Shown: positions 1-64,000 of the stretch, in pieces | How positions within the stretch are numbered: position 1 is the first letter of the stretch | Layout of the letters: every line of letters starts with the position of its first letter | Assembly: GCA_965248835.1 (NCBI GenBank) | Contig: CBDFLJ010000001.1 | Location: 1,568,001-1,632,000, forward strand | Source of the DNA: Alphaproteobacteria bacterium | GTDB lineage: Bacteria > Pseudomonadota > Alphaproteobacteria > MPNO01 | Direction: 5' to 3' | Length of the DNA: 64,000 nt | Translations under genes and position numbers: made by a program | Notes under the pieces: generated by a model | The model's input: only the letters and a program-made list of their open reading frames with translations | Told to the model about the DNA's origin: nothing | Databases searched by the model: none

Positions 1-1
1 G

Positions 2-382
2 GTCGGCGCGCTGATGGCGGTGATCTCGATGCGCAAGACGGCCGAGGGCCAGCCGCGCCAGGCGATCATGAGCGCGCTGGGAACCGAGTTCTACGTCAAG
101 ACCGTCGTGGTGGTGGACGACGATGTCGATGTCTTCGACCTGTCGGACGTGATGTGGGCGGTGATCACCCGGACCCGCGCCGAGCAGGACGTGATCTACA
201 TCCCCGGCGCAATGGGCGCGATCCTCGATCCCACCTCGGATCCCGACAACCACACAGTCACCAAGGTGGGGATCGACGCGACCAAGCCGTCCGGCCGGGA
301 TTTCGCAGAACGCCTGACCATCGCCGAGGACCAGCGCGCGCGGGTGCGATCGATCCTTGAACGCAGCGGCCTGCAGCTCTGA
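2..382 (+). CDS. UbiD family (prFMN-dependent) decarboxylase, C-terminal part; 5' end outside window
   Basis: KTVVVVDDDVDVFD..DVMWAV.TR and LDP...TKVGIDATKP are the typical UbiD C-terminal motifs; frame is open from the window edge. Confidence 0.85.
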   Translation, partial: VGALMAVISMRKTAEGQPRQAIMSALGTEFYVKTVVVVDDDVDVFDLSDVMWAVITRTRAEQDVIYIPGAMGAILDPTSDPDNHTVTKVGIDATKPSGRDFAERLTIAEDQRARVRSILERSGLQL

Positions 383-431
383 GAGCGGAGCGGGGAAGGT
401 CAGCGTTCCGGGCCGCCCGATCCTGCGCGGC

Positions 432-2393
432 TCAGCTTTTCAGCTCCTCCCGGTCCGCGAAATATTTCAGCGCGTCGGGGTTGGCCAGTGCATCGACGTT
501 TTCGACCCGCCGCCCGTGGACGACATCGCGCACGGCAAGCTCGACGATCTTGCCGGTCTTGGTGCGCGGGATGTCGGGGACCTGGAGAATGCGTCCCGGC
601 ACATGCCGCGGTGTCGCGCTGGCGCGAATCGATTGGCCGATACGCGCGCGCAGCCCGCCATCGAGGACCAACCCGTCCTTTAGGACGACGAACAGCACGA
701 TCCGTGTATCGGGCGGCCAGTCCTGGTCGACCGCGATCGCCTCCACGATCTCGTCCATCATCTCGACCGGGCGGTAGATCTCGGCGGTGCCGATGCGGAT
801 GCCCCCCGGGTTGAGCGTCGCGTCGGACCGGCCATGGACGCAGGCACCGCCATGTTCGGTCCACTCCATCAGGTCGCCATGGCGCCATATGCCCGGAAAG
901 TGCTCGAAATAGGCTTCGCGGCAGCGCGAGCCCCCGGGGTCGTTGAAGAACTCCAGCGGCAAGGACGGGTGTGGCCTGGTGCAGACGAGTTCGCCTTTCC
1001 GGCCGGGAGGCAGAGCGTTGCCGTCGTCGTCGAACGCAGCCACCGCCATCGCCAGTGCCGGGGCCTGCATCTCGCCCCGCCAGACCGGACCGATCGGGTT
1101 GCCGGTGAAGAAGCCGCACATGATGTCGGTGCCGCCCGACGCCGAAGAGAGCTGCAGGTCCTCCTTGACGTTCCGGTAAACGTAGTCGAAGCACTCGTGC
1201 AGCAGGGCCGATCCGCTGGTCAGGATGACGCGCAGAGCCGACAGGTCGCGCTCGCGGCCCGGGGCGATCCCGGCCTGCTTGATCGCATCGATGAACTTGG
1301 CCGAGGTCCCGAAATGGGTCGCGCCGGCCTGCTCCATATAGGCGAACAACGCATCGGTGCCCGGATAGAACGGTGAGCCGTCGTAAAGCAGCAACGCGCC
1401 GCCGGCCAGAAGGTGGGACAGATGGAGGTTCCACACCACCCAGGCCGTGCTGGTGAAGAACAGGACCCGGTCGCCGGGCTTGACGTCATAATGGAGCATC
1501 GTCTCTTTCGCCGTCTGCAGGACGACGCCGCCGGCGCGGTGGACGATGCATTTCGGCGCGCCCGTGGTGCCCGACGAAAACAGGATCGACAGCGGATGGT
1601 TGAAGGGCAGCCGCCGGTAAGGCACCTCACCCGAGGGTTGCGCCGCGAGATAGTCGTTCCATGTCACCGCCTGGGACGGTTCATGCCGCGGTGCGGCAGC
1701 ATCGACATAGGGAACCAGCACGGTGCGTCGGAGCTTGGGCAGGCCGTTCCGGATCTCCCGGATCCGATCGCCGACCCGGTGGACCCTGCCGTTGTAGAGA
1801 TAGCCGTCCGCGGCCAACAGGATCACCGGCTCGATCTGGCCGACGCGGTCGAGGACGCCGCGGGTTCCGAAGTCGGGCGAGCAGGTGGAGAAGACCGCGC
1901 CGACGCTGGCGGCGGCGAGCGCGGCAATGACGGTCTCCGGTATGTTGGGCATGTAGGCGACGATGCGCTCGCCCGGCGCGATGCCGTCGGCCAGAAAGGC
2001 ATGGGCAAGCCGGGCGACGGCATCGTTGAGCTCGGCCCAACTCAGCGTGGACTCCTGCCCGGCCTCGTTGCGGAACATGATCGCCAGCCCGTCGTCGCTC
2101 CGCCGCAGGGCGTTCTCGGCGAAATTCAGCCGGGCGTCGGGAAAGAACGCTGCGCGCTGCTGTTCCTCGCCATGATCGAGGACGCGCTCGCCGCGGGTCT
2201 CGGCGATTATGCCGGCGAAATCCCAAAACGCGCACCAGAAGGCTTCGATGTTGTCGACCGACCAGTGCCACAGCGCATCGTAGTCGGCGGCATCGACCAG
2301 GCCGCGCTCGCGCAGCAGGTTCATGAACGCGGTCATGTTGGCCCCGGCGACGTGCTCGGGCGAAGGGGTCCAGATGGGTGTGGACGGATTCAC
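432..2393 (-). CDS. Acetoacetate--CoA ligase (acetoacetyl-CoA synthetase)
   Basis: PIWTPS N-terminus, ARLNFAENAL, FSSGTTGAPKCIVH AMP-binding loop, SGGTDI, GRSDATLNPGGIRIG, ALANPDAL; start re-picked at GTG 2393. Confidence 0.92.
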   Translation of the reverse strand: MNPSTPIWTPSPEHVAGANMTAFMNLLRERGLVDAADYDALWHWSVDNIEAFWCAFWDFAGIIAETRGERVLDHGEEQQRAAFFPDARLNFAENALRRSDDGLAIMFRNEAGQESTLSWAELNDAVARLAHAFLADGIAPGERIVAYMPNIPETVIAALAAASVGAVFSTCSPDFGTRGVLDRVGQIEPVILLAADGYLYNGRVHRVGDRIREIRNGLPKLRRTVLVPYVDAAAPRHEPSQAVTWNDYLAAQPSGEVPYRRLPFNHPLSILFSSGTTGAPKCIVHRAGGVVLQTAKETMLHYDVKPGDRVLFFTSTAWVVWNLHLSHLLAGGALLLYDGSPFYPGTDALFAYMEQAGATHFGTSAKFIDAIKQAGIAPGRERDLSALRVILTSGSALLHECFDYVYRNVKEDLQLSSASGGTDIMCGFFTGNPIGPVWRGEMQAPALAMAVAAFDDDGNALPPGRKGELVCTRPHPSLPLEFFNDPGGSRCREAYFEHFPGIWRHGDLMEWTEHGGACVHGRSDATLNPGGIRIGTAEIYRPVEMMDEIVEAIAVDQDWPPDTRIVLFVVLKDGLVLDGGLRARIGQSIRASATPRHVPGRILQVPDIPRTKTGKIVELAVRDVVHGRRVENVDALANPDALKYFADREELKS

Positions 2394-2426
2394 GTGGCGG
2401 GCTCCACCGGGATCGGTGCCCGGAAA

Positions 2427-2455
2427 CCGTAACATTTCGGTTATGAGTTTGTCTT
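2427..2455 (+). promoter_or_regulatory. Putative PhoB-binding Pho box (three heptamers at 11-bp period) upstream of phoX
   Basis: CCGTAAC (2427), CGGTTAT (2438), TTGTCTT (2449) resemble CTGTCAT, with 4-nt A/T-rich spacers; context matches a phosphate-starvation gene. Confidence 0.55.
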
Positions 2456-2508
2456 GTGCCGGTGCCAGTCTGACCGCCTGTGGTTCGATCATGGAGGAGG
2501 ACGCAGCG

Positions 2509-4470
2509 GTGTCCGAGAGCGTATTCGACGTAATTCCGGCGATGGATGAGGACGACGACGATTTTTCTTCGAACCCCTCGACAACGCCCCCTATCGGCGA
2601 CGTGATCGCGGCCCGCCTCAGCCGGCGCGGTGCGCTGGCAGGGCTCGCGGCGGCGGCCGGCGCGGTCGCCCTGGGCGGCACGATGACCAGCCGCGTCGCG
2701 CTTGCCGCTTCCCCCTCGACCTTGGGATTTTCCGAAATCCCCCACATCCTGGATGAGACCCACCACGTGCCGCCGGGTTATCGCGTCGAGGTGCTGATCC
2801 GCTGGGGCGATCCGGTGGTCGCCGATGCGCCGGACTTCGCACCCGCCGCCCAGACGACTGCCGCCCAGCGCAAGCAGTTCGGCTACAACAACGACTTCAT
2901 CGGCTTCCTGCCCTTGCCCGCCGGCTCCGACGGCTCCGAGCACGGGCTGTTGTGCGTCAACCACGAATACACCAACGCAGAGCTGATGTTCCCCGGCATC
3001 GACAAGAAGACCAAGGTCGATACCCTCAGCCGCGAGCAGGTCGCGATCGAGATGGCGGCCCACGGCCACTCGGTCATCGAGATCAGGAAGACGGCCGGCC
3101 GCTGGCAGGTCGTCCAGCCCAGCCGTTACAGCCGGCGGATCACCGCACTCGATACCGAGATGCGGATCTCCGGGCCGGCGGCCGGCCACGCGCGGCTGCG
3201 GACCGAGGCCGACCCGTCCGGGCGCCGGTGCATCGGCACGATCAACAACTGCGCCGGCGGGCTGACGCCCTGGGGTACGGCGCTGATCGCCGAGGAGAAC
3301 TTTCATCTCTATTTCGCCGGCGATCCCCAGGCGACGGCCGAGGCCCGCAACTACCGGCGCTACGGGTTGAAGACCAGGAACAAGCGCTACGCCTGGTGGA
3401 AGTTCGACGACCGGTTCGATCTCGCCAAGGAGCCTAACGAGCCCAACCGGTTCGGCTGGATGGTCGAGTTCGACCCCTACGATGCGGCCTCGACCCCGGT
3501 CAAACGCACCGCGCTCGGCCGGTTCAAGCACGAGGGCGCGCACGCGGTCGTCAACCGGGACGGAAGGGTGGTGGTCTATACCGGCGACGACCAGCGCTTC
3601 GAATATGTCTACAAGTTCGTCTCCTCCGGCCGGTTCGACGCCGACGATCGGGCGGCCAACCGCACGCTGCTGGACAGCGGCACCCTGTTCGTCGCCAGGT
3701 TCGACGCCGACGGCACGGTGAACTGGCTGCCGCTTGCCTGGGGCACCGGTGCGCTGACGCCCGCCAACGGGTTTTCGAGCCAGGCCGACGTGCTGATCGA
3801 GGCGCGCCGTGCGGCGGACCTCCTGGGAGCCACCCCGATGGACCGCCCCGAGGACGTGGAGCCCAACCCGGTGACGGGACGGGTCTATGTCATGCTGACC
3901 AACAACACCAAGCGCAAGGCGGGCAAGGAGAATGCGGTCAACCCGCGGTCCGCCAACCGGCACGGCCATGTCCTGGAGATGATCCCGCCCGGCGGCCGCG
4001 GCGCCGCGGCCGACCACGCCGCGCTCACCTTCCGTTGGGCGTTGCCGGTCCTGTGCGGGGATCCCGCCAAGCCCGGCGACGGTGCCAGATACCACGCGGC
4101 GACCACGGCAGCCGGCTGGCTGTCGACGCCGGACAACTGCGCGTTCGATTCCCGCGGCCGGCTGTGGATCGCCACCGACGGCGCGCCCAAGTCCGGCATC
4201 GCCGACGGGCTCTGGGCGATGGATACCGAAGGGCCCGGCCGGGCGCTCACCAGGCACTTCTTGGCGGCACCGCGCGGGGCGGAGCTGTGCGGGCCGGCAT
4301 TCACGCCCGACGGCCGGACCCTGTTTTGCGCCGTCCAGCACCCGGCCGACACCAAGGGGTCGAGCTTCGCCAACCCGTCCACCCGCTGGCCCGACTTCCA
4401 GCCCGGCATGCCCGCGCGGCCCTCGGTCCTGGTGATCACCAGGTCCGACGGCGGCGTCATCGGAACCTGA
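2509..4470 (+). CDS. phoX: PhoX family alkaline phosphatase, Tat-exported
   Basis: SRRGAL twin-arginine signal, LCVNHEY, NNCAGGLTPWGT.L..EEN, ALGRFKHEG, MDRPED, PDN, ELCGP.FTPDGRTLF..VQHP; GGAGG RBS before GTG 2509. Confidence 0.92.
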   Translation: MSESVFDVIPAMDEDDDDFSSNPSTTPPIGDVIAARLSRRGALAGLAAAAGAVALGGTMTSRVALAASPSTLGFSEIPHILDETHHVPPGYRVEVLIRWGDPVVADAPDFAPAAQTTAAQRKQFGYNNDFIGFLPLPAGSDGSEHGLLCVNHEYTNAELMFPGIDKKTKVDTLSREQVAIEMAAHGHSVIEIRKTAGRWQVVQPSRYSRRITALDTEMRISGPAAGHARLRTEADPSGRRCIGTINNCAGGLTPWGTALIAEENFHLYFAGDPQATAEARNYRRYGLKTRNKRYAWWKFDDRFDLAKEPNEPNRFGWMVEFDPYDAASTPVKRTALGRFKHEGAHAVVNRDGRVVVYTGDDQRFEYVYKFVSSGRFDADDRAANRTLLDSGTLFVARFDADGTVNWLPLAWGTGALTPANGFSSQADVLIEARRAADLLGATPMDRPEDVEPNPVTGRVYVMLTNNTKRKAGKENAVNPRSANRHGHVLEMIPPGGRGAAADHAALTFRWALPVLCGDPAKPGDGARYHAATTAAGWLSTPDNCAFDSRGRLWIATDGAPKSGIADGLWAMDTEGPGRALTRHFLAAPRGAELCGPAFTPDGRTLFCAVQHPADTKGSSFANPSTRWPDFQPGMPARPSVLVITRSDGGVIGT

Positions 4471-4544
4471 CCCGCCCGAACGCGGCGCCGGCAGGCTCCA
4501 GCTTCGGTTCGGACCGGCGTGTTGGTCATTGTGATCCGAGCTGT

Positions 4545-5014
4545 TTATCACTGCCGGGAACACCGTTGTCTGCGAAGTCTTCGTCGGCGGTTGGTCTGGC
4601 TCGCTCCCTGACAGTGCCCTTTGGCTTTGGCCTCCCGGGGTGTGACGCGCACTGTCGGCGGCGTGATCTGCAGGCAACGCCACGCGCAGGATCGCTTCGG
4701 CCATCGTCCCGGCGGGGACGAATCCTTCCGCTGGCGCGGAGCCGTAACCCGTCCTCTTGACGTTTATGCGGTTGGGCTGTTGTCCACCGTCACGTCTTCG
4801 CCTGGATCTGCCTGGGCGGCCAGCGAAACTCTTCGCCGGTGACCAGCATGCGGTGCAGGATCAAGGCCAGCCGGCGTGCCAGGGCCAAGCGGGCCTTCTT
4901 GTGGCTGGTCCGCTTTTTGATGCGCCGCGCCCAGTCCTTCAGCGGATATGTGCAACGGACCGCCGTCAATAGGCTGTCGGCAGCCTCGAACAGCGCCTGA
5001 GGATCCGTCGGCAC
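4545..5014 (-). mobile_element. IS110-family remnant: transposase C-terminal fragment (4790-~5000) plus downstream non-coding end
   Basis: LFEAA..LL......LKDWARRIKKR...KKARLALARRLALILHRMLVTGEEFRW matches the IS110 Transposase_20 C-terminus; no DEDD N-terminal domain; left boundary approximate. Confidence 0.75.
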
Positions 5015-5073
5015 CTCGCCGCGCGCCAGTACCTTTCCCGCTGCCTTCGGTCCAACGCGATGGAAAGATCATC

Positions 5074-5418
5074 ATGCAACTCAGACGACGGGCGATGACC
5101 GCCCTCTTGTTCTCGGCAATAATGGGTCCGGCAGGTGCGGACAGCATGCCCGCCAACAAGGCCGTTGGCTTCTACGCCTCGCTCACCGGCAAATACGTCC
5201 AGCCGTGGGAGCCGCACGTGTCCGAAACGTTTTAGGGGCGCCCCTGCATCGTACGACGTGAGTCTTGACAGTGACGCGGCTTTTCTGGCAGCCGTTGGGT
5301 ACGGCGCACACACCGGCCTTGAGGGGCAAGTGGAGATCGGATACCACATGCCGACTTCGACGACGGACCAGGCATGAGGGTCAGGAACGTATCGAGCCAG
5401 GCACCAGACTCTTCCTGA
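5074..5418 (+). pseudogene. Outer-membrane beta-barrel (OmpA/opacity-like) pseudogene with two compensating frameshifts
   Basis: Signal peptide, then GFYASLTGKYVQP; removing one T at 5230-5233 reads on to D..FLAAVGY...GLEGQVEIGY; the original frame resumes at ~5350 (ADFDD); truncated at 5418. Confidence 0.55.
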
Positions 5419-5432
5419 CCCAGGACGCGAGT

Positions 5433-6149
5433 GTGACGACGGTAAAAGCAGATTCCTTGGTTCGCTGGTTTGGTCGCTTCATCCGGAGCAAGCCGCCCAA
5501 GTCGCCTACCGGCCGTTTGGTTGCAGCCTTACGCGCCAAGGGTGTGACGGTGGTTCTGGACATCGGGGCGAACATCGGCCAAACCGGCGAGACGTTAAGA
5601 GCCGCCGGATATAGTGGCCGCATCGTGTCCTTCGAGCCCGCCGCCCCGGCGCATCGGAAACTCAGCGCTTTGGCGAGGGACGACCCTGGCTGGCTGGTGC
5701 CTGCACCCCTCGCGACCGGCGCCGAGGACGGCGATGTAATCCTCAATATTGCCGAGGATACCTCCTTGAGCTCGGTCCGAGCCCCGGAGCCGGTACTCCT
5801 TGACGCGCTGCGGCGCGCCCGTACCGTGGCCCGAGAGCGCGTGCCTGTGCGCCGGCTGGATGGGGTGTTCGATACCTATGTAGCCGCCGACGACATCGCG
5901 TTCGCCAAGATCGACACACAAGGTTCCGAGCAAGAGGTGCTCGACGGCGCCTCTGGTATAGTGGACCGTCTGCACGGCATCAAGATCGAGCTGTCTCTGC
6001 TGGGGCTCTATGCTGGCGAACGTTTGTGGATGGAGCACTTGACGCGCCTCACCGACTTGGGCTTCGAGCCGTGGTTGATCGAACCGGGCTCATACAGGCG
6101 CCGGTTCCACCGGCAACTCCAAGTCGATGTCGTCTTCTTCCGGCCTTGA
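5433..6149 (+). CDS. FkbM family SAM-dependent methyltransferase
   Basis: VLDIGANIGQ, RIVSFEP, VPVRRLD, KIDTQGSE..VL.GA, ELS....Y.GE, QVDVVF; start uncertain. Confidence 0.88.
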   Translation: MTTVKADSLVRWFGRFIRSKPPKSPTGRLVAALRAKGVTVVLDIGANIGQTGETLRAAGYSGRIVSFEPAAPAHRKLSALARDDPGWLVPAPLATGAEDGDVILNIAEDTSLSSVRAPEPVLLDALRRARTVARERVPVRRLDGVFDTYVAADDIAFAKIDTQGSEQEVLDGASGIVDRLHGIKIELSLLGLYAGERLWMEHLTRLTDLGFEPWLIEPGSYRRRFHRQLQVDVVFFRP

Positions 6150-6270
6150 TGGTTTCCGCGACATTGGCTGATGGCTGCCGGTTTTTGTACGGCCGTCGCT
6201 ACCGGCGGTCGGTGTGTGTCCTGGCTCGGCCGCACTTCGTCAACCTTGCATGAGGTCACCCTCGCGGCCT

Positions 6271-7098
6271 TCACGTCGTCATCTTAAGCTCGGCAAGAAC
6301 GTGCTGAATTTCGCGATCCTCGATGACCGTCTGGCTGAGCAGTTCGCCGTGCTGCTTTTGCTTCTGGCCACGGCGTAGCGCGTCATTCTTCGCGGAGCCG
6401 AAATAACGGCGCGCCACCTTGGCCTGAAATTCCTCGACTGATTTGGTGGCGTAGTGGTTGATGCGCAATTCGCGCGAAACATGGCAACGGCCGAGCATCG
6501 TCCTGATCGGCTGCCCGGTCTCGTCGTGCGCCGGAATATTGTCGACAACGTTGTGCGCTCGGGCCGCCGAGTTCACGCTGCGCGCCAAGTGTGGTTGAAT
6601 GATCGAACGGTACTGGCGGTTCTGCCAATGCTCGTCGGGCAGACGACGGGTATAGCTTTCGACAACCGAAGCGGCGGGTCTCGTCTGATGTCCGGAAGGG
6701 CCGAAGCAACGCAGGAACACGGCGATCGCCGGAAACCCTTCAAGGCGCTGGAGCGGCTGGACGAGCGTGGTACCGGATGGCGAGAAAAGAAATTCGTCCG
6801 CGTCGATCAGGGCGACCCAACGGCTGCGGCCCGCGAGATGGCGCAGCGCATGGGCATAGGCGAGATGTTGGGCATTCGCCCCGGCGAGGAACCGCGGCCA
6901 AGGGATCAGTTCGAGCCAACCATCGCGGACGTGTGGCGCCAGCAAGGCGTGCGTGTCGTCGGTGCTTCCGTTGTCGTAGAGGACAAAGCGCTCCACCCCG
7001 ACCAGCCGGTGAAAGCTTAGCCACTCTTCCAGGTAAGACGCCTCGTCCTTGATAATCGCGGCGACGGTCAAATAGGTTTCCGGCCGGCCGGCCGACAT
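6271..7098 (-). CDS. Glycosyltransferase family 92/GT2-like protein
   Basis: LTVAAIIKDEASYLEEWLSFHRLVGVERFVLYDNGSTD, WVALIDADEFL (DxD), INHYATKS.EEF; start re-picked at ATG 7098. Confidence 0.85.
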   Translation of the reverse strand: MSAGRPETYLTVAAIIKDEASYLEEWLSFHRLVGVERFVLYDNGSTDDTHALLAPHVRDGWLELIPWPRFLAGANAQHLAYAHALRHLAGRSRWVALIDADEFLFSPSGTTLVQPLQRLEGFPAIAVFLRCFGPSGHQTRPAASVVESYTRRLPDEHWQNRQYRSIIQPHLARSVNSAARAHNVVDNIPAHDETGQPIRTMLGRCHVSRELRINHYATKSVEEFQAKVARRYFGSAKNDALRRGQKQKQHGELLSQTVIEDREIQHVLAELKMTT

Positions 7099-7208
7099 TC
7101 CCTCGCGGTCGATGACAATGGGGATACGGCGTAACCGTTTTTCAACAAGGCTGCAGCCAAAAAAATCGGCAACCCGCTTGCGTAATCTCCGAGCAATCAC
7201 AGCGCCAC

Positions 7209-8087
7209 TCAGCCATCCCCGTTGGTCGGAGAACCGATCAGTTGGTCGAGTTCCGAGGCGTGCGGACGCCAAGCGAAGTCGCCGGTAACCAGACCGCCGG
7301 TTCTCGCGAAGACCGTCTTCCAGGGCAACGGGCTGGGGAGGAGGCAGAAGGACAGGACCCACCGCGGCGCCGTGGCGGGGAGAATGCCCCGGTGCAGGAC
7401 CCGCGCCGGCTCGAAGACAATGGCGTCTCCGGCGGCCATGTCGTAGCTGAAGGTTTCGAACTCGATCCCGGCCTTTTCGGTGAGCGGCCGGAGGTCGGAT
7501 CTGCGTTTTCCCACCGGTCCGTAGATATAGCCGGTCCGCCCGATCGCCCTTGTCGCGGCCTTGGCGATGAATTCGGTATTGCCGCCGTGCTCGGCGGTGG
7601 GGTTGAGGTACAACAACAGCTTGAGGTGTGAGGTCGGGCCTTTGTCGCAATGCCACAGGAACGAGCGTTGCGAATCCCGCCCGGGCAGGGTACTGTCGAG
7701 AGCCCACCAGTAGATCAAGTACTCGGAGCCGAACCAGGCGCCGATCGCCCGGTCAACCGGTCCGGTGAAGACCTGCTCGAACGTCTCCGCGACCGCGGAC
7801 CGGTCGGATACGTCGAAAACCTGGACCACGCGGGTCTTTGAATCAATGCCGCTTGCGCCGGCCCGCAGGCGCTCCAGTGTCCGGCCTGCCTCCCGCGGAG
7901 ACAAGACCGGCAGGCGGAGAACGCCAGTCTCCTCCAACCGGCGGTCTTCCGCAGCGGGGAGCAGGCCGTGGGCCGACCGGCATTGCCGGTGCCATTGCTC
8001 GTAACCGCGCTTTCGATCGAAGGAATGGAGCGTCCTTTCGAATCGCCGCGCGTCGCGTTCGGAGCGGCCGAGCAAGGTTCCGAGCAT
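7209..8087 (-). CDS. 2OG-Fe(II) oxygenase / PhyH-like protein
   Basis: WHCD (HxD), LKLLLYLN, GG.TEF, GDAIVF...VLHRG...R. Confidence 0.7.
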   Translation of the reverse strand: MLGTLLGRSERDARRFERTLHSFDRKRGYEQWHRQCRSAHGLLPAAEDRRLEETGVLRLPVLSPREAGRTLERLRAGASGIDSKTRVVQVFDVSDRSAVAETFEQVFTGPVDRAIGAWFGSEYLIYWWALDSTLPGRDSQRSFLWHCDKGPTSHLKLLLYLNPTAEHGGNTEFIAKAATRAIGRTGYIYGPVGKRRSDLRPLTEKAGIEFETFSYDMAAGDAIVFEPARVLHRGILPATAPRWVLSFCLLPSPLPWKTVFARTGGLVTGDFAWRPHASELDQLIGSPTNGDG

Positions 8088-8217
8088 ATTCCGACCCCAG
8101 GGTGCGGTTCTCCTTAGCCGATATCGTCCGGGACTTCAACCGCGGCCGGCGGCAGGTTGCGCTGGGACCGACCGGTTGTCATCCTCGCGCGTCTCCAGGC
8201 GCCCAGGAGGGCGATGC

Positions 8218-9633
8218 GTGCGCGCGGTCTTCAAATCCCGGGCCGATGCCGGGACCGTCCCGATCATTCCGATCGAGGGGGCGGTGTTCGATGCCTGGCG
8301 CAAGGCACAGCCCGACACCCTCAAGGCCTGGGTGGACTCGACCGGGTTCACGGCGGCGGCGGGCAAGCTGAGCCTGGTCGCCGGGCCCGGCGGCGCGCTG
8401 GCAAGCGTGCTGGTGGGGCTGGAAGCGCATGACGGGTTCTGGGCCTACGCCGATCTCCCGGGAAGCCTGCCGCCGGGCAGCTATCGCATCGATGCACGAA
8501 TGGAGCCCGCGGCCGCGACCGGTGCGGCACTGGGCTGGGCGCTCGGCTGCTACAGCTTCGACCGCTACGCGGCCGAGCGCGCCAAGCCCGCACCCGCCCT
8601 GGTCTGGCCCGCGCGCGCCGAGCGTGATCACGTGATCCGGGCCACCGAGGCGACGACCACCGTCCGGGACCTGATCAACACGCCGACCAACGACATGGGC
8701 CCGGCAGATCTCGCCGCGGCCGCCCGCAAGATCGGCGCCGCGCACGGCGCCACGGTCAGCGTGACCACCGGCGATGCGCTGCTCAAGCGCAACTATCCGA
8801 CGATTCACGCCGTCGGCCGGGCGAGCGCCAACGCGCCGCGGCTGATCGATTTGCGCTGGGGCCGCGCCGGCGCGCCGAAGGTCACCCTGGTCGGCAAGGG
8901 GGTGTGCTTCGATACCGGCGGGCTGGACATAAAGCCGGCCTCGGGCATGCTGCGAATGAAAAAGGACATGGGCGGCGCGGCCCAGGTGATCGGCTTGGCT
9001 CGGATGATCATGGCGGCCAAGCTCGACCTGCGGCTGCGTGTCCTGGTCCCCGCCGTCGAGAACAGCGTTTCCGGCAATGCCTACCGGCCGCTCGACGTGA
9101 TCACCACGCGCAAGGGCATCACCGTGGAGGTCGGCAACACCGATGCCGAAGGCCGGCTGGTGCTGTGCGACGCGCTGGCGGAAGCCGAACGCGAGAGGCC
9201 CGAACTGCTGATCGATTGTGCGACGCTCACCGGGGCGGCGCGCGTAGCGCTGGGCGCCGACCTTCCCGCGCTGTTCTGCAACGACGACGCGCTGGCCCAG
9301 GACCTGCTGGACTGCGGCACCGAGGTGTCCGATCCGCTGTGGCGGCTGCCGCTGTGGCAGCCCTATCGGCGGATGCTCGACAGCAAGGTCGCCGACATCA
9401 ACAACGTTTCGGACAGCGGCATGGCCGGGGCGATCACCGCCGCGCTCTACCTGCAGGCCTTTGTCGGCGCGCAGACCCCGTGGATCCACGTCGACCTCAT
9501 GGCCTGGAACGCGAGTGCCCGCCCGGGCCGTCCGGTCGGCGGCGAGGCCCAGGGCATGCGGGCGCTGTATGCCCTGATCGAGCGCCGCTTCGCCGGCCCG
9601 CCGGCCCGCCGGCGAGCATCGAAGAAGGCCTGA
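8218..9633 (+). CDS. M17 leucyl aminopeptidase (PepB-like)
   Basis: LVGKGVCFDTGGLDIKP, MKKDMGGAA, NTDAEGRLVL, ATLTGAA; AGGAGG RBS before GTG 8218. Confidence 0.95.
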   Translation: MRAVFKSRADAGTVPIIPIEGAVFDAWRKAQPDTLKAWVDSTGFTAAAGKLSLVAGPGGALASVLVGLEAHDGFWAYADLPGSLPPGSYRIDARMEPAAATGAALGWALGCYSFDRYAAERAKPAPALVWPARAERDHVIRATEATTTVRDLINTPTNDMGPADLAAAARKIGAAHGATVSVTTGDALLKRNYPTIHAVGRASANAPRLIDLRWGRAGAPKVTLVGKGVCFDTGGLDIKPASGMLRMKKDMGGAAQVIGLARMIMAAKLDLRLRVLVPAVENSVSGNAYRPLDVITTRKGITVEVGNTDAEGRLVLCDALAEAERERPELLIDCATLTGAARVALGADLPALFCNDDALAQDLLDCGTEVSDPLWRLPLWQPYRRMLDSKVADINNVSDSGMAGAITAALYLQAFVGAQTPWIHVDLMAWNASARPGRPVGGEAQGMRALYALIERRFAGPPARRRASKKA

Positions 9634-9721
9634 TCCGTCGATTGCGGGCCGGCGGCGGGTCGGGTTTAATGACCCCGTTCGATCCGTATCCGGAACGAAG
9701 TTGACCGGCGCGAGGCCGCCC

Positions 9722-10102
9722 ATGCTGGAACTCGATCAGGACAGTGCGCTCGATTTGTGGCGCGACACGCTGGTTGCCGGTGTCCGCGACGCCGGGCCCG
9801 ACCTGTCGGCCCGCCAGATGGCGATCCTGCTTACGGTCTACACCACGCCGCCGCCCCACACCGTGCGCGGGCTGGCCGCCGGGCTGGCGATCTCCAAACC
9901 GGCGGTCACCCGCGCCCTCGACCGGCTGGGGGCGCTGGGCTATGTCCGCCGCGCGCGCGAAGAGGCCGACAGGCGCAGCGTCCTCGTCCAGCGGACCGTG
10001 CTAGGCGCGCTGTTCCTGAGCGCGTTCGCCGATCTGATCGCCGCCGCGGCGCGGGCGATCGGCCGCCGATCTGATCCCGAGCCGCCGACCCCCGGCAAAT
10101 AG
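9722..10102 (+). CDS. MarR family transcriptional regulator
   Basis: LSARQMAILLTVY..PPPHTVRGLA..L.ISKPAVTRALDRL, DRRSVLV winged helix. Confidence 0.88.
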   Translation: MLELDQDSALDLWRDTLVAGVRDAGPDLSARQMAILLTVYTTPPPHTVRGLAAGLAISKPAVTRALDRLGALGYVRRAREEADRRSVLVQRTVLGALFLSAFADLIAAAARAIGRRSDPEPPTPGK

Positions 10103-10123
10103 GCCGCCGGTTGCCGGGAACGG

Positions 10124-11353
10124 CTACGCGGCCGCGGCCGGCCTCCAGCGCGGCAGGAACAGCACCGCGACGAAGATCAGGAACGCCGCCCCGGCGAGGA
10201 TCTCGAACAGCGCGCCGAACCCCCTGCTTCCGTGTACCCAGGCGATCAAGGGCACCGCCGTTGCCATGACGGAAAACGTCACGACGTAGCGCAGGGCATA
10301 GGCGCGGCTGCGCCATTCGCTGCGCGCGATCCGTCCGACCAGGACGTCGTTGATCGGGATCTGGCCGAACACCGCCAGCATGAAGGCGATTGCCACCAGA
10401 AGGGACGCCCAGCCTTCGAGATGGGTCATGATGAAGAAGAACGACGCCTGGCAGATCGCGACCACCGCGAAGACACCGCGCAGCGAGACGGTATCGACCA
10501 GATAGCCGACTACGAGCTGCGCCAGGGCGGCGATCGAGAAGACCAGGAATGCGTACCACCCGATCAGCGTCGCCGTTCCCGCGAGATCGGCCAGCCGTTC
10601 GTCGAAGACCTTGGGAATGGCGAAGGTGGTGCTCTGGAAGATCAGGCCGCCGATGGCGGTGGTGAACAGGATCACGGCGAGCACCCTGACGACAACGTCC
10701 CGCGGGACTGCTGCGGCGCCGGTGTCCTTGCGCGCCGCCGCATCCGCGCTGGCCGGCGTTTCCGAAGCCGCCCGGCGCCGGACGAAGATCAAATAGAGGA
10801 CGCCGATCAGGATCGAGACCACCCCCGGGATGATGAAGGCGCTTCGCCAGCCGATGCCGTCGATCAGAAAGCCGGTCAGGAGCGCCGCCACGGCGACACC
10901 CATGTTCCCGAATACGCCGTTGACCGCCAGGACGACCCCCGTCTTCGTGCGGCCCTCGACGACCATCGCAAGGCCGACGGGATGGTAGATGGCGGCGAAC
11001 AGACCGATGGCCGCCAGGCTGAGAGCGATCTGCAGCGGGCTTTGGGCCAGGCTCGCAATCAGCGCGCTGAGCCCGATCCCGACGAAGAACGCCACCATCA
11101 TCCCTTCCCGGCTCCATTTGTCGGCCAGCCATCCGGCGGGGATGGCGCAGATCCCGAACGCGATGAAGCCGGGCGTGGCATAGGGGATCAGGCTGGCGTA
11201 GCTCATGCCCCATTCGGTCGCCAGACGAAGCGCGGCGACCGTTGCGAAGATCAGCATGAACAGGTGGTCCAGGAAATGGCCGACATTGAGGAAGATCAGG
11301 TTGACCTGGCGGTATCGCACTGACGAGGCTCCCGGGTTGCGCATGCCAACCAT
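10124..11353 (-). CDS. MFS transporter
   Basis: About 12 hydrophobic segments, GWLADKWSR motif A, AAIYHPVG. Confidence 0.88.
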   Translation of the reverse strand: MVGMRNPGASSVRYRQVNLIFLNVGHFLDHLFMLIFATVAALRLATEWGMSYASLIPYATPGFIAFGICAIPAGWLADKWSREGMMVAFFVGIGLSALIASLAQSPLQIALSLAAIGLFAAIYHPVGLAMVVEGRTKTGVVLAVNGVFGNMGVAVAALLTGFLIDGIGWRSAFIIPGVVSILIGVLYLIFVRRRAASETPASADAAARKDTGAAAVPRDVVVRVLAVILFTTAIGGLIFQSTTFAIPKVFDERLADLAGTATLIGWYAFLVFSIAALAQLVVGYLVDTVSLRGVFAVVAICQASFFFIMTHLEGWASLLVAIAFMLAVFGQIPINDVLVGRIARSEWRSRAYALRYVVTFSVMATAVPLIAWVHGSRGFGALFEILAGAAFLIFVAVLFLPRWRPAAAA

Positions 11354-11435
11354 TTTGCCTATGACCCCGGTTGCGCCCGGCCCGTGCGCTTCGCGTCGGC
11401 CGAGATCGCCCCGCGGCCGCCGGACGAATCAAGGG

Positions 11436-11464
11436 TTGACAACCGATATGCCCGGAACCAGCAT
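11436..11464 (+). promoter_or_regulatory. Putative sigma70 promoter of the ABC operon
   Basis: Perfect TTGACA (11436-11441), 17-nt spacer, CAGCAT -10-like; AT-rich leader and strong GGAGGAGG RBS follow. Confidence 0.45.
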
Positions 11465-11532
11465 ACCGGCTTAGTTTAGACCGATGAACCGAAAAAGCGG
11501 AATAATATAAGCAGCGGAGGAGGAGAGTTAAA

Positions 11533-12519
11533 ATGAAAAAAGCAGTATATCTGGCTTGTCTTGGTCTGGCTTTTTCTGGCCTTGTCTCCGGCGCGGTGTC
11601 GGCTCAGTCTCTCAAAGAAGTCAAGATCACGGTGCCGCGGAACAGCGCGCTGCTCTTGAGCGCCTATGGCGGCAAGGAAGCCGGGATCTTCAGCAGGCAC
11701 GGCATCGACCTGATCATCGACCCGAGGCCGTTCAGGGGCCACATGGCGGGCCTTGCCGCCAAGGAGGTTCCGGTCGCGAACTACGCGGGCACCGCAGCGA
11801 TTGCGCGGATCAACAAGGGGCTCGACTGGGTCATCATCGGCGGCGGGCTGACCGTGATGCAGGAGGTCTTTGTCCGCAACGAGGCCCCCTTCCAGAAGAT
11901 CGCCGACCTGCGCGGCAAGAAGTTCTCGAGCTGGTCGACCGGTGCCGGCGCGTTCAAGGCGACGCGGGCGGCCATCATCGACGGCTACGGAATCGACGTG
12001 CTGAAGGACACCGATTTCGTGCAGGCGGCGGCACCGGCCCTGATCAAGTTCCTCGAGAAGGGGACCGTGGACTCGATGTTCAACATCAGCTCCCTGACGA
12101 TCGCAGCGGCCGCCCAGCCCGACAAGTTCCGCTCGATCTTCGCGCCCAACGACTACTGGAAGAAGAAGACCGGACATCCGATCGTCTGGTCCGCACCGAT
12201 CGTCGCTTGGCGGAGCTGGGTCGATGAGGACCGGGACCGGGCCAAGAGCTACGTCAAGGCCGTCCACGAATCCCTTGAGTGGCTCAGAGACAGCGAGAAC
12301 CTCGACACAGTTGTCGCGAAGTACGGCAAGCTGGCTGCGGTCAAGAACAAGGCGCAGGCCGACGTCTACCGCAAATGGATGAGCGAGAAACGCGTCTTCC
12401 TGACCCGTTGGGACCGCGAGGTGGTCGATGCCCAATGGGAGTTCCTGGAGATGGCCAAGCGGCATGGCGTCCTGGAGAAGGTCCCCGACAAGGCCAAGCA
12501 CGGGCTGATCCTCAACTAG
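11533..12519 (+). CDS. NitT/TauT (NMT1/SsuA-like) ABC transporter substrate-binding protein
   Basis: Signal peptide, GIF..HGID, IADLRGKK; heads a permease/ATPase/permease operon. Confidence 0.85.
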   Translation: MKKAVYLACLGLAFSGLVSGAVSAQSLKEVKITVPRNSALLLSAYGGKEAGIFSRHGIDLIIDPRPFRGHMAGLAAKEVPVANYAGTAAIARINKGLDWVIIGGGLTVMQEVFVRNEAPFQKIADLRGKKFSSWSTGAGAFKATRAAIIDGYGIDVLKDTDFVQAAAPALIKFLEKGTVDSMFNISSLTIAAAAQPDKFRSIFAPNDYWKKKTGHPIVWSAPIVAWRSWVDEDRDRAKSYVKAVHESLEWLRDSENLDTVVAKYGKLAAVKNKAQADVYRKWMSEKRVFLTRWDREVVDAQWEFLEMAKRHGVLEKVPDKAKHGLILN

Positions 12520-12534
12520 ACGCGCAAGACCAAC

Positions 12535-13305
12535 GTGAACGGGACACTGTTCAAGCCGGGTTTCTGGCCGGGGATATTGACTGTCATCGCGGCCTTGCTG
12601 CTGTGGCAGGTAATATCCCTGTTTTTTTTGCCGGTTTTCCTGCCGGGGCCGATCATCCTGCTGGAGCGGGTCTTTCTGGTCTACGGCGATGCCTCCACCT
12701 ACCTCGTGTTGGGTCAGACCGTCCTGCGCATAGTGGAAGGTCTGATCCTGTCCATGGTCATCGGCACGGCGCTTGGCCTGCTGATGGGTATGAGGCCGAA
12801 CTTCGAAGCATTTCTGGATAGCTGGATCATGGTGCTGCTGACGTTCCCGGCGATCTGCTGGGCGTTCCTCGCCGTGTTGTGGTTCGGGCTGTCCGAGATC
12901 GCGCCGATCCTCACCATCGTTCTGATCGTCTTCCCGTTCGTGTCGATGAACGTTTGGGAAGGCACCAAGGCGGTGGAGAAGAACCTGATCGACATGGGCA
13001 GGGTCTACAAGGCCAACCGGAGGCTGATGATCTGGAAGGTGATCATTCCCCAGCTCATGCCGTATCTGTTCTCCGCTCTCAGAATCGCTCTGTCGCTGTC
13101 ATGGAAGATCGCCCTGGTCGGCGAGGCTTTCGGCGTGGCCAGCGGGGTCGGCCAGCAGCTCACCTTTTGGTTCGAAGATACGCGGGTCGATATGATGCTC
13201 GCCTGGGGCATCAGCTTCATGGTCTTGATGGTGGCGATCGATCTCCTGGTGTTCCGCCTCTGGGAGAACCGCACCTTCGCCTGGCGACACAGTTTTGCGA
13301 CGTAA
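12535..13305 (+). CDS. NitT/TauT ABC transporter permease
   Basis: LPGP, G..LGLLMG, WFG, EAA-like loop, IPQLMPYLFSALR, W...LVGE. Confidence 0.9.
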   Translation: MNGTLFKPGFWPGILTVIAALLLWQVISLFFLPVFLPGPIILLERVFLVYGDASTYLVLGQTVLRIVEGLILSMVIGTALGLLMGMRPNFEAFLDSWIMVLLTFPAICWAFLAVLWFGLSEIAPILTIVLIVFPFVSMNVWEGTKAVEKNLIDMGRVYKANRRLMIWKVIIPQLMPYLFSALRIALSLSWKIALVGEAFGVASGVGQQLTFWFEDTRVDMMLAWGISFMVLMVAIDLLVFRLWENRTFAWRHSFAT

Positions 13306-13315
13306 GCGGGGTGGG

Positions 13316-14110
13316 ATGTCGACGAGAATCGTTTCGGTAGACAAGCTGACAAAGAGGTTCACCGTTCCGGGCGGGGGCGAGGAGAAGTTCGTCGTCCTGG
13401 ACTCCGTCAGCCTGGAGGTCGATGAGGGCGCGTTCGCCAGCATCGTCGGCCCTTCGGGCTGCGGCAAGTCGACCCTGTTGAACATCATCGCCGGGATCGA
13501 GACCCATGACGCCGACGACGGCGGATCGATCACCGTGCATCCCAAGGCCGGGATGGGCACCGCCGAGCCGCGCATCGGTTATGTCTTCCAGAGCGCCAGG
13601 CTGCTCAACTGGCTGACCGTGGAGGGCAATATCCAGTTCGCGCTGGAGGCTCAGGAGATCCCGCGCGGGCGTTGGCAGGAGCTGGTGACGACCTATCTCG
13701 ATATGGTCGGGCTGGCGGGCCAGCAGAAAAACTACCCGCTCAACCTTTCGGGCGGCATGCAGCAGCGCGTCGCCATCGCGCGCGCCCTTGCGATCGAGCC
13801 CGACATCCTTCTGATGGATGAGCCGTTCAGCCATCTCGACGAGATCACCGCGCGCAAGATGCGCTTCGATCTGATGAGCATCCTCGAACGGGCGAAGACG
13901 ACGATCCTGTTCGTCACCCACGACCTGGGCGAGGCCGTCTTTCTGTCCGATCACATTTATATGATGAGCACCAAGCCGGCCCGGATTTTCAGGCATATCG
14001 AAGTCGACATCCCGCGCCCGCGCAAGCCCGAGGATCCGCAGCTCTTCGACATGGAAAAGGACCTGGTCCGAGAGTTCTTCAGCGTCTTGGACGCCGAGGC
14101 GATATCATGA
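13316..14110 (+). CDS. NitT/TauT ABC transporter ATP-binding protein
   Basis: Walker [30 protein letters not shown]. Confidence 0.95.
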
Positions 14111-14889
14111 GCGCCCGCGCCAGGGCTTTCGGGCTCCGAGCCGGTTCCATCCTCGTGCTTGTCGTCTTCTGGTGGGCGACCTCGATCGTCATGGACGACG
14201 TCGAAGTTCTGCCCGGGCCGTTGCTGATCTTCGAGACCATTTTAACCAATCTCGTCACCGACGGACCTGAGGGCCATTCGGCCTATTTCCACATCGCCAT
14301 CACGATGGCGCGGATCTTCATCACTTTCCTCGCCGCCATGGTGGTCGGCATCGGCATCGGGTTGGCGATGGGGCTTCGCAAGATTTTCGAGAGCTCGCTG
14401 ATGGCCCTGATCCCGCTCGCCCTGACCATGCCGACGATCCTGATGGTCTTCCTCGCCGTGCTGTGGTTCGGCTTCAACGAGGTCGGCAGTCTGGTCGCGG
14501 TCATGGGCGTGGTCATGCCGTTCGTTGCGGTGAACATCTTCCAAGGCGCCAAGGCGATGGACAAATCCCTGCTCGACATGGCGAAGTCGTTCAGGGCCCA
14601 GAGGCGGATGCTGATTCGCAAGGTCTACCTGCCGCAGCTTATGCCTTACATCTTTTCCGCCTTCCGCTTCGCCTTCGGCATGACGTGGAAGATCGTCGCT
14701 TTGGCCGAGACGTTCGGCATCAAGTTCGGCATCGGCTACATGTTCTTCTTCTGGTTCGAGCAGTTCTCCATGGAGCAGGTGCTGGCCTGGGTCGTGCTGT
14801 TCGTCATCCTGATGCTTGCCCTCGAACACGGGCTGTTCGCGCGGATCGAGAGCAAGGCATTCGCCTGGCGGCCGTCCCACTCCCATTAG
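14107..14889 (+). CDS. NitT/TauT ABC transporter permease (second)
   Basis: Paralogous to 12535-13305; ATGA overlap with the ATPase stop. Confidence 0.9.
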   Translation: MSARARAFGLRAGSILVLVVFWWATSIVMDDVEVLPGPLLIFETILTNLVTDGPEGHSAYFHIAITMARIFITFLAAMVVGIGIGLAMGLRKIFESSLMALIPLALTMPTILMVFLAVLWFGFNEVGSLVAVMGVVMPFVAVNIFQGAKAMDKSLLDMAKSFRAQRRMLIRKVYLPQLMPYIFSAFRFAFGMTWKIVALAETFGIKFGIGYMFFFWFEQFSMEQVLAWVVLFVILMLALEHGLFARIESKAFAWRPSHSH

Positions 14890-14992
14890 GGGACAGGCTC
14901 ACCGCCCGAGACCGGCCGGCCGGCCGGCAAATCGACTTCCACGGCGTGGCTGAGCGGATCCGCTGGGTCCGCCCGCGGCCTGCGGAACAGCT

Positions 14993-16282
14993 GGACGCCT
15001 CCATTTACCTCGCGAATTTTGCCTGGTTGTGATTCTCTACGACGGTTCGGTTCGAGGAGGTATTGATGAGGCAGGCTGGTCTGTTCGGCTTACCGGATCA
15101 TCTTCGGAAGCTATCGGCGACGGGCGATCCGTTGGAGGTGCTGGCGAAGGTCGTCGACTTCGAGATTTTCCGCGCGCCGCTTGAGGCGGCGCTGGGCTAT
15201 TCGGATGGATCGAAAGGCGGCCGCCCGGCCTACGATGCGGTGGCGATGTTCAAGGTACTGATCCTGGCCGCGCGGCACACGGTGAGCGACGAGCGGATGG
15301 AGTTTCTGATCCGCGACCGCTTGAGCTGGCTTCGCTTCCTGGGCTTCGATCTCGGAGCGCCGACGCCGGACCGCAACACCATATGGATCTTTCGCGAGCG
15401 TCTGGTCCGGGCCGGGGCGATGGATAAGCTGTTTGCCGCCTTCGATGGCGAACTGCGCCGGTGCGGCTATCTGGCGATGGGCGGGCAGATCGTCGATGCG
15501 ACGTTGGTATCGGCGCCCAAGCAGCGCAACAGCGACGACGAGAAGGCGGCGATCAAGGCAGGCAAGAGGGCATCCGAGATCTGGCCCGATCAGCCGGCCA
15601 AGGCGGCGCAGAAGGACACGGATGCGCGGTGGACGGTGAAGACCGGGCGGCGCAAGAACCCCGCCGGGGCGCAACGGCGCATGCCCGACATCGCGATCCC
15701 GGTGTTCGGCTACAAGAATCACATCGTCATCGATCGGGCCTACGGCTTCATCCGCAGCTCGGCAGTGACCGATGCCGCCCGCCATGACGGCAAGATGTTG
15801 CGTCATCTCGTCACCGGCGACAATCTGGCCGCCGGCGTGTGGGCCGACAGCGCCTATCGCTCGAAGGCCAACGAGGCGTGGCTGGCCGGCAAGGGTCGGG
15901 TCTCCCACATCCACCGCAAGAAGCCGCCGGGCCGGGCCATGCCCAAGGCGACCGCCCGGGCCAATGCCCGCAAGTCAGCGGTCCGTGCGCATGTCGAGCA
16001 CGTCTTCGCCCAGCAGAAGGATCGCATGGGCCTGTTCGTCCGTACCATCGGGCTCGAGCGGGCGGCGGCCAAGATCGGCCTCGCCAACCTGGCTTATAAT
16101 TTCCAGCGTCTGATCTTCCATGAGCGCAGCGCCGCCATGGCATGAGTCCGCCCGAATAGCGCCAAAACCCTCCGCCGAGAACGAAACGGCGGATGATTGC
16201 GGACGTCAACACCGCCGATCTCAGCGAAAGTCGGACAGCACACCGAAATCTTCGTCAAATCCCTCGGTTGTTAGAGGTCTCC
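14993..16282 (+). mobile_element. IS5-family insertion sequence, apparently complete, with 4-bp target duplication AGCT
   Basis: Imperfect IRs GGACGCCTCCATTTACC (14993-) and GGTTGTTAGAGGTCTCC (-16282), 11/17 match; AGCT at 14989-14992 and 16283-16286. Confidence 0.85.
15063..16145 (+). CDS. IS5 family DDE transposase
   Basis: GGRPAYD, LSWLRFLG, PD.NTIW.FRE, IVDATLV, KDTDARW, FGYKNH, WADSAY, VRAHVEHVF. Confidence 0.95.
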   Translation: MMRQAGLFGLPDHLRKLSATGDPLEVLAKVVDFEIFRAPLEAALGYSDGSKGGRPAYDAVAMFKVLILAARHTVSDERMEFLIRDRLSWLRFLGFDLGAPTPDRNTIWIFRERLVRAGAMDKLFAAFDGELRRCGYLAMGGQIVDATLVSAPKQRNSDDEKAAIKAGKRASEIWPDQPAKAAQKDTDARWTVKTGRRKNPAGAQRRMPDIAIPVFGYKNHIVIDRAYGFIRSSAVTDAARHDGKMLRHLVTGDNLAAGVWADSAYRSKANEAWLAGKGRVSHIHRKKPPGRAMPKATARANARKSAVRAHVEHVFAQQKDRMGLFVRTIGLERAAAKIGLANLAYNFQRLIFHERSAAMA

Positions 16283-16314
16283 AGCTTTGTTGCCATTGTC
16301 GCTCACCCTCCGCC

Positions 16315-16343
16315 TTGTCGCGGGCCGACCCCGACCATAGACT
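16315..16343 (+). promoter_or_regulatory. Putative sigma70 promoter of the Rieske oxygenase
   Basis: TTGTCG-N17-TAGACT, 25 nt upstream of ATG 16369, just right of the IS5. Confidence 0.5.
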
Positions 16344-16368
16344 TTCTCTGGAGCTGGAGGGAGCCGCG

Positions 16369-17718
16369 ATGACCAGGGCGCGCGCGAGGACGGTCAGATT
16401 CGGCGGTTATCACCGCCGCCGCAGCACACGCGAAGACGCCGCGTTGACCCATGTCGGTCCGGGGACGCCGGGCGGGGAGTATTTGCGCCGGTTCTGGCAA
16501 CCGATTGCGCTTTCGTCCGAGCTCGGCGCGTTGCCGCTGGCGATCCGGATCCTGGGCGAGGATCTGGTGCTGTTCCGCGACGGCAGCCGGCGGATCGGGC
16601 TTTTGCACCTGCGCTGCAGCCACCGCAACACCTCGCTCGAATACGGCTTCATCCAGCAGCGCGGCATCCGCTGCTGCTATCACGGCTGGCACTATGACAT
16701 CGACGGCACGATCCTGGAGACCCCGGGCGAGCCGCCGCGCAGCCGGATCAAGGACAAGCTCGTGCACGGCGCCTATCCGACGCACGAATATTGCGGCCTG
16801 ATCTTCGCCTATATGGGACCGCCCGAAGAGCGGCCCGAATTCCCGATCTATGACAGCTTCGTCTACCCGGAGGGCAACCGCCTGCTGCCCTACAAGATCT
16901 ACAATCCGTGCAACTGGCTGCAGTCCCACGAGAACGGCGCGGATCCGATCCATACCTGCTTCCTGCACGCGCGCGGCAACGCGCTCCAGTTCTCCGAGCA
17001 GTACACGGCGCTGCCCGCGATCTCCTTCCACGAAACGCCGATCGGGCTGCTGTCGGTCGCGACAAGGCGCTGGGACGATTACCTGTGGATCCGCGCCTCC
17101 GACGTGATCCTGCCCAACGCCGCCCAGTTCGGCCTCGCCGAAGTCGCGACCGAGGAGAAGTTCGCGCTGTGCGCCTGGGTGTCGCGCTGGATCGTGCCGA
17201 TCGATGACACCAGCGCGTATGCTATCGGGCTGCGCCATTTCAACCCGGTGATCGATCCGCGCAATGTCGGGGACGCGGACGGCATCGGCCTCGGCAAGGT
17301 CGACTTCCCCGGCCAAGTGCCTGCCCCGGACCACGCCGAGGGCCAGCGCAACCCGGGCGACTTCGAGGCGCAGGTCGCGCAAGGGCCGATCACCATCCAC
17401 GCCAACGAGACCCGCGGGGTGACCGACGAGGGGGTGATCCTGTGCCGCCGCCAGATCCGCGCCGGCATCCGCGCGGTCGCCAAGGGCCGGGCGCTGTCCT
17501 GGCCGATGCCGACCGACGGTGCGCCGGTGCCGACCTACAACCTGGAGCTGGTGGAGCGCGTGCCGGCCCGGCCCGGGGTCGACGACGCCGAAACCGTGGA
17601 CCGGTTCGGCAGGCGGGTGGCGGAGATCGTCATCGAGTCCGGCCGCCTGCCGCCCGGCGCGCGCCATGAGGCCGCGAAGGCGCGGGTCGCGAAGCTGATC
17701 GCCGAAGAGTTCTCGTAA
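16369..17718 (+). CDS. Rieske non-heme iron oxygenase alpha subunit (phthalate 4,5-dioxygenase/LigX-like group)
   Basis: LTHVGPGTPGGEYLRRFWQP, Rieske C-S-H...C-C-Y-H, ENGADPIHTCFLH mononuclear Fe site; GGAGG RBS. Confidence 0.9.
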   Translation: MTRARARTVRFGGYHRRRSTREDAALTHVGPGTPGGEYLRRFWQPIALSSELGALPLAIRILGEDLVLFRDGSRRIGLLHLRCSHRNTSLEYGFIQQRGIRCCYHGWHYDIDGTILETPGEPPRSRIKDKLVHGAYPTHEYCGLIFAYMGPPEERPEFPIYDSFVYPEGNRLLPYKIYNPCNWLQSHENGADPIHTCFLHARGNALQFSEQYTALPAISFHETPIGLLSVATRRWDDYLWIRASDVILPNAAQFGLAEVATEEKFALCAWVSRWIVPIDDTSAYAIGLRHFNPVIDPRNVGDADGIGLGKVDFPGQVPAPDHAEGQRNPGDFEAQVAQGPITIHANETRGVTDEGVILCRRQIRAGIRAVAKGRALSWPMPTDGAPVPTYNLELVERVPARPGVDDAETVDRFGRRVAEIVIESGRLPPGARHEAAKARVAKLIAEEFS

Positions 17719-17781
17719 GCGCGGTGGCTTGCGTCTTCGCCGCGCTCTGGCCGGCCCGATCCGATCGGAACGGGCCGGGCT

Positions 17782-19086
17782 TCAGGGTGCGAACAGGATC
17801 CCGGGCAGCCACAGCGCGAGTTGGGGGAACAGCAGAAGCGCGAAGATCAGGATTGCGTTGGCAACCAGGAATGGGGCGATCCCGCGGAAGACGACGCCGA
17901 GCGCGATGTCTGGGAGCTGGGCCCGGATGACGAAAATGTTGAGGCCGACCGGCGGGGTGATCAGCCCGACTTCGACGACGACGACCATCAGGATGCCGTA
18001 CCACACCGGATCGTAGCCCAGGGCTATCACGATCGGCAGGAAGACCGGCACGGTCACCAGGATGATCGCCACCGAGTCGAGCACGCAGCCGAGGATGATG
18101 TAGAAGATCAGGATGATCATGATCACCGCCCAGGGCGCGAGCTGGAACGTCTCGATGATCTCGACCAGGGCGACCGGCAGCCGGGTCTGGACGACGAAAT
18201 AGGCGAAGATCCAGGCGCCGACGATGATGAACATCAGCATCGCCGTCGTCCGCAGGGTCTCGCCGACCGCGGCGAAGAAGGACTGCACGCCGAGCTGGCC
18301 GGTGGCCGCGGCGATCACGATCGCGGCGAAAGAGGCGACGCCGGCGGCCTCGGTCGGGCTGAACCAGCCGGCATAGATGCCGCCGACCGCAAGCGCGAAC
18401 AACACCACCAGCTTCCACATCGCGGTGGCTGCGCGCAGCCGCTCCCGCATCTGCATGCGCGGCCCGGCCGGCGCCCATTCCGGGCGGACGATGGTGATGA
18501 CCCAGATGACCCCGACGAACAGGATCGCCAGGAGGACGCCCGGGATCATCCCGGCTGCGAACAGCTCCGGCACCGATTCCTCCGCCGCGAGCGCGTAGAT
18601 GACCATGATTATCGAGGGCGGAATCAGGATGCCGAGCGTGCCGCCGACCGCGACCGAGCCGGTCGCCAGGCGCTCGTCATAGCCGTGGCGGCGCATTTCC
18701 GGCACCGCGATCTGGGTAAAGGTCGCAGCCGTCGCGAGCGAGGACCCGCTGATCGCCGAGAACCCTGCGCAGGCGCCGATGGTCGCCATCGGCAGCGCAC
18801 CGCGTCGGCCGGCGAAGATCGCGTTGGCGGCGGTGAACAACTCCTGGGACATGCCGGAGCGGGTGGCGACGCTGCCCATCAGGATGAACAGCGGCAGCAC
18901 CGAGAACGCGTACTGGCTGAGTGAATAGGGCGTCTCGCCGAATACGATGAACGCCCGCTCCCAGCCGTCGATTGCCGCATAGCCGACAAGGCCGACCAGG
19001 CCCATTGCCGCGCCCAGCGGGATCCGCGCGAACGTTAGCAGGACCAGCGCGAGGATGCCGAGCGCGCCGATCGCCTGGGGCGTCAT
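17782..19086 (-). CDS. TRAP transporter large permease (DctM family)
   Basis: LPLFILMG, ISGSSLATAA, GGTLGILIPPS, FSPTEAA, GLITPPVGLN. Confidence 0.95.
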   Translation of the reverse strand: MTPQAIGALGILALVLLTFARIPLGAAMGLVGLVGYAAIDGWERAFIVFGETPYSLSQYAFSVLPLFILMGSVATRSGMSQELFTAANAIFAGRRGALPMATIGACAGFSAISGSSLATAATFTQIAVPEMRRHGYDERLATGSVAVGGTLGILIPPSIIMVIYALAAEESVPELFAAGMIPGVLLAILFVGVIWVITIVRPEWAPAGPRMQMRERLRAATAMWKLVVLFALAVGGIYAGWFSPTEAAGVASFAAIVIAAATGQLGVQSFFAAVGETLRTTAMLMFIIVGAWIFAYFVVQTRLPVALVEIIETFQLAPWAVIMIILIFYIILGCVLDSVAIILVTVPVFLPIVIALGYDPVWYGILMVVVVEVGLITPPVGLNIFVIRAQLPDIALGVVFRGIAPFLVANAILIFALLLFPQLALWLPGILFAP

Positions 19087-19568
19087 TCGGCCCGCTCCAT
19101 GGCACGCGCGACATCGCGGAAGAAGATGATGAGGACCGCCGCTACGGAGCACGCGAAGCCGGCGAGCACGAGGGAGCCCTTCCAGATCAGCGGCATCTGC
19201 AGATCGACCGTCACGTCGTTGAACTCGACGAACTCGAGCGCTGGTTCGACCATGTGGTAGGCGAGCAGGCCGACGAAAACCAGGGCGGTCAGCGTGCCGG
19301 TCGCCTTCAGCCATTCGACCGAGCGGGCCGGGACAAGCTGATCGATCAGCTCGATCGTGATGTGGCCGTCGCGCAGGAACACCTCGGGGATCGCCAGGAA
19401 CGCCACCGCGGCCAACAGCAGTTCGACGATCTCGTAGGTCCCGAAGATCGGCGCGTTGAGGCCCGCACGCAGCCCGACATCGACGACGTTAAGGGCCATC
19501 ATGGCAAGCAGGAACACGGCGGCGACGCGGCTCAACAGCCGCGCCGCCGCCAGAGCGATGGCGTGCAT
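19083..19568 (-). CDS. TRAP transporter small permease (DctQ family)
   Basis: Four TM segments, DV.LR, G.YEIVE, GHITIEL. Confidence 0.9.
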   Translation of the reverse strand: MHAIALAAARLLSRVAAVFLLAMMALNVVDVGLRAGLNAPIFGTYEIVELLLAAVAFLAIPEVFLRDGHITIELIDQLVPARSVEWLKATGTLTALVFVGLLAYHMVEPALEFVEFNDVTVDLQMPLIWKGSLVLAGFACSVAAVLIIFFRDVARAMERAE

Positions 19569-19586
19569 TGCCTGCCTGGGCCGGCG

Positions 19587-20627
19587 TTACTCGCCGGCGT
19601 ACTTGGCCGAAAGCGCGGTCAACTCGCCATAGACCGCGCGCGCCGGCAGGCCCTTCTTCTCCAGCCCGGTGATCCGCTCGTCCATGACCTTCTTGGCCAG
19701 CGCCCGCATCTGGCTATCGGCCGTGCCGGAAAGCGCCACGCGGCGGATTTTCAGGCTGTTCATGTATTTCGAGAACGGCGGCGGGTCGGCGCCCCAGGCG
19801 AGCTCGGCCATGCGCACGGCGGCCGCCTTGGTTGCGAATGCATCGACCAGCTTCTTCAGGTCGCCGGGTAGCCGATCATAGGCCTTCGGGTTCATCACCA
19901 AGCCGAAGCTGATCACCGAGACGAACATCGGCGTGTAATGGCTGACCAGGCTGCCGAGCTTGAAGGCAAAGATGCCCATCGGGTCGGTGACCACGCCGTC
20001 GATGGTGCCCTTCTGCAGTGATTCGGCCATATGAGTCGCGGGCATGCCGATCGGCAACGCGCCAAGCGCCTTCATCATCACCACGTCGGTCGGCGTTGGC
20101 ACGCGGTAGCGGCGGCCCTTGAGGTCGGCGAGACTCTTGATCGGGACTTCCGAATCATAGACGCCCGAGGGGCGGTTGAAGACCACCCACATCGCCATGG
20201 TCCCCTTGTGCTCGGCGCGCAGGTACTTGTCCATCAGATCCGCGGTCGCCTTGGCCGCCACACGGGCGCCCTTGGCGCCGTCCGGGAACAGATAGGGCGC
20301 GTGCGTCAGCTCGGTCAGCGGGAAGCGCCCGGGGGTCACGCCGTGCTGGAAAAACGACATATCGGAGACGCCCTTGCGGGTGAGGTCGTAATGCCGCGGC
20401 ATCGGTCCCATGGACGAGCCGTAGAACATCTCGATCTTGAGCCGTCCGCCGGAGTCCTTGGCGACCTGCGCCTTGACCTCCTCGAACCACCGCGAGGCGG
20501 TCGAGAACTTGGGTGCGAAGGTGGCCACCTTCAAAGTGTAGGTCTTCTGCGCGCCCGCCGCGCCGGCGCCCAGCGCCACCGCGGCCGCGCTGCCTATTGC
20601 GGCCAGCAGCCTCAGGGTTCCATGCAT
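19587..20627 (-). CDS. TRAP transporter substrate-binding protein (DctP family)
   Basis: Signal peptide, SGGRLKI, ADLKGRRYRV, ESLQKGTIDG; AGGGAGG RBS. Confidence 0.92.
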   Translation of the reverse strand: MHGTLRLLAAIGSAAAVALGAGAAGAQKTYTLKVATFAPKFSTASRWFEEVKAQVAKDSGGRLKIEMFYGSSMGPMPRHYDLTRKGVSDMSFFQHGVTPGRFPLTELTHAPYLFPDGAKGARVAAKATADLMDKYLRAEHKGTMAMWVVFNRPSGVYDSEVPIKSLADLKGRRYRVPTPTDVVMMKALGALPIGMPATHMAESLQKGTIDGVVTDPMGIFAFKLGSLVSHYTPMFVSVISFGLVMNPKAYDRLPGDLKKLVDAFATKAAAVRMAELAWGADPPPFSKYMNSLKIRRVALSGTADSQMRALAKKVMDERITGLEKKGLPARAVYGELTALSAKYAGE

Positions 20628-20748
20628 CCTTACCTCCCTTGCCCGGCCGGGCCGGCCGGATCGCGTGTTGCTTGACGCACCGATGGTGACCGGAATCCGG
20701 TCCCGACGCAACGCCCGGCACGCGGCAAGGCGCTGCATCCGGAGCGGC

Positions 20749-21504
20749 TCAGTGCATCGCGGAGCCGCCGTCGACGACCATGGTCTGGCCGGTGACGAAG
20801 TCGCTGTCCGAGGACGAGAAGAAGATCAGCGCGCCGATCAAGTCCTCGGGCACCTCCTCGCGCTTGATTGCCCGGCTGGCGGTGTTGCCCGCCTGGATGC
20901 GCGTCCACTGCTCGTCGGCCAGCACCTTCTCGCTCATCGTCAGCCCCGGTGCGATGGCATTGACGTTGATGCCGTCATCGCCGACCTCGCGCGCGAGCGC
21001 CCGGGTGAAAGCGACCATGGCGCCCTTGGAGCTGACATAGTGCAGCAGCATCGGCGTGCCCTTGAACACCGTGCCCGAGGCAATGTTTATGATCTTGCCG
21101 TAGCCGTTCTTCTTCATCTCCGGCACCGCCGCCTTGACGCAGCTGAACACTCCGCGGGTGTTGATCCGCATCACCCGGTCCCATTCGTCTTCGTCGATCT
21201 CCAGGAACGAGCGCTGCTTCAGATCGGCGAAGAGCGCCGCGTTGGTCACCATGACGTCGAGCTTGCCGTAGGCCTCGACCGCCTGGGCGACCATCGCCCT
21301 GGTCTCGTCCGGTCTGGTGACGTCGCAGTGGTTGCCGATCGCCTCGCCGCCGGCCTGCTTGATGATGTTGACCGTGTTCTCGGTGTCGAGGATGTCGCTG
21401 ACCACGACCTTGGCGCCTTCGGCGGCCAGCGCCTTGCAATAGGCGACGCCGATGCCGCGTCCGCCGCCGGTGACGATCGCAACCCGGCCATCCAGTCTGC
21501 CCAT
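20749..21504 (-). CDS. SDR family NAD(P)-dependent oxidoreductase
   Basis: TGGGRGIG, NAA, YVSSK (YxxxK), VNAIAPG, VTGQTMVVDGG. Confidence 0.95.
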   Translation of the reverse strand: MGRLDGRVAIVTGGGRGIGVAYCKALAAEGAKVVVSDILDTENTVNIIKQAGGEAIGNHCDVTRPDETRAMVAQAVEAYGKLDVMVTNAALFADLKQRSFLEIDEDEWDRVMRINTRGVFSCVKAAVPEMKKNGYGKIINIASGTVFKGTPMLLHYVSSKGAMVAFTRALAREVGDDGINVNAIAPGLTMSEKVLADEQWTRIQAGNTASRAIKREEVPEDLIGALIFFSSSDSDFVTGQTMVVDGGSAMH

Positions 21505-21682
21505 CTTGTCTCTCCCTGGTTCGTTCGGGGCCCGCATCGCCGCGGCACGCCTTGAGCCCGCAGTCATATTCCCCGCTGCGGTGCGAGTCCATATGCCGGG
21601 CCGCTTCTTGACGGGACCCGGCGGATCGGGCGAGTCTCGCCGCGACACGGATACAGCGAACCACTGCTTGGGAGGGCGCGCC

Positions 21683-22651
21683 ATGTCGGCTCGAACCGAA
21701 ACGCTTCCGGTCATCGATATCGGCGGGCTGTCCTCGGCCCGTCTCGAAGATCGCCGCACGGTGGCCCGCGAGATCCGGGCGGCCTGCATCGACAGCGGCT
21801 TTTTCTATGTCGTGAACCACGGCGTGCCGCCGCACAGCGTTGCCGAGACCTTCGCCCGGTCCCAGCAGTTCTTCAGCCAGCCGCTGGCGACGAAGACGCG
21901 AGTCGGGATCGCGCACTCGCCGGTCTCGCGCGGATACGAACCGATCGGGGCGCAGACCCTCGACCTCGCCGCCGCGCCGGACCAGAAGGAGAGCTTCTAT
22001 ATCGGCATCGAGCGCGGGCCGAAGGACCCGCTGGCGGCGGCGGGCACGCCCAACCACGGCCCGAACCAGTGGCCGGACGGCCTGCCGGGCTGGCGCGAAT
22101 CGATGGAGGCCTATTTCGCCCGGTTGGGCGCGCTGGCCGATCTGCTCTCACGCGGCCTTGCGTTGTCGCTCGACATGCCGGAGCATCACTTCGTACCGCT
22201 CGCCGACAACCCGATGTCCATCCTGCGCCTGTTGCACTACCCTCCGCACCCGGTCGATGCCGGCGCGGATCTGTTCGGCTGCGGCACCCATACCGACTGG
22301 GGCTGCCTGACGATCCTTGCCCAGCAGGACGCCGAAGGTCTGGAACTGCGCACCGCCTCGGGCGCGTGGGTCCTTGCCCGGCCGATCGAGGGCACCTTCG
22401 TGGTCAACCTCGGCGACATGATGGCGCGTTGGACCAACGGGCTCTACCAGTCGACGCCCCACCGTGTGATCAACACCTCGGGCCGCGAGCGCTACTCGAT
22501 CGCCTTCTTCCACGACGTCAACTACCACGCGCTGGTTGAATGCCTGCCGACCTGCCAGGGCCCGGACAACCCCGCCAGGTCCCCCCCGATCCTCGCCGGC
22601 GAGCATATCCATCAGATGTATCTCAGGACCTACGCGCAGCAGGCCACCTGA
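21683..22651 (+). CDS. Isopenicillin N synthase-like 2OG-Fe(II) oxygenase
   Basis: LPVIDI, GFFYVVNHG, LRLLHYPP, HTD, VVNLGDMM.RWTN, STPHRV, RYS. Confidence 0.92.
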   Translation: MSARTETLPVIDIGGLSSARLEDRRTVAREIRAACIDSGFFYVVNHGVPPHSVAETFARSQQFFSQPLATKTRVGIAHSPVSRGYEPIGAQTLDLAAAPDQKESFYIGIERGPKDPLAAAGTPNHGPNQWPDGLPGWRESMEAYFARLGALADLLSRGLALSLDMPEHHFVPLADNPMSILRLLHYPPHPVDAGADLFGCGTHTDWGCLTILAQQDAEGLELRTASGAWVLARPIEGTFVVNLGDMMARWTNGLYQSTPHRVINTSGRERYSIAFFHDVNYHALVECLPTCQGPDNPARSPPILAGEHIHQMYLRTYAQQAT

Positions 22652-22655
22652 AAGG

Positions 22656-23285
22656 TCAAGAGTCGGCCGTTTCCTCGGCGTGCGGCACCCGGTCGAGATG
22701 GGCGAGCCAGTGGCCCGGCAATCCATGGCTCCTTGCGCCCTCGCGGATCAGGGTGATGTAGCGTAGAGACGGCCTGCCGTCCCGCGCATTGCCGCGTGCG
22801 ATGTAGGCGAACGCCTCGATGGGTTCACCGGTGTCATCCTCGGCCCTCAGCAGCACCGGTCTGTAGTTCCTGCCGGGCACGCCCTCGCTCGCGTTGAGCC
22901 GGACGAGGTCGCGCCGCGGGATGCGATAGAGCACCCCCCACACCTCGGCGTCCGGTTCGGGGCAGATGTTCGCCGGCGCCGCCCTGCCGCGCGGCCAGCC
23001 GTCCAGATTGAACCGCAGCCGGTAGCCCGCGATGCGGCCGGTGCGGGTCTCGCTGGGCCGCATGCCGCGCCGGTCGCGAAAGGCGCTCGGGTGCATGTTG
23101 GAGCCATAGGCGAAATACCACACCGCATCGTCCGGCCCACCTTCGAGCCGCAGGCCCCAGGTGCGGTACCACAATCGGGTGATCGGCCAGACGGTCATAA
23201 GAATCGGCAACAGGCACCGTCGCAGGGTCCATCTCAGCCGGGCCAGATTCGACCGCCGCAAAGGCTCAGAGCGTGTCCGGAACAT
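22656..23285 (-). CDS. Gamma-glutamylcyclotransferase (GGCT/AIG2-like) family protein
   Basis: WYFAYGSNM, VWGVLY, L...EG, PS.RY...I.EGA; the true start may be ATG 23198. Confidence 0.85.
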   Translation of the reverse strand: MFRTRSEPLRRSNLARLRWTLRRCLLPILMTVWPITRLWYRTWGLRLEGGPDDAVWYFAYGSNMHPSAFRDRRGMRPSETRTGRIAGYRLRFNLDGWPRGRAAPANICPEPDAEVWGVLYRIPRRDLVRLNASEGVPGRNYRPVLLRAEDDTGEPIEAFAYIARGNARDGRPSLRYITLIREGARSHGLPGHWLAHLDRVPHAEETADS

Positions 23286-23291
23286 GCTCTA
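23268..23291. repeat. Short palindromic repeat, (T)AGAGCATGTTCC family, copy 1
   Basis: AGAGCGTGTCC-GGAACATGCTCTA; related copies at 36880 and 60895-60943. Confidence 0.45.
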
Positions 23292-24158
23292 TTCCGCGAA
23301 ACCGTATAGCCGCGCGGGGTTGTCGACGACGATCCGGCGCAGCAGACCCGGGTCCGGCGCGTAGCGCGGCAGCATGTCGACCAGATCGCCGTCGTTTGGC
23401 ATCGGTCCCGCGATGTTGGGATGCGGCCAGTCGGTGCCCCACAGCACCCGGTCCGGCGCCGCCTCGATCACCGCCTGGGCGAAGGGCACCACGTCCTCAT
23501 AGGGCGGGCCGGCGGCGGACAGACGCTCGGCGCAGGAGATCTTGACCCAGAAATCGCCCTCCGCCAGGAACTGCAGCAGCCGCCGGAAGGACGCCTGTCC
23601 GAGGCCCTCGGCCACCTTCACCCGGGCCAGGTGGTCGATCACGACCGGCAGGCCGAGCCTTTCGATCTCTGCGGCGTTCTCGACCACGTCGACCGCTTCG
23701 AGATAGAGCACGAGGTGCCAGCCCAGCGGCCTTATCCGGTCGGCGAGCGCGCGCACGCGGGTGAAGTCCGGCGGTCCGCTCAGGTGGCGCGCGAAACTCA
23801 TTCGCACCCCGCGGACGCCGCCCCGGTGCAGCGCCTCGTAGTCCCGGTCGGTGAAGCGTTCATCGACCATCGCTACCCCGCGATACCGCTCCGGCGCGGC
23901 GGCGATCGCATCGAGCATCGCCCTGTTGTCGGTGCCGTGACAGGTCGCCTGGACGATCACCGCGCGATCGAGCCCCAGCACGTCGTGCAGCCCGGCCAGA
24001 TCGGCGAACGGCGCATCGGGCGGGGTGTAGGACCGGCCGGAATGATAAGGGTAGCGCGCCGCCGGCCCGAAGACGTGGCAATGGGCATCGCACGCGCCCC
24101 AGGGCAGCGTGGTCGCGGGCCTTCTGGTGTCGCGGACGGGTGGCTGACAGGTCTTCAT
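23289..24158 (-). CDS. Amidohydrolase, 2-pyrone-4,6-dicarboxylate lactonase (LigI)-like
   Basis: GACDAHCHVFGP...YP, VIVQATCHGTDN, VIDH, WVK.S, DRVLWGTDWPHPN, PNDGDLVD, VDNPARLY. Confidence 0.88.
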   Translation of the reverse strand: MKTCQPPVRDTRRPATTLPWGACDAHCHVFGPAARYPYHSGRSYTPPDAPFADLAGLHDVLGLDRAVIVQATCHGTDNRAMLDAIAAAPERYRGVAMVDERFTDRDYEALHRGGVRGVRMSFARHLSGPPDFTRVRALADRIRPLGWHLVLYLEAVDVVENAAEIERLGLPVVIDHLARVKVAEGLGQASFRRLLQFLAEGDFWVKISCAERLSAAGPPYEDVVPFAQAVIEAAPDRVLWGTDWPHPNIAGPMPNDGDLVDMLPRYAPDPGLLRRIVVDNPARLYGFAE

Positions 24159-24296
24159 GGCGCGGCTTCCGTACCGTCAAGGGCACTCGCTGCGAAGGTA
24201 ACGCAATCGGCCTTGGCGAAAAATCCATCCACGCGCCCCGGCCCGCTCGGCGCTATCATGGCACCGATCCGAAGATCCTCGGGACGGACCCGGCCG

Positions 24297-25316
24297 ATGC
24301 CGATTCTGCGTTACGCGTGCGCCGGTCTGGCCTTGCTAGCCGCGATGCCGTGCGGCGCAGCGCAGGCGAATGAGAACCAAGAGATCCGTATCGTTTCGGG
24401 TCGGGTGGGGACGCCGTGGCACGCCTTCGCGGTGAGCCTGGCCAGGCTGCTCCAGAAGGAACTGCCCGGGTCGTCGGTGTCGGTCATCCGCCGGGGCAGC
24501 GCGATTTGGAATCCGATCTTCGTCAATGCGCGCCGCGCCGATTTCGGCCTGTCCAACGTGGCCAGCGCGAACTGGGCCTATCATGGCGACAAGACCGCCT
24601 ATAACGGGCGGAAGTACAACGGTATCCGCGCGGTGATGGGTGGGATGAGGCCAGTCTGGCTCACCGCGATGCTGCGCGAGGACTATATCCGGCGGACCGG
24701 GTTCTTCACGCTCGACGAGGCGTTGACCGCCGAGCGCGGCGGGCCGCGGATCGTCATGGAGCCGGCCGCCAGCACGGTACCGGTCATCGTCGACAAGATC
24801 CTGGCGGCGATGGGCTCCAGCAGGCTGTTGCTGCGCGAACGCGGCGGCGACATCGTCCAGGTGGGTGCCAGGCAAATCCCCTCGATGATGCGCGACAACC
24901 GAGCGGATCTCTATTTCGAGGCGACCGTGTCCGACCACCCCGTCGTGCTTGAGACCGCACACACCGGCGATGTCCGGTTCGTCGACCTGCCCGAAGCGTC
25001 GCTGACCGCGTTGGAGAGGTCGGGGCTTGCCGCAAGGAAGCTGCCCCGCTGGTTCGAGGGCCAGGACGGGCCGGTCAACGCGGTCGACCTGGGCACGATG
25101 ATCATCGTGCATCGCGATGTCGCCGACAAAATCGTCCATGCGATGGTCCGGACCCTGGTTGACCGGCGCGAGATCCTTGCCGGGAGCCATCAGGCGTTCC
25201 GCGACTACGACCCCCGCGGCAAATGGTCGGTCAAGCGGGCCCGGGTGCCGTTGCACCCCGGTGCGGCGCGGTTCTACCGCGAACGCGGCTGGATGAAGCG
25301 CCGTGGCCGACGATAG
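24297..25316 (+). CDS. TAXI family TRAP substrate-binding protein
   Basis: Signal peptide, G..GT.W, GS...NP, C-terminal VPLHPGAARFYRERG signature. Confidence 0.85.
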   Translation: MPILRYACAGLALLAAMPCGAAQANENQEIRIVSGRVGTPWHAFAVSLARLLQKELPGSSVSVIRRGSAIWNPIFVNARRADFGLSNVASANWAYHGDKTAYNGRKYNGIRAVMGGMRPVWLTAMLREDYIRRTGFFTLDEALTAERGGPRIVMEPAASTVPVIVDKILAAMGSSRLLLRERGGDIVQVGARQIPSMMRDNRADLYFEATVSDHPVVLETAHTGDVRFVDLPEASLTALERSGLAARKLPRWFEGQDGPVNAVDLGTMIIVHRDVADKIVHAMVRTLVDRREILAGSHQAFRDYDPRGKWSVKRARVPLHPGAARFYRERGWMKRRGRR

Positions 25317-25385
25317 ATGGCGTTGACCCGTTTCGCGGGCCGCAATATCGTTCCCCTCGCCTCCCTCCGATCGGCAGACCCCGCG

Positions 25386-26183
25386 ATGGCCGACACCGCC
25401 GACCGCCCGACGGATCCGAACGGGCCGTTGATCGAACTCGCCGGCCTCGGCAAGCGCTTCGACGGTGAGCGCGCCCTGGACGGTGTCAGCCTTGATGTCG
25501 ATCACGGCGAATCGGTGGTTATCATCGGGCCGTCGGGCAGCGGCAAGACGGTCCTGCTCAAGACCGTTATCGGGCTGGTGGAGCCCGACGAAGGCAGCGT
25601 GCGCATCGCCGGGACCGAGACCGTCGGGCTGTCCGCCCGCGCCCGCGATGCGCTCGCCGGCCGGATCGGCATGCTGTTCCAGCAGTCGGCGCTGTTCGAC
25701 AGTCTGCGGGTCTGGGAGAACGTCGCCTTCAGGCCGCTGAACGAGGGCACGCTGAACCGCAGGCGCAGCCGTGATTTCGCGGTGCGCAGGATCGAGGCGG
25801 TCGGGCTGTCGGCCGATACCGCCGACCTCTATCCGGTCGAGCTGTCCGGCGGCATGCGCAAGCGCGCGGCGCTCGCCCGGGCCATCGCCAACGATCCGCA
25901 GATTCTGCTGCTCGACGAGCCGACAGCCGGGCTGGATCCGATCATGTCCAACGTGATCAACGACCTGATCTTGGAGATCATTGCCGACCTCGGCGCGACG
26001 GTGCTGTCGGTCACCAGCGACATGGCCGGCGCGCGGCGCATCGCCGACCGGGTCGCGATGATGTTCGAGGGCCGGATGATCTGGCAGGGCCCCGGCGCGG
26101 CGCTGGACGGGTGCGAGAACGCCCACGTCGACCAGTTCGTCCACAGCCGGGCCCAAGGCCCGATCCAGATGGTGCTCGACTGA
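25386..26183 (+). CDS. ABC ATPase, MlaF/Mkl family
   Basis: GPSGSGKT, GMLFQQSALFDSL.VWENVAF, ELSGGMRKR, DEPTAGLDPI, GPIQM. Confidence 0.9.
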   Translation: MADTADRPTDPNGPLIELAGLGKRFDGERALDGVSLDVDHGESVVIIGPSGSGKTVLLKTVIGLVEPDEGSVRIAGTETVGLSARARDALAGRIGMLFQQSALFDSLRVWENVAFRPLNEGTLNRRRSRDFAVRRIEAVGLSADTADLYPVELSGGMRKRAALARAIANDPQILLLDEPTAGLDPIMSNVINDLILEIIADLGATVLSVTSDMAGARRIADRVAMMFEGRMIWQGPGAALDGCENAHVDQFVHSRAQGPIQMVLD

Positions 26184-26267
26184 CGCTGCCGTCCCTGCCG
26201 GTGCCTTGAGGCCGGTCGGGGACAAGCCGACTTGACCGCGCGGCCTGCCTGCCTATCGTCCTCGGTC

Positions 26268-27023
26268 ATGAGCACCAGACTGGTCTTCCCCGACGACATC
26301 AGGCCCGATTTCGAGGGCTTCGGCGATGCCGCCTTTACCTTTCTGCGCGGCCTGGCGAGGAACAACGAGCGCGCCTGGTTCACCGCTCGCCGGGAGATCT
26401 ACGAGACCGAGGTCCGGTTTCCTCTGGAATGTCTGGTCGCCGAGTTCCGCCCCGACGGTGCCGGCAAGGGCCTGCCCGTGCGGGGCGATCCGGGCCGGGC
26501 GGTGTTCCGGATCCATCGCGACGTGCGGTTCTCCAGGAACAAGCAGCCCTACAAGACCCATGCCGGCGCCATCCTGTCGCGCGGCGGCGGGCGCGGCGAG
26601 GCCGGCATGGTCTACATCCACATCCAGCCCGGCAACTGCTTCGTCTCCGCCGGGTTCTGGCGGGCCGATCCGCCGATGCTGAACGCCTGGCGCCAGCGCA
26701 TGGTCGAGGCGCCCGAGGAATGGCTGGCGATCGTCGGCCCCTACGGCACGGTCCCCGGAGAGGCGCCCTACATGCGGGCGATCTCGACGCTCAAGACCAT
26801 GCCGCGGGGCTTCAAGGGAGACGCCCAGTCCCCGGTCGCGGACTACGTCAAGTGGAAGTCCTTCCTCCTGACCCGCCAGGTGCCCGACGCCGTGGCCAAG
26901 ACCTGCGACCTCGTCGGGGTCATCCGCGAGCACGCGCTCGCCGCCGTGCCGCTGCTCGAATATGGCTGGGAGGTCGCCGACATCCCCGCCGACGCCGATC
27001 CGCGCCGCCACATGCGCGCGTGA
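26268..27023 (+). CDS. DUF2461 / TIGR02453 family protein
   Basis: F.FL..LARNN.R.WF, FRIHRDVRFSRNKQPYKTH, Y.HIQPG, LKTMPRGF. Confidence 0.85.
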   Translation: MSTRLVFPDDIRPDFEGFGDAAFTFLRGLARNNERAWFTARREIYETEVRFPLECLVAEFRPDGAGKGLPVRGDPGRAVFRIHRDVRFSRNKQPYKTHAGAILSRGGGRGEAGMVYIHIQPGNCFVSAGFWRADPPMLNAWRQRMVEAPEEWLAIVGPYGTVPGEAPYMRAISTLKTMPRGFKGDAQSPVADYVKWKSFLLTRQVPDAVAKTCDLVGVIREHALAAVPLLEYGWEVADIPADADPRRHMRA

Positions 27024-27098
27024 GCCCGCGCTGCTTGCCGTCCGGATTGGCCCGGTGCACACTGCGGACCGACGAGAACGCCGCCGCAGGGACGGGTC

Positions 27099-27929
27099 AT
27101 GCCCAAGCGTCTGACCGAAGCACAGATCGAGACCGCACGGACCGGCGGCTATGCCTTTCCGGTTCCCGTGCTCTCGCCGGCCGAGGCGCGCGACTATCTC
27201 GACAGGTTCGAGGACTACGAGCGCGAGACCGGCACCAGCGCACCGCGCGACCTCAAGGTCAAGGCGCATCTGCTGTTCACCTGGATGTGGCGGCTCGGCA
27301 CGACACCGGCCCTGCTGGATGCGGTCGAGGACCTGATCGGGCCCGACATCATGCTGGTCACCTCCGCGGTGTGGGCGAAGAATGCCCGCGATCCGGCCTA
27401 CGTGACCTGGCATCAGGATTCGGCCTATTTCGGCTACGACCCGGTGGACGTGTGGAGTGCCTGGATCGGGCTGACCGAGGCGAGGATCGAGCATGGCTGC
27501 ATGCGCTACCTGCCGGGCAGCCATCTGAAGCCCGAGCGGCCCCATATCGAGACCTATGCCGCCGACAACCTGCTGCAGCGCGGCCAGTACATCCCCGATT
27601 TCGACGAGACCGGCGCGGTGGCCGCCGAGGTCGGTGTCGGCGAGGCGACGTTACACCATTTCCGGCTCGCCCACTCATCGGAGCCAAACACCTCCGACCA
27701 ACGCCGGATCGGCATCCTGTTCGTCTTCTGCCCGCCCTATGTGCGGTATTCGCTCGGGCGCTATCCGGCGCGGCTGGTGCGCGGTGTCGACAAGTACGGC
27801 CATTGGGACGAGGACCCGATCCCTGAGCGTGACATGGACCCGGCGGCGATCGCCCATTTCGAGGGCCTGCGCTCGGCCTACGAGGACCGGACGGTGCGGT
27901 CCGAGGCCGAACGCGCGGGCCTCGCCTGA
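27099..27929 (+). CDS. Phytanoyl-CoA dioxygenase (PhyH) family 2OG-Fe(II) oxygenase
   Basis: LDAVEDLIGPDI, VTWHQDSAYF (HxD), GCMRYLPGSH, LAHSS.PN.S..RR. Confidence 0.9.
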   Translation: MPKRLTEAQIETARTGGYAFPVPVLSPAEARDYLDRFEDYERETGTSAPRDLKVKAHLLFTWMWRLGTTPALLDAVEDLIGPDIMLVTSAVWAKNARDPAYVTWHQDSAYFGYDPVDVWSAWIGLTEARIEHGCMRYLPGSHLKPERPHIETYAADNLLQRGQYIPDFDETGAVAAEVGVGEATLHHFRLAHSSEPNTSDQRRIGILFVFCPPYVRYSLGRYPARLVRGVDKYGHWDEDPIPERDMDPAAIAHFEGLRSAYEDRTVRSEAERAGLA

Positions 27930-27938
27930 GCGCCGCGC

Positions 27939-29366
27939 GTGGCCGCGCGCCCGCCCGATCTCAGGACCTTTCTCGCGGACAACGAGGCGGCGGTCTTCCG
28001 CCCGCCCGCGCCGGTCCGCGTCGTCGAGGAGATCACCGCCTTGCAGCACGCGCTCTATGGCGAGGGCGCGCAGCCGGTGGTGGTGATCGACCGGCCGCTG
28101 CGCGCGGACGGGACCGAAAGCGAGATCCCGGTCGTGTGCAACCTGACCGCGAGCCGGGCGCTATGCGCGGCGGCCCTTGGCATCGACGATCACCGGATGT
28201 GCGCCCGGGCGTTTGCCGAGATGGCCGCCGGTCACATCGAACCCGTCGTCGTCGTCCGCGATGCCGCACCGGTCCAGGCGGTCGTTGCCGAGGGCGATCA
28301 GGCCGATCTGACCGCGCTGCCCGCGCTGAAGCAGCACGGCGACGATGCCGGCCACTATATCACCGCCGGCCACGCGGTCACCGCCGATCCGGACAGCGGT
28401 ACCGACAACATGGGCATCCAGCGCTGCTGGGTGCGCGGACCCCGTCTGATGGCGATCTACCCGTACCCGACCTCGCACAACTGGCTCAACATCAAGAAGT
28501 ACTGGGACCGTGGCGAGCCCTGCCCGGTCGCGGTGTGGATCGGCCACCACCCCGCGGTGGTGATGGGCACCCAGGCCAAGATCGGCTATCCGGAGAGCCA
28601 TTGGGGTGCTGCCGGCGCTGCGCTCGGCGCGCCGGTCCGGCTGGTGGCTTCGATCAGCCACGGCGATCTGATCCGCGTGCCGGCCGACGCCGAGATCGTC
28701 ATCGAGGGGTTCATCCCGCCCGACCGGCTGGAGGCCGAAGGTCCGTTCGCCGAGTTCACCGGCTATCAGGGACCGCAGGTCGCCAACCCGGTGGTCGAGG
28801 TCACCGCGATCACCCGCCGCGCCGACGCGCTGTATCAGGATTGCGGCTCCGGGCTTGCCGATCACCTGATTCCCGACAACATGGCCATGGAAGGCGCGAT
28901 CTTCGCGATGTGCCGCAACGCTGCGCCGGCGTTGCGGACCGTCCATGTGCCGTTCTCCGGCCGCCGGTTCCATGCCTATCTGCAGTTCCGCGACCCGCGG
29001 CCGGGCGAGGTGCGCGATGCGCTGGTCGCCGCCCTGTCCTACCGCCGGCTGAAGGCGGTGATGGCCTTCGACGAGGACATCGACATCTTCGATGACCGCG
29101 CGGTGTTGTGGGCGTTGTCGACCCGGCTGCAGTGGGACCGCGACCTGATTCGCGTCGACGGGCTGACGGAGGCGAACCTCGACCCGTCGAGCCCGCCCGG
29201 CGCGCGCTCCACCACTAAGACCGCGCTCGATGCCACGCTGCCGCCGCCGCGCCGGCCCGGAGCGCCGCGCCCGATGGCTCCGGTCAACCGCGTCGGACAG
29301 ACGGCGCTCGCCGCCGCCCGCGCGCTGCTTGCCGGCGTCGACCCGAGCGCATGGCCGCGCGCCTGA
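27939..29366 (+). CDS. UbiD family prFMN-dependent decarboxylase
   Basis: DLRTFL, DLTALP....H..DAG.YIT, N.GIQR, VPADAEIVIEG, EGPFAEFTGY (catalytic Glu motif), DEDIDIFD, LDPS. Confidence 0.92.
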   Translation: MAARPPDLRTFLADNEAAVFRPPAPVRVVEEITALQHALYGEGAQPVVVIDRPLRADGTESEIPVVCNLTASRALCAAALGIDDHRMCARAFAEMAAGHIEPVVVVRDAAPVQAVVAEGDQADLTALPALKQHGDDAGHYITAGHAVTADPDSGTDNMGIQRCWVRGPRLMAIYPYPTSHNWLNIKKYWDRGEPCPVAVWIGHHPAVVMGTQAKIGYPESHWGAAGAALGAPVRLVASISHGDLIRVPADAEIVIEGFIPPDRLEAEGPFAEFTGYQGPQVANPVVEVTAITRRADALYQDCGSGLADHLIPDNMAMEGAIFAMCRNAAPALRTVHVPFSGRRFHAYLQFRDPRPGEVRDALVAALSYRRLKAVMAFDEDIDIFDDRAVLWALSTRLQWDRDLIRVDGLTEANLDPSSPPGARSTTKTALDATLPPPRRPGAPRPMAPVNRVGQTALAAARALLAGVDPSAWPRA

Positions 29367-29368
29367 GC

Positions 29369-29533
29369 ATGGCCGAGAAGCAGGGAAACGCGGCTTTCGT
29401 CCGCTGCCCGTCGTGCCGGGAGTGGTTCGCTGCGGCAACGCCGCTGATCGACGCGGCCACGATCGCGCTCTGCTGTCCGGCCTGCGCCCACCGCTTCCTC
29501 CCCGAGGACGCCGCGGAGATCGACCGGCCGTGA
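29369..29533 (+). CDS. Small zinc-ribbon protein (54 aa, CPSC...CPAC), candidate UbiD partner subunit
   Basis: Two CxxC pairs; begins 2 nt after the ubiD stop; its stop overlaps the MFS start (GTGA). Confidence 0.7.
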   Translation: MAEKQGNAAFVRCPSCREWFAAATPLIDAATIALCCPACAHRFLPEDAAEIDRP

Positions 29534-30756
29534 CCACGCGCTCCTGGCGGACACCCTTCGTGGTGCTGCTCTGCGGCACGCTGGTGATGGCGGTCACCTT
29601 CGGGGTCCGCATGACTTACGGGCTTTGGCTGGCGCCGGCGAGCGAAGGGCTCGGCTGGGGGATCGGGACGTTGTCGTTCGCGATGGCGATCCAGTCGCTG
29701 GTCTGGGGCATCGCGACCCCTCTGCTGGGCGCCATCGCCGACCGTTGGGGCACCGGCCGCGTGGTGGTCGGCGCCGGGCTCTCCTTCGCGTTGGGCCTTC
29801 TGGTCATGGCCAATGCGACGACGCGGCTCGAAGCGATCCTGGGGATCGGCGTCCTGACCGGGATCGCCATGGCCGGCTCGATGGCCCCGATCGTCCTGAC
29901 CGCGATCAGCCGGGTGGTCCATGACGAGAAGAAGCGCGGCATGTATGCCGGGATCGCCAGTGCCGGCGGATTCTCCGGCCAGATCGTGCTGGTGCCCCTG
30001 ACCCAATCGATCATGGATGCCTCCGATTGGACCACGACCCTGGTCGTGCTCGCCGGGGTTGCCGCCGTGATGGTGCCGCTGGCCGCGGGGCTGGTGACCG
30101 GGCGGCCTGAGTCCGCGTCGGCCGCAACCGGGCTGTCGTTCCGCGGCGCCCTGGGCGAGGCCTTCACCCATCGCGGCTACCTGCTGCTGAGCGCCGGCTA
30201 TTTCGTCTGCGGCTTCCAGACCCTGTTCATCGGGACGCATTTTCCGGTCATGCTGAGCCAGTATGACGTCTCGCCGGACATGGGCGCCTGGGCGATCGCA
30301 CTGATCGGCCTGTTCAACGTCATCGGCTGCCTGTTCTGGGGCGCGCTCGGCGGACGGCGGCGCAAGAAGTTTCTGCTGGCCTGGCTGTACATCCTGCGCT
30401 CGGTGGTGATGACGGTATTCATCCTGCTGCCGGTCAGCGATGCGAGCGTCGCCATCTTCGCCTCGGCCATCGGCCTGTTGTGGCTCGGCACCGTGCCGCT
30501 GACCGGCGGGTTGGTCGCTCAGATCTTCGGCGTCCGCTACATGGCGACGCTGTTCGGGTTTTCGTTCTTGGTCCATCAGCTCGGCAGCTTCATCGGGATT
30601 TGGGCCGGCGGCTGGTTGTTCGAAGTCACCGGCAGCTATCTCGTGATCTGGTGGGCCTCGATCGTGCTGGGTGTGCTCGCTGCGGCCTTCAACCTGCCGG
30701 TCGACGACCGCCCGGTCAAACGCACGGCGGCTGTGCCGGCAGGTTCGGCCGCCTGA
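29530..30756 (+). CDS. MFS transporter
   Basis: GAIADRWG, GYFVCGFQ, GLLWLGTVP, TLFG..F..HQLGSF.G.W.GG. Confidence 0.9.
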   Translation: MTTRSWRTPFVVLLCGTLVMAVTFGVRMTYGLWLAPASEGLGWGIGTLSFAMAIQSLVWGIATPLLGAIADRWGTGRVVVGAGLSFALGLLVMANATTRLEAILGIGVLTGIAMAGSMAPIVLTAISRVVHDEKKRGMYAGIASAGGFSGQIVLVPLTQSIMDASDWTTTLVVLAGVAAVMVPLAAGLVTGRPESASAATGLSFRGALGEAFTHRGYLLLSAGYFVCGFQTLFIGTHFPVMLSQYDVSPDMGAWAIALIGLFNVIGCLFWGALGGRRRKKFLLAWLYILRSVVMTVFILLPVSDASVAIFASAIGLLWLGTVPLTGGLVAQIFGVRYMATLFGFSFLVHQLGSFIGIWAGGWLFEVTGSYLVIWWASIVLGVLAAAFNLPVDDRPVKRTAAVPAGSAA

Positions 30757-30911
30757 GCCCGGCGTTCTGGCTCGGCGGTGGGATCGACGATGCCGCCGGC
30801 TCCTATGACAGCTTCTGGTGGGTTGCCATCGTCATGGGCCTGTTCGCCGCCCTGATCCACTGGCCGATCGACGACAAGCCGCTGGCCCGCCGCGCGGAGC
30901 AGGCGCGCTGA
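30757..30911 (+). pseudogene. Orphan C-terminal fragment of a paralogous MFS gene
   Basis: WLGG..D.AGSYD..WWVAIVMGLFAALIHWPIDDKP aligns by eye with the preceding gene's end WAGG..E.TGSY...WWASIVLGVLAAAFNLPVDDRP. Confidence 0.7.
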
Positions 30912-31047
30912 TGCTGCGCGACCGATCGTTGGCGCTTGTCCGCAACGCGGCCCGGCGCCGCACCGCCGGCCGATTGACAACGCTTGCGGACGGCCCCTGA
31001 ATCCGTCGCCGAGCCCAGACCGGGCCACGTTCAACAGGGAGCGCGCA

Positions 31048-31728
31048 ATGCCGAGCACCGACATCACCTACAAGACCCGCGACGGGGAGACGTTCGACGG
31101 CTATCTCGCCACGCCCGAGGCCGTCGGTCCGGCGCCGGGCATCCTGCTGATCACCGCGATCTTCGGCATCGACGACGAGATGAAGGCGCTGTCCGACGCC
31201 TGGGCCGCGGACGGGTTCATCGTCTCGGTGCCGGACATCTTCTGGCGGGTGATGCCGGGTCCGACCGCGGATATGGAAAAGGCCTTCGCACGCTACGGGG
31301 CGTTCGACCAGGACCAGGGCGTGCGCGACATCGAAGACCTGATCAAGGACCTCAAGGCGCGGCCGGGGTGCAACGGCAAGGTGGCGATGCTGGGGTTCTG
31401 CTTCGGCGGGCTCTATGCCCATCTCGGCGCGGCGCGGCTGGGCATCGATGCGGCGGGCTCCTTCCACGGCACCAAGATCGGCGAGTACGCCGAAGAGGCG
31501 GCCAAGGTCACCTGCCCGGTGAGCTTCCACTTCGGCGACGAGGACCCGGTGGTGCCGATGGACGAGGTCGAGGCGATCCGCAAGGCCTATTCGGGCCACG
31601 CCAATGCGGAGATCGTCGTCCATCCGGGTGCGACCCACAACTTCTCGATGCCATACAAGGACGGCTATCAGGAAGCTGCGGCCAAGGCCTCGCGCGAGGC
31701 CGTGCTGCGCTGCTTCAAGTCGATGTAG
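31048..31728 (+). CDS. Dienelactone hydrolase family protein
   Basis: IFG, VPDIFWR, GFCFGG nucleophile, FG..D..VP, HPGATH.F. Confidence 0.9.
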   Translation: MPSTDITYKTRDGETFDGYLATPEAVGPAPGILLITAIFGIDDEMKALSDAWAADGFIVSVPDIFWRVMPGPTADMEKAFARYGAFDQDQGVRDIEDLIKDLKARPGCNGKVAMLGFCFGGLYAHLGAARLGIDAAGSFHGTKIGEYAEEAAKVTCPVSFHFGDEDPVVPMDEVEAIRKAYSGHANAEIVVHPGATHNFSMPYKDGYQEAAAKASREAVLRCFKSM

Positions 31729-31734
31729 CCTGCG

Positions 31735-32211
31735 TCAACCGGCGTCCTGCAAGGTGCGGCCGGGGAGGGTCCAGCGCTGCTCGGCGGCGCTGTCGTCTTC
31801 CTTGGCCTCGACCCAGCGCTCGCCGTCCGGTGTGGCCTCGAGCTTCCAGAACGGCGCCTTGGTCTTCAGCCAGTCGATCAGGAAGTGGCAGGCATCGATC
31901 GCCGTCTCGCGGTGGGCGGCGGTGGTCGCGACCAGGACGATGCGCTCGCCCGGCTCCAGCCTCCCGTAGCGGTGGATGATCAGCACGTCGATCAGCTCCC
32001 AGCGCTCGCGCGCCTCGGCCTCGAGCTTTTCGAGCTGGCGCTCGGTCATGCCGGGATAGTGCTCCAGCGTCATCGCGCTGATCCGGTCAGCGCCGGAGAT
32101 ATCGCGCACCATGCCGACGAAGCTCGACAGCGCGCCGGCATCCGTCTTGCCGCCGCACAGCGCGTCGAACTCGGCGCCGATGTCGAAGTCGTGCTTCTGG
32201 ACCCGGATCAT
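31735..32211 (-). CDS. moaE: Molybdopterin synthase catalytic subunit
   Basis: LEHYPGMT, HRYG.L.PGE.IVLV, AHR, DWLKTKAPFWK. Confidence 0.95.
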   Translation of the reverse strand: MIRVQKHDFDIGAEFDALCGGKTDAGALSSFVGMVRDISGADRISAMTLEHYPGMTERQLEKLEAEARERWELIDVLIIHRYGRLEPGERIVLVATTAAHRETAIDACHFLIDWLKTKAPFWKLEATPDGERWVEAKEDDSAAEQRWTLPGRTLQDAG

Positions 32212-32215
32212 CGGC

Positions 32216-32467
32216 CTATCCTCCGGTCATCGGCGGGAACAGCGCAACCTCGTCGTCGCCGGCGACCGGCGCATCGAAGCCGCAGAGCTCCTGGTTGACG
32301 GCAACACGGATCGCCCGGCGGTCCTCCAGCGCGTGGTCATAGGGCGCGCCGCGCGCGCACAGCCATTCGATCAGCGAATCGACGTCGGCGACCTCGGCGG
32401 GTGTTACGATCGTCTCGCGGTGCACGCCGATGCGCGCCCGCACCCGCCCGAAATAGAGCAGCTCCAT
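32216..32467 (-). CDS. moaD: Molybdopterin synthase sulfur carrier subunit
   Basis: LLYF..VR..IG, RVAVNQ, DEVALFPPMTGG C-terminus. Confidence 0.95.
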   Translation of the reverse strand: MELLYFGRVRARIGVHRETIVTPAEVADVDSLIEWLCARGAPYDHALEDRRAIRVAVNQELCGFDAPVAGDDEVALFPPMTGG

Positions 32468-33720
32468 CAACTCACCTCGCTGAACGGGATGAAATCGACC
32501 ATGGCGCCGGGCGCCAGCTCGCCGAGGGCTTCGGGCAGCTCGACCAGCCCGTCGGCCTCGACCATCGAGGACAGGATGCCGGCCCCGTCGCGCGGGAACT
32601 TCCGCACCGCCAGCGCTCCGTCCTCGTCGGTAAACAGGCTCACCCGCAGCCATTCGCGCCGCGAGACCTTCTTGCTGTAGCCGAAGGCCGCGCGCACCGG
32701 GAACATGTGCGGCGGCGCATCTTCCGCTCCGGCCAGGCGCAGGATTGCCGGACGGGCGAAGCGCATGAAGGTCACCATCACCGCGACCGGGTTGCCGGGC
32801 AGGCCGACGAACGGCACGCGGCCGACCTGGCCCAGGGCCAGGGGCCGACCCGGGCGGATCGCAAGGCGCCAGAAATGGATCCGGCCCAAATCCTCGACGG
32901 CCGCGCGGACATGGTCTTCCTCGCCGGTCGAGACCCCGCCCGAGGTCATGATCAGATGATGGCTGGCGGCCGCCTCGGCCAGCGCCGCACGCACCGCCTC
33001 CAGGCGATCGGGCAGGATGCCGAGATCGTCGACCTCGCACCCCAGCCCGCCCAAGAGGCCGGCGATGGCGTAGCGGTTGGCGTCATAGATGCAGCCGGGC
33101 GGCAGGTCGTCGGTCACTTCGCGGACTTCGTCGCCGGTCGAGAACAGCGCGACGCGGAGCGGCCGGTAGACCGAAAGGCTCGCCCTTCCGACCGAGGCGG
33201 CGAGCCCGACATCCTGCGCCCGGAGCCGCCGTCCGGCGCGCAAGATGGTGGTGCCCGCGGCGATATCCTCGCCCGCGCGGCGCCGGTTCGCACCGCGCTT
33301 GATGCCCGGCGGCACGATGACGGTGGCGCCGTCCAGCGCGCAGTCTTCCTGCATCAGGACGGTGTCCGGACCGCTGGGCATCGGCGCGCCGGTGAAGATG
33401 CGCACCGCCTCGCCGCGGGAAACGACCCGGTCGGTCATCCGCCCGGCGGCGATCCGCTCGCCGACGCGGAGCCTGGTGTCGCCGCCGGTTTCGAGATCGT
33501 CGAAATAGACCGCGTAGCCGTCAACCGCGGCGTTGTCGTGCGGCGGCACCGCGACGGGGGCAAGCACGTCTTCTGCGAGAATCCGGCCGCATGCCGCCTT
33601 GAGCGCGACCGGTTCGGGCTCGACCACGACCTCAAGCCGTGCGCCCAGCAGGTCGAGCGCCTCGCCCGCGGTCATCAACTCGCCGCCGAAGGCGAAGCAG
33701 TCGTCGGAAAGCTGGGCCAT
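32467..33720 (-). CDS. moeA: Molybdopterin molybdotransferase
   Basis: MAQLSDDCF, PPHDNAAVDGYA, RIFTGAPMP, STGDE, TSGGVSTGEED, GLPGNP. Confidence 0.95.
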   Translation of the reverse strand: MAQLSDDCFAFGGELMTAGEALDLLGARLEVVVEPEPVALKAACGRILAEDVLAPVAVPPHDNAAVDGYAVYFDDLETGGDTRLRVGERIAAGRMTDRVVSRGEAVRIFTGAPMPSGPDTVLMQEDCALDGATVIVPPGIKRGANRRRAGEDIAAGTTILRAGRRLRAQDVGLAASVGRASLSVYRPLRVALFSTGDEVREVTDDLPPGCIYDANRYAIAGLLGGLGCEVDDLGILPDRLEAVRAALAEAAASHHLIMTSGGVSTGEEDHVRAAVEDLGRIHFWRLAIRPGRPLALGQVGRVPFVGLPGNPVAVMVTFMRFARPAILRLAGAEDAPPHMFPVRAAFGYSKKVSRREWLRVSLFTDEDGALAVRKFPRDGAGILSSMVEADGLVELPEALGELAPGAMVDFIPFSEVS

Positions 33721-33721
33721 C

Positions 33722-34249
33722 TCAGACCGCTCCTCGATCCGCACCGTCGAGTCCGCAGTGCCGCAAGATGAAATCGGCGACCGCGGCGGCGTCGCCGAGA
33801 TCGAGCACCGGCACCGTGGCGTCCGGCACCGGTTCGTCGCTCGCCACTGCCACGACATCGGGGTCGTTCGTGAACAGCACCGTCTTGCCGAGCGAGGGGC
33901 GGTGGACCTCGAGCTTGTCGTGCGGGTCGGACTTGTAACCCTCGATCAGCACCAGGTCGACCGGTGCCATGCGGGCCAGGAGACCAGCGATGCGCGGCTC
34001 CGGCTCGCCGCGGTTTTCGTGCATCAGTGCGAACCGGTTGGCCGAGGAGACCACGACCTCGCGCGCGCCGGCCATGCGGTGGGTATGGGAATCCTTGCCC
34101 GGGGTGTCGATATCGAAGCCCGAATGGGCGTGCTTGATGGTCGAGACCGCGTAGCCGCGCCCGACCAGCTCGCCCAGAACGTGCTTCACCAATGTGGTCT
34201 TTCCGCTGCCGCTCCAGCCAACGATTCCAAGCACCGCCCGGTGGGACAT
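33722..34249 (-). CDS. mobB: Molybdopterin-guanine dinucleotide biosynthesis protein B
   Basis: GWSGSGKTT, IKHAH..FD.D.PGKDS, DLVLIEGYK. Confidence 0.95.
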   Translation of the reverse strand: MSHRAVLGIVGWSGSGKTTLVKHVLGELVGRGYAVSTIKHAHSGFDIDTPGKDSHTHRMAGAREVVVSSANRFALMHENRGEPEPRIAGLLARMAPVDLVLIEGYKSDPHDKLEVHRPSLGKTVLFTNDPDVVAVASDEPVPDATVPVLDLGDAAAVADFILRHCGLDGADRGAV

Positions 34250-34253
34250 TCTC

Positions 34254-34841
34254 CTACTTTCCCGCGCCGCTGCCCGCCCTGGTGTCCTCTTCGAGGATGT
34301 AGCGCAGGCCGGCGCGCAGATAATCATAGCCGGTGGTCAGGGTGAGCAGCGCGGCCAGCCACAACAGCACCTCACCGATGCCGACCACCGGGATCGCGTC
34401 CGGCCCGGCATCGCCGACAAGCAGTATCGCAATAGCCGTCATTTGGATCGTGGTCTTCCATTTGGCAAGCCGGCTGACCGGCACGCCGATCTTGATGGCG
34501 GCGAGGAACTCCCGCAATCCCGAGATCAGGATCTCGCGGCACAGGATCACCAGGGCCGGCAGGACCGCAAGCCCCGAGATGTGGCCGAACGCGACCATCA
34601 TCATCAGCGTGGAGGCGACCAGAAGCTTGTCCGCCAGCGGGTCGAGGAACCGTCCGAAGGCCGACTGCTGGCCGAGCCGCCGCGCCAGATAGCCGTCGAA
34701 ATAGTCGGTCATGCCGGCGATGGTGAACATGCCGAAGGCGATCCAGTTGCCGAGCGTCCCGCCGAGGAACAACGCGGCGACCAGCACCGGAATGACGGCA
34801 ATCCTAAACAGGGTCAGGATATTGGGTAGGTTGCTCGCCAT
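34254..34841 (-). CDS. pgsA: CDP-diacylglycerol--glycerol-3-phosphate 3-phosphatidyltransferase
   Basis: LPNILT..RI, TDYFDGYLAR, FG.FLDPLADKLLV, REILISGLRE. Confidence 0.96.
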   Translation of the reverse strand: MASNLPNILTLFRIAVIPVLVAALFLGGTLGNWIAFGMFTIAGMTDYFDGYLARRLGQQSAFGRFLDPLADKLLVASTLMMMVAFGHISGLAVLPALVILCREILISGLREFLAAIKIGVPVSRLAKWKTTIQMTAIAILLVGDAGPDAIPVVGIGEVLLWLAALLTLTTGYDYLRAGLRYILEEDTRAGSGAGK

Positions 34842-34887
34842 TGTCCTGCCGCACTCAACCGCGCCGCGGATCGCAGCCGGAATCGTG

Positions 34888-36852
34888 TTATGGCCCACCA
34901 CGGAAATGATCGTAAACCCGTTTTGCGACGGTCCGACTGATGCCCTCGACGGTCTCCAGGTCGGTCAGGCCTGCCTTGGCGACGCCCGCAGCCGAGCCGA
35001 AATGGTTGAGCAGCGCCCGCTTCCGGCGCGCGCCGATGCCCTGGATCTCATCGAGCGGAGATGCCGTGATCGCCTTCGAGCGCCGCGCCCGGTGGGACCC
35101 GACGGCGAAACGGTGGGCCTCATCGCGCAGCCGCTGCATGAAATATAGCACCGGGTCGTTGGGCGGCAGCATGAAAGGCGCCCGGCCGGCCATATGGAAC
35201 CGCTCGCGCCCGGCGTCGCGGTCGGGTCCCTTGGCAATACAGACCAGCGCCAGGTCATCGATCCCCAGGTCGGCCATCACCTCGCCGACCGCGCCGAGCT
35301 GGCCCGGCCCGCCGTCGACCACCACCAGATCGGGCCAGCCGCCGCCCTCGCGGCCCGGGTCCTCGCGGATCGTGCGCGCGAAGCGCCGGTGCAGCACCTC
35401 GCGCATCATCGCATAGTCGTCGCCGGGCGCGATCTCGCCGGATCGGATATTGAACTTTCGATAGGCGCTCTTCACGAAGCCCTCGGGCCCGGCGACGATC
35501 ATCGCGCCCAGCGCGTTCGATCCGGAGATATGGCTGTTGTCGAACACCTCGATCCGGTTGGGCGCGCCGTCCAGCCCGAAAAGCTCGGCCGCGCCGTCGA
35601 GCAGCCGGCGCTGGGCCGAGCTCTCCGCGAGCCGGCGGCCGAGCGATTCGCGGGTGTTGGCAATCGCCGTGTCCAGCAGCTTGCGCCGCGTCCCGCGGAC
35701 CGGCACCGACAGCGCGACCCGCCTGCCGGCGCGGATCGCCAGCGCCTCGCCGAGCAGCGCCGAATCGCTCGGCTCAGCGCTCACGAGCACCAGCGGCGGC
35801 GGCCGCTTGTCGCTGTAGAACTGCCCCAGGAAGGCGGCCAGGACGAGCTGGACCGGCTGGTCCTTGGCCTGGGCCGGGAAGTAGGTGCGGTTGCCGTAAT
35901 TCTGGCCGGCGCGGAAGAAAAAGACCTGAATGCATGTCTGGCCGGCCTCCTGGGCCGCGGCCACCACGTCCGCGGTGCCCAGCGAGCGCACGTTGACGTC
36001 CTGATGGGCCTGGATCTCCGACAGCGCGCGGATGCGGTCGCGGTAGACCGCCGCGGTCTCGAACTCCAGCGCCCGGCTCGCTGCCTCCATCCGCGCGGAC
36101 AGGAACTGCCGCAGGTTGTGGCTGCGTCCGGCGAGAAATGCGCGCGCCTGCTCGACGATGTCGGCGTACGCGTCCGCATCGATGCGGCCGACGCAGGGCG
36201 CCGAGCAGCGCTTGATCTGATATTGCAGGCACGGCCGGGTGCGTCCGGCGAACACCGAATCCGAGCACGAGCGCAGCGGGAAGACTTTCTGCAACGCCGA
36301 CAACGTGCGGTTGACCGCCCCGGGCGAGGCGAAGGGGCCGAAATATTCGCCCTTGCGGCTGCGCGCTCCGCGGTGCTTGAGGAGCTGCGGCCATTCGTGA
36401 TCGGCGGTCAGCAGGATGTGCGGGAACGACTTGTCGTCCCGCATGAGGATGTTGTAGCGCGGCTTCTGCTGCTTGATCATGTTGCTTTCCAGCAGCAGCG
36501 CTTCGACCTCCGTATGGGTGGTGATGACTTCGAGCGATTGGGTCTGGGCGATCATGCGATGCAGCCGCGGCGGCAGCCGGCCGGGCCTGGTGTAGGCGCT
36601 GACCCGCTTGCGCAGGTTCTTCGCCTTGCCGATATAGAGCGGCGTGCCCTGGTCATCGAGCATGCGATAGACCCCGGGCGCGGACGGCAGGGTCCTGAGC
36701 TGGGCGGCGATCGCGTCCACGCCGACGGCCAGCGTTTCGGCCCAGCGGATCTCCAGCGACGGCTCCGACGCCGCGCTGCGGCGCGCTCCGGAGCCGCTCG
36801 GAGGCCCGGCGGTGGCCGAAATTTCGTCTCGTCTCGTCCCGTTTCCGCCCAT
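34888..36852 (-). CDS. uvrC: Excinuclease ABC subunit C
   Basis: [53 protein letters not shown], HhH; start uncertain. Confidence 0.96.
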
Positions 36853-36879
36853 CGGGTCACCAACGCGACTCTTGCGGGT

Positions 36880-36899
36880 TAGAGCATGTTCCGAACACG
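36880..36899. repeat. Short palindromic repeat family, copy 2
   Basis: TAGAGCATGTTCCGAACACG in the folB-uvrC spacer. Confidence 0.4.
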
Positions 36900-36908
36900 G
36901 TGTACCAT

Positions 36909-37307
36909 TCAAGCGGTTCGGCTCGTCCCGCTGATCCGTTCGATTTCGACGCCCACGCTGTCCATGTCGGCAAATACATCGAGCTTCTCGACGCGCACAC
37001 GCGCACGTTGCACACGCGCATCCGACAGGCAGATTTCGGCGATCCGCTCGGCAAGCGTCTCGACCAGGTTTACGTGGCCCGCCTCGGCCAGGCCGCGCAG
37101 GCCGAGGACCAGGGTTTCGTAGTTGACGACATCGGCAAGGCGGTCCGTCGGCGCGATGTCCGGCTCGGCGACCTCGAGGTCGAGATTGATCCGGACCCTC
37201 TGCTTGCCATTGCGCTCGTGGCGGTAGACGCCGATCCGGCACTCCAGGACGAGGTCGCGCACCAACATGCGCCGCCTCGCGCCGGCGGTCTGGGGTCCTG
37301 CGTTCAT
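36909..37307 (-). CDS. folB: Dihydroneopterin aldolase
   Basis: IGVY.HE...[28 protein letters not shown]...SVGVEIER. Confidence 0.92.
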
Positions 37308-38077
37308 TCGGCGACCGGTCCGGCACCGGCGCGCGGTTGCGCCCAGCCGAGATGCTGCCCGCCGTCGAGCGCGACCATCTGGCCGGTCATCGCCGGCGCC
37401 TCGAGGATGAAAGCCACCGCGCGGGCGACCTCTTCGGGCGTGGTCCCCCGGCCCAGCGGCATCATCGCCGCCTGCCGGTCGAACTGGGCGCGCGACTGAC
37501 GCGGGCTCGGCAGCGTCGGCCCGGGTCCGATCGCGTTGACCCGGATGCGCGGTGCCAAGGCCAGCGCCATCGTCCGGGTTAGCGTCCACAGGCCCGCCTT
37601 GCTCAGGGTGTAGGAGACGAAATGGGGCGTGAGGTTCCACACCCGTTCGTCGAGGATGTTGATCACGACGCCGTCGCGTTCCGCCGGCAGGGTCTCGGCC
37701 AGCCGCTGGATGAGCACGAAGGGCGCCCGCAAATTGGTCTCCAGGTGCCGGTCCCAGCTTTCGCGCGTCGCGCTCGTGACCGAGTCGTGCTCGAAGACCG
37801 AGGCGTTGTTGACCAGAACCTCGACCGGGCCGAGTGCCTCGGCCGCGCGGCCGATCAGCGCCCCGGTCTGCGCTTCCTCGGTGAGATCGGCGGCGATCGC
37901 CACCGCGCGGCCGCCCAGCCGTTCGATTTCGCCGACCGTTTCCAGGGCGTCGCTTCGGGAGCCGCCGTAGTGGACCGCGACCGGCCGCCCGCAGCCTGCG
38001 AGGCCGAGCGCGATCGCGCGTCCGATGCGGCGCGCGGCACCTGTGACCAGCGCCGCGCCGGGCTGTGGTTCGGACAT
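37304..38077 (-). CDS. SDR oxidoreductase, pteridine reductase/FolM-like
   Basis: [42 protein letters not shown]; overlaps the folB start. Confidence 0.85.
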
Positions 38078-38128
38078 GGCCGCACCATTGCGCGATCGCC
38101 GGCCGCGATCAAGTGGCCGGCGGTCCTC

Positions 38129-39109
38129 TCAGGACTGGCCCGCCACGTAGGTGCCGCTGATACCCCAGAACTGGCATGTCACATAGGCGGCGTAGAGGAC
38201 GAGAAGGGCTGTGCCTTCCGCGCGGCTGAGCCGCCAGCCGGACATCAGGAACGGCAGCAGCAGAACCGTCACCCCGGCCAGCACCCACAGATCGAATGCG
38301 ATGATCTGGTCGGGGAACGGCACCGGTGTCGCGATCGCGGTGATGCCCAGGATCCCGAAGAGATTGAAGATGTTGCTGCCGATGACGTTGCCCAGGCACA
38401 CGTCGGAATGACCGCGATAGGCCGCGACCAGCGAGGTGGCCAGTTCCGGCAGCGAGGTGCCGACCGCGATCAGGGTAAGGCCGATCACCTCCTCCGGGAT
38501 GCCGGCAGCCATCGCAAGGGCGGTCGCGCCGCCGACCAACAGCTCCGCGCCCAAGCCGATCGCCGCGAAACCGCCGATGATCGCAACAGTCATCACCCAG
38601 AGCCGCTCGGGCAGGCCGGTAACCTCGTCGGCCTCCTCGCGGTGAAGCTGGGCGGCAGCATCGTCGGAGCGCATATCGCGCCACAGCGACAGGCCGATAT
38701 AGAGCGCCAGGGCGGCGACCATCAGCACGCCCTCGTGCAACTCGACCGAGCCGCTCAGGCCGATGACGATGAACACGGCCGTGATGCCGGCCATGCACAG
38801 CCCGTCCCGCCGGACCGCCTGCGGGTTGACGACGATCGGGCACACCAGGGCCGCCGCGCCCATGATCAGCATCATGTTGGCAAGGTTGCTGCCGACGACG
38901 TTGCCCACGGCGATACCGGGTGCGCCGTTCAAGGCGGCGTTCAGGCTGACCAGCAGCTCGGGCAGCGAGGTGCCGAAGCCGACGATGGTCAGCCCGATGA
39001 CCAGCGGCGAGACATCGAAACGGCGTGCCAGCGCCACCGCGCCGCGCACCACGACCTCCCCGCCGAAGAACAGCAGCACAAAACCGACGGCGAGCGACAA
39101 GAAGGTCAT
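38129..39109 (-). CDS. Calcium/sodium antiporter (YrbG family)
   Basis: Two alpha-repeats GLT.V..GTSLPEL and GN.(V/I)GSN. Confidence 0.93.
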   Translation of the reverse strand: MTFLSLAVGFVLLFFGGEVVVRGAVALARRFDVSPLVIGLTIVGFGTSLPELLVSLNAALNGAPGIAVGNVVGSNLANMMLIMGAAALVCPIVVNPQAVRRDGLCMAGITAVFIVIGLSGSVELHEGVLMVAALALYIGLSLWRDMRSDDAAAQLHREEADEVTGLPERLWVMTVAIIGGFAAIGLGAELLVGGATALAMAAGIPEEVIGLTLIAVGTSLPELATSLVAAYRGHSDVCLGNVIGSNIFNLFGILGITAIATPVPFPDQIIAFDLWVLAGVTVLLLPFLMSGWRLSRAEGTALLVLYAAYVTCQFWGISGTYVAGQS

Positions 39110-39268
39110 CGAGGCAATGTCGAACCGAGCTTGCAGGTCGGGCGCATTGAAGCCGTTTCCGACCGCGGCTGCCGCGGCGGCAAGGACCTCCTCCCGTTCC
39201 CCCCAATATGGGGGCGTGGCCGGGCCAGTTCCAGGCGCGGTATGCGGCGGGCACTTTCCTGCGGACGC

Positions 39269-41395
39269 TTAGGGCCCGCGGCGCTGCTTTCGCCGGTATT
39301 TCGACTTGCCGCCGGACTTCGCGCTCCGGGCGGCGCGGATGCGCGCGTTCAGGCGTTTCTCGCCGGTCGGGATGCCCAGGTCGGTGGCCTCCAGGCGGCG
39401 GATCTCGTCGCGGAGCTGCGCGGCTTCCTCGAACTCCAGGTTGGCGGCGGCATCGTGCATCCGTTTTTCCAGGTCCGCGACGTAGGTCTGCAGGTTGTGG
39501 CCGATCAGGTTGGGCATCTCCTCGTCCAGCGTGCCCACCGTCACCCGGTCCTGCTCGTAGACCGACTCCAGAATGTCGACGATGCCCTTGCGCACGCTGT
39601 GCGGCGTGATCCCGTTGGCCTCGTTGAACGCGGCCTGCTTGGCGCGCCGGCGGTCGGTCTCCTTGATCGCGTAGTCGAGCGAGGACGTCATCGTGTCGGC
39701 ATAGAGGATCACCCGCCCGTCGATGTTGCGTGCGGCGCGGCCGATGGTCTGGACCAGGGAGGTCTGCGAGCGCAGGAAGCCCTCCTTGTCGGCATCGAGG
39801 ATCGCGACCAGCGCGCATTCCGGGATGTCCAACCCCTCGCGCAAGAGGTTGATTCCGACCAGCACGTCGAACGCGCCCAGCCGGAGGTCGCGGATGATCT
39901 CGATGCGCTCCAGCGTGTCGACATCCGAATGCAGGTAGCGGACGCGGATGCCGGCCTCTTGCAGGTACTCGGTGAGATCCTCGGCCATGCGCTTGGTGAG
40001 CGTGGTGACCAGCACCCGCTGGCCGGCCTCGGCCGCAATGCGGCATTCCCCCATCAGGTCGTCGACCTGGTGCTCGACCGGTCGGACGATGCAGACCGGA
40101 TCGATCAGTCCGGTGGGCCGGATCACCTGTTCGATGAACGCCCCGCCGGTACGCTCGATCTCCCACTTCCCCGGGGTCGCGGAGACGAACACCGACAGCG
40201 GCCGCATCGCGTCCCACTCCTCGAACTTCAGCGGCCGGTTGTCGACACAGGACGGCAGCCGAAAGCCGTATTCGGCAAGGGTCGATTTGCGGTTGAAGTC
40301 GCCGCGGAACATGCCGCCGAGCTGGGGAACCGTCACGTGACTCTCGTCGACGATCAGCAAGGCGTCCTCGGGCAGGTACTCGAACAGCGTCGGCGGCGGT
40401 TCGCCGGGCTGGCGTCCGGTCAGGAACCGCGAATAGTTCTCGATGCCGGCGCACTGGCCGGTGGTCTCCATCATCTCCAGGTCGAAATTCGTGCGCTGCT
40501 CCAGGCGCTCGGCCTCCAGCAGCTTGCCGTTGGCGCGGAACCACTCCAGCCGCTCGGCCAGCTCGATCTTCATCAGCTTCATCGCCTGGCGCAGCGTCGG
40601 GCGCGGCGTGACGTAATGGCTGTTGGCATAGACCGTCACCGATGGGAGCCTGGTCGATTTCTCGCCGGTCAGCGGATCGAATTCGTGGATCGACTCGACC
40701 TCATCGCCGAACAGCGACAGCCGCCAGGCACGGTCCTCGTAATGGGCCGGAAAGATCTCGATCGAATCGCCGCGCACCCGGAACGTGCCGCGCACGAAGT
40801 TGGCATCGTTGCGGCGGTATTGCAGCTCGACCAGCCGCTTGAGCAGCGCGCCCTGGTCGAGCCGGCGGCCGGTCTCGATCAGGATGGTCATCTCCGAATA
40901 AGTCTCCACCGAGCCGATGCCGTAGATGCACGACACCGAGGCGACGATGATCACGTCGCGGCGCTCGAGCAACGAGCGGGTCGCGGAATGGCGCATCCGG
41001 TCGATCTGCTCGTTGATCGAGGAGTCCTTCTCGATATAGGTGTCGGTGCGCGGCACGTAGGCCTCGGGCTGGTAGTAGTCGTAGTAGGAGACGAAATACT
41101 CGACCGCGTTGTTTGGGAAGAAGCCGCGCATCTCGCCGTAGAGCTGGGCGGCCAGGGTCTTGTTGGGCGCTAGGATCAGCGTCGTCCGGGCGACCGCCTG
41201 GATGACGTGGGCCATGGTGAAGGTCTTGCCCGACCCGGTGACCCCGAGCAGGACCTGCTCTCGCTCGTCGCACCTTATGCCCTGGATGATCTCCGCGATG
41301 GCCTGCGGCTGGTCGCCGGCCGGAACGAACGGCGAGACCACCTCGAATGGGGCGCCGGCCGCGGCCGCGGGCCGTTCTGCGATGACCGTGCTCAT
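39269..41395 (-). CDS. uvrB: Excinuclease ABC subunit B
   Basis: [47 protein letters not shown]. Confidence 0.98.
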
Positions 41396-41408
41396 GGACC
41401 GAATATAA

Positions 41409-42710
<1,302 letters not shown>

Positions 42711-42815
42711 CCGTCCGGCGATTCCTCTTGATTCGCTCCGGACGCGCTGGAAGATTAGCGGGTCGAAGCTCGCGGACGTGCCGCGCAGGGTCAGCCGAAA
42801 ACGGGGGAAAACTCA

Positions 42816-44846
42816 ATGGCAGGGGAGAACGGGACACGCTGCGTTGCGATTGTCGGGCCGTATTTGAACGGCAAGACCTCGCTGATGGAGAGCCTGCTGT
42901 CGGTCTCCGGCGCGACCCACCGCAAGGGCTCGGTCAAGGAAGGCAACACCGTCGGCGATTCCACGTCCGAGGCACGCGGCCGCCAGATGTCGATCGAAGT
43001 CTCGGTCGGCACGACGCACTATCTGGGCGACGACTGGGTGTTCCTCGACTGTCCCGGCTCGATCGAGATGCAGCAGGAGGCGATCAACGCGCTGACGGTC
43101 TGCGACCTCGCGGTCGTGGTCTACGAGCCCTCGACCGAGCGCGCGATGACGCTGGCGCCGATCTTCAAGCTGTTGTCCGACTACAAGATCCCCCACATCG
43201 TGTTCCTCAACAAGATCGACACGATCTCCGAGTCGGTCCCGGCGGTCTATCAGGCGCTGCGCGAAGTCGAGATTTCCCCATTGGTGCTGCGCCAGATTCC
43301 GATCGGCAAGGGCGAGGACGTCACCGGCTATGTCGATCTGATCAGCGGCCGGGCCTACGAATACACCGCCGGCGAGGGCTCGGCGGTGATCGACATCCCG
43401 GCCGAGTTGGCCGATGACTACGAGCTCGCCCGCGGCGAGATGCTCGAGGCGCTGGCCGATTTCAACGACAGCCTGCTCGAGCGTCTGCTGGAGGACGAGG
43501 TCCCCAATGTCGAGGAGGTTTACGGCTTCCTGACCGAAGGCATGCAGGCGGCAAATGTCGTCCCCGTCATGATCGGATCGGCCGAGCGGGATTTCGGCAT
43601 CAGGCGGCTGCTCAAGGCGTTGCGCCACGAGGTGCCGGGCTGCGCGGTCGCCAAGGCCCGGCTCGGGATCGGCGATACCGACGGCACCCTCGCGCAGGTC
43701 TTCAAGACCTATCACGCGCAGCACGCCGGCAAGCTTTCGCTGGCCCGGGTTTTCGCCGGCTCGGTCACCGAAGGCATGACCTTGAACGGCCAGCGGGTCG
43801 GCAGCCTGCTGTCGCTGATGGGCAGCCAGCAGACCAAGCTCGACGCGGCGGGACCGGGCCAGGTCGCAGCGCTGGGCCGGATGGACGGGATCAAGACCGG
43901 CGATCTGTTGACCGACAGCGGCGATGGCGCGGGCACGACCGCCTGGCCGGCGCCCCTCAAGCCGGTTTACGCGCTGGCGATCTCGCCGGAAAACCGCAGC
44001 GACGAGGTCAAGCTCACCGGCGCGCTGCAACGGCTCAACGAGGAGGACCCCTCGGTCACCTATGAACAGAACGCCGATACCAGGGAGATGGTGCTGCGCG
44101 GCCAGGGCGAGATCCATCTCCAGGTGGCGCTGGAGAAGCTGAAGAACCGCTACAACGTCTCGGCCACCTCGACCAGGCCCTCGGTCCCCTACAAGGAGAC
44201 CATCCGCAAGGCGATCTCCCAGCACGGCCGGTTCAAACGCCAGACCGGCGGGCACGGCATGTTCGGCGACGTCCATGTCGACATCGCGCCCAAGCCGCGC
44301 GGCGAGGGCTTCGAGTTCACCGACAAGATCGTCGGCGGCTCGATTCCCAAGCAGTTCATCCCCGCTGTCGAATCCGGCGTGAAGGAGTTCGCCGACCAGG
44401 GCCCGCTGGGCTTCCCGGTGGTGGATTTCGGCGTCAGGCTGACCGACGGGCAGTTCCATGCCGTGGACAGCAATGAGATGTCCTTCAAACTCGCCGCCCG
44501 GGTCGCGATGGCCGAGGGCATGCCGAAATGCGATCCGGTGCTGTTGGAGCCGATCTCCAAGGTCGAGATCGACGTCCCGGCCGAATACACCAACAAGGTG
44601 CACGGTCTGATCAGCGGAAGGCGCGGCCAGATCCTCGGCTTCATCCCCAAGGAGGGCTGGAAGGGTTGGGACACGGTCGAGGCGCACATGCCGTCATCGG
44701 ATATTCTCGATCTGATCATCGAGCTGCGCTCGCTGAGCCAGGGGGTGGGTACCTACAGGTCACGCTTCGACCACCTGCAGGAGCTCACCGGCCGCCTGGC
44801 CGACCGGGTGATCGAGGCCCGCAAGGAGGCTCAGGCCGCCGACTGA
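42816..44846 (+). CDS. Elongation factor G-like protein (EF-G2)
   Basis: Variant G1 GPYLNGKT, DCPG, NKID, GQGEIHL, VPYKETI, KRQTGGHG.FG, DGQFH.VDS.E..F, LLEPI. Confidence 0.92.
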   Translation: MAGENGTRCVAIVGPYLNGKTSLMESLLSVSGATHRKGSVKEGNTVGDSTSEARGRQMSIEVSVGTTHYLGDDWVFLDCPGSIEMQQEAINALTVCDLAVVVYEPSTERAMTLAPIFKLLSDYKIPHIVFLNKIDTISESVPAVYQALREVEISPLVLRQIPIGKGEDVTGYVDLISGRAYEYTAGEGSAVIDIPAELADDYELARGEMLEALADFNDSLLERLLEDEVPNVEEVYGFLTEGMQAANVVPVMIGSAERDFGIRRLLKALRHEVPGCAVAKARLGIGDTDGTLAQVFKTYHAQHAGKLSLARVFAGSVTEGMTLNGQRVGSLLSLMGSQQTKLDAAGPGQVAALGRMDGIKTGDLLTDSGDGAGTTAWPAPLKPVYALAISPENRSDEVKLTGALQRLNEEDPSVTYEQNADTREMVLRGQGEIHLQVALEKLKNRYNVSATSTRPSVPYKETIRKAISQHGRFKRQTGGHGMFGDVHVDIAPKPRGEGFEFTDKIVGGSIPKQFIPAVESGVKEFADQGPLGFPVVDFGVRLTDGQFHAVDSNEMSFKLAARVAMAEGMPKCDPVLLEPISKVEIDVPAEYTNKVHGLISGRRGQILGFIPKEGWKGWDTVEAHMPSSDILDLIIELRSLSQGVGTYRSRFDHLQELTGRLADRVIEARKEAQAAD

Positions 44847-44914
44847 CCACAGGCCGGCGTCTTTCGCTCTTGCGGGTGGTCTATGGTGGGGAACGGACCG
44901 AAGGAGGACGCGCG

Positions 44915-45862
<948 letters not shown>

Positions 45863-45943
45863 CGCCGGGATCGGCGCGGCCGGCGTTGACAGCCGCATCC
45901 TGGCCGTCGCCCAATCGGTGAACTTCGAGCCGGGGAGGGCTCC

Positions 45944-46444
45944 ATGCCGCCGGACACCGCCGCCGTCGCGCCGGCCATCAAGCCGCGTTTCATTTCGCAT
46001 GGCACTCTGGGCTGCCGGGACCTCGCACGCACGCGGCGATTCTACGGGGAATTCCTCGGGCTCGAAGTCGTCCAGACCAGCCCGATATCGCTGATGGTCC
46101 GGCTCGGCGGCGATCACGTCTACGCCGTCGTGCAGGTCAAGCAGAAGTCCGAGATGCCGCGGTTCTACCACAACGGCCTCGACGTCGAGACGCCCGAAAA
46201 GGTCGATGAGGCCTATCGGACCGTGCTCGCCAACCAGGAAACCTGGGGGTTGCACATGGCGACCCGGCCGGTCGAGCAACACGGCACCTACAGCTTCATG
46301 TTTTGGGATCTGGACGACAATTGTTGGGAGATCCTGTCGAATCCGCCGTGCGGCTATATGTGGATCTTCGAGCAGGGCGACCTCGAGGGTAAGGGCCATT
46401 TCGAGCGCGGGTTCCACAAACGCCGGCCAGACCAGGGACAATAG
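45944..46444 (+). CDS. VOC (glyoxalase-like) family protein
   Basis: ISHGTL...DL...RRFY.EFLGLE, H.GLDV, F..WDLD.N.WEI. Confidence 0.85.
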   Translation: MPPDTAAVAPAIKPRFISHGTLGCRDLARTRRFYGEFLGLEVVQTSPISLMVRLGGDHVYAVVQVKQKSEMPRFYHNGLDVETPEKVDEAYRTVLANQETWGLHMATRPVEQHGTYSFMFWDLDDNCWEILSNPPCGYMWIFEQGDLEGKGHFERGFHKRRPDQGQ

Positions 46445-46467
46445 GGCGTCGGCCGGTCCGAAGGGGA

Positions 46468-47481
46468 ATGCGCGTGGAGTTCGGAATCTTCGACCACCTG
46501 GATGCGACCGGCGCGCCGCTGGACGCCTACTACGCCGACCGCCTGGCGCTGATCTCGCTCTACGAGCGGGTGGGGTTCCGCAGCTACCACATCGCCGAGC
46601 ACCACTCGACCCCGCTGGGCATGGCGCCCTCGCCGAACCTGTTCCTGTCGGCCGTCGCCGCCCGGACCACGCGGCTGCGGTTCGGACCGCTGGTCTTCGC
46701 GCTGCCGCTCTACCATCCGCTGCGGCTGATCCAAGAGATCTGCATGCTGGACCAGCTCAGCGGCGGCCGGCTGGAGATCGGCTTCGGGCGCGGCGCCTCG
46801 GCGATCGAGGCGGCCTATTTCGGCAACGATCACACCATCTCCGAGCCGATCTACCGCGAATATCTCGACCTGATGCTGACCGGCATGGCGGAAGGCAGGC
46901 TCGACGGCAAGGGTACCTACTACGAGTTCGACGACGTGCCGTTGATGTTCGGCCCCTACCAGAAGCCGCATCCGCCGCTGTGGTACGGCGTCCATTCGAC
47001 CGAGAGCGCGGCGCGGGCGGCGCGGATGGGCAGCCACATCGTAAGCCTCGATTCCGCCGAAGAGACCGGGACGTTCGCCGACCGGTTTCGCGAGGTCTGG
47101 GCCGGGGAGCATGGCGAGGGCGGCGCGGAGCCGCTGGTCGGGCTCGGGCTGTTCGTCTTCGTCGCCGAGACCGACGCGGCCGCGTTGGCCGCGGCGCGCC
47201 GCGCCTACCCGGTCTGGCACAAGAGCTTCAACTACCTGTTCGTGCGCCACAACACCGCGCCGCCGATGCATCAGCGCCCGCCCCATTGGGACGATATGGC
47301 CGCCCAGGGCCGGGCGATTGCCGGCGCGCCGGGGACGGTTGCTGCCAGGCTGGCCGAGCGTCTGGAGGTCTCAAAGGCGACCTACCTCGTCGGTCAGTTC
47401 GCCTTCGGTGATCTGAGCCTGGCGGAGAACACGCGATCGATCGAGCTGTTCGCCGAACAGGTCATGCCGGCGCTGGCCTGA
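46468..47481 (+). CDS. LLM class flavin-dependent oxidoreductase
   Basis: AEHH.TPLG, PLYHPLRL..EI.MLDQLSGGRLE.G.GRG, PYQKPHPPLW, ELFAEQVMPAL. Confidence 0.92.
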   Translation: MRVEFGIFDHLDATGAPLDAYYADRLALISLYERVGFRSYHIAEHHSTPLGMAPSPNLFLSAVAARTTRLRFGPLVFALPLYHPLRLIQEICMLDQLSGGRLEIGFGRGASAIEAAYFGNDHTISEPIYREYLDLMLTGMAEGRLDGKGTYYEFDDVPLMFGPYQKPHPPLWYGVHSTESAARAARMGSHIVSLDSAEETGTFADRFREVWAGEHGEGGAEPLVGLGLFVFVAETDAAALAAARRAYPVWHKSFNYLFVRHNTAPPMHQRPPHWDDMAAQGRAIAGAPGTVAARLAERLEVSKATYLVGQFAFGDLSLAENTRSIELFAEQVMPALA

Positions 47482-47488
47482 CCCCAAC

Positions 47489-48370
47489 TCATCCATAGAC
47501 GTCATGGGCGCGGACCGCGACGTCCATCGCGCCGATTCCTTCGAATTCCAGATGCATCACCTCGCCCGGCCGGACCCGGCTGACGCCGGCGCAGGTGCCG
47601 GACATGATGATATCGCCGGGGTGCAGCGTGTAGAACTTCGACGCCCAGGCGATCTGGCCGGGCAGGTCGAGGATCAGGTTGGCGGTGTTGTTCTCCTGGC
47701 GCACCTCGCCGGCGACGCTGAGGAAGAAATCGAGCTTGCCGGGGTCTTCGATCTCGTCGGCGGTCACCATCCACGGGCCGAAGACGGCATAGCTGTCGAC
47801 GGACTTGCGGAAGCTGCGGTCCTCGGGCCCGCGCACGACCATGTCCATGGCGATGCCGTAGCCCGCGACATGGTCCATCGCGTCGGCATAGGCGATGTCG
47901 CTGCCGTGCCGACCGATCACCACGCCGAGCTCGGCCTCATGGTCGGTCCGGCGGTCGGCGAAGCGCACCGCGACCCCTTCCGAGGGGCCGATCAGCGCGC
48001 TGGTCGCCTTGAGGAACAGGCCCTGGTCTTCCATCGTGCGGCGCGGCTTGCCTTGGCTGATGCCGTGATCGGCGGCCGCCTCGGCGGCGTGCGCCTCGTA
48101 GTTCTGCGGCACCCCGATGATCTTGCTCGGATTGGCGACCGGGCTGAGCAACGCGACGTCTGCCACGGGAGTGCCCCGGGCGGCGTCGGCGATCGCCGCC
48201 ATCGCCGGGCGCAGGGTCTCGAGGTTGGCGATCACCGGATCGCCCAGCGGGAAGGCGAACCGGTAGCTGGGCAGGGCCTCGAGCGCCCGCGTGACGTCGA
48301 AGACCAGCCCGTCGCGCATGATGCCCATGCGGTCGGTGCCCGCGCGATCACGAAACCGGCAGATTTTCAT
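47489..48370 (-). CDS. Fumarylacetoacetate hydrolase family protein
   Basis: PSKIIG...NY..H, FLK..S, DHEAELGVVIG, KS.D....GPW.VT, TLHPGDII.SGT. Confidence 0.92.
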   Translation of the reverse strand: MKICRFRDRAGTDRMGIMRDGLVFDVTRALEALPSYRFAFPLGDPVIANLETLRPAMAAIADAARGTPVADVALLSPVANPSKIIGVPQNYEAHAAEAAADHGISQGKPRRTMEDQGLFLKATSALIGPSEGVAVRFADRRTDHEAELGVVIGRHGSDIAYADAMDHVAGYGIAMDMVVRGPEDRSFRKSVDSYAVFGPWMVTADEIEDPGKLDFFLSVAGEVRQENNTANLILDLPGQIAWASKFYTLHPGDIIMSGTCAGVSRVRPGEVMHLEFEGIGAMDVAVRAHDVYG

Positions 48371-48385
48371 CCGATCCTCTCCCCG

Positions 48386-48632
48386 TCATTCCATCAGGTC
48401 CGGCAGGTAGAGCGCGATCTTAGGAAAGATGATCAGCGGCGCCAGCAGCAGGATAAGATCGCAGCCGAGATAGGGAAGGGCCGCGCGCGGATGTCGACCA
48501 GCGAAAACCCCATACCGTCGATCACCCTGCACTCCAGCGCGGTGTAGACCGCGCTCGGGCGCATGACCGCCGCGGTGCCGCGATCGCCAGCCCGACAGCG
48601 AGCGCGCCACGGCAATATCCGAGAGTCCTCAT
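48386..48632 (-). pseudogene. Collapsed TRAP operon remnant (DctP signal peptide + DctP internal piece + DctM C-terminus)
   Basis: MRTLGYCRGALAVGLAIAAP / MRPSAVYTALECRVIDG / RAALPYLGCDLILL...FPKIALYLPDLME in shifting frames; compare DctP 61086 and DctM 62157. Confidence 0.7.
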
Positions 48633-48730
48633 CGTGCCTGTCTTTCCAAAGCCCGTTCCCGGGACGATATGTGCCGTTGGAGGGTGACTCCAACAGACCG
48701 GCAAGGACAAATTGCGGGCGTGTGGGGTGC

Positions 48731-49972
48731 TCAGCCGAGCGGCCCGAGGAACGGCTCGCCTGCGAAGGTATCCGAGGCCGGATCGAGCGCCTCCGGCCAG
48801 ACCTCCGAGACCGCGCGGCGCTGTTCCGGCGTGCGCGGTCTTCCGTCCCAGCCGATCTGCTCCATGTAGTAGTAGAGCTGGATCGCGTGGCCGTCGGGGT
48901 CGATGGCAAAGGCCGAATAGTCGATCCCGGGGAACAGCCCGGCCGGCAAATGCCTGATCTCGACCCGGCGTCTTTCGAGGAACCCCACCGCCTCGCGGAG
49001 CTGCGCGTAGTCGCCCACCTGCATGCCGAAGGACATGCAGCTCGTGTGCCCGCTCAGCCCGAGTTCGCCGCGCAGGGCGATCGGGTAGAGCGCCATCGAA
49101 TGGTGCTCGGTGTTGACCCGCAGGAAGACGCAGCGGTGCCCGTTCCAGGAGACTTCCTCGGTAACGGTCATCCCCAGCCGGTCGCGGTAGAAGCCGACCG
49201 ACCGGTCGAGGTCGTCGACGAACAGGCGGACCGGCCCGATGCGGACCACCTTGAACGGCCGCGGCAGCAGGATGCCGCCGACGTCGTATTCGGCCTTCAG
49301 GTCGTGCTCGTGGCGGTAGCCGGATGCCAGGTCGGTGCCCTTTGCGCGCGCCTGGACGACCTCCTCGTATTCGGAGATCTGCGGCAGCCCGGGGGTTTCC
49401 TCGAACCCGCGTTCGGCGAACGTGTCGGGTTTGGAGACGCCGTCCCAGCCGATCTGCTCGATGCCGTAATAGAGCTCGTTGATGTGCTCGTCCGGGTCGA
49501 ACGGATAGACATGCCAGTTCGAGCCCGGCGTATCCCGGCCCGAGCGCCGGATCGGGTTGTCGAGCCCGCGCAGCCATTGCTCGGCCGAGGTGACCTCGCG
49601 CAGGCTGCCGACCTGCCAGGTGATCTGGTTGACGGTCATGTCGGGGCGCAGCGACCGGCCGCCGCCGATGTAATCGAGCACCGGCTTGGGGAAGACCACG
49701 AAGGAATGGTGATCGGTCCCGTGGCGCATGAAATAGCCGACGGTGTCGCCGAGCCGCCCGCGCGCCGCCTCGTCCTCGATCCGCGCGCCGAAATCCAGCG
49801 GATCGGAGACGCAGAAGCCCATCAGGTCGGTGTAGAACCGCCGGCAGGCCTCGACGTCCCGGACGTTGAAGCCGAAATGACCCAGCCGCCTGATCTTGAA
49901 CGGCCGGTCCAGCCAGACGCCACCGACATTGAACTTCGCCGCCGCGGTTCCTTCCATGTCTCGCGCTTCCAC
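48731..49972 (-). CDS. Tandem-duplicated VOC protein, extradiol dioxygenase-like
   Basis: Two units VGG..L.RPFK..R.G / HHS / DPD.H...LYY..EQIGWDG. Confidence 0.85.
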   Translation of the reverse strand: MEARDMEGTAAAKFNVGGVWLDRPFKIRRLGHFGFNVRDVEACRRFYTDLMGFCVSDPLDFGARIEDEAARGRLGDTVGYFMRHGTDHHSFVVFPKPVLDYIGGGRSLRPDMTVNQITWQVGSLREVTSAEQWLRGLDNPIRRSGRDTPGSNWHVYPFDPDEHINELYYGIEQIGWDGVSKPDTFAERGFEETPGLPQISEYEEVVQARAKGTDLASGYRHEHDLKAEYDVGGILLPRPFKVVRIGPVRLFVDDLDRSVGFYRDRLGMTVTEEVSWNGHRCVFLRVNTEHHSMALYPIALRGELGLSGHTSCMSFGMQVGDYAQLREAVGFLERRRVEIRHLPAGLFPGIDYSAFAIDPDGHAIQLYYYMEQIGWDGRPRTPEQRRAVSEVWPEALDPASDTFAGEPFLGPLG

Positions 49973-50030
49973 CGGTTCTGCTTCGTCCTCGATGGACCCT
50001 GACTCGGAATCGCCGCGGTGGCAACTCGGC

Positions 50031-50210
50031 TCAGGCCGGTTCCTCGGTGCGTCGGCCGGTACTGTCGATGAAAGCCCTGACGCTGCGCAGCGACCGGCCT
50101 TCCAGCCGCGCGGCGATCATGTAGCGCGCGCGTGCGGCGACCAGCCGACCCCGCGCGAACCGCCGCCGAACCAGCCGCGGGCAACCTCCGCCATTGCGTG
50201 CGCAGGACCA
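50031..50210 (-). pseudogene. Possible LysR-type regulator C-terminal remnant
   Basis: G.G....ARGRLVA...Y......SLRSVRAFID resembles the end of a LysR substrate-binding domain; degenerate. Confidence 0.3.
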
Positions 50211-50366
50211 GACGCTCACATCACCCAAGACCGCTGGATGCGCCTGGATGCGCGCCGAGGCTCGACCGCAAACCGATCATCGCGTAGTGATCTCCGCTGC
50301 TGCGTCCGCCGCTACCCTGGCGTGGGGCGCCGGCGGAACAAGTATCCCAACGGAGGATCGCAACGG

Positions 50367-50780
50367 ATGGATGGGTGGTTCGAGACCATTCGCGGCGTGG
50401 TGTTTCCCTGGAACTGCGACCAGTTCGGCCACATGAACGTGCGCTGGTACGGTCATTTCTTCGACGATGCCGACTATCACCTGTGGACCATGTCCGGGCT
50501 GGCACAGTCGATCCCCCGGGTGGTCGCTCAGACCAGGCTCGACTTCGTGCATGAGTTGAAGGCCGGGAACCTGCTGGTCATCAAAAACGCCTGGACTCAT
50601 GTCGGGACCAAGAGCCTGCGCCATATCGGGCGCATGTTCGATGCCGAGACCGGCGCGCTGTGCGCGCGCCAGGAGAACGTGCTGGTCACCTTCGACCCGG
50701 AGAAGCGGGCCGCCGCCCCGATGCCCGATCTGGTGCGCCGGACCCTGACGCCGCTGGTGATCGCACCCGCAGACGACTGA
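50367..50780 (+). CDS. Hot-dog fold acyl-CoA thioesterase (4HBT-like)
   Basis: V.PW.CD.FGHMNVRWY...FDDA, F.HELKAG, G.KS; GGAGG RBS. Confidence 0.88.
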   Translation: MDGWFETIRGVVFPWNCDQFGHMNVRWYGHFFDDADYHLWTMSGLAQSIPRVVAQTRLDFVHELKAGNLLVIKNAWTHVGTKSLRHIGRMFDAETGALCARQENVLVTFDPEKRAAAPMPDLVRRTLTPLVIAPADD

Positions 50781-51233
50781 TCAGCCGGGGGTTTCCTTGC
50801 TGAACGGCAGGAAGTCCCCGGCGGGATCCAGACCGTATCCCTCGCCGATCCGCTCCAGCGCGCTGATCTCCAGCACGTTGCGGTCGGGGTCATGGAAATA
50901 GGCCTGGCGGCCGATGAAGACGCCGTCGCGGCGGTCTTCTTCGAAGAAGACCGCCACCCCGTGCCCCTTCACGTGCTCGATCGCCTCGTCGTACTTGTCG
51001 ACATCGACGCGGAAGGCGTGGTGGACAAGGAACTCGTTGCCCGGGTTGGGGTCGATCGGCGTCTTGGAGCGGGTCAGGATCACATGGTCGTCGCCGGCCA
51101 TCATGAAGACCATGCCGATGGCCGGCACCCGCTGGATCGTCCGCAGCCCCACAACGTCGCGGTAGAACGCCTCGCTGCGTTCGGTATCGCTGACCGGGAT
51201 CGTGAAATGGACGACGCCCTTGGTTTCGATCAT
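50781..51233 (-). CDS. VOC family protein
   Basis: VVHFTIPVSD.ERS..FY, HHAF.VD, YFHDPD.N.LE. Confidence 0.88.
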   Translation of the reverse strand: MIETKGVVHFTIPVSDTERSEAFYRDVVGLRTIQRVPAIGMVFMMAGDDHVILTRSKTPIDPNPGNEFLVHHAFRVDVDKYDEAIEHVKGHGVAVFFEEDRRDGVFIGRQAYFHDPDRNVLEISALERIGEGYGLDPAGDFLPFSKETPG

Positions 51234-51344
51234 CGCGGCCTCCTGCGGTGCGGTTGGGTACGGAAATCGATCGATTTATCCACGCCCTTGATCCGAGGCA
51301 TGGTGCGGTGAATGCGGGGCTTGGCGGATCTTTTCCGCGCCCGT

Positions 51345-52067
51345 TCACCCATCTGCGGACTTTCCTGTCGGCCTCGACGACACGGTCGGGCGCGTAGATC
51401 GCGGAGGCGACGGCCGGTGCCCGGCCGCAGCGTCCCACAGGGCGGCAAGTTCCGCGCCGGTGGTGAGGTCGCCGAACAGGAAGGCGACGTTCTTCAACGT
51501 CGCCTCGTGCAGCTCCTGGTTGGCCGAGCCGACGCAGTCACCGGGCACGGCGATGTAGTAGTCGCGTAGGAACCCGTCGCGCAGCGTGGAATCGATACAG
51601 ATGTTGGTCGCCACCCCGGTCACCACCAGCGAGCGGATGCCGCGCCGGCGCAGGAGTCCTTCGAGCGGGGTGCCCACGAAGGCGCTGTAACGGTGCTTTT
51701 TCAGCTCCGGCTCGCCCGCGCCCGGGGCGATCATGAACCAGTCCGCCCCCCAGCCGTCCTCGGCGCAGCACACCGCGTGGTCGAGCCCCATCTCGTCGCG
51801 CTTGGCGAGCATCGGCGCGGATTGGTATTTCGGGTCATAGACCGCCTTGACCCAGACGATGTAGACGCCCGCCCGCCGCGCGACCTCGACCAGCGACCCG
51901 ATGGCTTCGGCCACCGCGACGCTGCCGCTCACGTCGCGCCCCATGACCGCATCGACATAGCCGCCCTTGGCGCAGAAGTCGTTCTGGACGTCGATCACCA
52001 GCAGCGCCGTGTGGGCGGGCGCGATCCGGTCGGGCAGGGTCCGCAGAAGCGCTTCCGTCCGGTCCAT
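51345..52067 (-). CDS. Isochorismatase-like cysteine hydrolase (RutB-like)
   Basis: ALLVIDVQNDF, KHRYSAF.GT.L, TGVATNICIDSTLRDG (D-K-C triad). Confidence 0.9.
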   Translation of the reverse strand: MDRTEALLRTLPDRIAPAHTALLVIDVQNDFCAKGGYVDAVMGRDVSGSVAVAEAIGSLVEVARRAGVYIVWVKAVYDPKYQSAPMLAKRDEMGLDHAVCCAEDGWGADWFMIAPGAGEPELKKHRYSAFVGTPLEGLLRRRGIRSLVVTGVATNICIDSTLRDGFLRDYYIAVPGDCVGSANQELHEATLKNVAFLFGDLTTGAELAALWDAAAGHRPSPPRSTRPTVSSRPTGKSADG

Positions 52068-52212
52068 CGTTCTACTCCGCGGCCTCGGCGCAGCACTTCC
52101 CCCGGCCGGCCCGTTCTGCCGTCATATCGATGCCTCCCACGGGAGCAGGCCGATGATAGGCGATCGATCCGCCATCCGATACACTTGGGCCAGATAATCG
52201 AGGGAGGATGCG

Positions 52213-52830
52213 TTGATCGATCTATATTTCTGGACTACGGACAACGGCTACAAGGCCCGCCAGATGGTCGAGGAAACCGGGCTCGACTATACGATAAAGC
52301 CGATCAATCTGCGCGAGAACGCGCAGTTCGACCCGGCGTTCATGAAGATCAGCCCGGGCCACAAGATCCCGGCGATCGTCGATCCCGACGGGCCGGGCGG
52401 CCGCAGGCTCACGCTATGCGAATCGGGTGCGATCCTCGCTTATCTCGCCGGCAAGGCGGGCGGCGCGCTCTATCCCGAGGACCCGGCCCTGCGCCCGGCG
52501 GTCGATCAGTGGTTCTTCTTCGGCACCTCGACCTTCACCCCGCTCGCCCAGCAGTTCGGCCTGTTCTTCCACCGCTTCGGCGAGGACGTACCGCCTGCCA
52601 AGGCCCATTACGATACCGTGCTGCGCGATCTGTTCTCGATCTTCGACCGGCATCTCGCCGACCACGAGTACTTCGCCGACGCGTATTCGATCGCCGACGT
52701 CTCGTCCTATCCCGACGTCCACATCCACGGGGCCGGCGGCATCGGCTTGGCGGACTACCCCAACCTCAAGCGCTGGCACGACGCGATCGAAGCACGGCCG
52801 GCGGTCCAGCGCGCCTGGGGCGACTTCTAG
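52213..52830 (+). CDS. Glutathione S-transferase (YfcG/Nu-class-like)
   Basis: IDLYFWTTDNG.K, ISP..KIPAIVD, ESGAIL.YLA, YSIAD, RPAVQR; TTG start after AGGGAGG. Confidence 0.92.
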   Translation: MIDLYFWTTDNGYKARQMVEETGLDYTIKPINLRENAQFDPAFMKISPGHKIPAIVDPDGPGGRRLTLCESGAILAYLAGKAGGALYPEDPALRPAVDQWFFFGTSTFTPLAQQFGLFFHRFGEDVPPAKAHYDTVLRDLFSIFDRHLADHEYFADAYSIADVSSYPDVHIHGAGGIGLADYPNLKRWHDAIEARPAVQRAWGDF

Positions 52831-52881
52831 CGCGCCATCGGTCACAACGACGCCCCCGGTGCGCCGGTTTCGATCGCTGTG

Positions 52882-52915
52882 AAAAGAAGGCCCGGAAATC
52901 ATCGATTCCCGGGCC
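52882..52915 (-). terminator. Intrinsic terminator of the minus-strand sRNA
   Basis: GGCCCGGGAAUC-GAU-GAUUUCCGGGCC (12-bp stem, one G-U) followed by UUCUUUU. Confidence 0.8.
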
Positions 52916-53080
52916 AGTATAACAGGGAGGCTTCACGTCTGGGAGACGTAGGGTCCGAAGACCCTCATCCGGCGTGCAGGACACGCGCGGATCTCGAGGC
53001 GCCTGGCCGGGCTTGCCGCGCACGCGGCTTGCGACGGCCATTCGCCATTGTTCGGCCCTATTGAATAGGGGCCGATCGGC
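52882..53080 (-). ncRNA. Putative AbcR-like base-pairing small RNA (structured core 52882-52971; 5' end uncertain)
   Basis: Minus strand: AGGGUC-UUCG-GACCCU hairpin, ACGUC-UCCCA-GACGU hairpin, single-stranded CCUCCCUGUU, terminator with UUCUUUU tail; lies directly downstream of the vtlR/lsrB-like gene. Confidence 0.7.
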
Positions 53081-53085
53081 GTTCG

Positions 53086-53129
53086 ATTCTACGGAGTTTT
53101 TTACATTTCAGACATGCGCTGAACGCATG
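53086..53129 (-). promoter_or_regulatory. Putative LysR-activated promoter: -10 TAGAAT plus T-N11-A palindrome
   Basis: TAGAAT (53091-53086), weak -35, perfect inverted repeat CATGCG-CTGAA-CGCATG (53113-53129). Confidence 0.55.
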
Positions 53130-53153
53130 GCTCGTGGTATCCACAAGCAATCG

Positions 53154-54047
53154 TCAATAAATTCCGCCGGATGCGACGCTGCTGACCAAGAAATCGCGAA
53201 ACGCGGTGATTCGCTGCGAATGGCGCAGCTCCTCAGGGTAGACAAAATAGATGTCGAAGGCCGGCCCCTCCATCTCCGGCAGGACCGGGACGAGGTCGCG
53301 GGCGAGTTGGCCCAGATAGTCGGGCAGCGAGGCGATCCCGAGCCCGCTGGCGGCCGCCCGGTACATGCCGTAGATGTTGTTCACCCGCAGCACCGGGCGG
53401 CGCGGCGCGCGCGAGTCGCGCCCTGCGGCGAGCATCCAGTTGATCTCCGAGTACGGTGGACGGATCGTCTCGTCATAGGCGATGAGCTGATGCCGGTCGA
53501 GTTCGTCCAGCCGGTGCGGCGTGCCGAATTTGTTGAGGTAGGACGGCGCGGCGAAGGCGTGGTGGCGCATCGTCGCCAGCCGCCGCTGGATCAGATCGGA
53601 TTGACGCGGCGGGGTCATGCGGATGGCGACGTCGGCCTGACCCATCAACAGGTCGAGCTCGTCCTCGCTGACCACCAACGTCACCGAGATCTCCGGATAG
53701 GTCTCGATGAATTCCCGGAGCCGCTCGGTCAGCCAGATCGAGCCGAAGGCGACCGTGGTGGTGATGCGCAGCGGACCCTTGGGCCGGTCGCGCGACTCGC
53801 TGACCATCGCCTCGGCCATGGCAAGCTTGGCAAACACCTCCTTGGCCGTCTGAAAGAGCGTCTCGCCGGTTTCGGTCAGCCTGAGCCCGCGGGCGTGGCG
53901 ATGGAACAGCGGCGCGTTGAGGCTGCTCTCCAACGCGCCGATCTGGCGGCTGACCGAGGACTGAGACAGGTTCAGCGACTCCCCGGCGTGGGTGAAACTG
54001 CCCGCCTCGGCAACGGCGTGGAAGACCCGGAGCTTGTCCCAATCCAT
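53154..54047 (-). CDS. LysR family regulator, VtlR/LsrB ortholog
   Basis: MDWDKLRVFHAVAEAGSFTHAG, LFHRHARGL.LTE.GE, GPLRITTTV.FG..WL, YPEELR; directly downstream of trxB as in rhizobia and Brucella. Confidence 0.9.
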   Translation of the reverse strand: MDWDKLRVFHAVAEAGSFTHAGESLNLSQSSVSRQIGALESSLNAPLFHRHARGLRLTETGETLFQTAKEVFAKLAMAEAMVSESRDRPKGPLRITTTVAFGSIWLTERLREFIETYPEISVTLVVSEDELDLLMGQADVAIRMTPPRQSDLIQRRLATMRHHAFAAPSYLNKFGTPHRLDELDRHQLIAYDETIRPPYSEINWMLAAGRDSRAPRRPVLRVNNIYGMYRAAASGLGIASLPDYLGQLARDLVPVLPEMEGPAFDIYFVYPEELRHSQRITAFRDFLVSSVASGGIY

Positions 54048-54067
54048 CGTCAAGGGTTTGTGCGTCC

Positions 54068-55030
54068 CTATTCTGCGGCGACCGCGACTTCGTGCTCGGA
54101 AAGGAACTTCTCCGCCTCGAGCGCGGCCATGCAGCCGGTGCCCGCTGCGGTGACCGCCTGGCGGTATATCTTGTCCTGCACGTCGCCGGCCGCGAACACG
54201 CCCGGAACGCTGGTCGCGGTGCTGTCGGGCTCGGTCCTGATATAGCCTTCGGCATCCATGTCGAGCTGGCCGCGGAATAGTTGCGTTGCCGGGTCGTGGC
54301 CGATGGCCACGAAGAGCCCGCCGACCGCAAGCGCGCTCGTGGCACCCGACTTGACGTTGCGCAGCCGTAGCCCGGTGACCTCGGGCGGGTCCTGGTTGCC
54401 CAGGACTTCCTCGACCACCGTGTCCCAGATCATCTCGACCTTGTCGTTCCGGAACAGCCGTTCCTGCAGGATCTTCTCCGCCCGCAGCCGGTCGCGGCGG
54501 TGGATCAGACTCACCTTGCTCGCATGGTTGGTCAGATAGAGCGCCTCCTCGACTGCGGTGTTGCCGCCGCCGACGACGCCGATCTCCTTGCCGCGGAAGA
54601 AGAACCCGTCGCAGGTCGCGCACGCCGACACGCCGAAGCCCTGGAACGCCGACTCGCTGGGGAGCCCGAGCCAGCGGGCCTGGGCACCGGTGGCGATGAT
54701 AATGGTCTCGGCCAGATAGCTATCCCCGCCGTCACCGGTGCAGCGGAACGGGCGCTGCGTCAGATCGACCTCGCTGATCAGATCGGTGACCAGCCGCGTG
54801 CCGACATTCTGCGCCTGGGCGGCCATCTGCTCCATCAGCCAGGGGCCCTGGATGACCTCGGCGAAACCGGGATAGTTCTCGACATCGGTGGTGATGCTGA
54901 GCTGGCCGCCGACCTCGATGCCGGTGACCAGCATCGGCTCCAGCGCGGCGCGTGCGGCATAGACCGCCGCGGTATATCCCGCCGGCCCGGAACCCACGAT
55001 CAGGACTTTGGCAGCGTGGTTTTGCGACAT
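54068..55030 (-). CDS. trxB: Thioredoxin reductase
   Basis: [45 protein letters not shown]. Confidence 0.97.
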
Positions 55031-55215
55031 GGCTTCTCGATCCGGGACACGGCGCACCGCCGCGTCATTGCTGCGAACAGGGCTGAAATTAGGGCCATGC
55101 CGACGCCATTTCCAGAGATCAAACGCAGCGGCCAGACTAAACTCTTGAAATATAATTGCGGCCGATGGTAATTTAATTGCGCGTTATCTGCGGCCGGAAC
55201 GGCTGGGGGGTGCCG

Positions 55216-55716
55216 ATGGCACGTGTGAAGTTCGATCGGATCGATCTGCGAATCCTCCGCGACCTGCAGGATCGGGGCAGGATGACCAATGTCGAGCTCG
55301 CCCGTCGCGCGGGGATATCGCCGCCACCCTGCCTGCGCCGTGTGCGCGCCTTGGAGGAGGCCGGCTGCATCCTCGGCTACCACGCCGAAATCGATCCCGA
55401 GTCGCTGGGTTTCGGTGTGACGGTCTTCGCCAATGTCGGGCTGCACAGCCAGGCCGAGGCCGACCTGATCGGCTTCGAGACCCTGGTCGGGTCCTGGCCC
55501 GAGGTGCGCGAGTGCCACATGCTGGCCGGCGAGACCGACTTTCTTCTGAAGATCGTCGCGACCGACTGGGATGCCTATCAGCGCTTCCTGACGACCAGAC
55601 TCACTGCGGCGCCGAACGTCTCGGTGGTGAAGTCGGCCTTGGCGGTGCGGACCTCCAAACACCGTCCGGGCGTGCCGATCGCCCTCGATGAGCCGCGCGG
55701 CACCGCTGCCCGCTGA
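55216..55716 (+). CDS. Lrp/AsnC family transcriptional regulator
   Basis: DRID.RIL..LQ..GR.TNVELA, SPPPCLRRVRALE, ECHMLAGETDF. Confidence 0.93.
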   Translation: MARVKFDRIDLRILRDLQDRGRMTNVELARRAGISPPPCLRRVRALEEAGCILGYHAEIDPESLGFGVTVFANVGLHSQAEADLIGFETLVGSWPEVRECHMLAGETDFLLKIVATDWDAYQRFLTTRLTAAPNVSVVKSALAVRTSKHRPGVPIALDEPRGTAAR

Positions 55717-55735
55717 CCGCGCTGACTGCCCCGCC

Positions 55736-56209
55736 TCAGCGATAGCTGACGCTGGTGACCTCGAAGGAGCGGATGCCCCTGGGTGTGGTGACTTCGACCG
55801 AATCGCCGATCGTGCGGCCGATCACCGCGCGCGCCAGCGGCGAGTTGATGGACAGACGGCCGGCATCGACGTCGGACTCGTGCTCGCCGACAAGCTGGAA
55901 GGTTCGCTTCTCGCCGGTGTCCTCGTCGGACAACGTAACGGCGGCGCCGAACTTGACGTTCTTGCCGGACAGCTTGCTGACGTCGATGATCTCGGCGCGG
56001 CGGATGATATCCTCGAGATCGGCCACGCGGCCCTCCACGAAGGCCTGCCGTTCGCGGGCGGCGTGGTATTCGGCATTCTCGGAAAGATCGCCGTGCTCGC
56101 GCGCCTCGGCAATCGAACGGATGATCTCCGGACGCTCCGTGGACTTCAAGCGCCGCAGCTCCGCATCGAGCCTGGCGTAGCCATCCGATGTCATGGGGAC
56201 TTTGTCCAT
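55736..56209 (-). CDS. greA: Transcription elongation factor GreA
   Basis: [33 protein letters not shown]. Confidence 0.97.
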
Positions 56210-56416
56210 CACCTGTCCGTCCACGCGATACACCCCCACGCACGCTTCGGACCCTGGCGGGCCGATATGCGTGCCTGGGCAACCACAAGGCGCCTGAATC
56301 TAGGACCGCGTCCAGCCGACTTCAAGGGTCTGCGCCCGGCGCTGCGATCGGCCGCGGCCGGTCGCATGCCGCCCGATGCCGAGAGACAAATACGAGGAAG
56401 TGAAATTTATCCAGTA

Positions 56417-56431
56417 TTAACAACTAGTTAC
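56417..56431. promoter_or_regulatory. CtrA-like site TTAA-N7-TTAC in the greA/yqeY-dnaG-rpoD divergent region
   Basis: TTAA-CAACTAG-TTAC within an AT-rich patch; one mismatch to TTAA-N7-TTAA. Confidence 0.4.
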
Positions 56432-56503
56432 ACCGTTCACGCCAGTTGATGCCGGAGACGAATTCGGATACCCTCACCGGTCCGGGGATGGTAGCGAGGG
56501 CCG

Positions 56504-56965
56504 ATGCTGCGCGAGCATCTGAGCGATCGCCTCAAGGAGGCGATGAAGGCCAAGGAGACCTGCGTGGTCTCGACGGTCCGTCTGATCCTGACGGCGGTGA
56601 AGGACCGTGACATCGCCGCCCGCGGCAAGGGCAATGTCGAGGGCATCAGCGATCAGGAGATCCTGCGGGTCTTGCAGACGATGGTCCGCCAGCGCGAGGA
56701 GGCGATCGCCCTCTACGAGAAGGGCGGGCGCGAGGAGTTGGCGAAGCGGGAGGCCGAGGAGATCGACGTGATACGGACCTTCCTGCCGCGCCAGCTTGAC
56801 GAGGGGGAACTGACCCGGGCGGTGCGCTCGATCCTCGAGGAGATCGGGGCGGCCAGGCTCAAGGACATGGGGCGCACGATGGCCGTGCTGAAGCAGCGCT
56901 ATGCCGGCCGGATGGATTTCACAAAGGCCTCGGCTGTGGTAAAGGCGGAGTTGACCGGCGGGTGA
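56504..56965 (+). CDS. GatB/YqeY domain protein
   Basis: LKEAMKAK....STVRLI..A.KD.DI, M..QR.E....Y..GGR.ELA, KDMG..M. Confidence 0.92.
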   Translation: MLREHLSDRLKEAMKAKETCVVSTVRLILTAVKDRDIAARGKGNVEGISDQEILRVLQTMVRQREEAIALYEKGGREELAKREAEEIDVIRTFLPRQLDEGELTRAVRSILEEIGAARLKDMGRTMAVLKQRYAGRMDFTKASAVVKAELTGG

Positions 56966-57040
56966 GGCCGCCCGTTTCGCTGTCGGCGCATCGCGTTGCG
57001 GGCGGCGAAAGCCCCGCCGAGCGGCACGACAAGGATTGGC

Positions 57041-58861
57041 ATGGCGATCTCGCCTGATTTCCTCGACGAGCTGCGTGCACGGGTCGGGCTCGCCGATGTC
57101 ATCGCCCGGCATGTCCAGCTCAAGCGCAGCGGCCGGGAGGCTTCGGGCCTGTGCCCGTTCCACAACGAGAAGACGCCGTCCTTCACCGTCAGCGAGGAGA
57201 AGGGGTTCTTCCATTGCTTCGGCTGCGGCGCCCACGGCGACGTGGTCGGCTTCGTGATGCGCGTGGAGGGGCTGTCGTTCCCCGAGGCGGTCGATCGGCT
57301 GGCCGGCGAGGCCGGTCTCGATGTCCCGCAGGCGAGCCCGGAAGTCCGCGAGGCCGAGCGCCGGAAGGCCGATCTCCACGGTGTGATGGAGCGGTGCTGC
57401 GGTTTCTTCGAGCGCGAGCTCGCCGGTCCGCGCGGTCTCGAGGCGCGGGCCTACCTGGAGCGGCGCGGGATCGATCCGGCGACACGCGCCCGGTTCCGCC
57501 TGGGCTATGCGCCGGACTCGCGCACCGCGCTGCGCAACGCGGTCATGGACGCGACGGTCCCCGAAGCGATGCTGGTGGAGACCGGCATGTTGATCCGCCC
57601 CGAGACCGATACGCCGTATGACCGGTTCCGCGGGCGGGTGATGTTCCCGATCACCGACCGGCGCGGCCGGGTGATCGCCTTCGGCGGCCGGATCCTGGGC
57701 GACGGCAAGCCCAAATACCTCAACTCGCCGGACACGCCGCTGTTCCACAAGGGCCGGGTGCTCTACGGCATGGCGACCGCGCGCCGGGCGGCCCACGACC
57801 AGGGCCGGGTGGTGGTGGTCGAGGGCTACACCGACGTGATTGCGCTGACCCGGGCGGGCATCACCGAGGCGGTCGCGCCGCTCGGCACGGCGATCACCGA
57901 AAGCCACCTGCACGAGCTCTGGCGCATGGCGGACGAGCCGATCCTGTGCTTCGACGGCGACGCGGCGGGCAAGCGCGCGGCCTGGCGCGCGGCCGAACGC
58001 GCCCTGCCGATCCTGCGGCCCGGGAAATCGCTGCAGTTCGTCAGCCTCCCGACCGGCGAGGACCCGGACAGCCTGCTTGCCCAGGGCGGCCCGGGAGCAA
58101 TCGATTCGTGCCTTGCGCAGCGGCGCGGCCTGGTCGACGTCCTCTGGGAGATGACAACCGCTGGAAAGCGCCTGGATACGCCCGAGCGCATCGCCGGCCT
58201 CGAGCAGGTGCTCGAGCGGCTGGTCGACGGGATCGACGACCGCAAGGTCCATTTCCAGTACCGCACCCACCTGAGACGGCGCGTGGCGGAGCTTTCAGGC
58301 TTTCGCCCGAAGGTCCGACGGATCCGGAGGCCCGCCGGCGCCGACCCGGCGGCGCTTACCCGGCAGGGCCAGCGCTTCGTGCTCGCCACGGTGCTGCGCC
58401 ACCCCGGCCTGGCCGATGAATTCTGCGAGCGTCTATCGGGCCTCGATATCGCCCAGGAGAGGCTTGACAAGCTTCTCGGGGAGATTTTATTGCTGCTGAA
58501 GCAGGCGCCCGGGCTTGACGCGCCGGCACTCAGGCTCCAATTGACCGGAGCGGACGCCGAGGCGGCGGATTCGCTGCTTTGCGCGGAAACGTATGCCCAA
58601 TGGCCTATCGCGCGGCCGGAGTCATCGATTGAGTCTGCACGACAGGGTCTTACGCATGCATTGGATCGGCTCATGAAGCCGGCTTTGGACGCAGAGCTGG
58701 CGGCGGCGGAGATTGCCCTTGCGAACGATCCGAGCGACGAGAACTTCAAACGAATCCAACAACTGAAGGCATCCCAGGAATCCGGGTCCGACTACGCGGA
58801 GTTTGCCGAGATGGACCCGCCGGACCACGCCTTCGACCAGGGACGGGCGAGCGAAGCCTGA
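57041..58861 (+). CDS. dnaG: DNA primase
   Basis: [17 protein letters not shown] zinc finger, [36 protein letters not shown]. Confidence 0.97.
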
Positions 58862-58920
58862 GTGCCGCAGGACGGCCCGCCCTGCCGGCGGTGGCTGGGG
58901 GCAAGACCATAGGGACCGCG

Positions 58921-60861
<1,941 letters not shown>

Positions 60862-60894
60862 GCGGTGTGCGGCCGCGTGGCGTCACGGTCTCGC

Positions 60895-60943
60895 GCATGT
60901 TCCGGACAAGCCGGACCGGCGCGAGCAGATCCGAACATGCTCT
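60895..60943. repeat. Short palindromic repeat family, copy 3 (long-loop form) after rpoD
   Basis: GCATGTTCCGG...CCGAACATGCTCT inverted arms. Confidence 0.45.
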
Positions 60944-61085
60944 GACCAATCCGATGGGTTACAGTGCGGCCGCACGCTGGTAGACTGCCGCGCGTGACGA
61001 TACGTTCGCGAACGGCACGCCCTGGCAGTGGTGCAAGGGCCGGCCCGGGCCGAAACACGACAACCTGCAAGGGAGGTTGCACAAG

Positions 61086-62096
61086 ATGAAAATCACGTTT
61101 GGGAAACTGGCCGCGACCGGCGTCGCGGTCCTGACGGCGGCGGCGATCGCCGTGCCGGCCCATGCCGTCACGGAGCTCAAGGTGTCGACCGCGCTGAGTA
61201 CGAAGCACGACCAGTCTCAAGCCTTTTTCGATACCTTCATGGCGGAGATGAAAAAGGACGAGAGCGAGGTCAAGCTCAACTATATCGGCGGACCCGAGGT
61301 CACGCCGAACCGCAAGCAAGGCTCGGCAATGAAGCGCGGCCTGATCGACATCATCATGTCGCCGACGACTTACTACTCCAACCTTCAGCCCGAGGCGCGG
61401 CTGACCGGCATCTCCAACGTCCCGCCGCAGGAATGGCGCGCCAACGGCGGCTACGACATCATGGCCGACGCGTGGGCGAAGCGGATGAACGCGATCATTC
61501 TCGGCTGGGGCAATTTCTACACCACCGAGCAGTTCTCCATCTGGTTGTTGGACGAGCCCAAGCTCAGCAAGACCACGGGCATCGACCTGCGCGGCTTGAA
61601 GGTGCGCAGCACCGCGCTCTACACGCCGTTCTTCAAGGCAATGGGCGCGATCCCCAAGACCATCTCGCCGAGCGAGGTCTATACCGCGCTCGAGCGCGGT
61701 GTGGTTTCCGGGCTCGCCTGGCCCGAGGGCGGTGTCGCCTTCCGCGGCTGGCAGCGGTTCATCAAGTACCGGATCTTCCCGGGCTTCTTCCGCTCGACCA
61801 CCATGGCGACGATGAACAAGGACAAGTTCGAAAGCCTGTCCAAGAAGGCGCAGGCGCAGCTCCTCGCCGCCGGTCTGCACTACGAGAACGCCTCCGGCCA
61901 AGTCCTGAAGGAGAAGGCTCGGATCGACAACGAGAAGATCCGCGCGGCCGGCGTTCAGGACTACCACCTGAAGGGCGAATACGCCAAGGCCTATATCCAG
62001 ACGATCTACGACGCGAAATGGGCCGATGCCGCGAAGCGGAAATACACAGTTCCGTTCGAGGTGCTGAAGGCCAAGATGTTCAAGGCCGGCAGCTAG
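61086..62096 (+). CDS. TRAP transporter substrate-binding protein (DctP family)
   Basis: Signal peptide, YIGGPEV, DLRGLKVR, SEVYTALERGVV.G; AGGGAGG RBS. Confidence 0.92.
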   Translation: MKITFGKLAATGVAVLTAAAIAVPAHAVTELKVSTALSTKHDQSQAFFDTFMAEMKKDESEVKLNYIGGPEVTPNRKQGSAMKRGLIDIIMSPTTYYSNLQPEARLTGISNVPPQEWRANGGYDIMADAWAKRMNAIILGWGNFYTTEQFSIWLLDEPKLSKTTGIDLRGLKVRSTALYTPFFKAMGAIPKTISPSEVYTALERGVVSGLAWPEGGVAFRGWQRFIKYRIFPGFFRSTTMATMNKDKFESLSKKAQAQLLAAGLHYENASGQVLKEKARIDNEKIRAAGVQDYHLKGEYAKAYIQTIYDAKWADAAKRKYTVPFEVLKAKMFKAGS

Positions 62097-62119
62097 CCGC
62101 GGGCGCATCCCCGACTACG

Positions 62120-62150
62120 AGGCGCCGCCCATCGGGCGGCGCCTTTGTCT
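62120..62150 (+). terminator. Intrinsic terminator between convergent dctP and dctM
   Basis: AGGCGCCGCCC-ATC-GGGCGGCGCCT perfect 11-bp stem then TTGTCT. Confidence 0.75.
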
Positions 62151-62156
62151 TGCGCC

Positions 62157-63464
62157 TCACATCAGGCTGGGCAGCCACAGCGCCAGCCCGGGGAAGGCCA
62201 CCAGGATCAGGATCAGGATGGTGTCGCAGACCAGAAATGGGAAGGCGGCCTTGGCGACCTGGATCAGGGTCGTGCCCTTGGGCGCGACCCCAAGCATGAC
62301 GTAGAGCAATAATCCAAAGGGCGGCGTCGTTCCCGCCATCTCGATGGTGATCAGGACGAACAGCCCGTACCAGATCAGGTCGAACCCGAGCGCATGGGCC
62401 AACGGGAAGAAGATCGGCACGGTAATCAGCATCATCGAGGTCGCGTCCATGAACATGCCGAGCAGGATCAGCACGCAGAACATCAGGAACAGGATCATGA
62501 AGCGGTGCAGCTCGTAGCTGGTCACCCATTCGATCAGCCCCCTGCTCGCGCCCGAGAACGAGAGCATCTGGCTGAACACCGTCGAGTTCATGATGATCAG
62601 AAAGACCATCGCGCCCACCTTGATGGTCGCTTCGACCGCCGTGGTCATCGACGTGAAGGTCAGGGACCGGAACGCCGCCGCCAGGATAATCACCCCCAGC
62701 ACGCCTGACGCCGCGGCCTCCGTCGGCGTGGCGATGCCCAGGATGATGAAGCCGATCACCATGAACACCACCAGCCCCATCGGCAGGATGTTGGTGCAGA
62801 CGAGCCTCACCTTGGTCATCGGGCTCATATAGGGCACGTCGTAGGCCGGCGCCGAGCCCGGGTTGGTGATGAGCTGCAGCGCGATCATGCCGGCATACAG
62901 CGCCGCCAGAACCAAGCCCGGCAGAAAGCCGGCGACCAGCAGGCGCCCGACGTCGATCTCGGCGACCGCGGCCAGCAGCACGCCGAGCGCCGACGGCGGG
63001 ATGATCATGGCAAGCCCGCCGGTCCCCAGGATCGGCCCCATCGACATCTTCTGGCTGTAGCCCCGCCGGTTCATCTCCGGCACCATCAGGGAACCCAGCA
63101 TGGCGGTGTTCGCCATCGAGGAGCCGGTGAGCGTCGAGAAGACCGCACCGCCCGCGACGGTCAGAAAGCACAGCCGGCCCGGCAGCCGGCCGAAGATGGC
63201 GTCCAACCCGTCGAAGACCTTGATCGCGAGCCCGGTGTGGAAGAACAGCGAGCCCATCATGATGAACATGGGCACGGGCCCGAGCGTGAACCGGCTGATG
63301 AGCTCGGTCGAGTTGTCGGCGACCTGGATCATGCCCGAGGTGCCGGCGAAGATGATGATCGCGAGGAAATTGGTGGCGATGAACGAGAACGCCACGGGCA
63401 CGCCGAGCGCCATGAAGAACATCACCATGCCCAGCAGCAGAGCGAAGGCCCAGTACCACTCCAT
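62157..63464 (-). CDS. TRAP transporter large permease (DctM family)
   Basis: PMFIMMG, LTGSSMANTA, GGLAMIIPPS, ATPTEAA, TTPPFGLLLYV. Confidence 0.95.
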   Translation of the reverse strand: MEWYWAFALLLGMVMFFMALGVPVAFSFIATNFLAIIIFAGTSGMIQVADNSTELISRFTLGPVPMFIMMGSLFFHTGLAIKVFDGLDAIFGRLPGRLCFLTVAGGAVFSTLTGSSMANTAMLGSLMVPEMNRRGYSQKMSMGPILGTGGLAMIIPPSALGVLLAAVAEIDVGRLLVAGFLPGLVLAALYAGMIALQLITNPGSAPAYDVPYMSPMTKVRLVCTNILPMGLVVFMVIGFIILGIATPTEAAASGVLGVIILAAAFRSLTFTSMTTAVEATIKVGAMVFLIIMNSTVFSQMLSFSGASRGLIEWVTSYELHRFMILFLMFCVLILLGMFMDATSMMLITVPIFFPLAHALGFDLIWYGLFVLITIEMAGTTPPFGLLLYVMLGVAPKGTTLIQVAKAAFPFLVCDTILILILVAFPGLALWLPSLM

Positions 63465-63466
63465 GG

Positions 63467-63994
63467 CTACATGCTCTCCCTGACCTCGGTCCGGTCGCCG
63501 TACATGTCGTCGAACCCGAAGAGGTAGCGTAGGAACTCGATCGCCACGAGCCCGAAACCGAACGGCATGGGCAGGTACAGCGTCCACTGGGGGAAATCGG
63601 CGCCGCGGTCGTCTACGGCCTCGTTGAGATAGGATTCGATCAGCAGCTCGATCGAGTAGTAGGTCAGCGCGGCACTGCCGGAGAGCGCGACGAGATAGGC
63701 GAACTTGGCCGTCACCTTCTGCACCTTGGGCGACAGGAGCTGGGTCATCGCGTCGATGAACACATGGCCCTTGATCCGCGCGAGCCAGGGCGCGGCCAGC
63801 ATGGTGAACCACAAAAGCCCGTATTCGACGAGCCCGTGGGTGCGGTCCCAGGGAAAGAAGCCCAGACCCCACTTGGACATGATCGTCAGCGCCACATCGA
63901 CGGCGATCACGACGAAGACGGCAAAGATCACCAGCCCCGAACCCACCTTCATGGCGTTCAGAAGCCACATGTGCGCCTTTGCGATCCGTTCCAC
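63467..63994 (-). CDS. TRAP transporter small permease (DctQ family)
   Basis: DV.L, VEY.LL..TML.APWL.R.KGHV.ID, P.GF. Confidence 0.88.
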   Translation of the reverse strand: MERIAKAHMWLLNAMKVGSGLVIFAVFVVIAVDVALTIMSKWGLGFFPWDRTHGLVEYGLLWFTMLAAPWLARIKGHVFIDAMTQLLSPKVQKVTAKFAYLVALSGSAALTYYSIELLIESYLNEAVDDRGADFPQWTLYLPMPFGFGLVAIEFLRYLFGFDDMYGDRTEVRESM

Positions 63995-64000
63995 GGCCTC

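Follow-up and report, generated by a model that had tools for sequence, protein, structure and literature searches.

The small RNA locus and its genes

The analysed stretch of DNA (the window; 64,000 nt) carries on its minus strand a trxB gene, a LysR-family regulator gene and a spacer, beyond which lies a convergent glutathione S-transferase-like gene. An lrp gene diverges from trxB, and the order lrp-trxB-lysR is that of Sinorhizobium meliloti. Within the spacer, minus-strand positions 52882 to about 53056 make up a predicted small RNA (sRNA) gene downstream of the trxB-lsrB/vtlR pair, which its sequence and that of its relatives mark as real, conserved and uncatalogued. The features of the locus are as follows.

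52213..52830, plus strand: glutathione S-transferase-like gene, convergent and outside the module; the downstream neighbour varies among relatives
52882..53056, minus strand: predicted sRNA gene; primary transcript of about 175 nt, with the start taken from promoter geometry common to S. meliloti abcR1 and the end from the terminator
52882..52915, minus strand: intrinsic terminator and U tail, from a terminator scan; 12-bp stem at 52889-52915
52916..52934, minus strand: single-stranded linker holding the anti-Shine-Dalgarno seed CCUCCCUGUU (52921-52930), which is common to SorY and SorX (Rfam alignments)
52935..52949, minus strand: hairpin H2 with a UCCCA loop; AbcR M1-like CUCCCA at 52940-52945
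52950..52965, minus strand: hairpin H1 with a UUCG loop; shows two-sided changes and is missing in some lineages
52966..53056, minus strand: variable 5' region with lineage-specific hairpins; length and sequence differ among relatives
53063..53069, minus strand: putative -10 element CCTATTC, with conserved A and T columns at a fixed distance from the box
53087..53092, minus strand: putative weak -35 position, placed by column conservation at -36 to -31; TAGAAT overlaps it
53105..53131, minus strand: LsrB/VtlR-type box; ATGC-N7-GCAT palindrome at 53113-53129, including GCAT-N3-TG-N3-T at 53105-53117
53154..54047, minus strand: LsrB/VtlR orthologue of the LysR family, 297 aa, no cysteine
54068..55033, minus strand: trxB, thioredoxin reductase (TIGR01292, 404.5 bits, cut-off 343.45)
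55213..55716, plus strand: Lrp/AsnC regulator gene, divergent from trxB as in S. meliloti

A preliminary description, made from the letters of this DNA alone, had proposed an unannotated LysR-linked sRNA here, and all the sequence features that it listed were recovered at their given positions on the minus strand. The palindrome has 6-bp arms, a 5-nt spacer and T-N11-A geometry. The C(UUCG)G hairpin, the hairpin that follows it and the U-tailed terminator are all present, and the CCUCCCUGUU tract is mostly unpaired (mean about 0.7). The exposure claimed for CUCCCA held in part: only CCC is fully unpaired, and the first C is paired. Stretches of 96 nt and 204 nt folded better than 200 of 200 shuffles (z = -3.1 and -6.0, respectively). 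The 5' end of the RNA is placed to within about 2 nt, and processing to a shorter 3' form is possible. An imperfect inverted repeat at 53058-53074 overlaps the predicted -10 element and start; none was seen in congeners.

Conservation of the RNA behind LysR

The expected conservation next to vtlR/trxB was evident: in 100 of 110 related loci the seed occurs downstream of the LysR stop codon at a distance of up to 1.5 kb (duplicates included; two sets of loci overlap, and flank is limited to 313 nt or less in three of the ten misses). We built a model, R1, from the 24 cleanly aligned sequences, the window not among them. It scored the window at 80.7 bits, as the one copy in this genome. In a set of 150 alphaproteobacterial genomes, each from a different family, it had matches in 67, of which 13 are by construction. 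Among these 67 genomes, 59 had a LysR match; 40 copies lay within 600 nt of LysR and 45 within 6 kb. All R1 tallies count genome G092 as a miss. A LysR orthologue was present and the RNA absent within 2.5-3 kb downstream in Azospirillum brasilense (L224), Methylobacterium (L226) and Microvirga (L228).

The seed CCUCCCUGUU was exact in 116 of 122 distinct cores, a set that leaves out 4 divergent ones of 126. CUCCCA, which the preliminary description had described as exposed by a hairpin, was kept in 84 of the 122 and the loop UCCCA in 82; a role for CUCCCA as the main seed is not supported. H2 formed five pairs of five in 112 cores. The terminator took 117 different sequences across the same 122, each with a fold of 8 bp or more. 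RNAalifold returned no consensus pairs on an 81-sequence alignment in which terminators are poorly aligned, and covariation was therefore counted on the named structures. H1 showed two-sided changes in five of five pairs, with 80.5% of cells paired, and H2 in none (both counted on 81 of the 126 distinct cores); the terminator showed them in four of eight pairs (24 sequences chosen for clean alignment). Compensatory change was thus found for H1 and the terminator and not for H2.

The slot behind LysR and the RNA itself vary in several further ways. Other C-rich RNAs occupy the slot at L142, L144, L166, L171 and L172 (opposite-strand suhB, AbcR-like or cuckoo-like loops). Loci L041-L043 and L143 (Minwuia) carry a second seed copy about 40 nt upstream of the first in the same RNA. 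In many lineages (L023, L025, L035, L037, L039, L041, L043, L045 and L148) a TGC-N3-GCA-type inverted repeat follows the predicted start directly. The window lacks this repeat, which may represent a 5' hairpin or a PhaR/AniA-like operator. Sequence resembling mobile elements stands directly after the terminator at L012, L013, L088, L106, L107, L218 and L219. With one phage integrase as query and 0.6-2.5 kb of flank, a weak test for an integration hot spot, none of 150 bacterial loci had an integrase relative behind the RNA.

An LsrB-type box and predicted promoter

LsrB is reported to bind GCAT-N3-TG-N3-T at -61 to -49 of abcR1 (PMC8844928). The window matches this motif at the same distance, -61 to -49. 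In both sequence and spacing the palindrome agrees with the published LsrB box, whose consensus we took from PMC7486931 and PMC8844928, and the reading of it as a LysR-type site beside the sRNA stands as a predicted binding site. The TAGAAT at 53086-53091 fared differently. When 157 distinct loci were aligned on the box, conserved columns appeared at -36 to -31 and -13 to -7, as in S. meliloti; these columns place the -10 element at 53063-53069 and the start near 53056, with TAGAAT falling at -35, and predict a transcript of about 175 nt. TAGAAT as the -10 element, as first proposed, was accordingly rejected. It is also not kept in the two congeners, and a scan for consensus sigma-70 promoters gave 0 sites.

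When the spacer was shuffled 2000 times, a palindrome of the 6-5-6 type arose in 181 cases, so that the palindrome alone is within chance and gains significance through its conservation and fixed spacing. The strict form ATGC-N7-GCAT is present in 82 of the 157 distinct loci. In 151 of them the score of a box matrix exceeded that of all 20 shuffles, the matrix having been trained on these same loci. With a matrix from 116 other loci, the window site ranked first genome-wide (25.0 vs 19.5). The box was kept by 14 of 20 RNA copies away from lysR and by a Tistrella copy 4.8 kb downstream. At one locus (L302, genome G197), by comparison, the RNA lies directly behind trxB, the box is absent and the genome has no LysR match, possibly a joint loss of regulator and site. 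Since the box stays with displaced copies and is missing where LysR is missing, its distribution indicates that it belongs to the RNA gene and not to the 3' end of lysR. Taken together, the conservation of seed, terminator, promoter geometry and box bears out the proposal of an unannotated conserved sRNA gene.

The regulator is an LsrB/VtlR orthologue without cysteines

Compared with solved structures, the window LysR protein matched PDB 9HH1 at E 1e-91, with the next structure at 1e-32; 9HH1 is the LsrB of Agrobacterium tumefaciens (PMC11975290). Nine LysR proteins (including the ones from S. meliloti, Shinella, Paracoccus and the SorY-carrying genome) all had this gene as their best match in the window's genome, by a margin of more than 60 orders of magnitude. 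The 9HH1 match, the reciprocal best hits and the lrp-trxB-lysR order together agree with the earlier identification of the gene as the LsrB/VtlR orthologue.

Such orthologues (E ≤ 1e-60) occurred in 88 of 151 genomes, one genome per family. The lineage of the window is non-rhizobial, as had been supposed, with Defluviicoccus as its nearest named relative (86%). LsrB has been called unique to Rhizobiales (PMC11975290), whereas trxB-vtlR has been said to show good conservation across the class Alphaproteobacteria (PMC7486931); by sequence, LsrB is not confined to Rhizobiales, in agreement with the latter and contradicting the former. Our LysR tree is midpoint-rooted and weak at deep nodes, and gives no order of events.

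The redox cysteines of rhizobial LsrB, C144 and C273, have no counterpart in the window protein, which has zero cysteines, and among 71 aligned orthologues the two columns hold Cys in 7 and 3 proteins, respectively. Because the window protein is cysteine-free and Cys is rare at both columns, the thiol switch was probably gained in the rhizobia.

SorY is the closest characterised RNA

At gathering score, Rfam gave 0 matches in the whole window. The best weak matches, all below cut-off, were SorX, a betaproteobacterial toxic sRNA, suhB and SorY. SorX (RSs2461, RF02784) was the highest, at 22.8 bits (E 0.0027; cut-off 46.6), and relatives reached 41-46 bits. For SorY (RF02651) the window scored 15.3 bits against a cut-off of 111, which also excludes close relatives scoring 57-88; a genome-wide SorY search gave no match among the 150 of 1880 candidates scored. 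In pairwise comparison, only 17 of 2000 shuffles scored as well as the core against SorY, and the score against alpha-r8 was at chance level. With model R1, SorY-type RNAs scored 22-37 bits, and the score of alpha-r8 was about 17.

Position adds to this likeness. In one genome the LysR orthologue, a reciprocal best hit, is followed at about 170 nt by a SorY that passes the cut-off (115 bits, cut-off 111) and has the same palindrome; SorX proper sits at another locus in that genome. Behind the LysR of Paracoccus denitrificans and of Pseudorhodobacter stands an RNA that exceeds the SorX cut-off, and in their family the seed was found in 29 of the best 30 of 61 loci, mostly with the box. SorY (RSs1543, Rhodobacter sphaeroides) thus shares with the window RNA a place behind an LsrB/VtlR orthologue, the upstream palindrome and a single-stranded CCUCCCUGUU before ACU and the terminator. 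It differs in its length of 83 nt, against about 175 nt predicted here, and in the hairpin before the seed. SorY loci also have a CTTGAA-type RpoHI/RpoHII -35 element that the window lacks, and the RpoH-type promoter of the Paracoccus/Pseudorhodobacter-family loci lies 11 nt further from the box than the window's; regulation therefore differs. SorX has the same seed and terminator start, but derives from the ompR-1 3' UTR (PMC8625941), whereas the gene upstream of the window RNA is LysR.

With alpha-r8/MmgR/SuhB/SisA-D (RF00519), the window shares the layout of hairpin, CCUCCCU, ACU and terminator, but it matches only 7 of 10 positions of the alpha-r8 10-mer UUUCCUCCCU (PMC12559287). A LysR has been reported to activate suhB in Sphingopyxis (bioRxiv 10.64898/2025.12.09.693200). 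The window scored 16.5 bits with RF00519 (cut-off 41), and alpha-r8 adjoins an N-formylglutamate amidohydrolase gene, which the window RNA does not. A true alpha-r8/MmgR lies elsewhere in this genome, at C1:21069-21142 (L229; UUUCCUCCCU present, 51.7 bits), beside a GNAT gene; its neighbour is presumably a formylglutamate amidohydrolase gene.

These comparisons point to SorY as the closest characterised RNA. By seed and position we classify the window RNA as a SorY orthologue, AbcR1-like in its wiring and a member of neither Rfam family.

Core and SorY-type sequences in phages

The 18-nt core was found in seven viral contigs and is internal in five of them. These five phage-internal copies have neither lysR nor the box and lie beside replication, recombination or terminase genes where the neighbours could be named. 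Core and terminator occur together at L216:2904-3001, L217:2969-3048, L220:2951-3047, L261 and L263; the L216 copy stands between a DnaB region and terminase genes, and the L220 copy beside NinB/RusA genes. The SorY-type 17-mer was present in 26 viral contigs (L268-L293), compared with 1 for the reversed control, and a hairpin and U tract follow it directly on the 3' side in 21 of 25 complete viral copies (17 of 21 after merging identical ones). Several phage SorY-type copies follow the major capsid gene, and some have promoter-like sequence of their own. The L271 copy lies between endolysin and integrase; this one and the similar L287 may be attachment sites.

Relation to AbcR

The preliminary description had regarded the RNA as a sequence-divergent equivalent of AbcR. 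This was right as to slot, box and wiring and did not hold at the level of sequence. Like AbcR1/AbcR2 (alpha-r15, RF02345), the window has the order lrp-trxB-lsrB-sRNA and the same box sequence and spacing, and both RNAs combine CUCCCA in a loop with a second, single-stranded anti-Shine-Dalgarno seed. AbcR carries two motifs, M1/aSD1 and M2/aSD2 (PMC5461406, PMC8844928). M1/aSD1 (CUCCCA / CUCCUCCC) sits in the loop of the first hairpin; in the window, CUCCUCCC is absent and CUCCCA falls in a loop of 3-5 nt, in the hairpin that precedes the seed. M2/aSD2 (GUUCCC / UUCCCCUC), between the hairpins, is missing, and the linker reads CCUCCCUGUU instead. The window RNA is also single-copy, lacks the middle hairpin and stands under a regulator without redox cysteines.

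Model ar15 (RF02345, cut-off 40 bits) found nothing in the region at E up to 10, nothing in the genome at E ≤ 1 and nothing above cut-off over 150 genomes. As controls, it scored 110 and 106 bits in S. meliloti, and S. meliloti and Shinella each gave two strong matches behind lsrB. In the other direction, R1 returned nothing at E up to 1 on four AbcR copies from S. meliloti and Shinella. Pairwise, 924 and 1207 of 2000 shuffles scored as well as the core against AbcR. A two-motif AbcR pattern had 10 matches in 401 genomes, and none of the five compared with LysR lay beside it. On these sequence comparisons, different anti-Shine-Dalgarno RNAs occupy one slot behind LsrB.

Common descent from one ancestral RNA, with the window RNA a diverged but true AbcR (alpha-r15) homologue and its loop CUCCCA the inherited M1 seed, is a possibility that we nonetheless rate well below even odds. 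The gene slot, box and spacing are those of abcR1, and in both RNAs a CUCCCAG-bearing loop precedes a second seed, which is single-stranded. Two loci also speak for this view: the tandem copies at L148 (G095) combine an AbcR-like loop with a SorY-type seed, and L144 has an AbcR-like 5' loop. The blank ar15 and R1 searches, the absent M2/aSD2, the chance-level pairwise scores and the loss of the loop in about one third of cores count against it, and L148 itself is marginal against AbcR (73 of 2000 shuffles). Such an origin would be compatible with the main mechanism set out below and would differ from it only in ancestry and in the weight given to the loop. At L148:2114-2904, two to three tandem RNA copies follow LysR, at least two of them with a box of their own.

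Proposed function and alternatives

The best explanation of the locus is a trans-acting, probably Hfq-dependent SorY-type sRNA with its own promoter, to which we assign a probability of about 0.8. The adjacent LsrB/VtlR orthologue would bind the palindrome at about -75 to -49 and activate a weak promoter of the sigma70/sigma32 family, yielding the RNA of about 175 nt. Because the regulator has no cysteine, its signal would probably be a metabolite and not the thiol switch of rhizobial LsrB. The unpaired CCUCCCUGUU seed would pair with ribosome-binding sites of the GGGAGG type and block translation, and the UCCCA loop would be at most a second, dispensable seed. SorY represses takP, the mRNA of a TRAP binding protein, in an Hfq-dependent manner and through its seed region (PMC4615379). 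Hfq is encoded in the window's genome. By analogy with SorY and AbcR, from which the target class is taken, the targets would be mainly mRNAs of nutrient uptake and carbon metabolism (TRAP and ABC binding proteins, as for SorY with takP), and silencing of transporter mRNAs, as the preliminary description had it, is plausible.

We examined the leaders of 106 binding-protein genes, mapped from six Pfam families on de novo gene calls whose starts are imperfect. Leaders that contain GGAG numbered 63 for binding-protein genes and 1515 for other genes. In these two groups, respectively, the seed complement AGGGAG was present in 22 and 149 (p = 1.6e-7), the canonical AAGGAG in 2 and 119, and the loop complement TGGGAG in 7 and 60 (p = 0.015), all in statistics for which paralogues are non-independent and many motifs were tried. 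By duplex energy, the top 100 for the window linker held 4 of the 106 binding-protein genes (2.5 expected), and those for the genome's own alpha-r8 seed held 11. The leader signature is thus not specific and could belong to the separate alpha-r8 RNA. The genome is rich in TRAP/ABC binding proteins (60 DctP matches, 23 Peripla_BP_6 and 15 TAXI). As a conserved target, pdhC was rejected: its motif occurred in 2 of the 18 RNA-bearing genomes and in 0 of the 12 that lack the RNA.

Three other accounts of the transcript carry less weight. Through the near-invariant 19-nt stretch formed by the right arm of H2 and the seed, the RNA could be chiefly a sponge or ligand, with a protein, Hfq or another RNA as partner, instead of a broad silencer of mRNAs. 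The letters of the H2 stem are indeed conserved without covariation, beyond what pairing would require; the target analysis yielded no conserved mRNA; and a sponge relation has been described for the related alpha-r8 RNAs (PMC12559287). Yet the RNA has the arrangement of SorY, an invariant anti-Shine-Dalgarno core followed by a U-tailed terminator, and SorY has a validated mRNA target; we think this role improbable. It is slightly less probable still that the region does no more than supply a trxB-lysR mRNA with its 3' UTR and terminator, with the palindrome serving otherwise and the sRNA a processing product. SorX is made by 3' UTR processing (PMC8625941), and the end of lysR here has only a weak hairpin, which would allow read-through. 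Against this, the box and -10 element stay with copies far from lysR, at least two of the tandem copies at L148 have a box of their own, the SorY genome has a separate hairpin between lysR and the box, and a terminator has no need of an invariant seed. Finally, a 27-codon frame with an ATG directly after the predicted start (within 52966..53056) could encode an arginine-rich peptide of 27 residues. Its frame, start and sequence are conserved in none of six relatives, two of them congeners; we rejected this frame and give the coding reading hardly any credence. A SorY-type sRNA with its own promoter remains the reading that we prefer.

Discussion

The literature that we searched held no description of the motif, of a link between VtlR/LsrB and SorY, of Rhodospirillales sRNAs of this kind or of the phage copies; the SorX paper, Nuss 2010, Berghoff 2009, Lagares 2016, Eisfeld 2021 and supplements lie outside this scope. 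The position of SorY behind an LsrB orthologue with the palindrome was found in this analysis. The main text of the SorY paper (PMC4615379) does not contain the word LysR, and earlier literature may mention the neighbour. Earlier literature may also list these RNAs as remote alpha-r8 homologues.

Their shared position suggests that AbcR1 in rhizobia and SorY in Rhodobacter answer to the same ancient regulator. More speculatively, a module of LsrB plus sRNA could be ancestral to most Alphaproteobacteria. The uncatalogued RNA would then be its oldest and widest form, SorY a Rhodobacterales derivative rewired to RpoH, and AbcR a replacement in Rhizobiaceae; phages would have repeatedly captured the seed and terminator and would express them without the regulator to shut host uptake or load Hfq. 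We hold this scenario tentatively and consider it, as a whole, unlikely to be correct in full.

The findings have several consequences for the family. SorY, known as an RpoH-driven stress RNA that singlet oxygen induces, is predicted to be also under the control of an LsrB/VtlR orthologue. The analysis supplies a missing Rfam family whose near-invariant core recurs in 67 of the 150 families sampled, and the cysteine-free LsrB orthologues offer a way to look for the regulator's effector. The phage copies of a host sRNA seed, if functional, would represent an unusual way of controlling the host.
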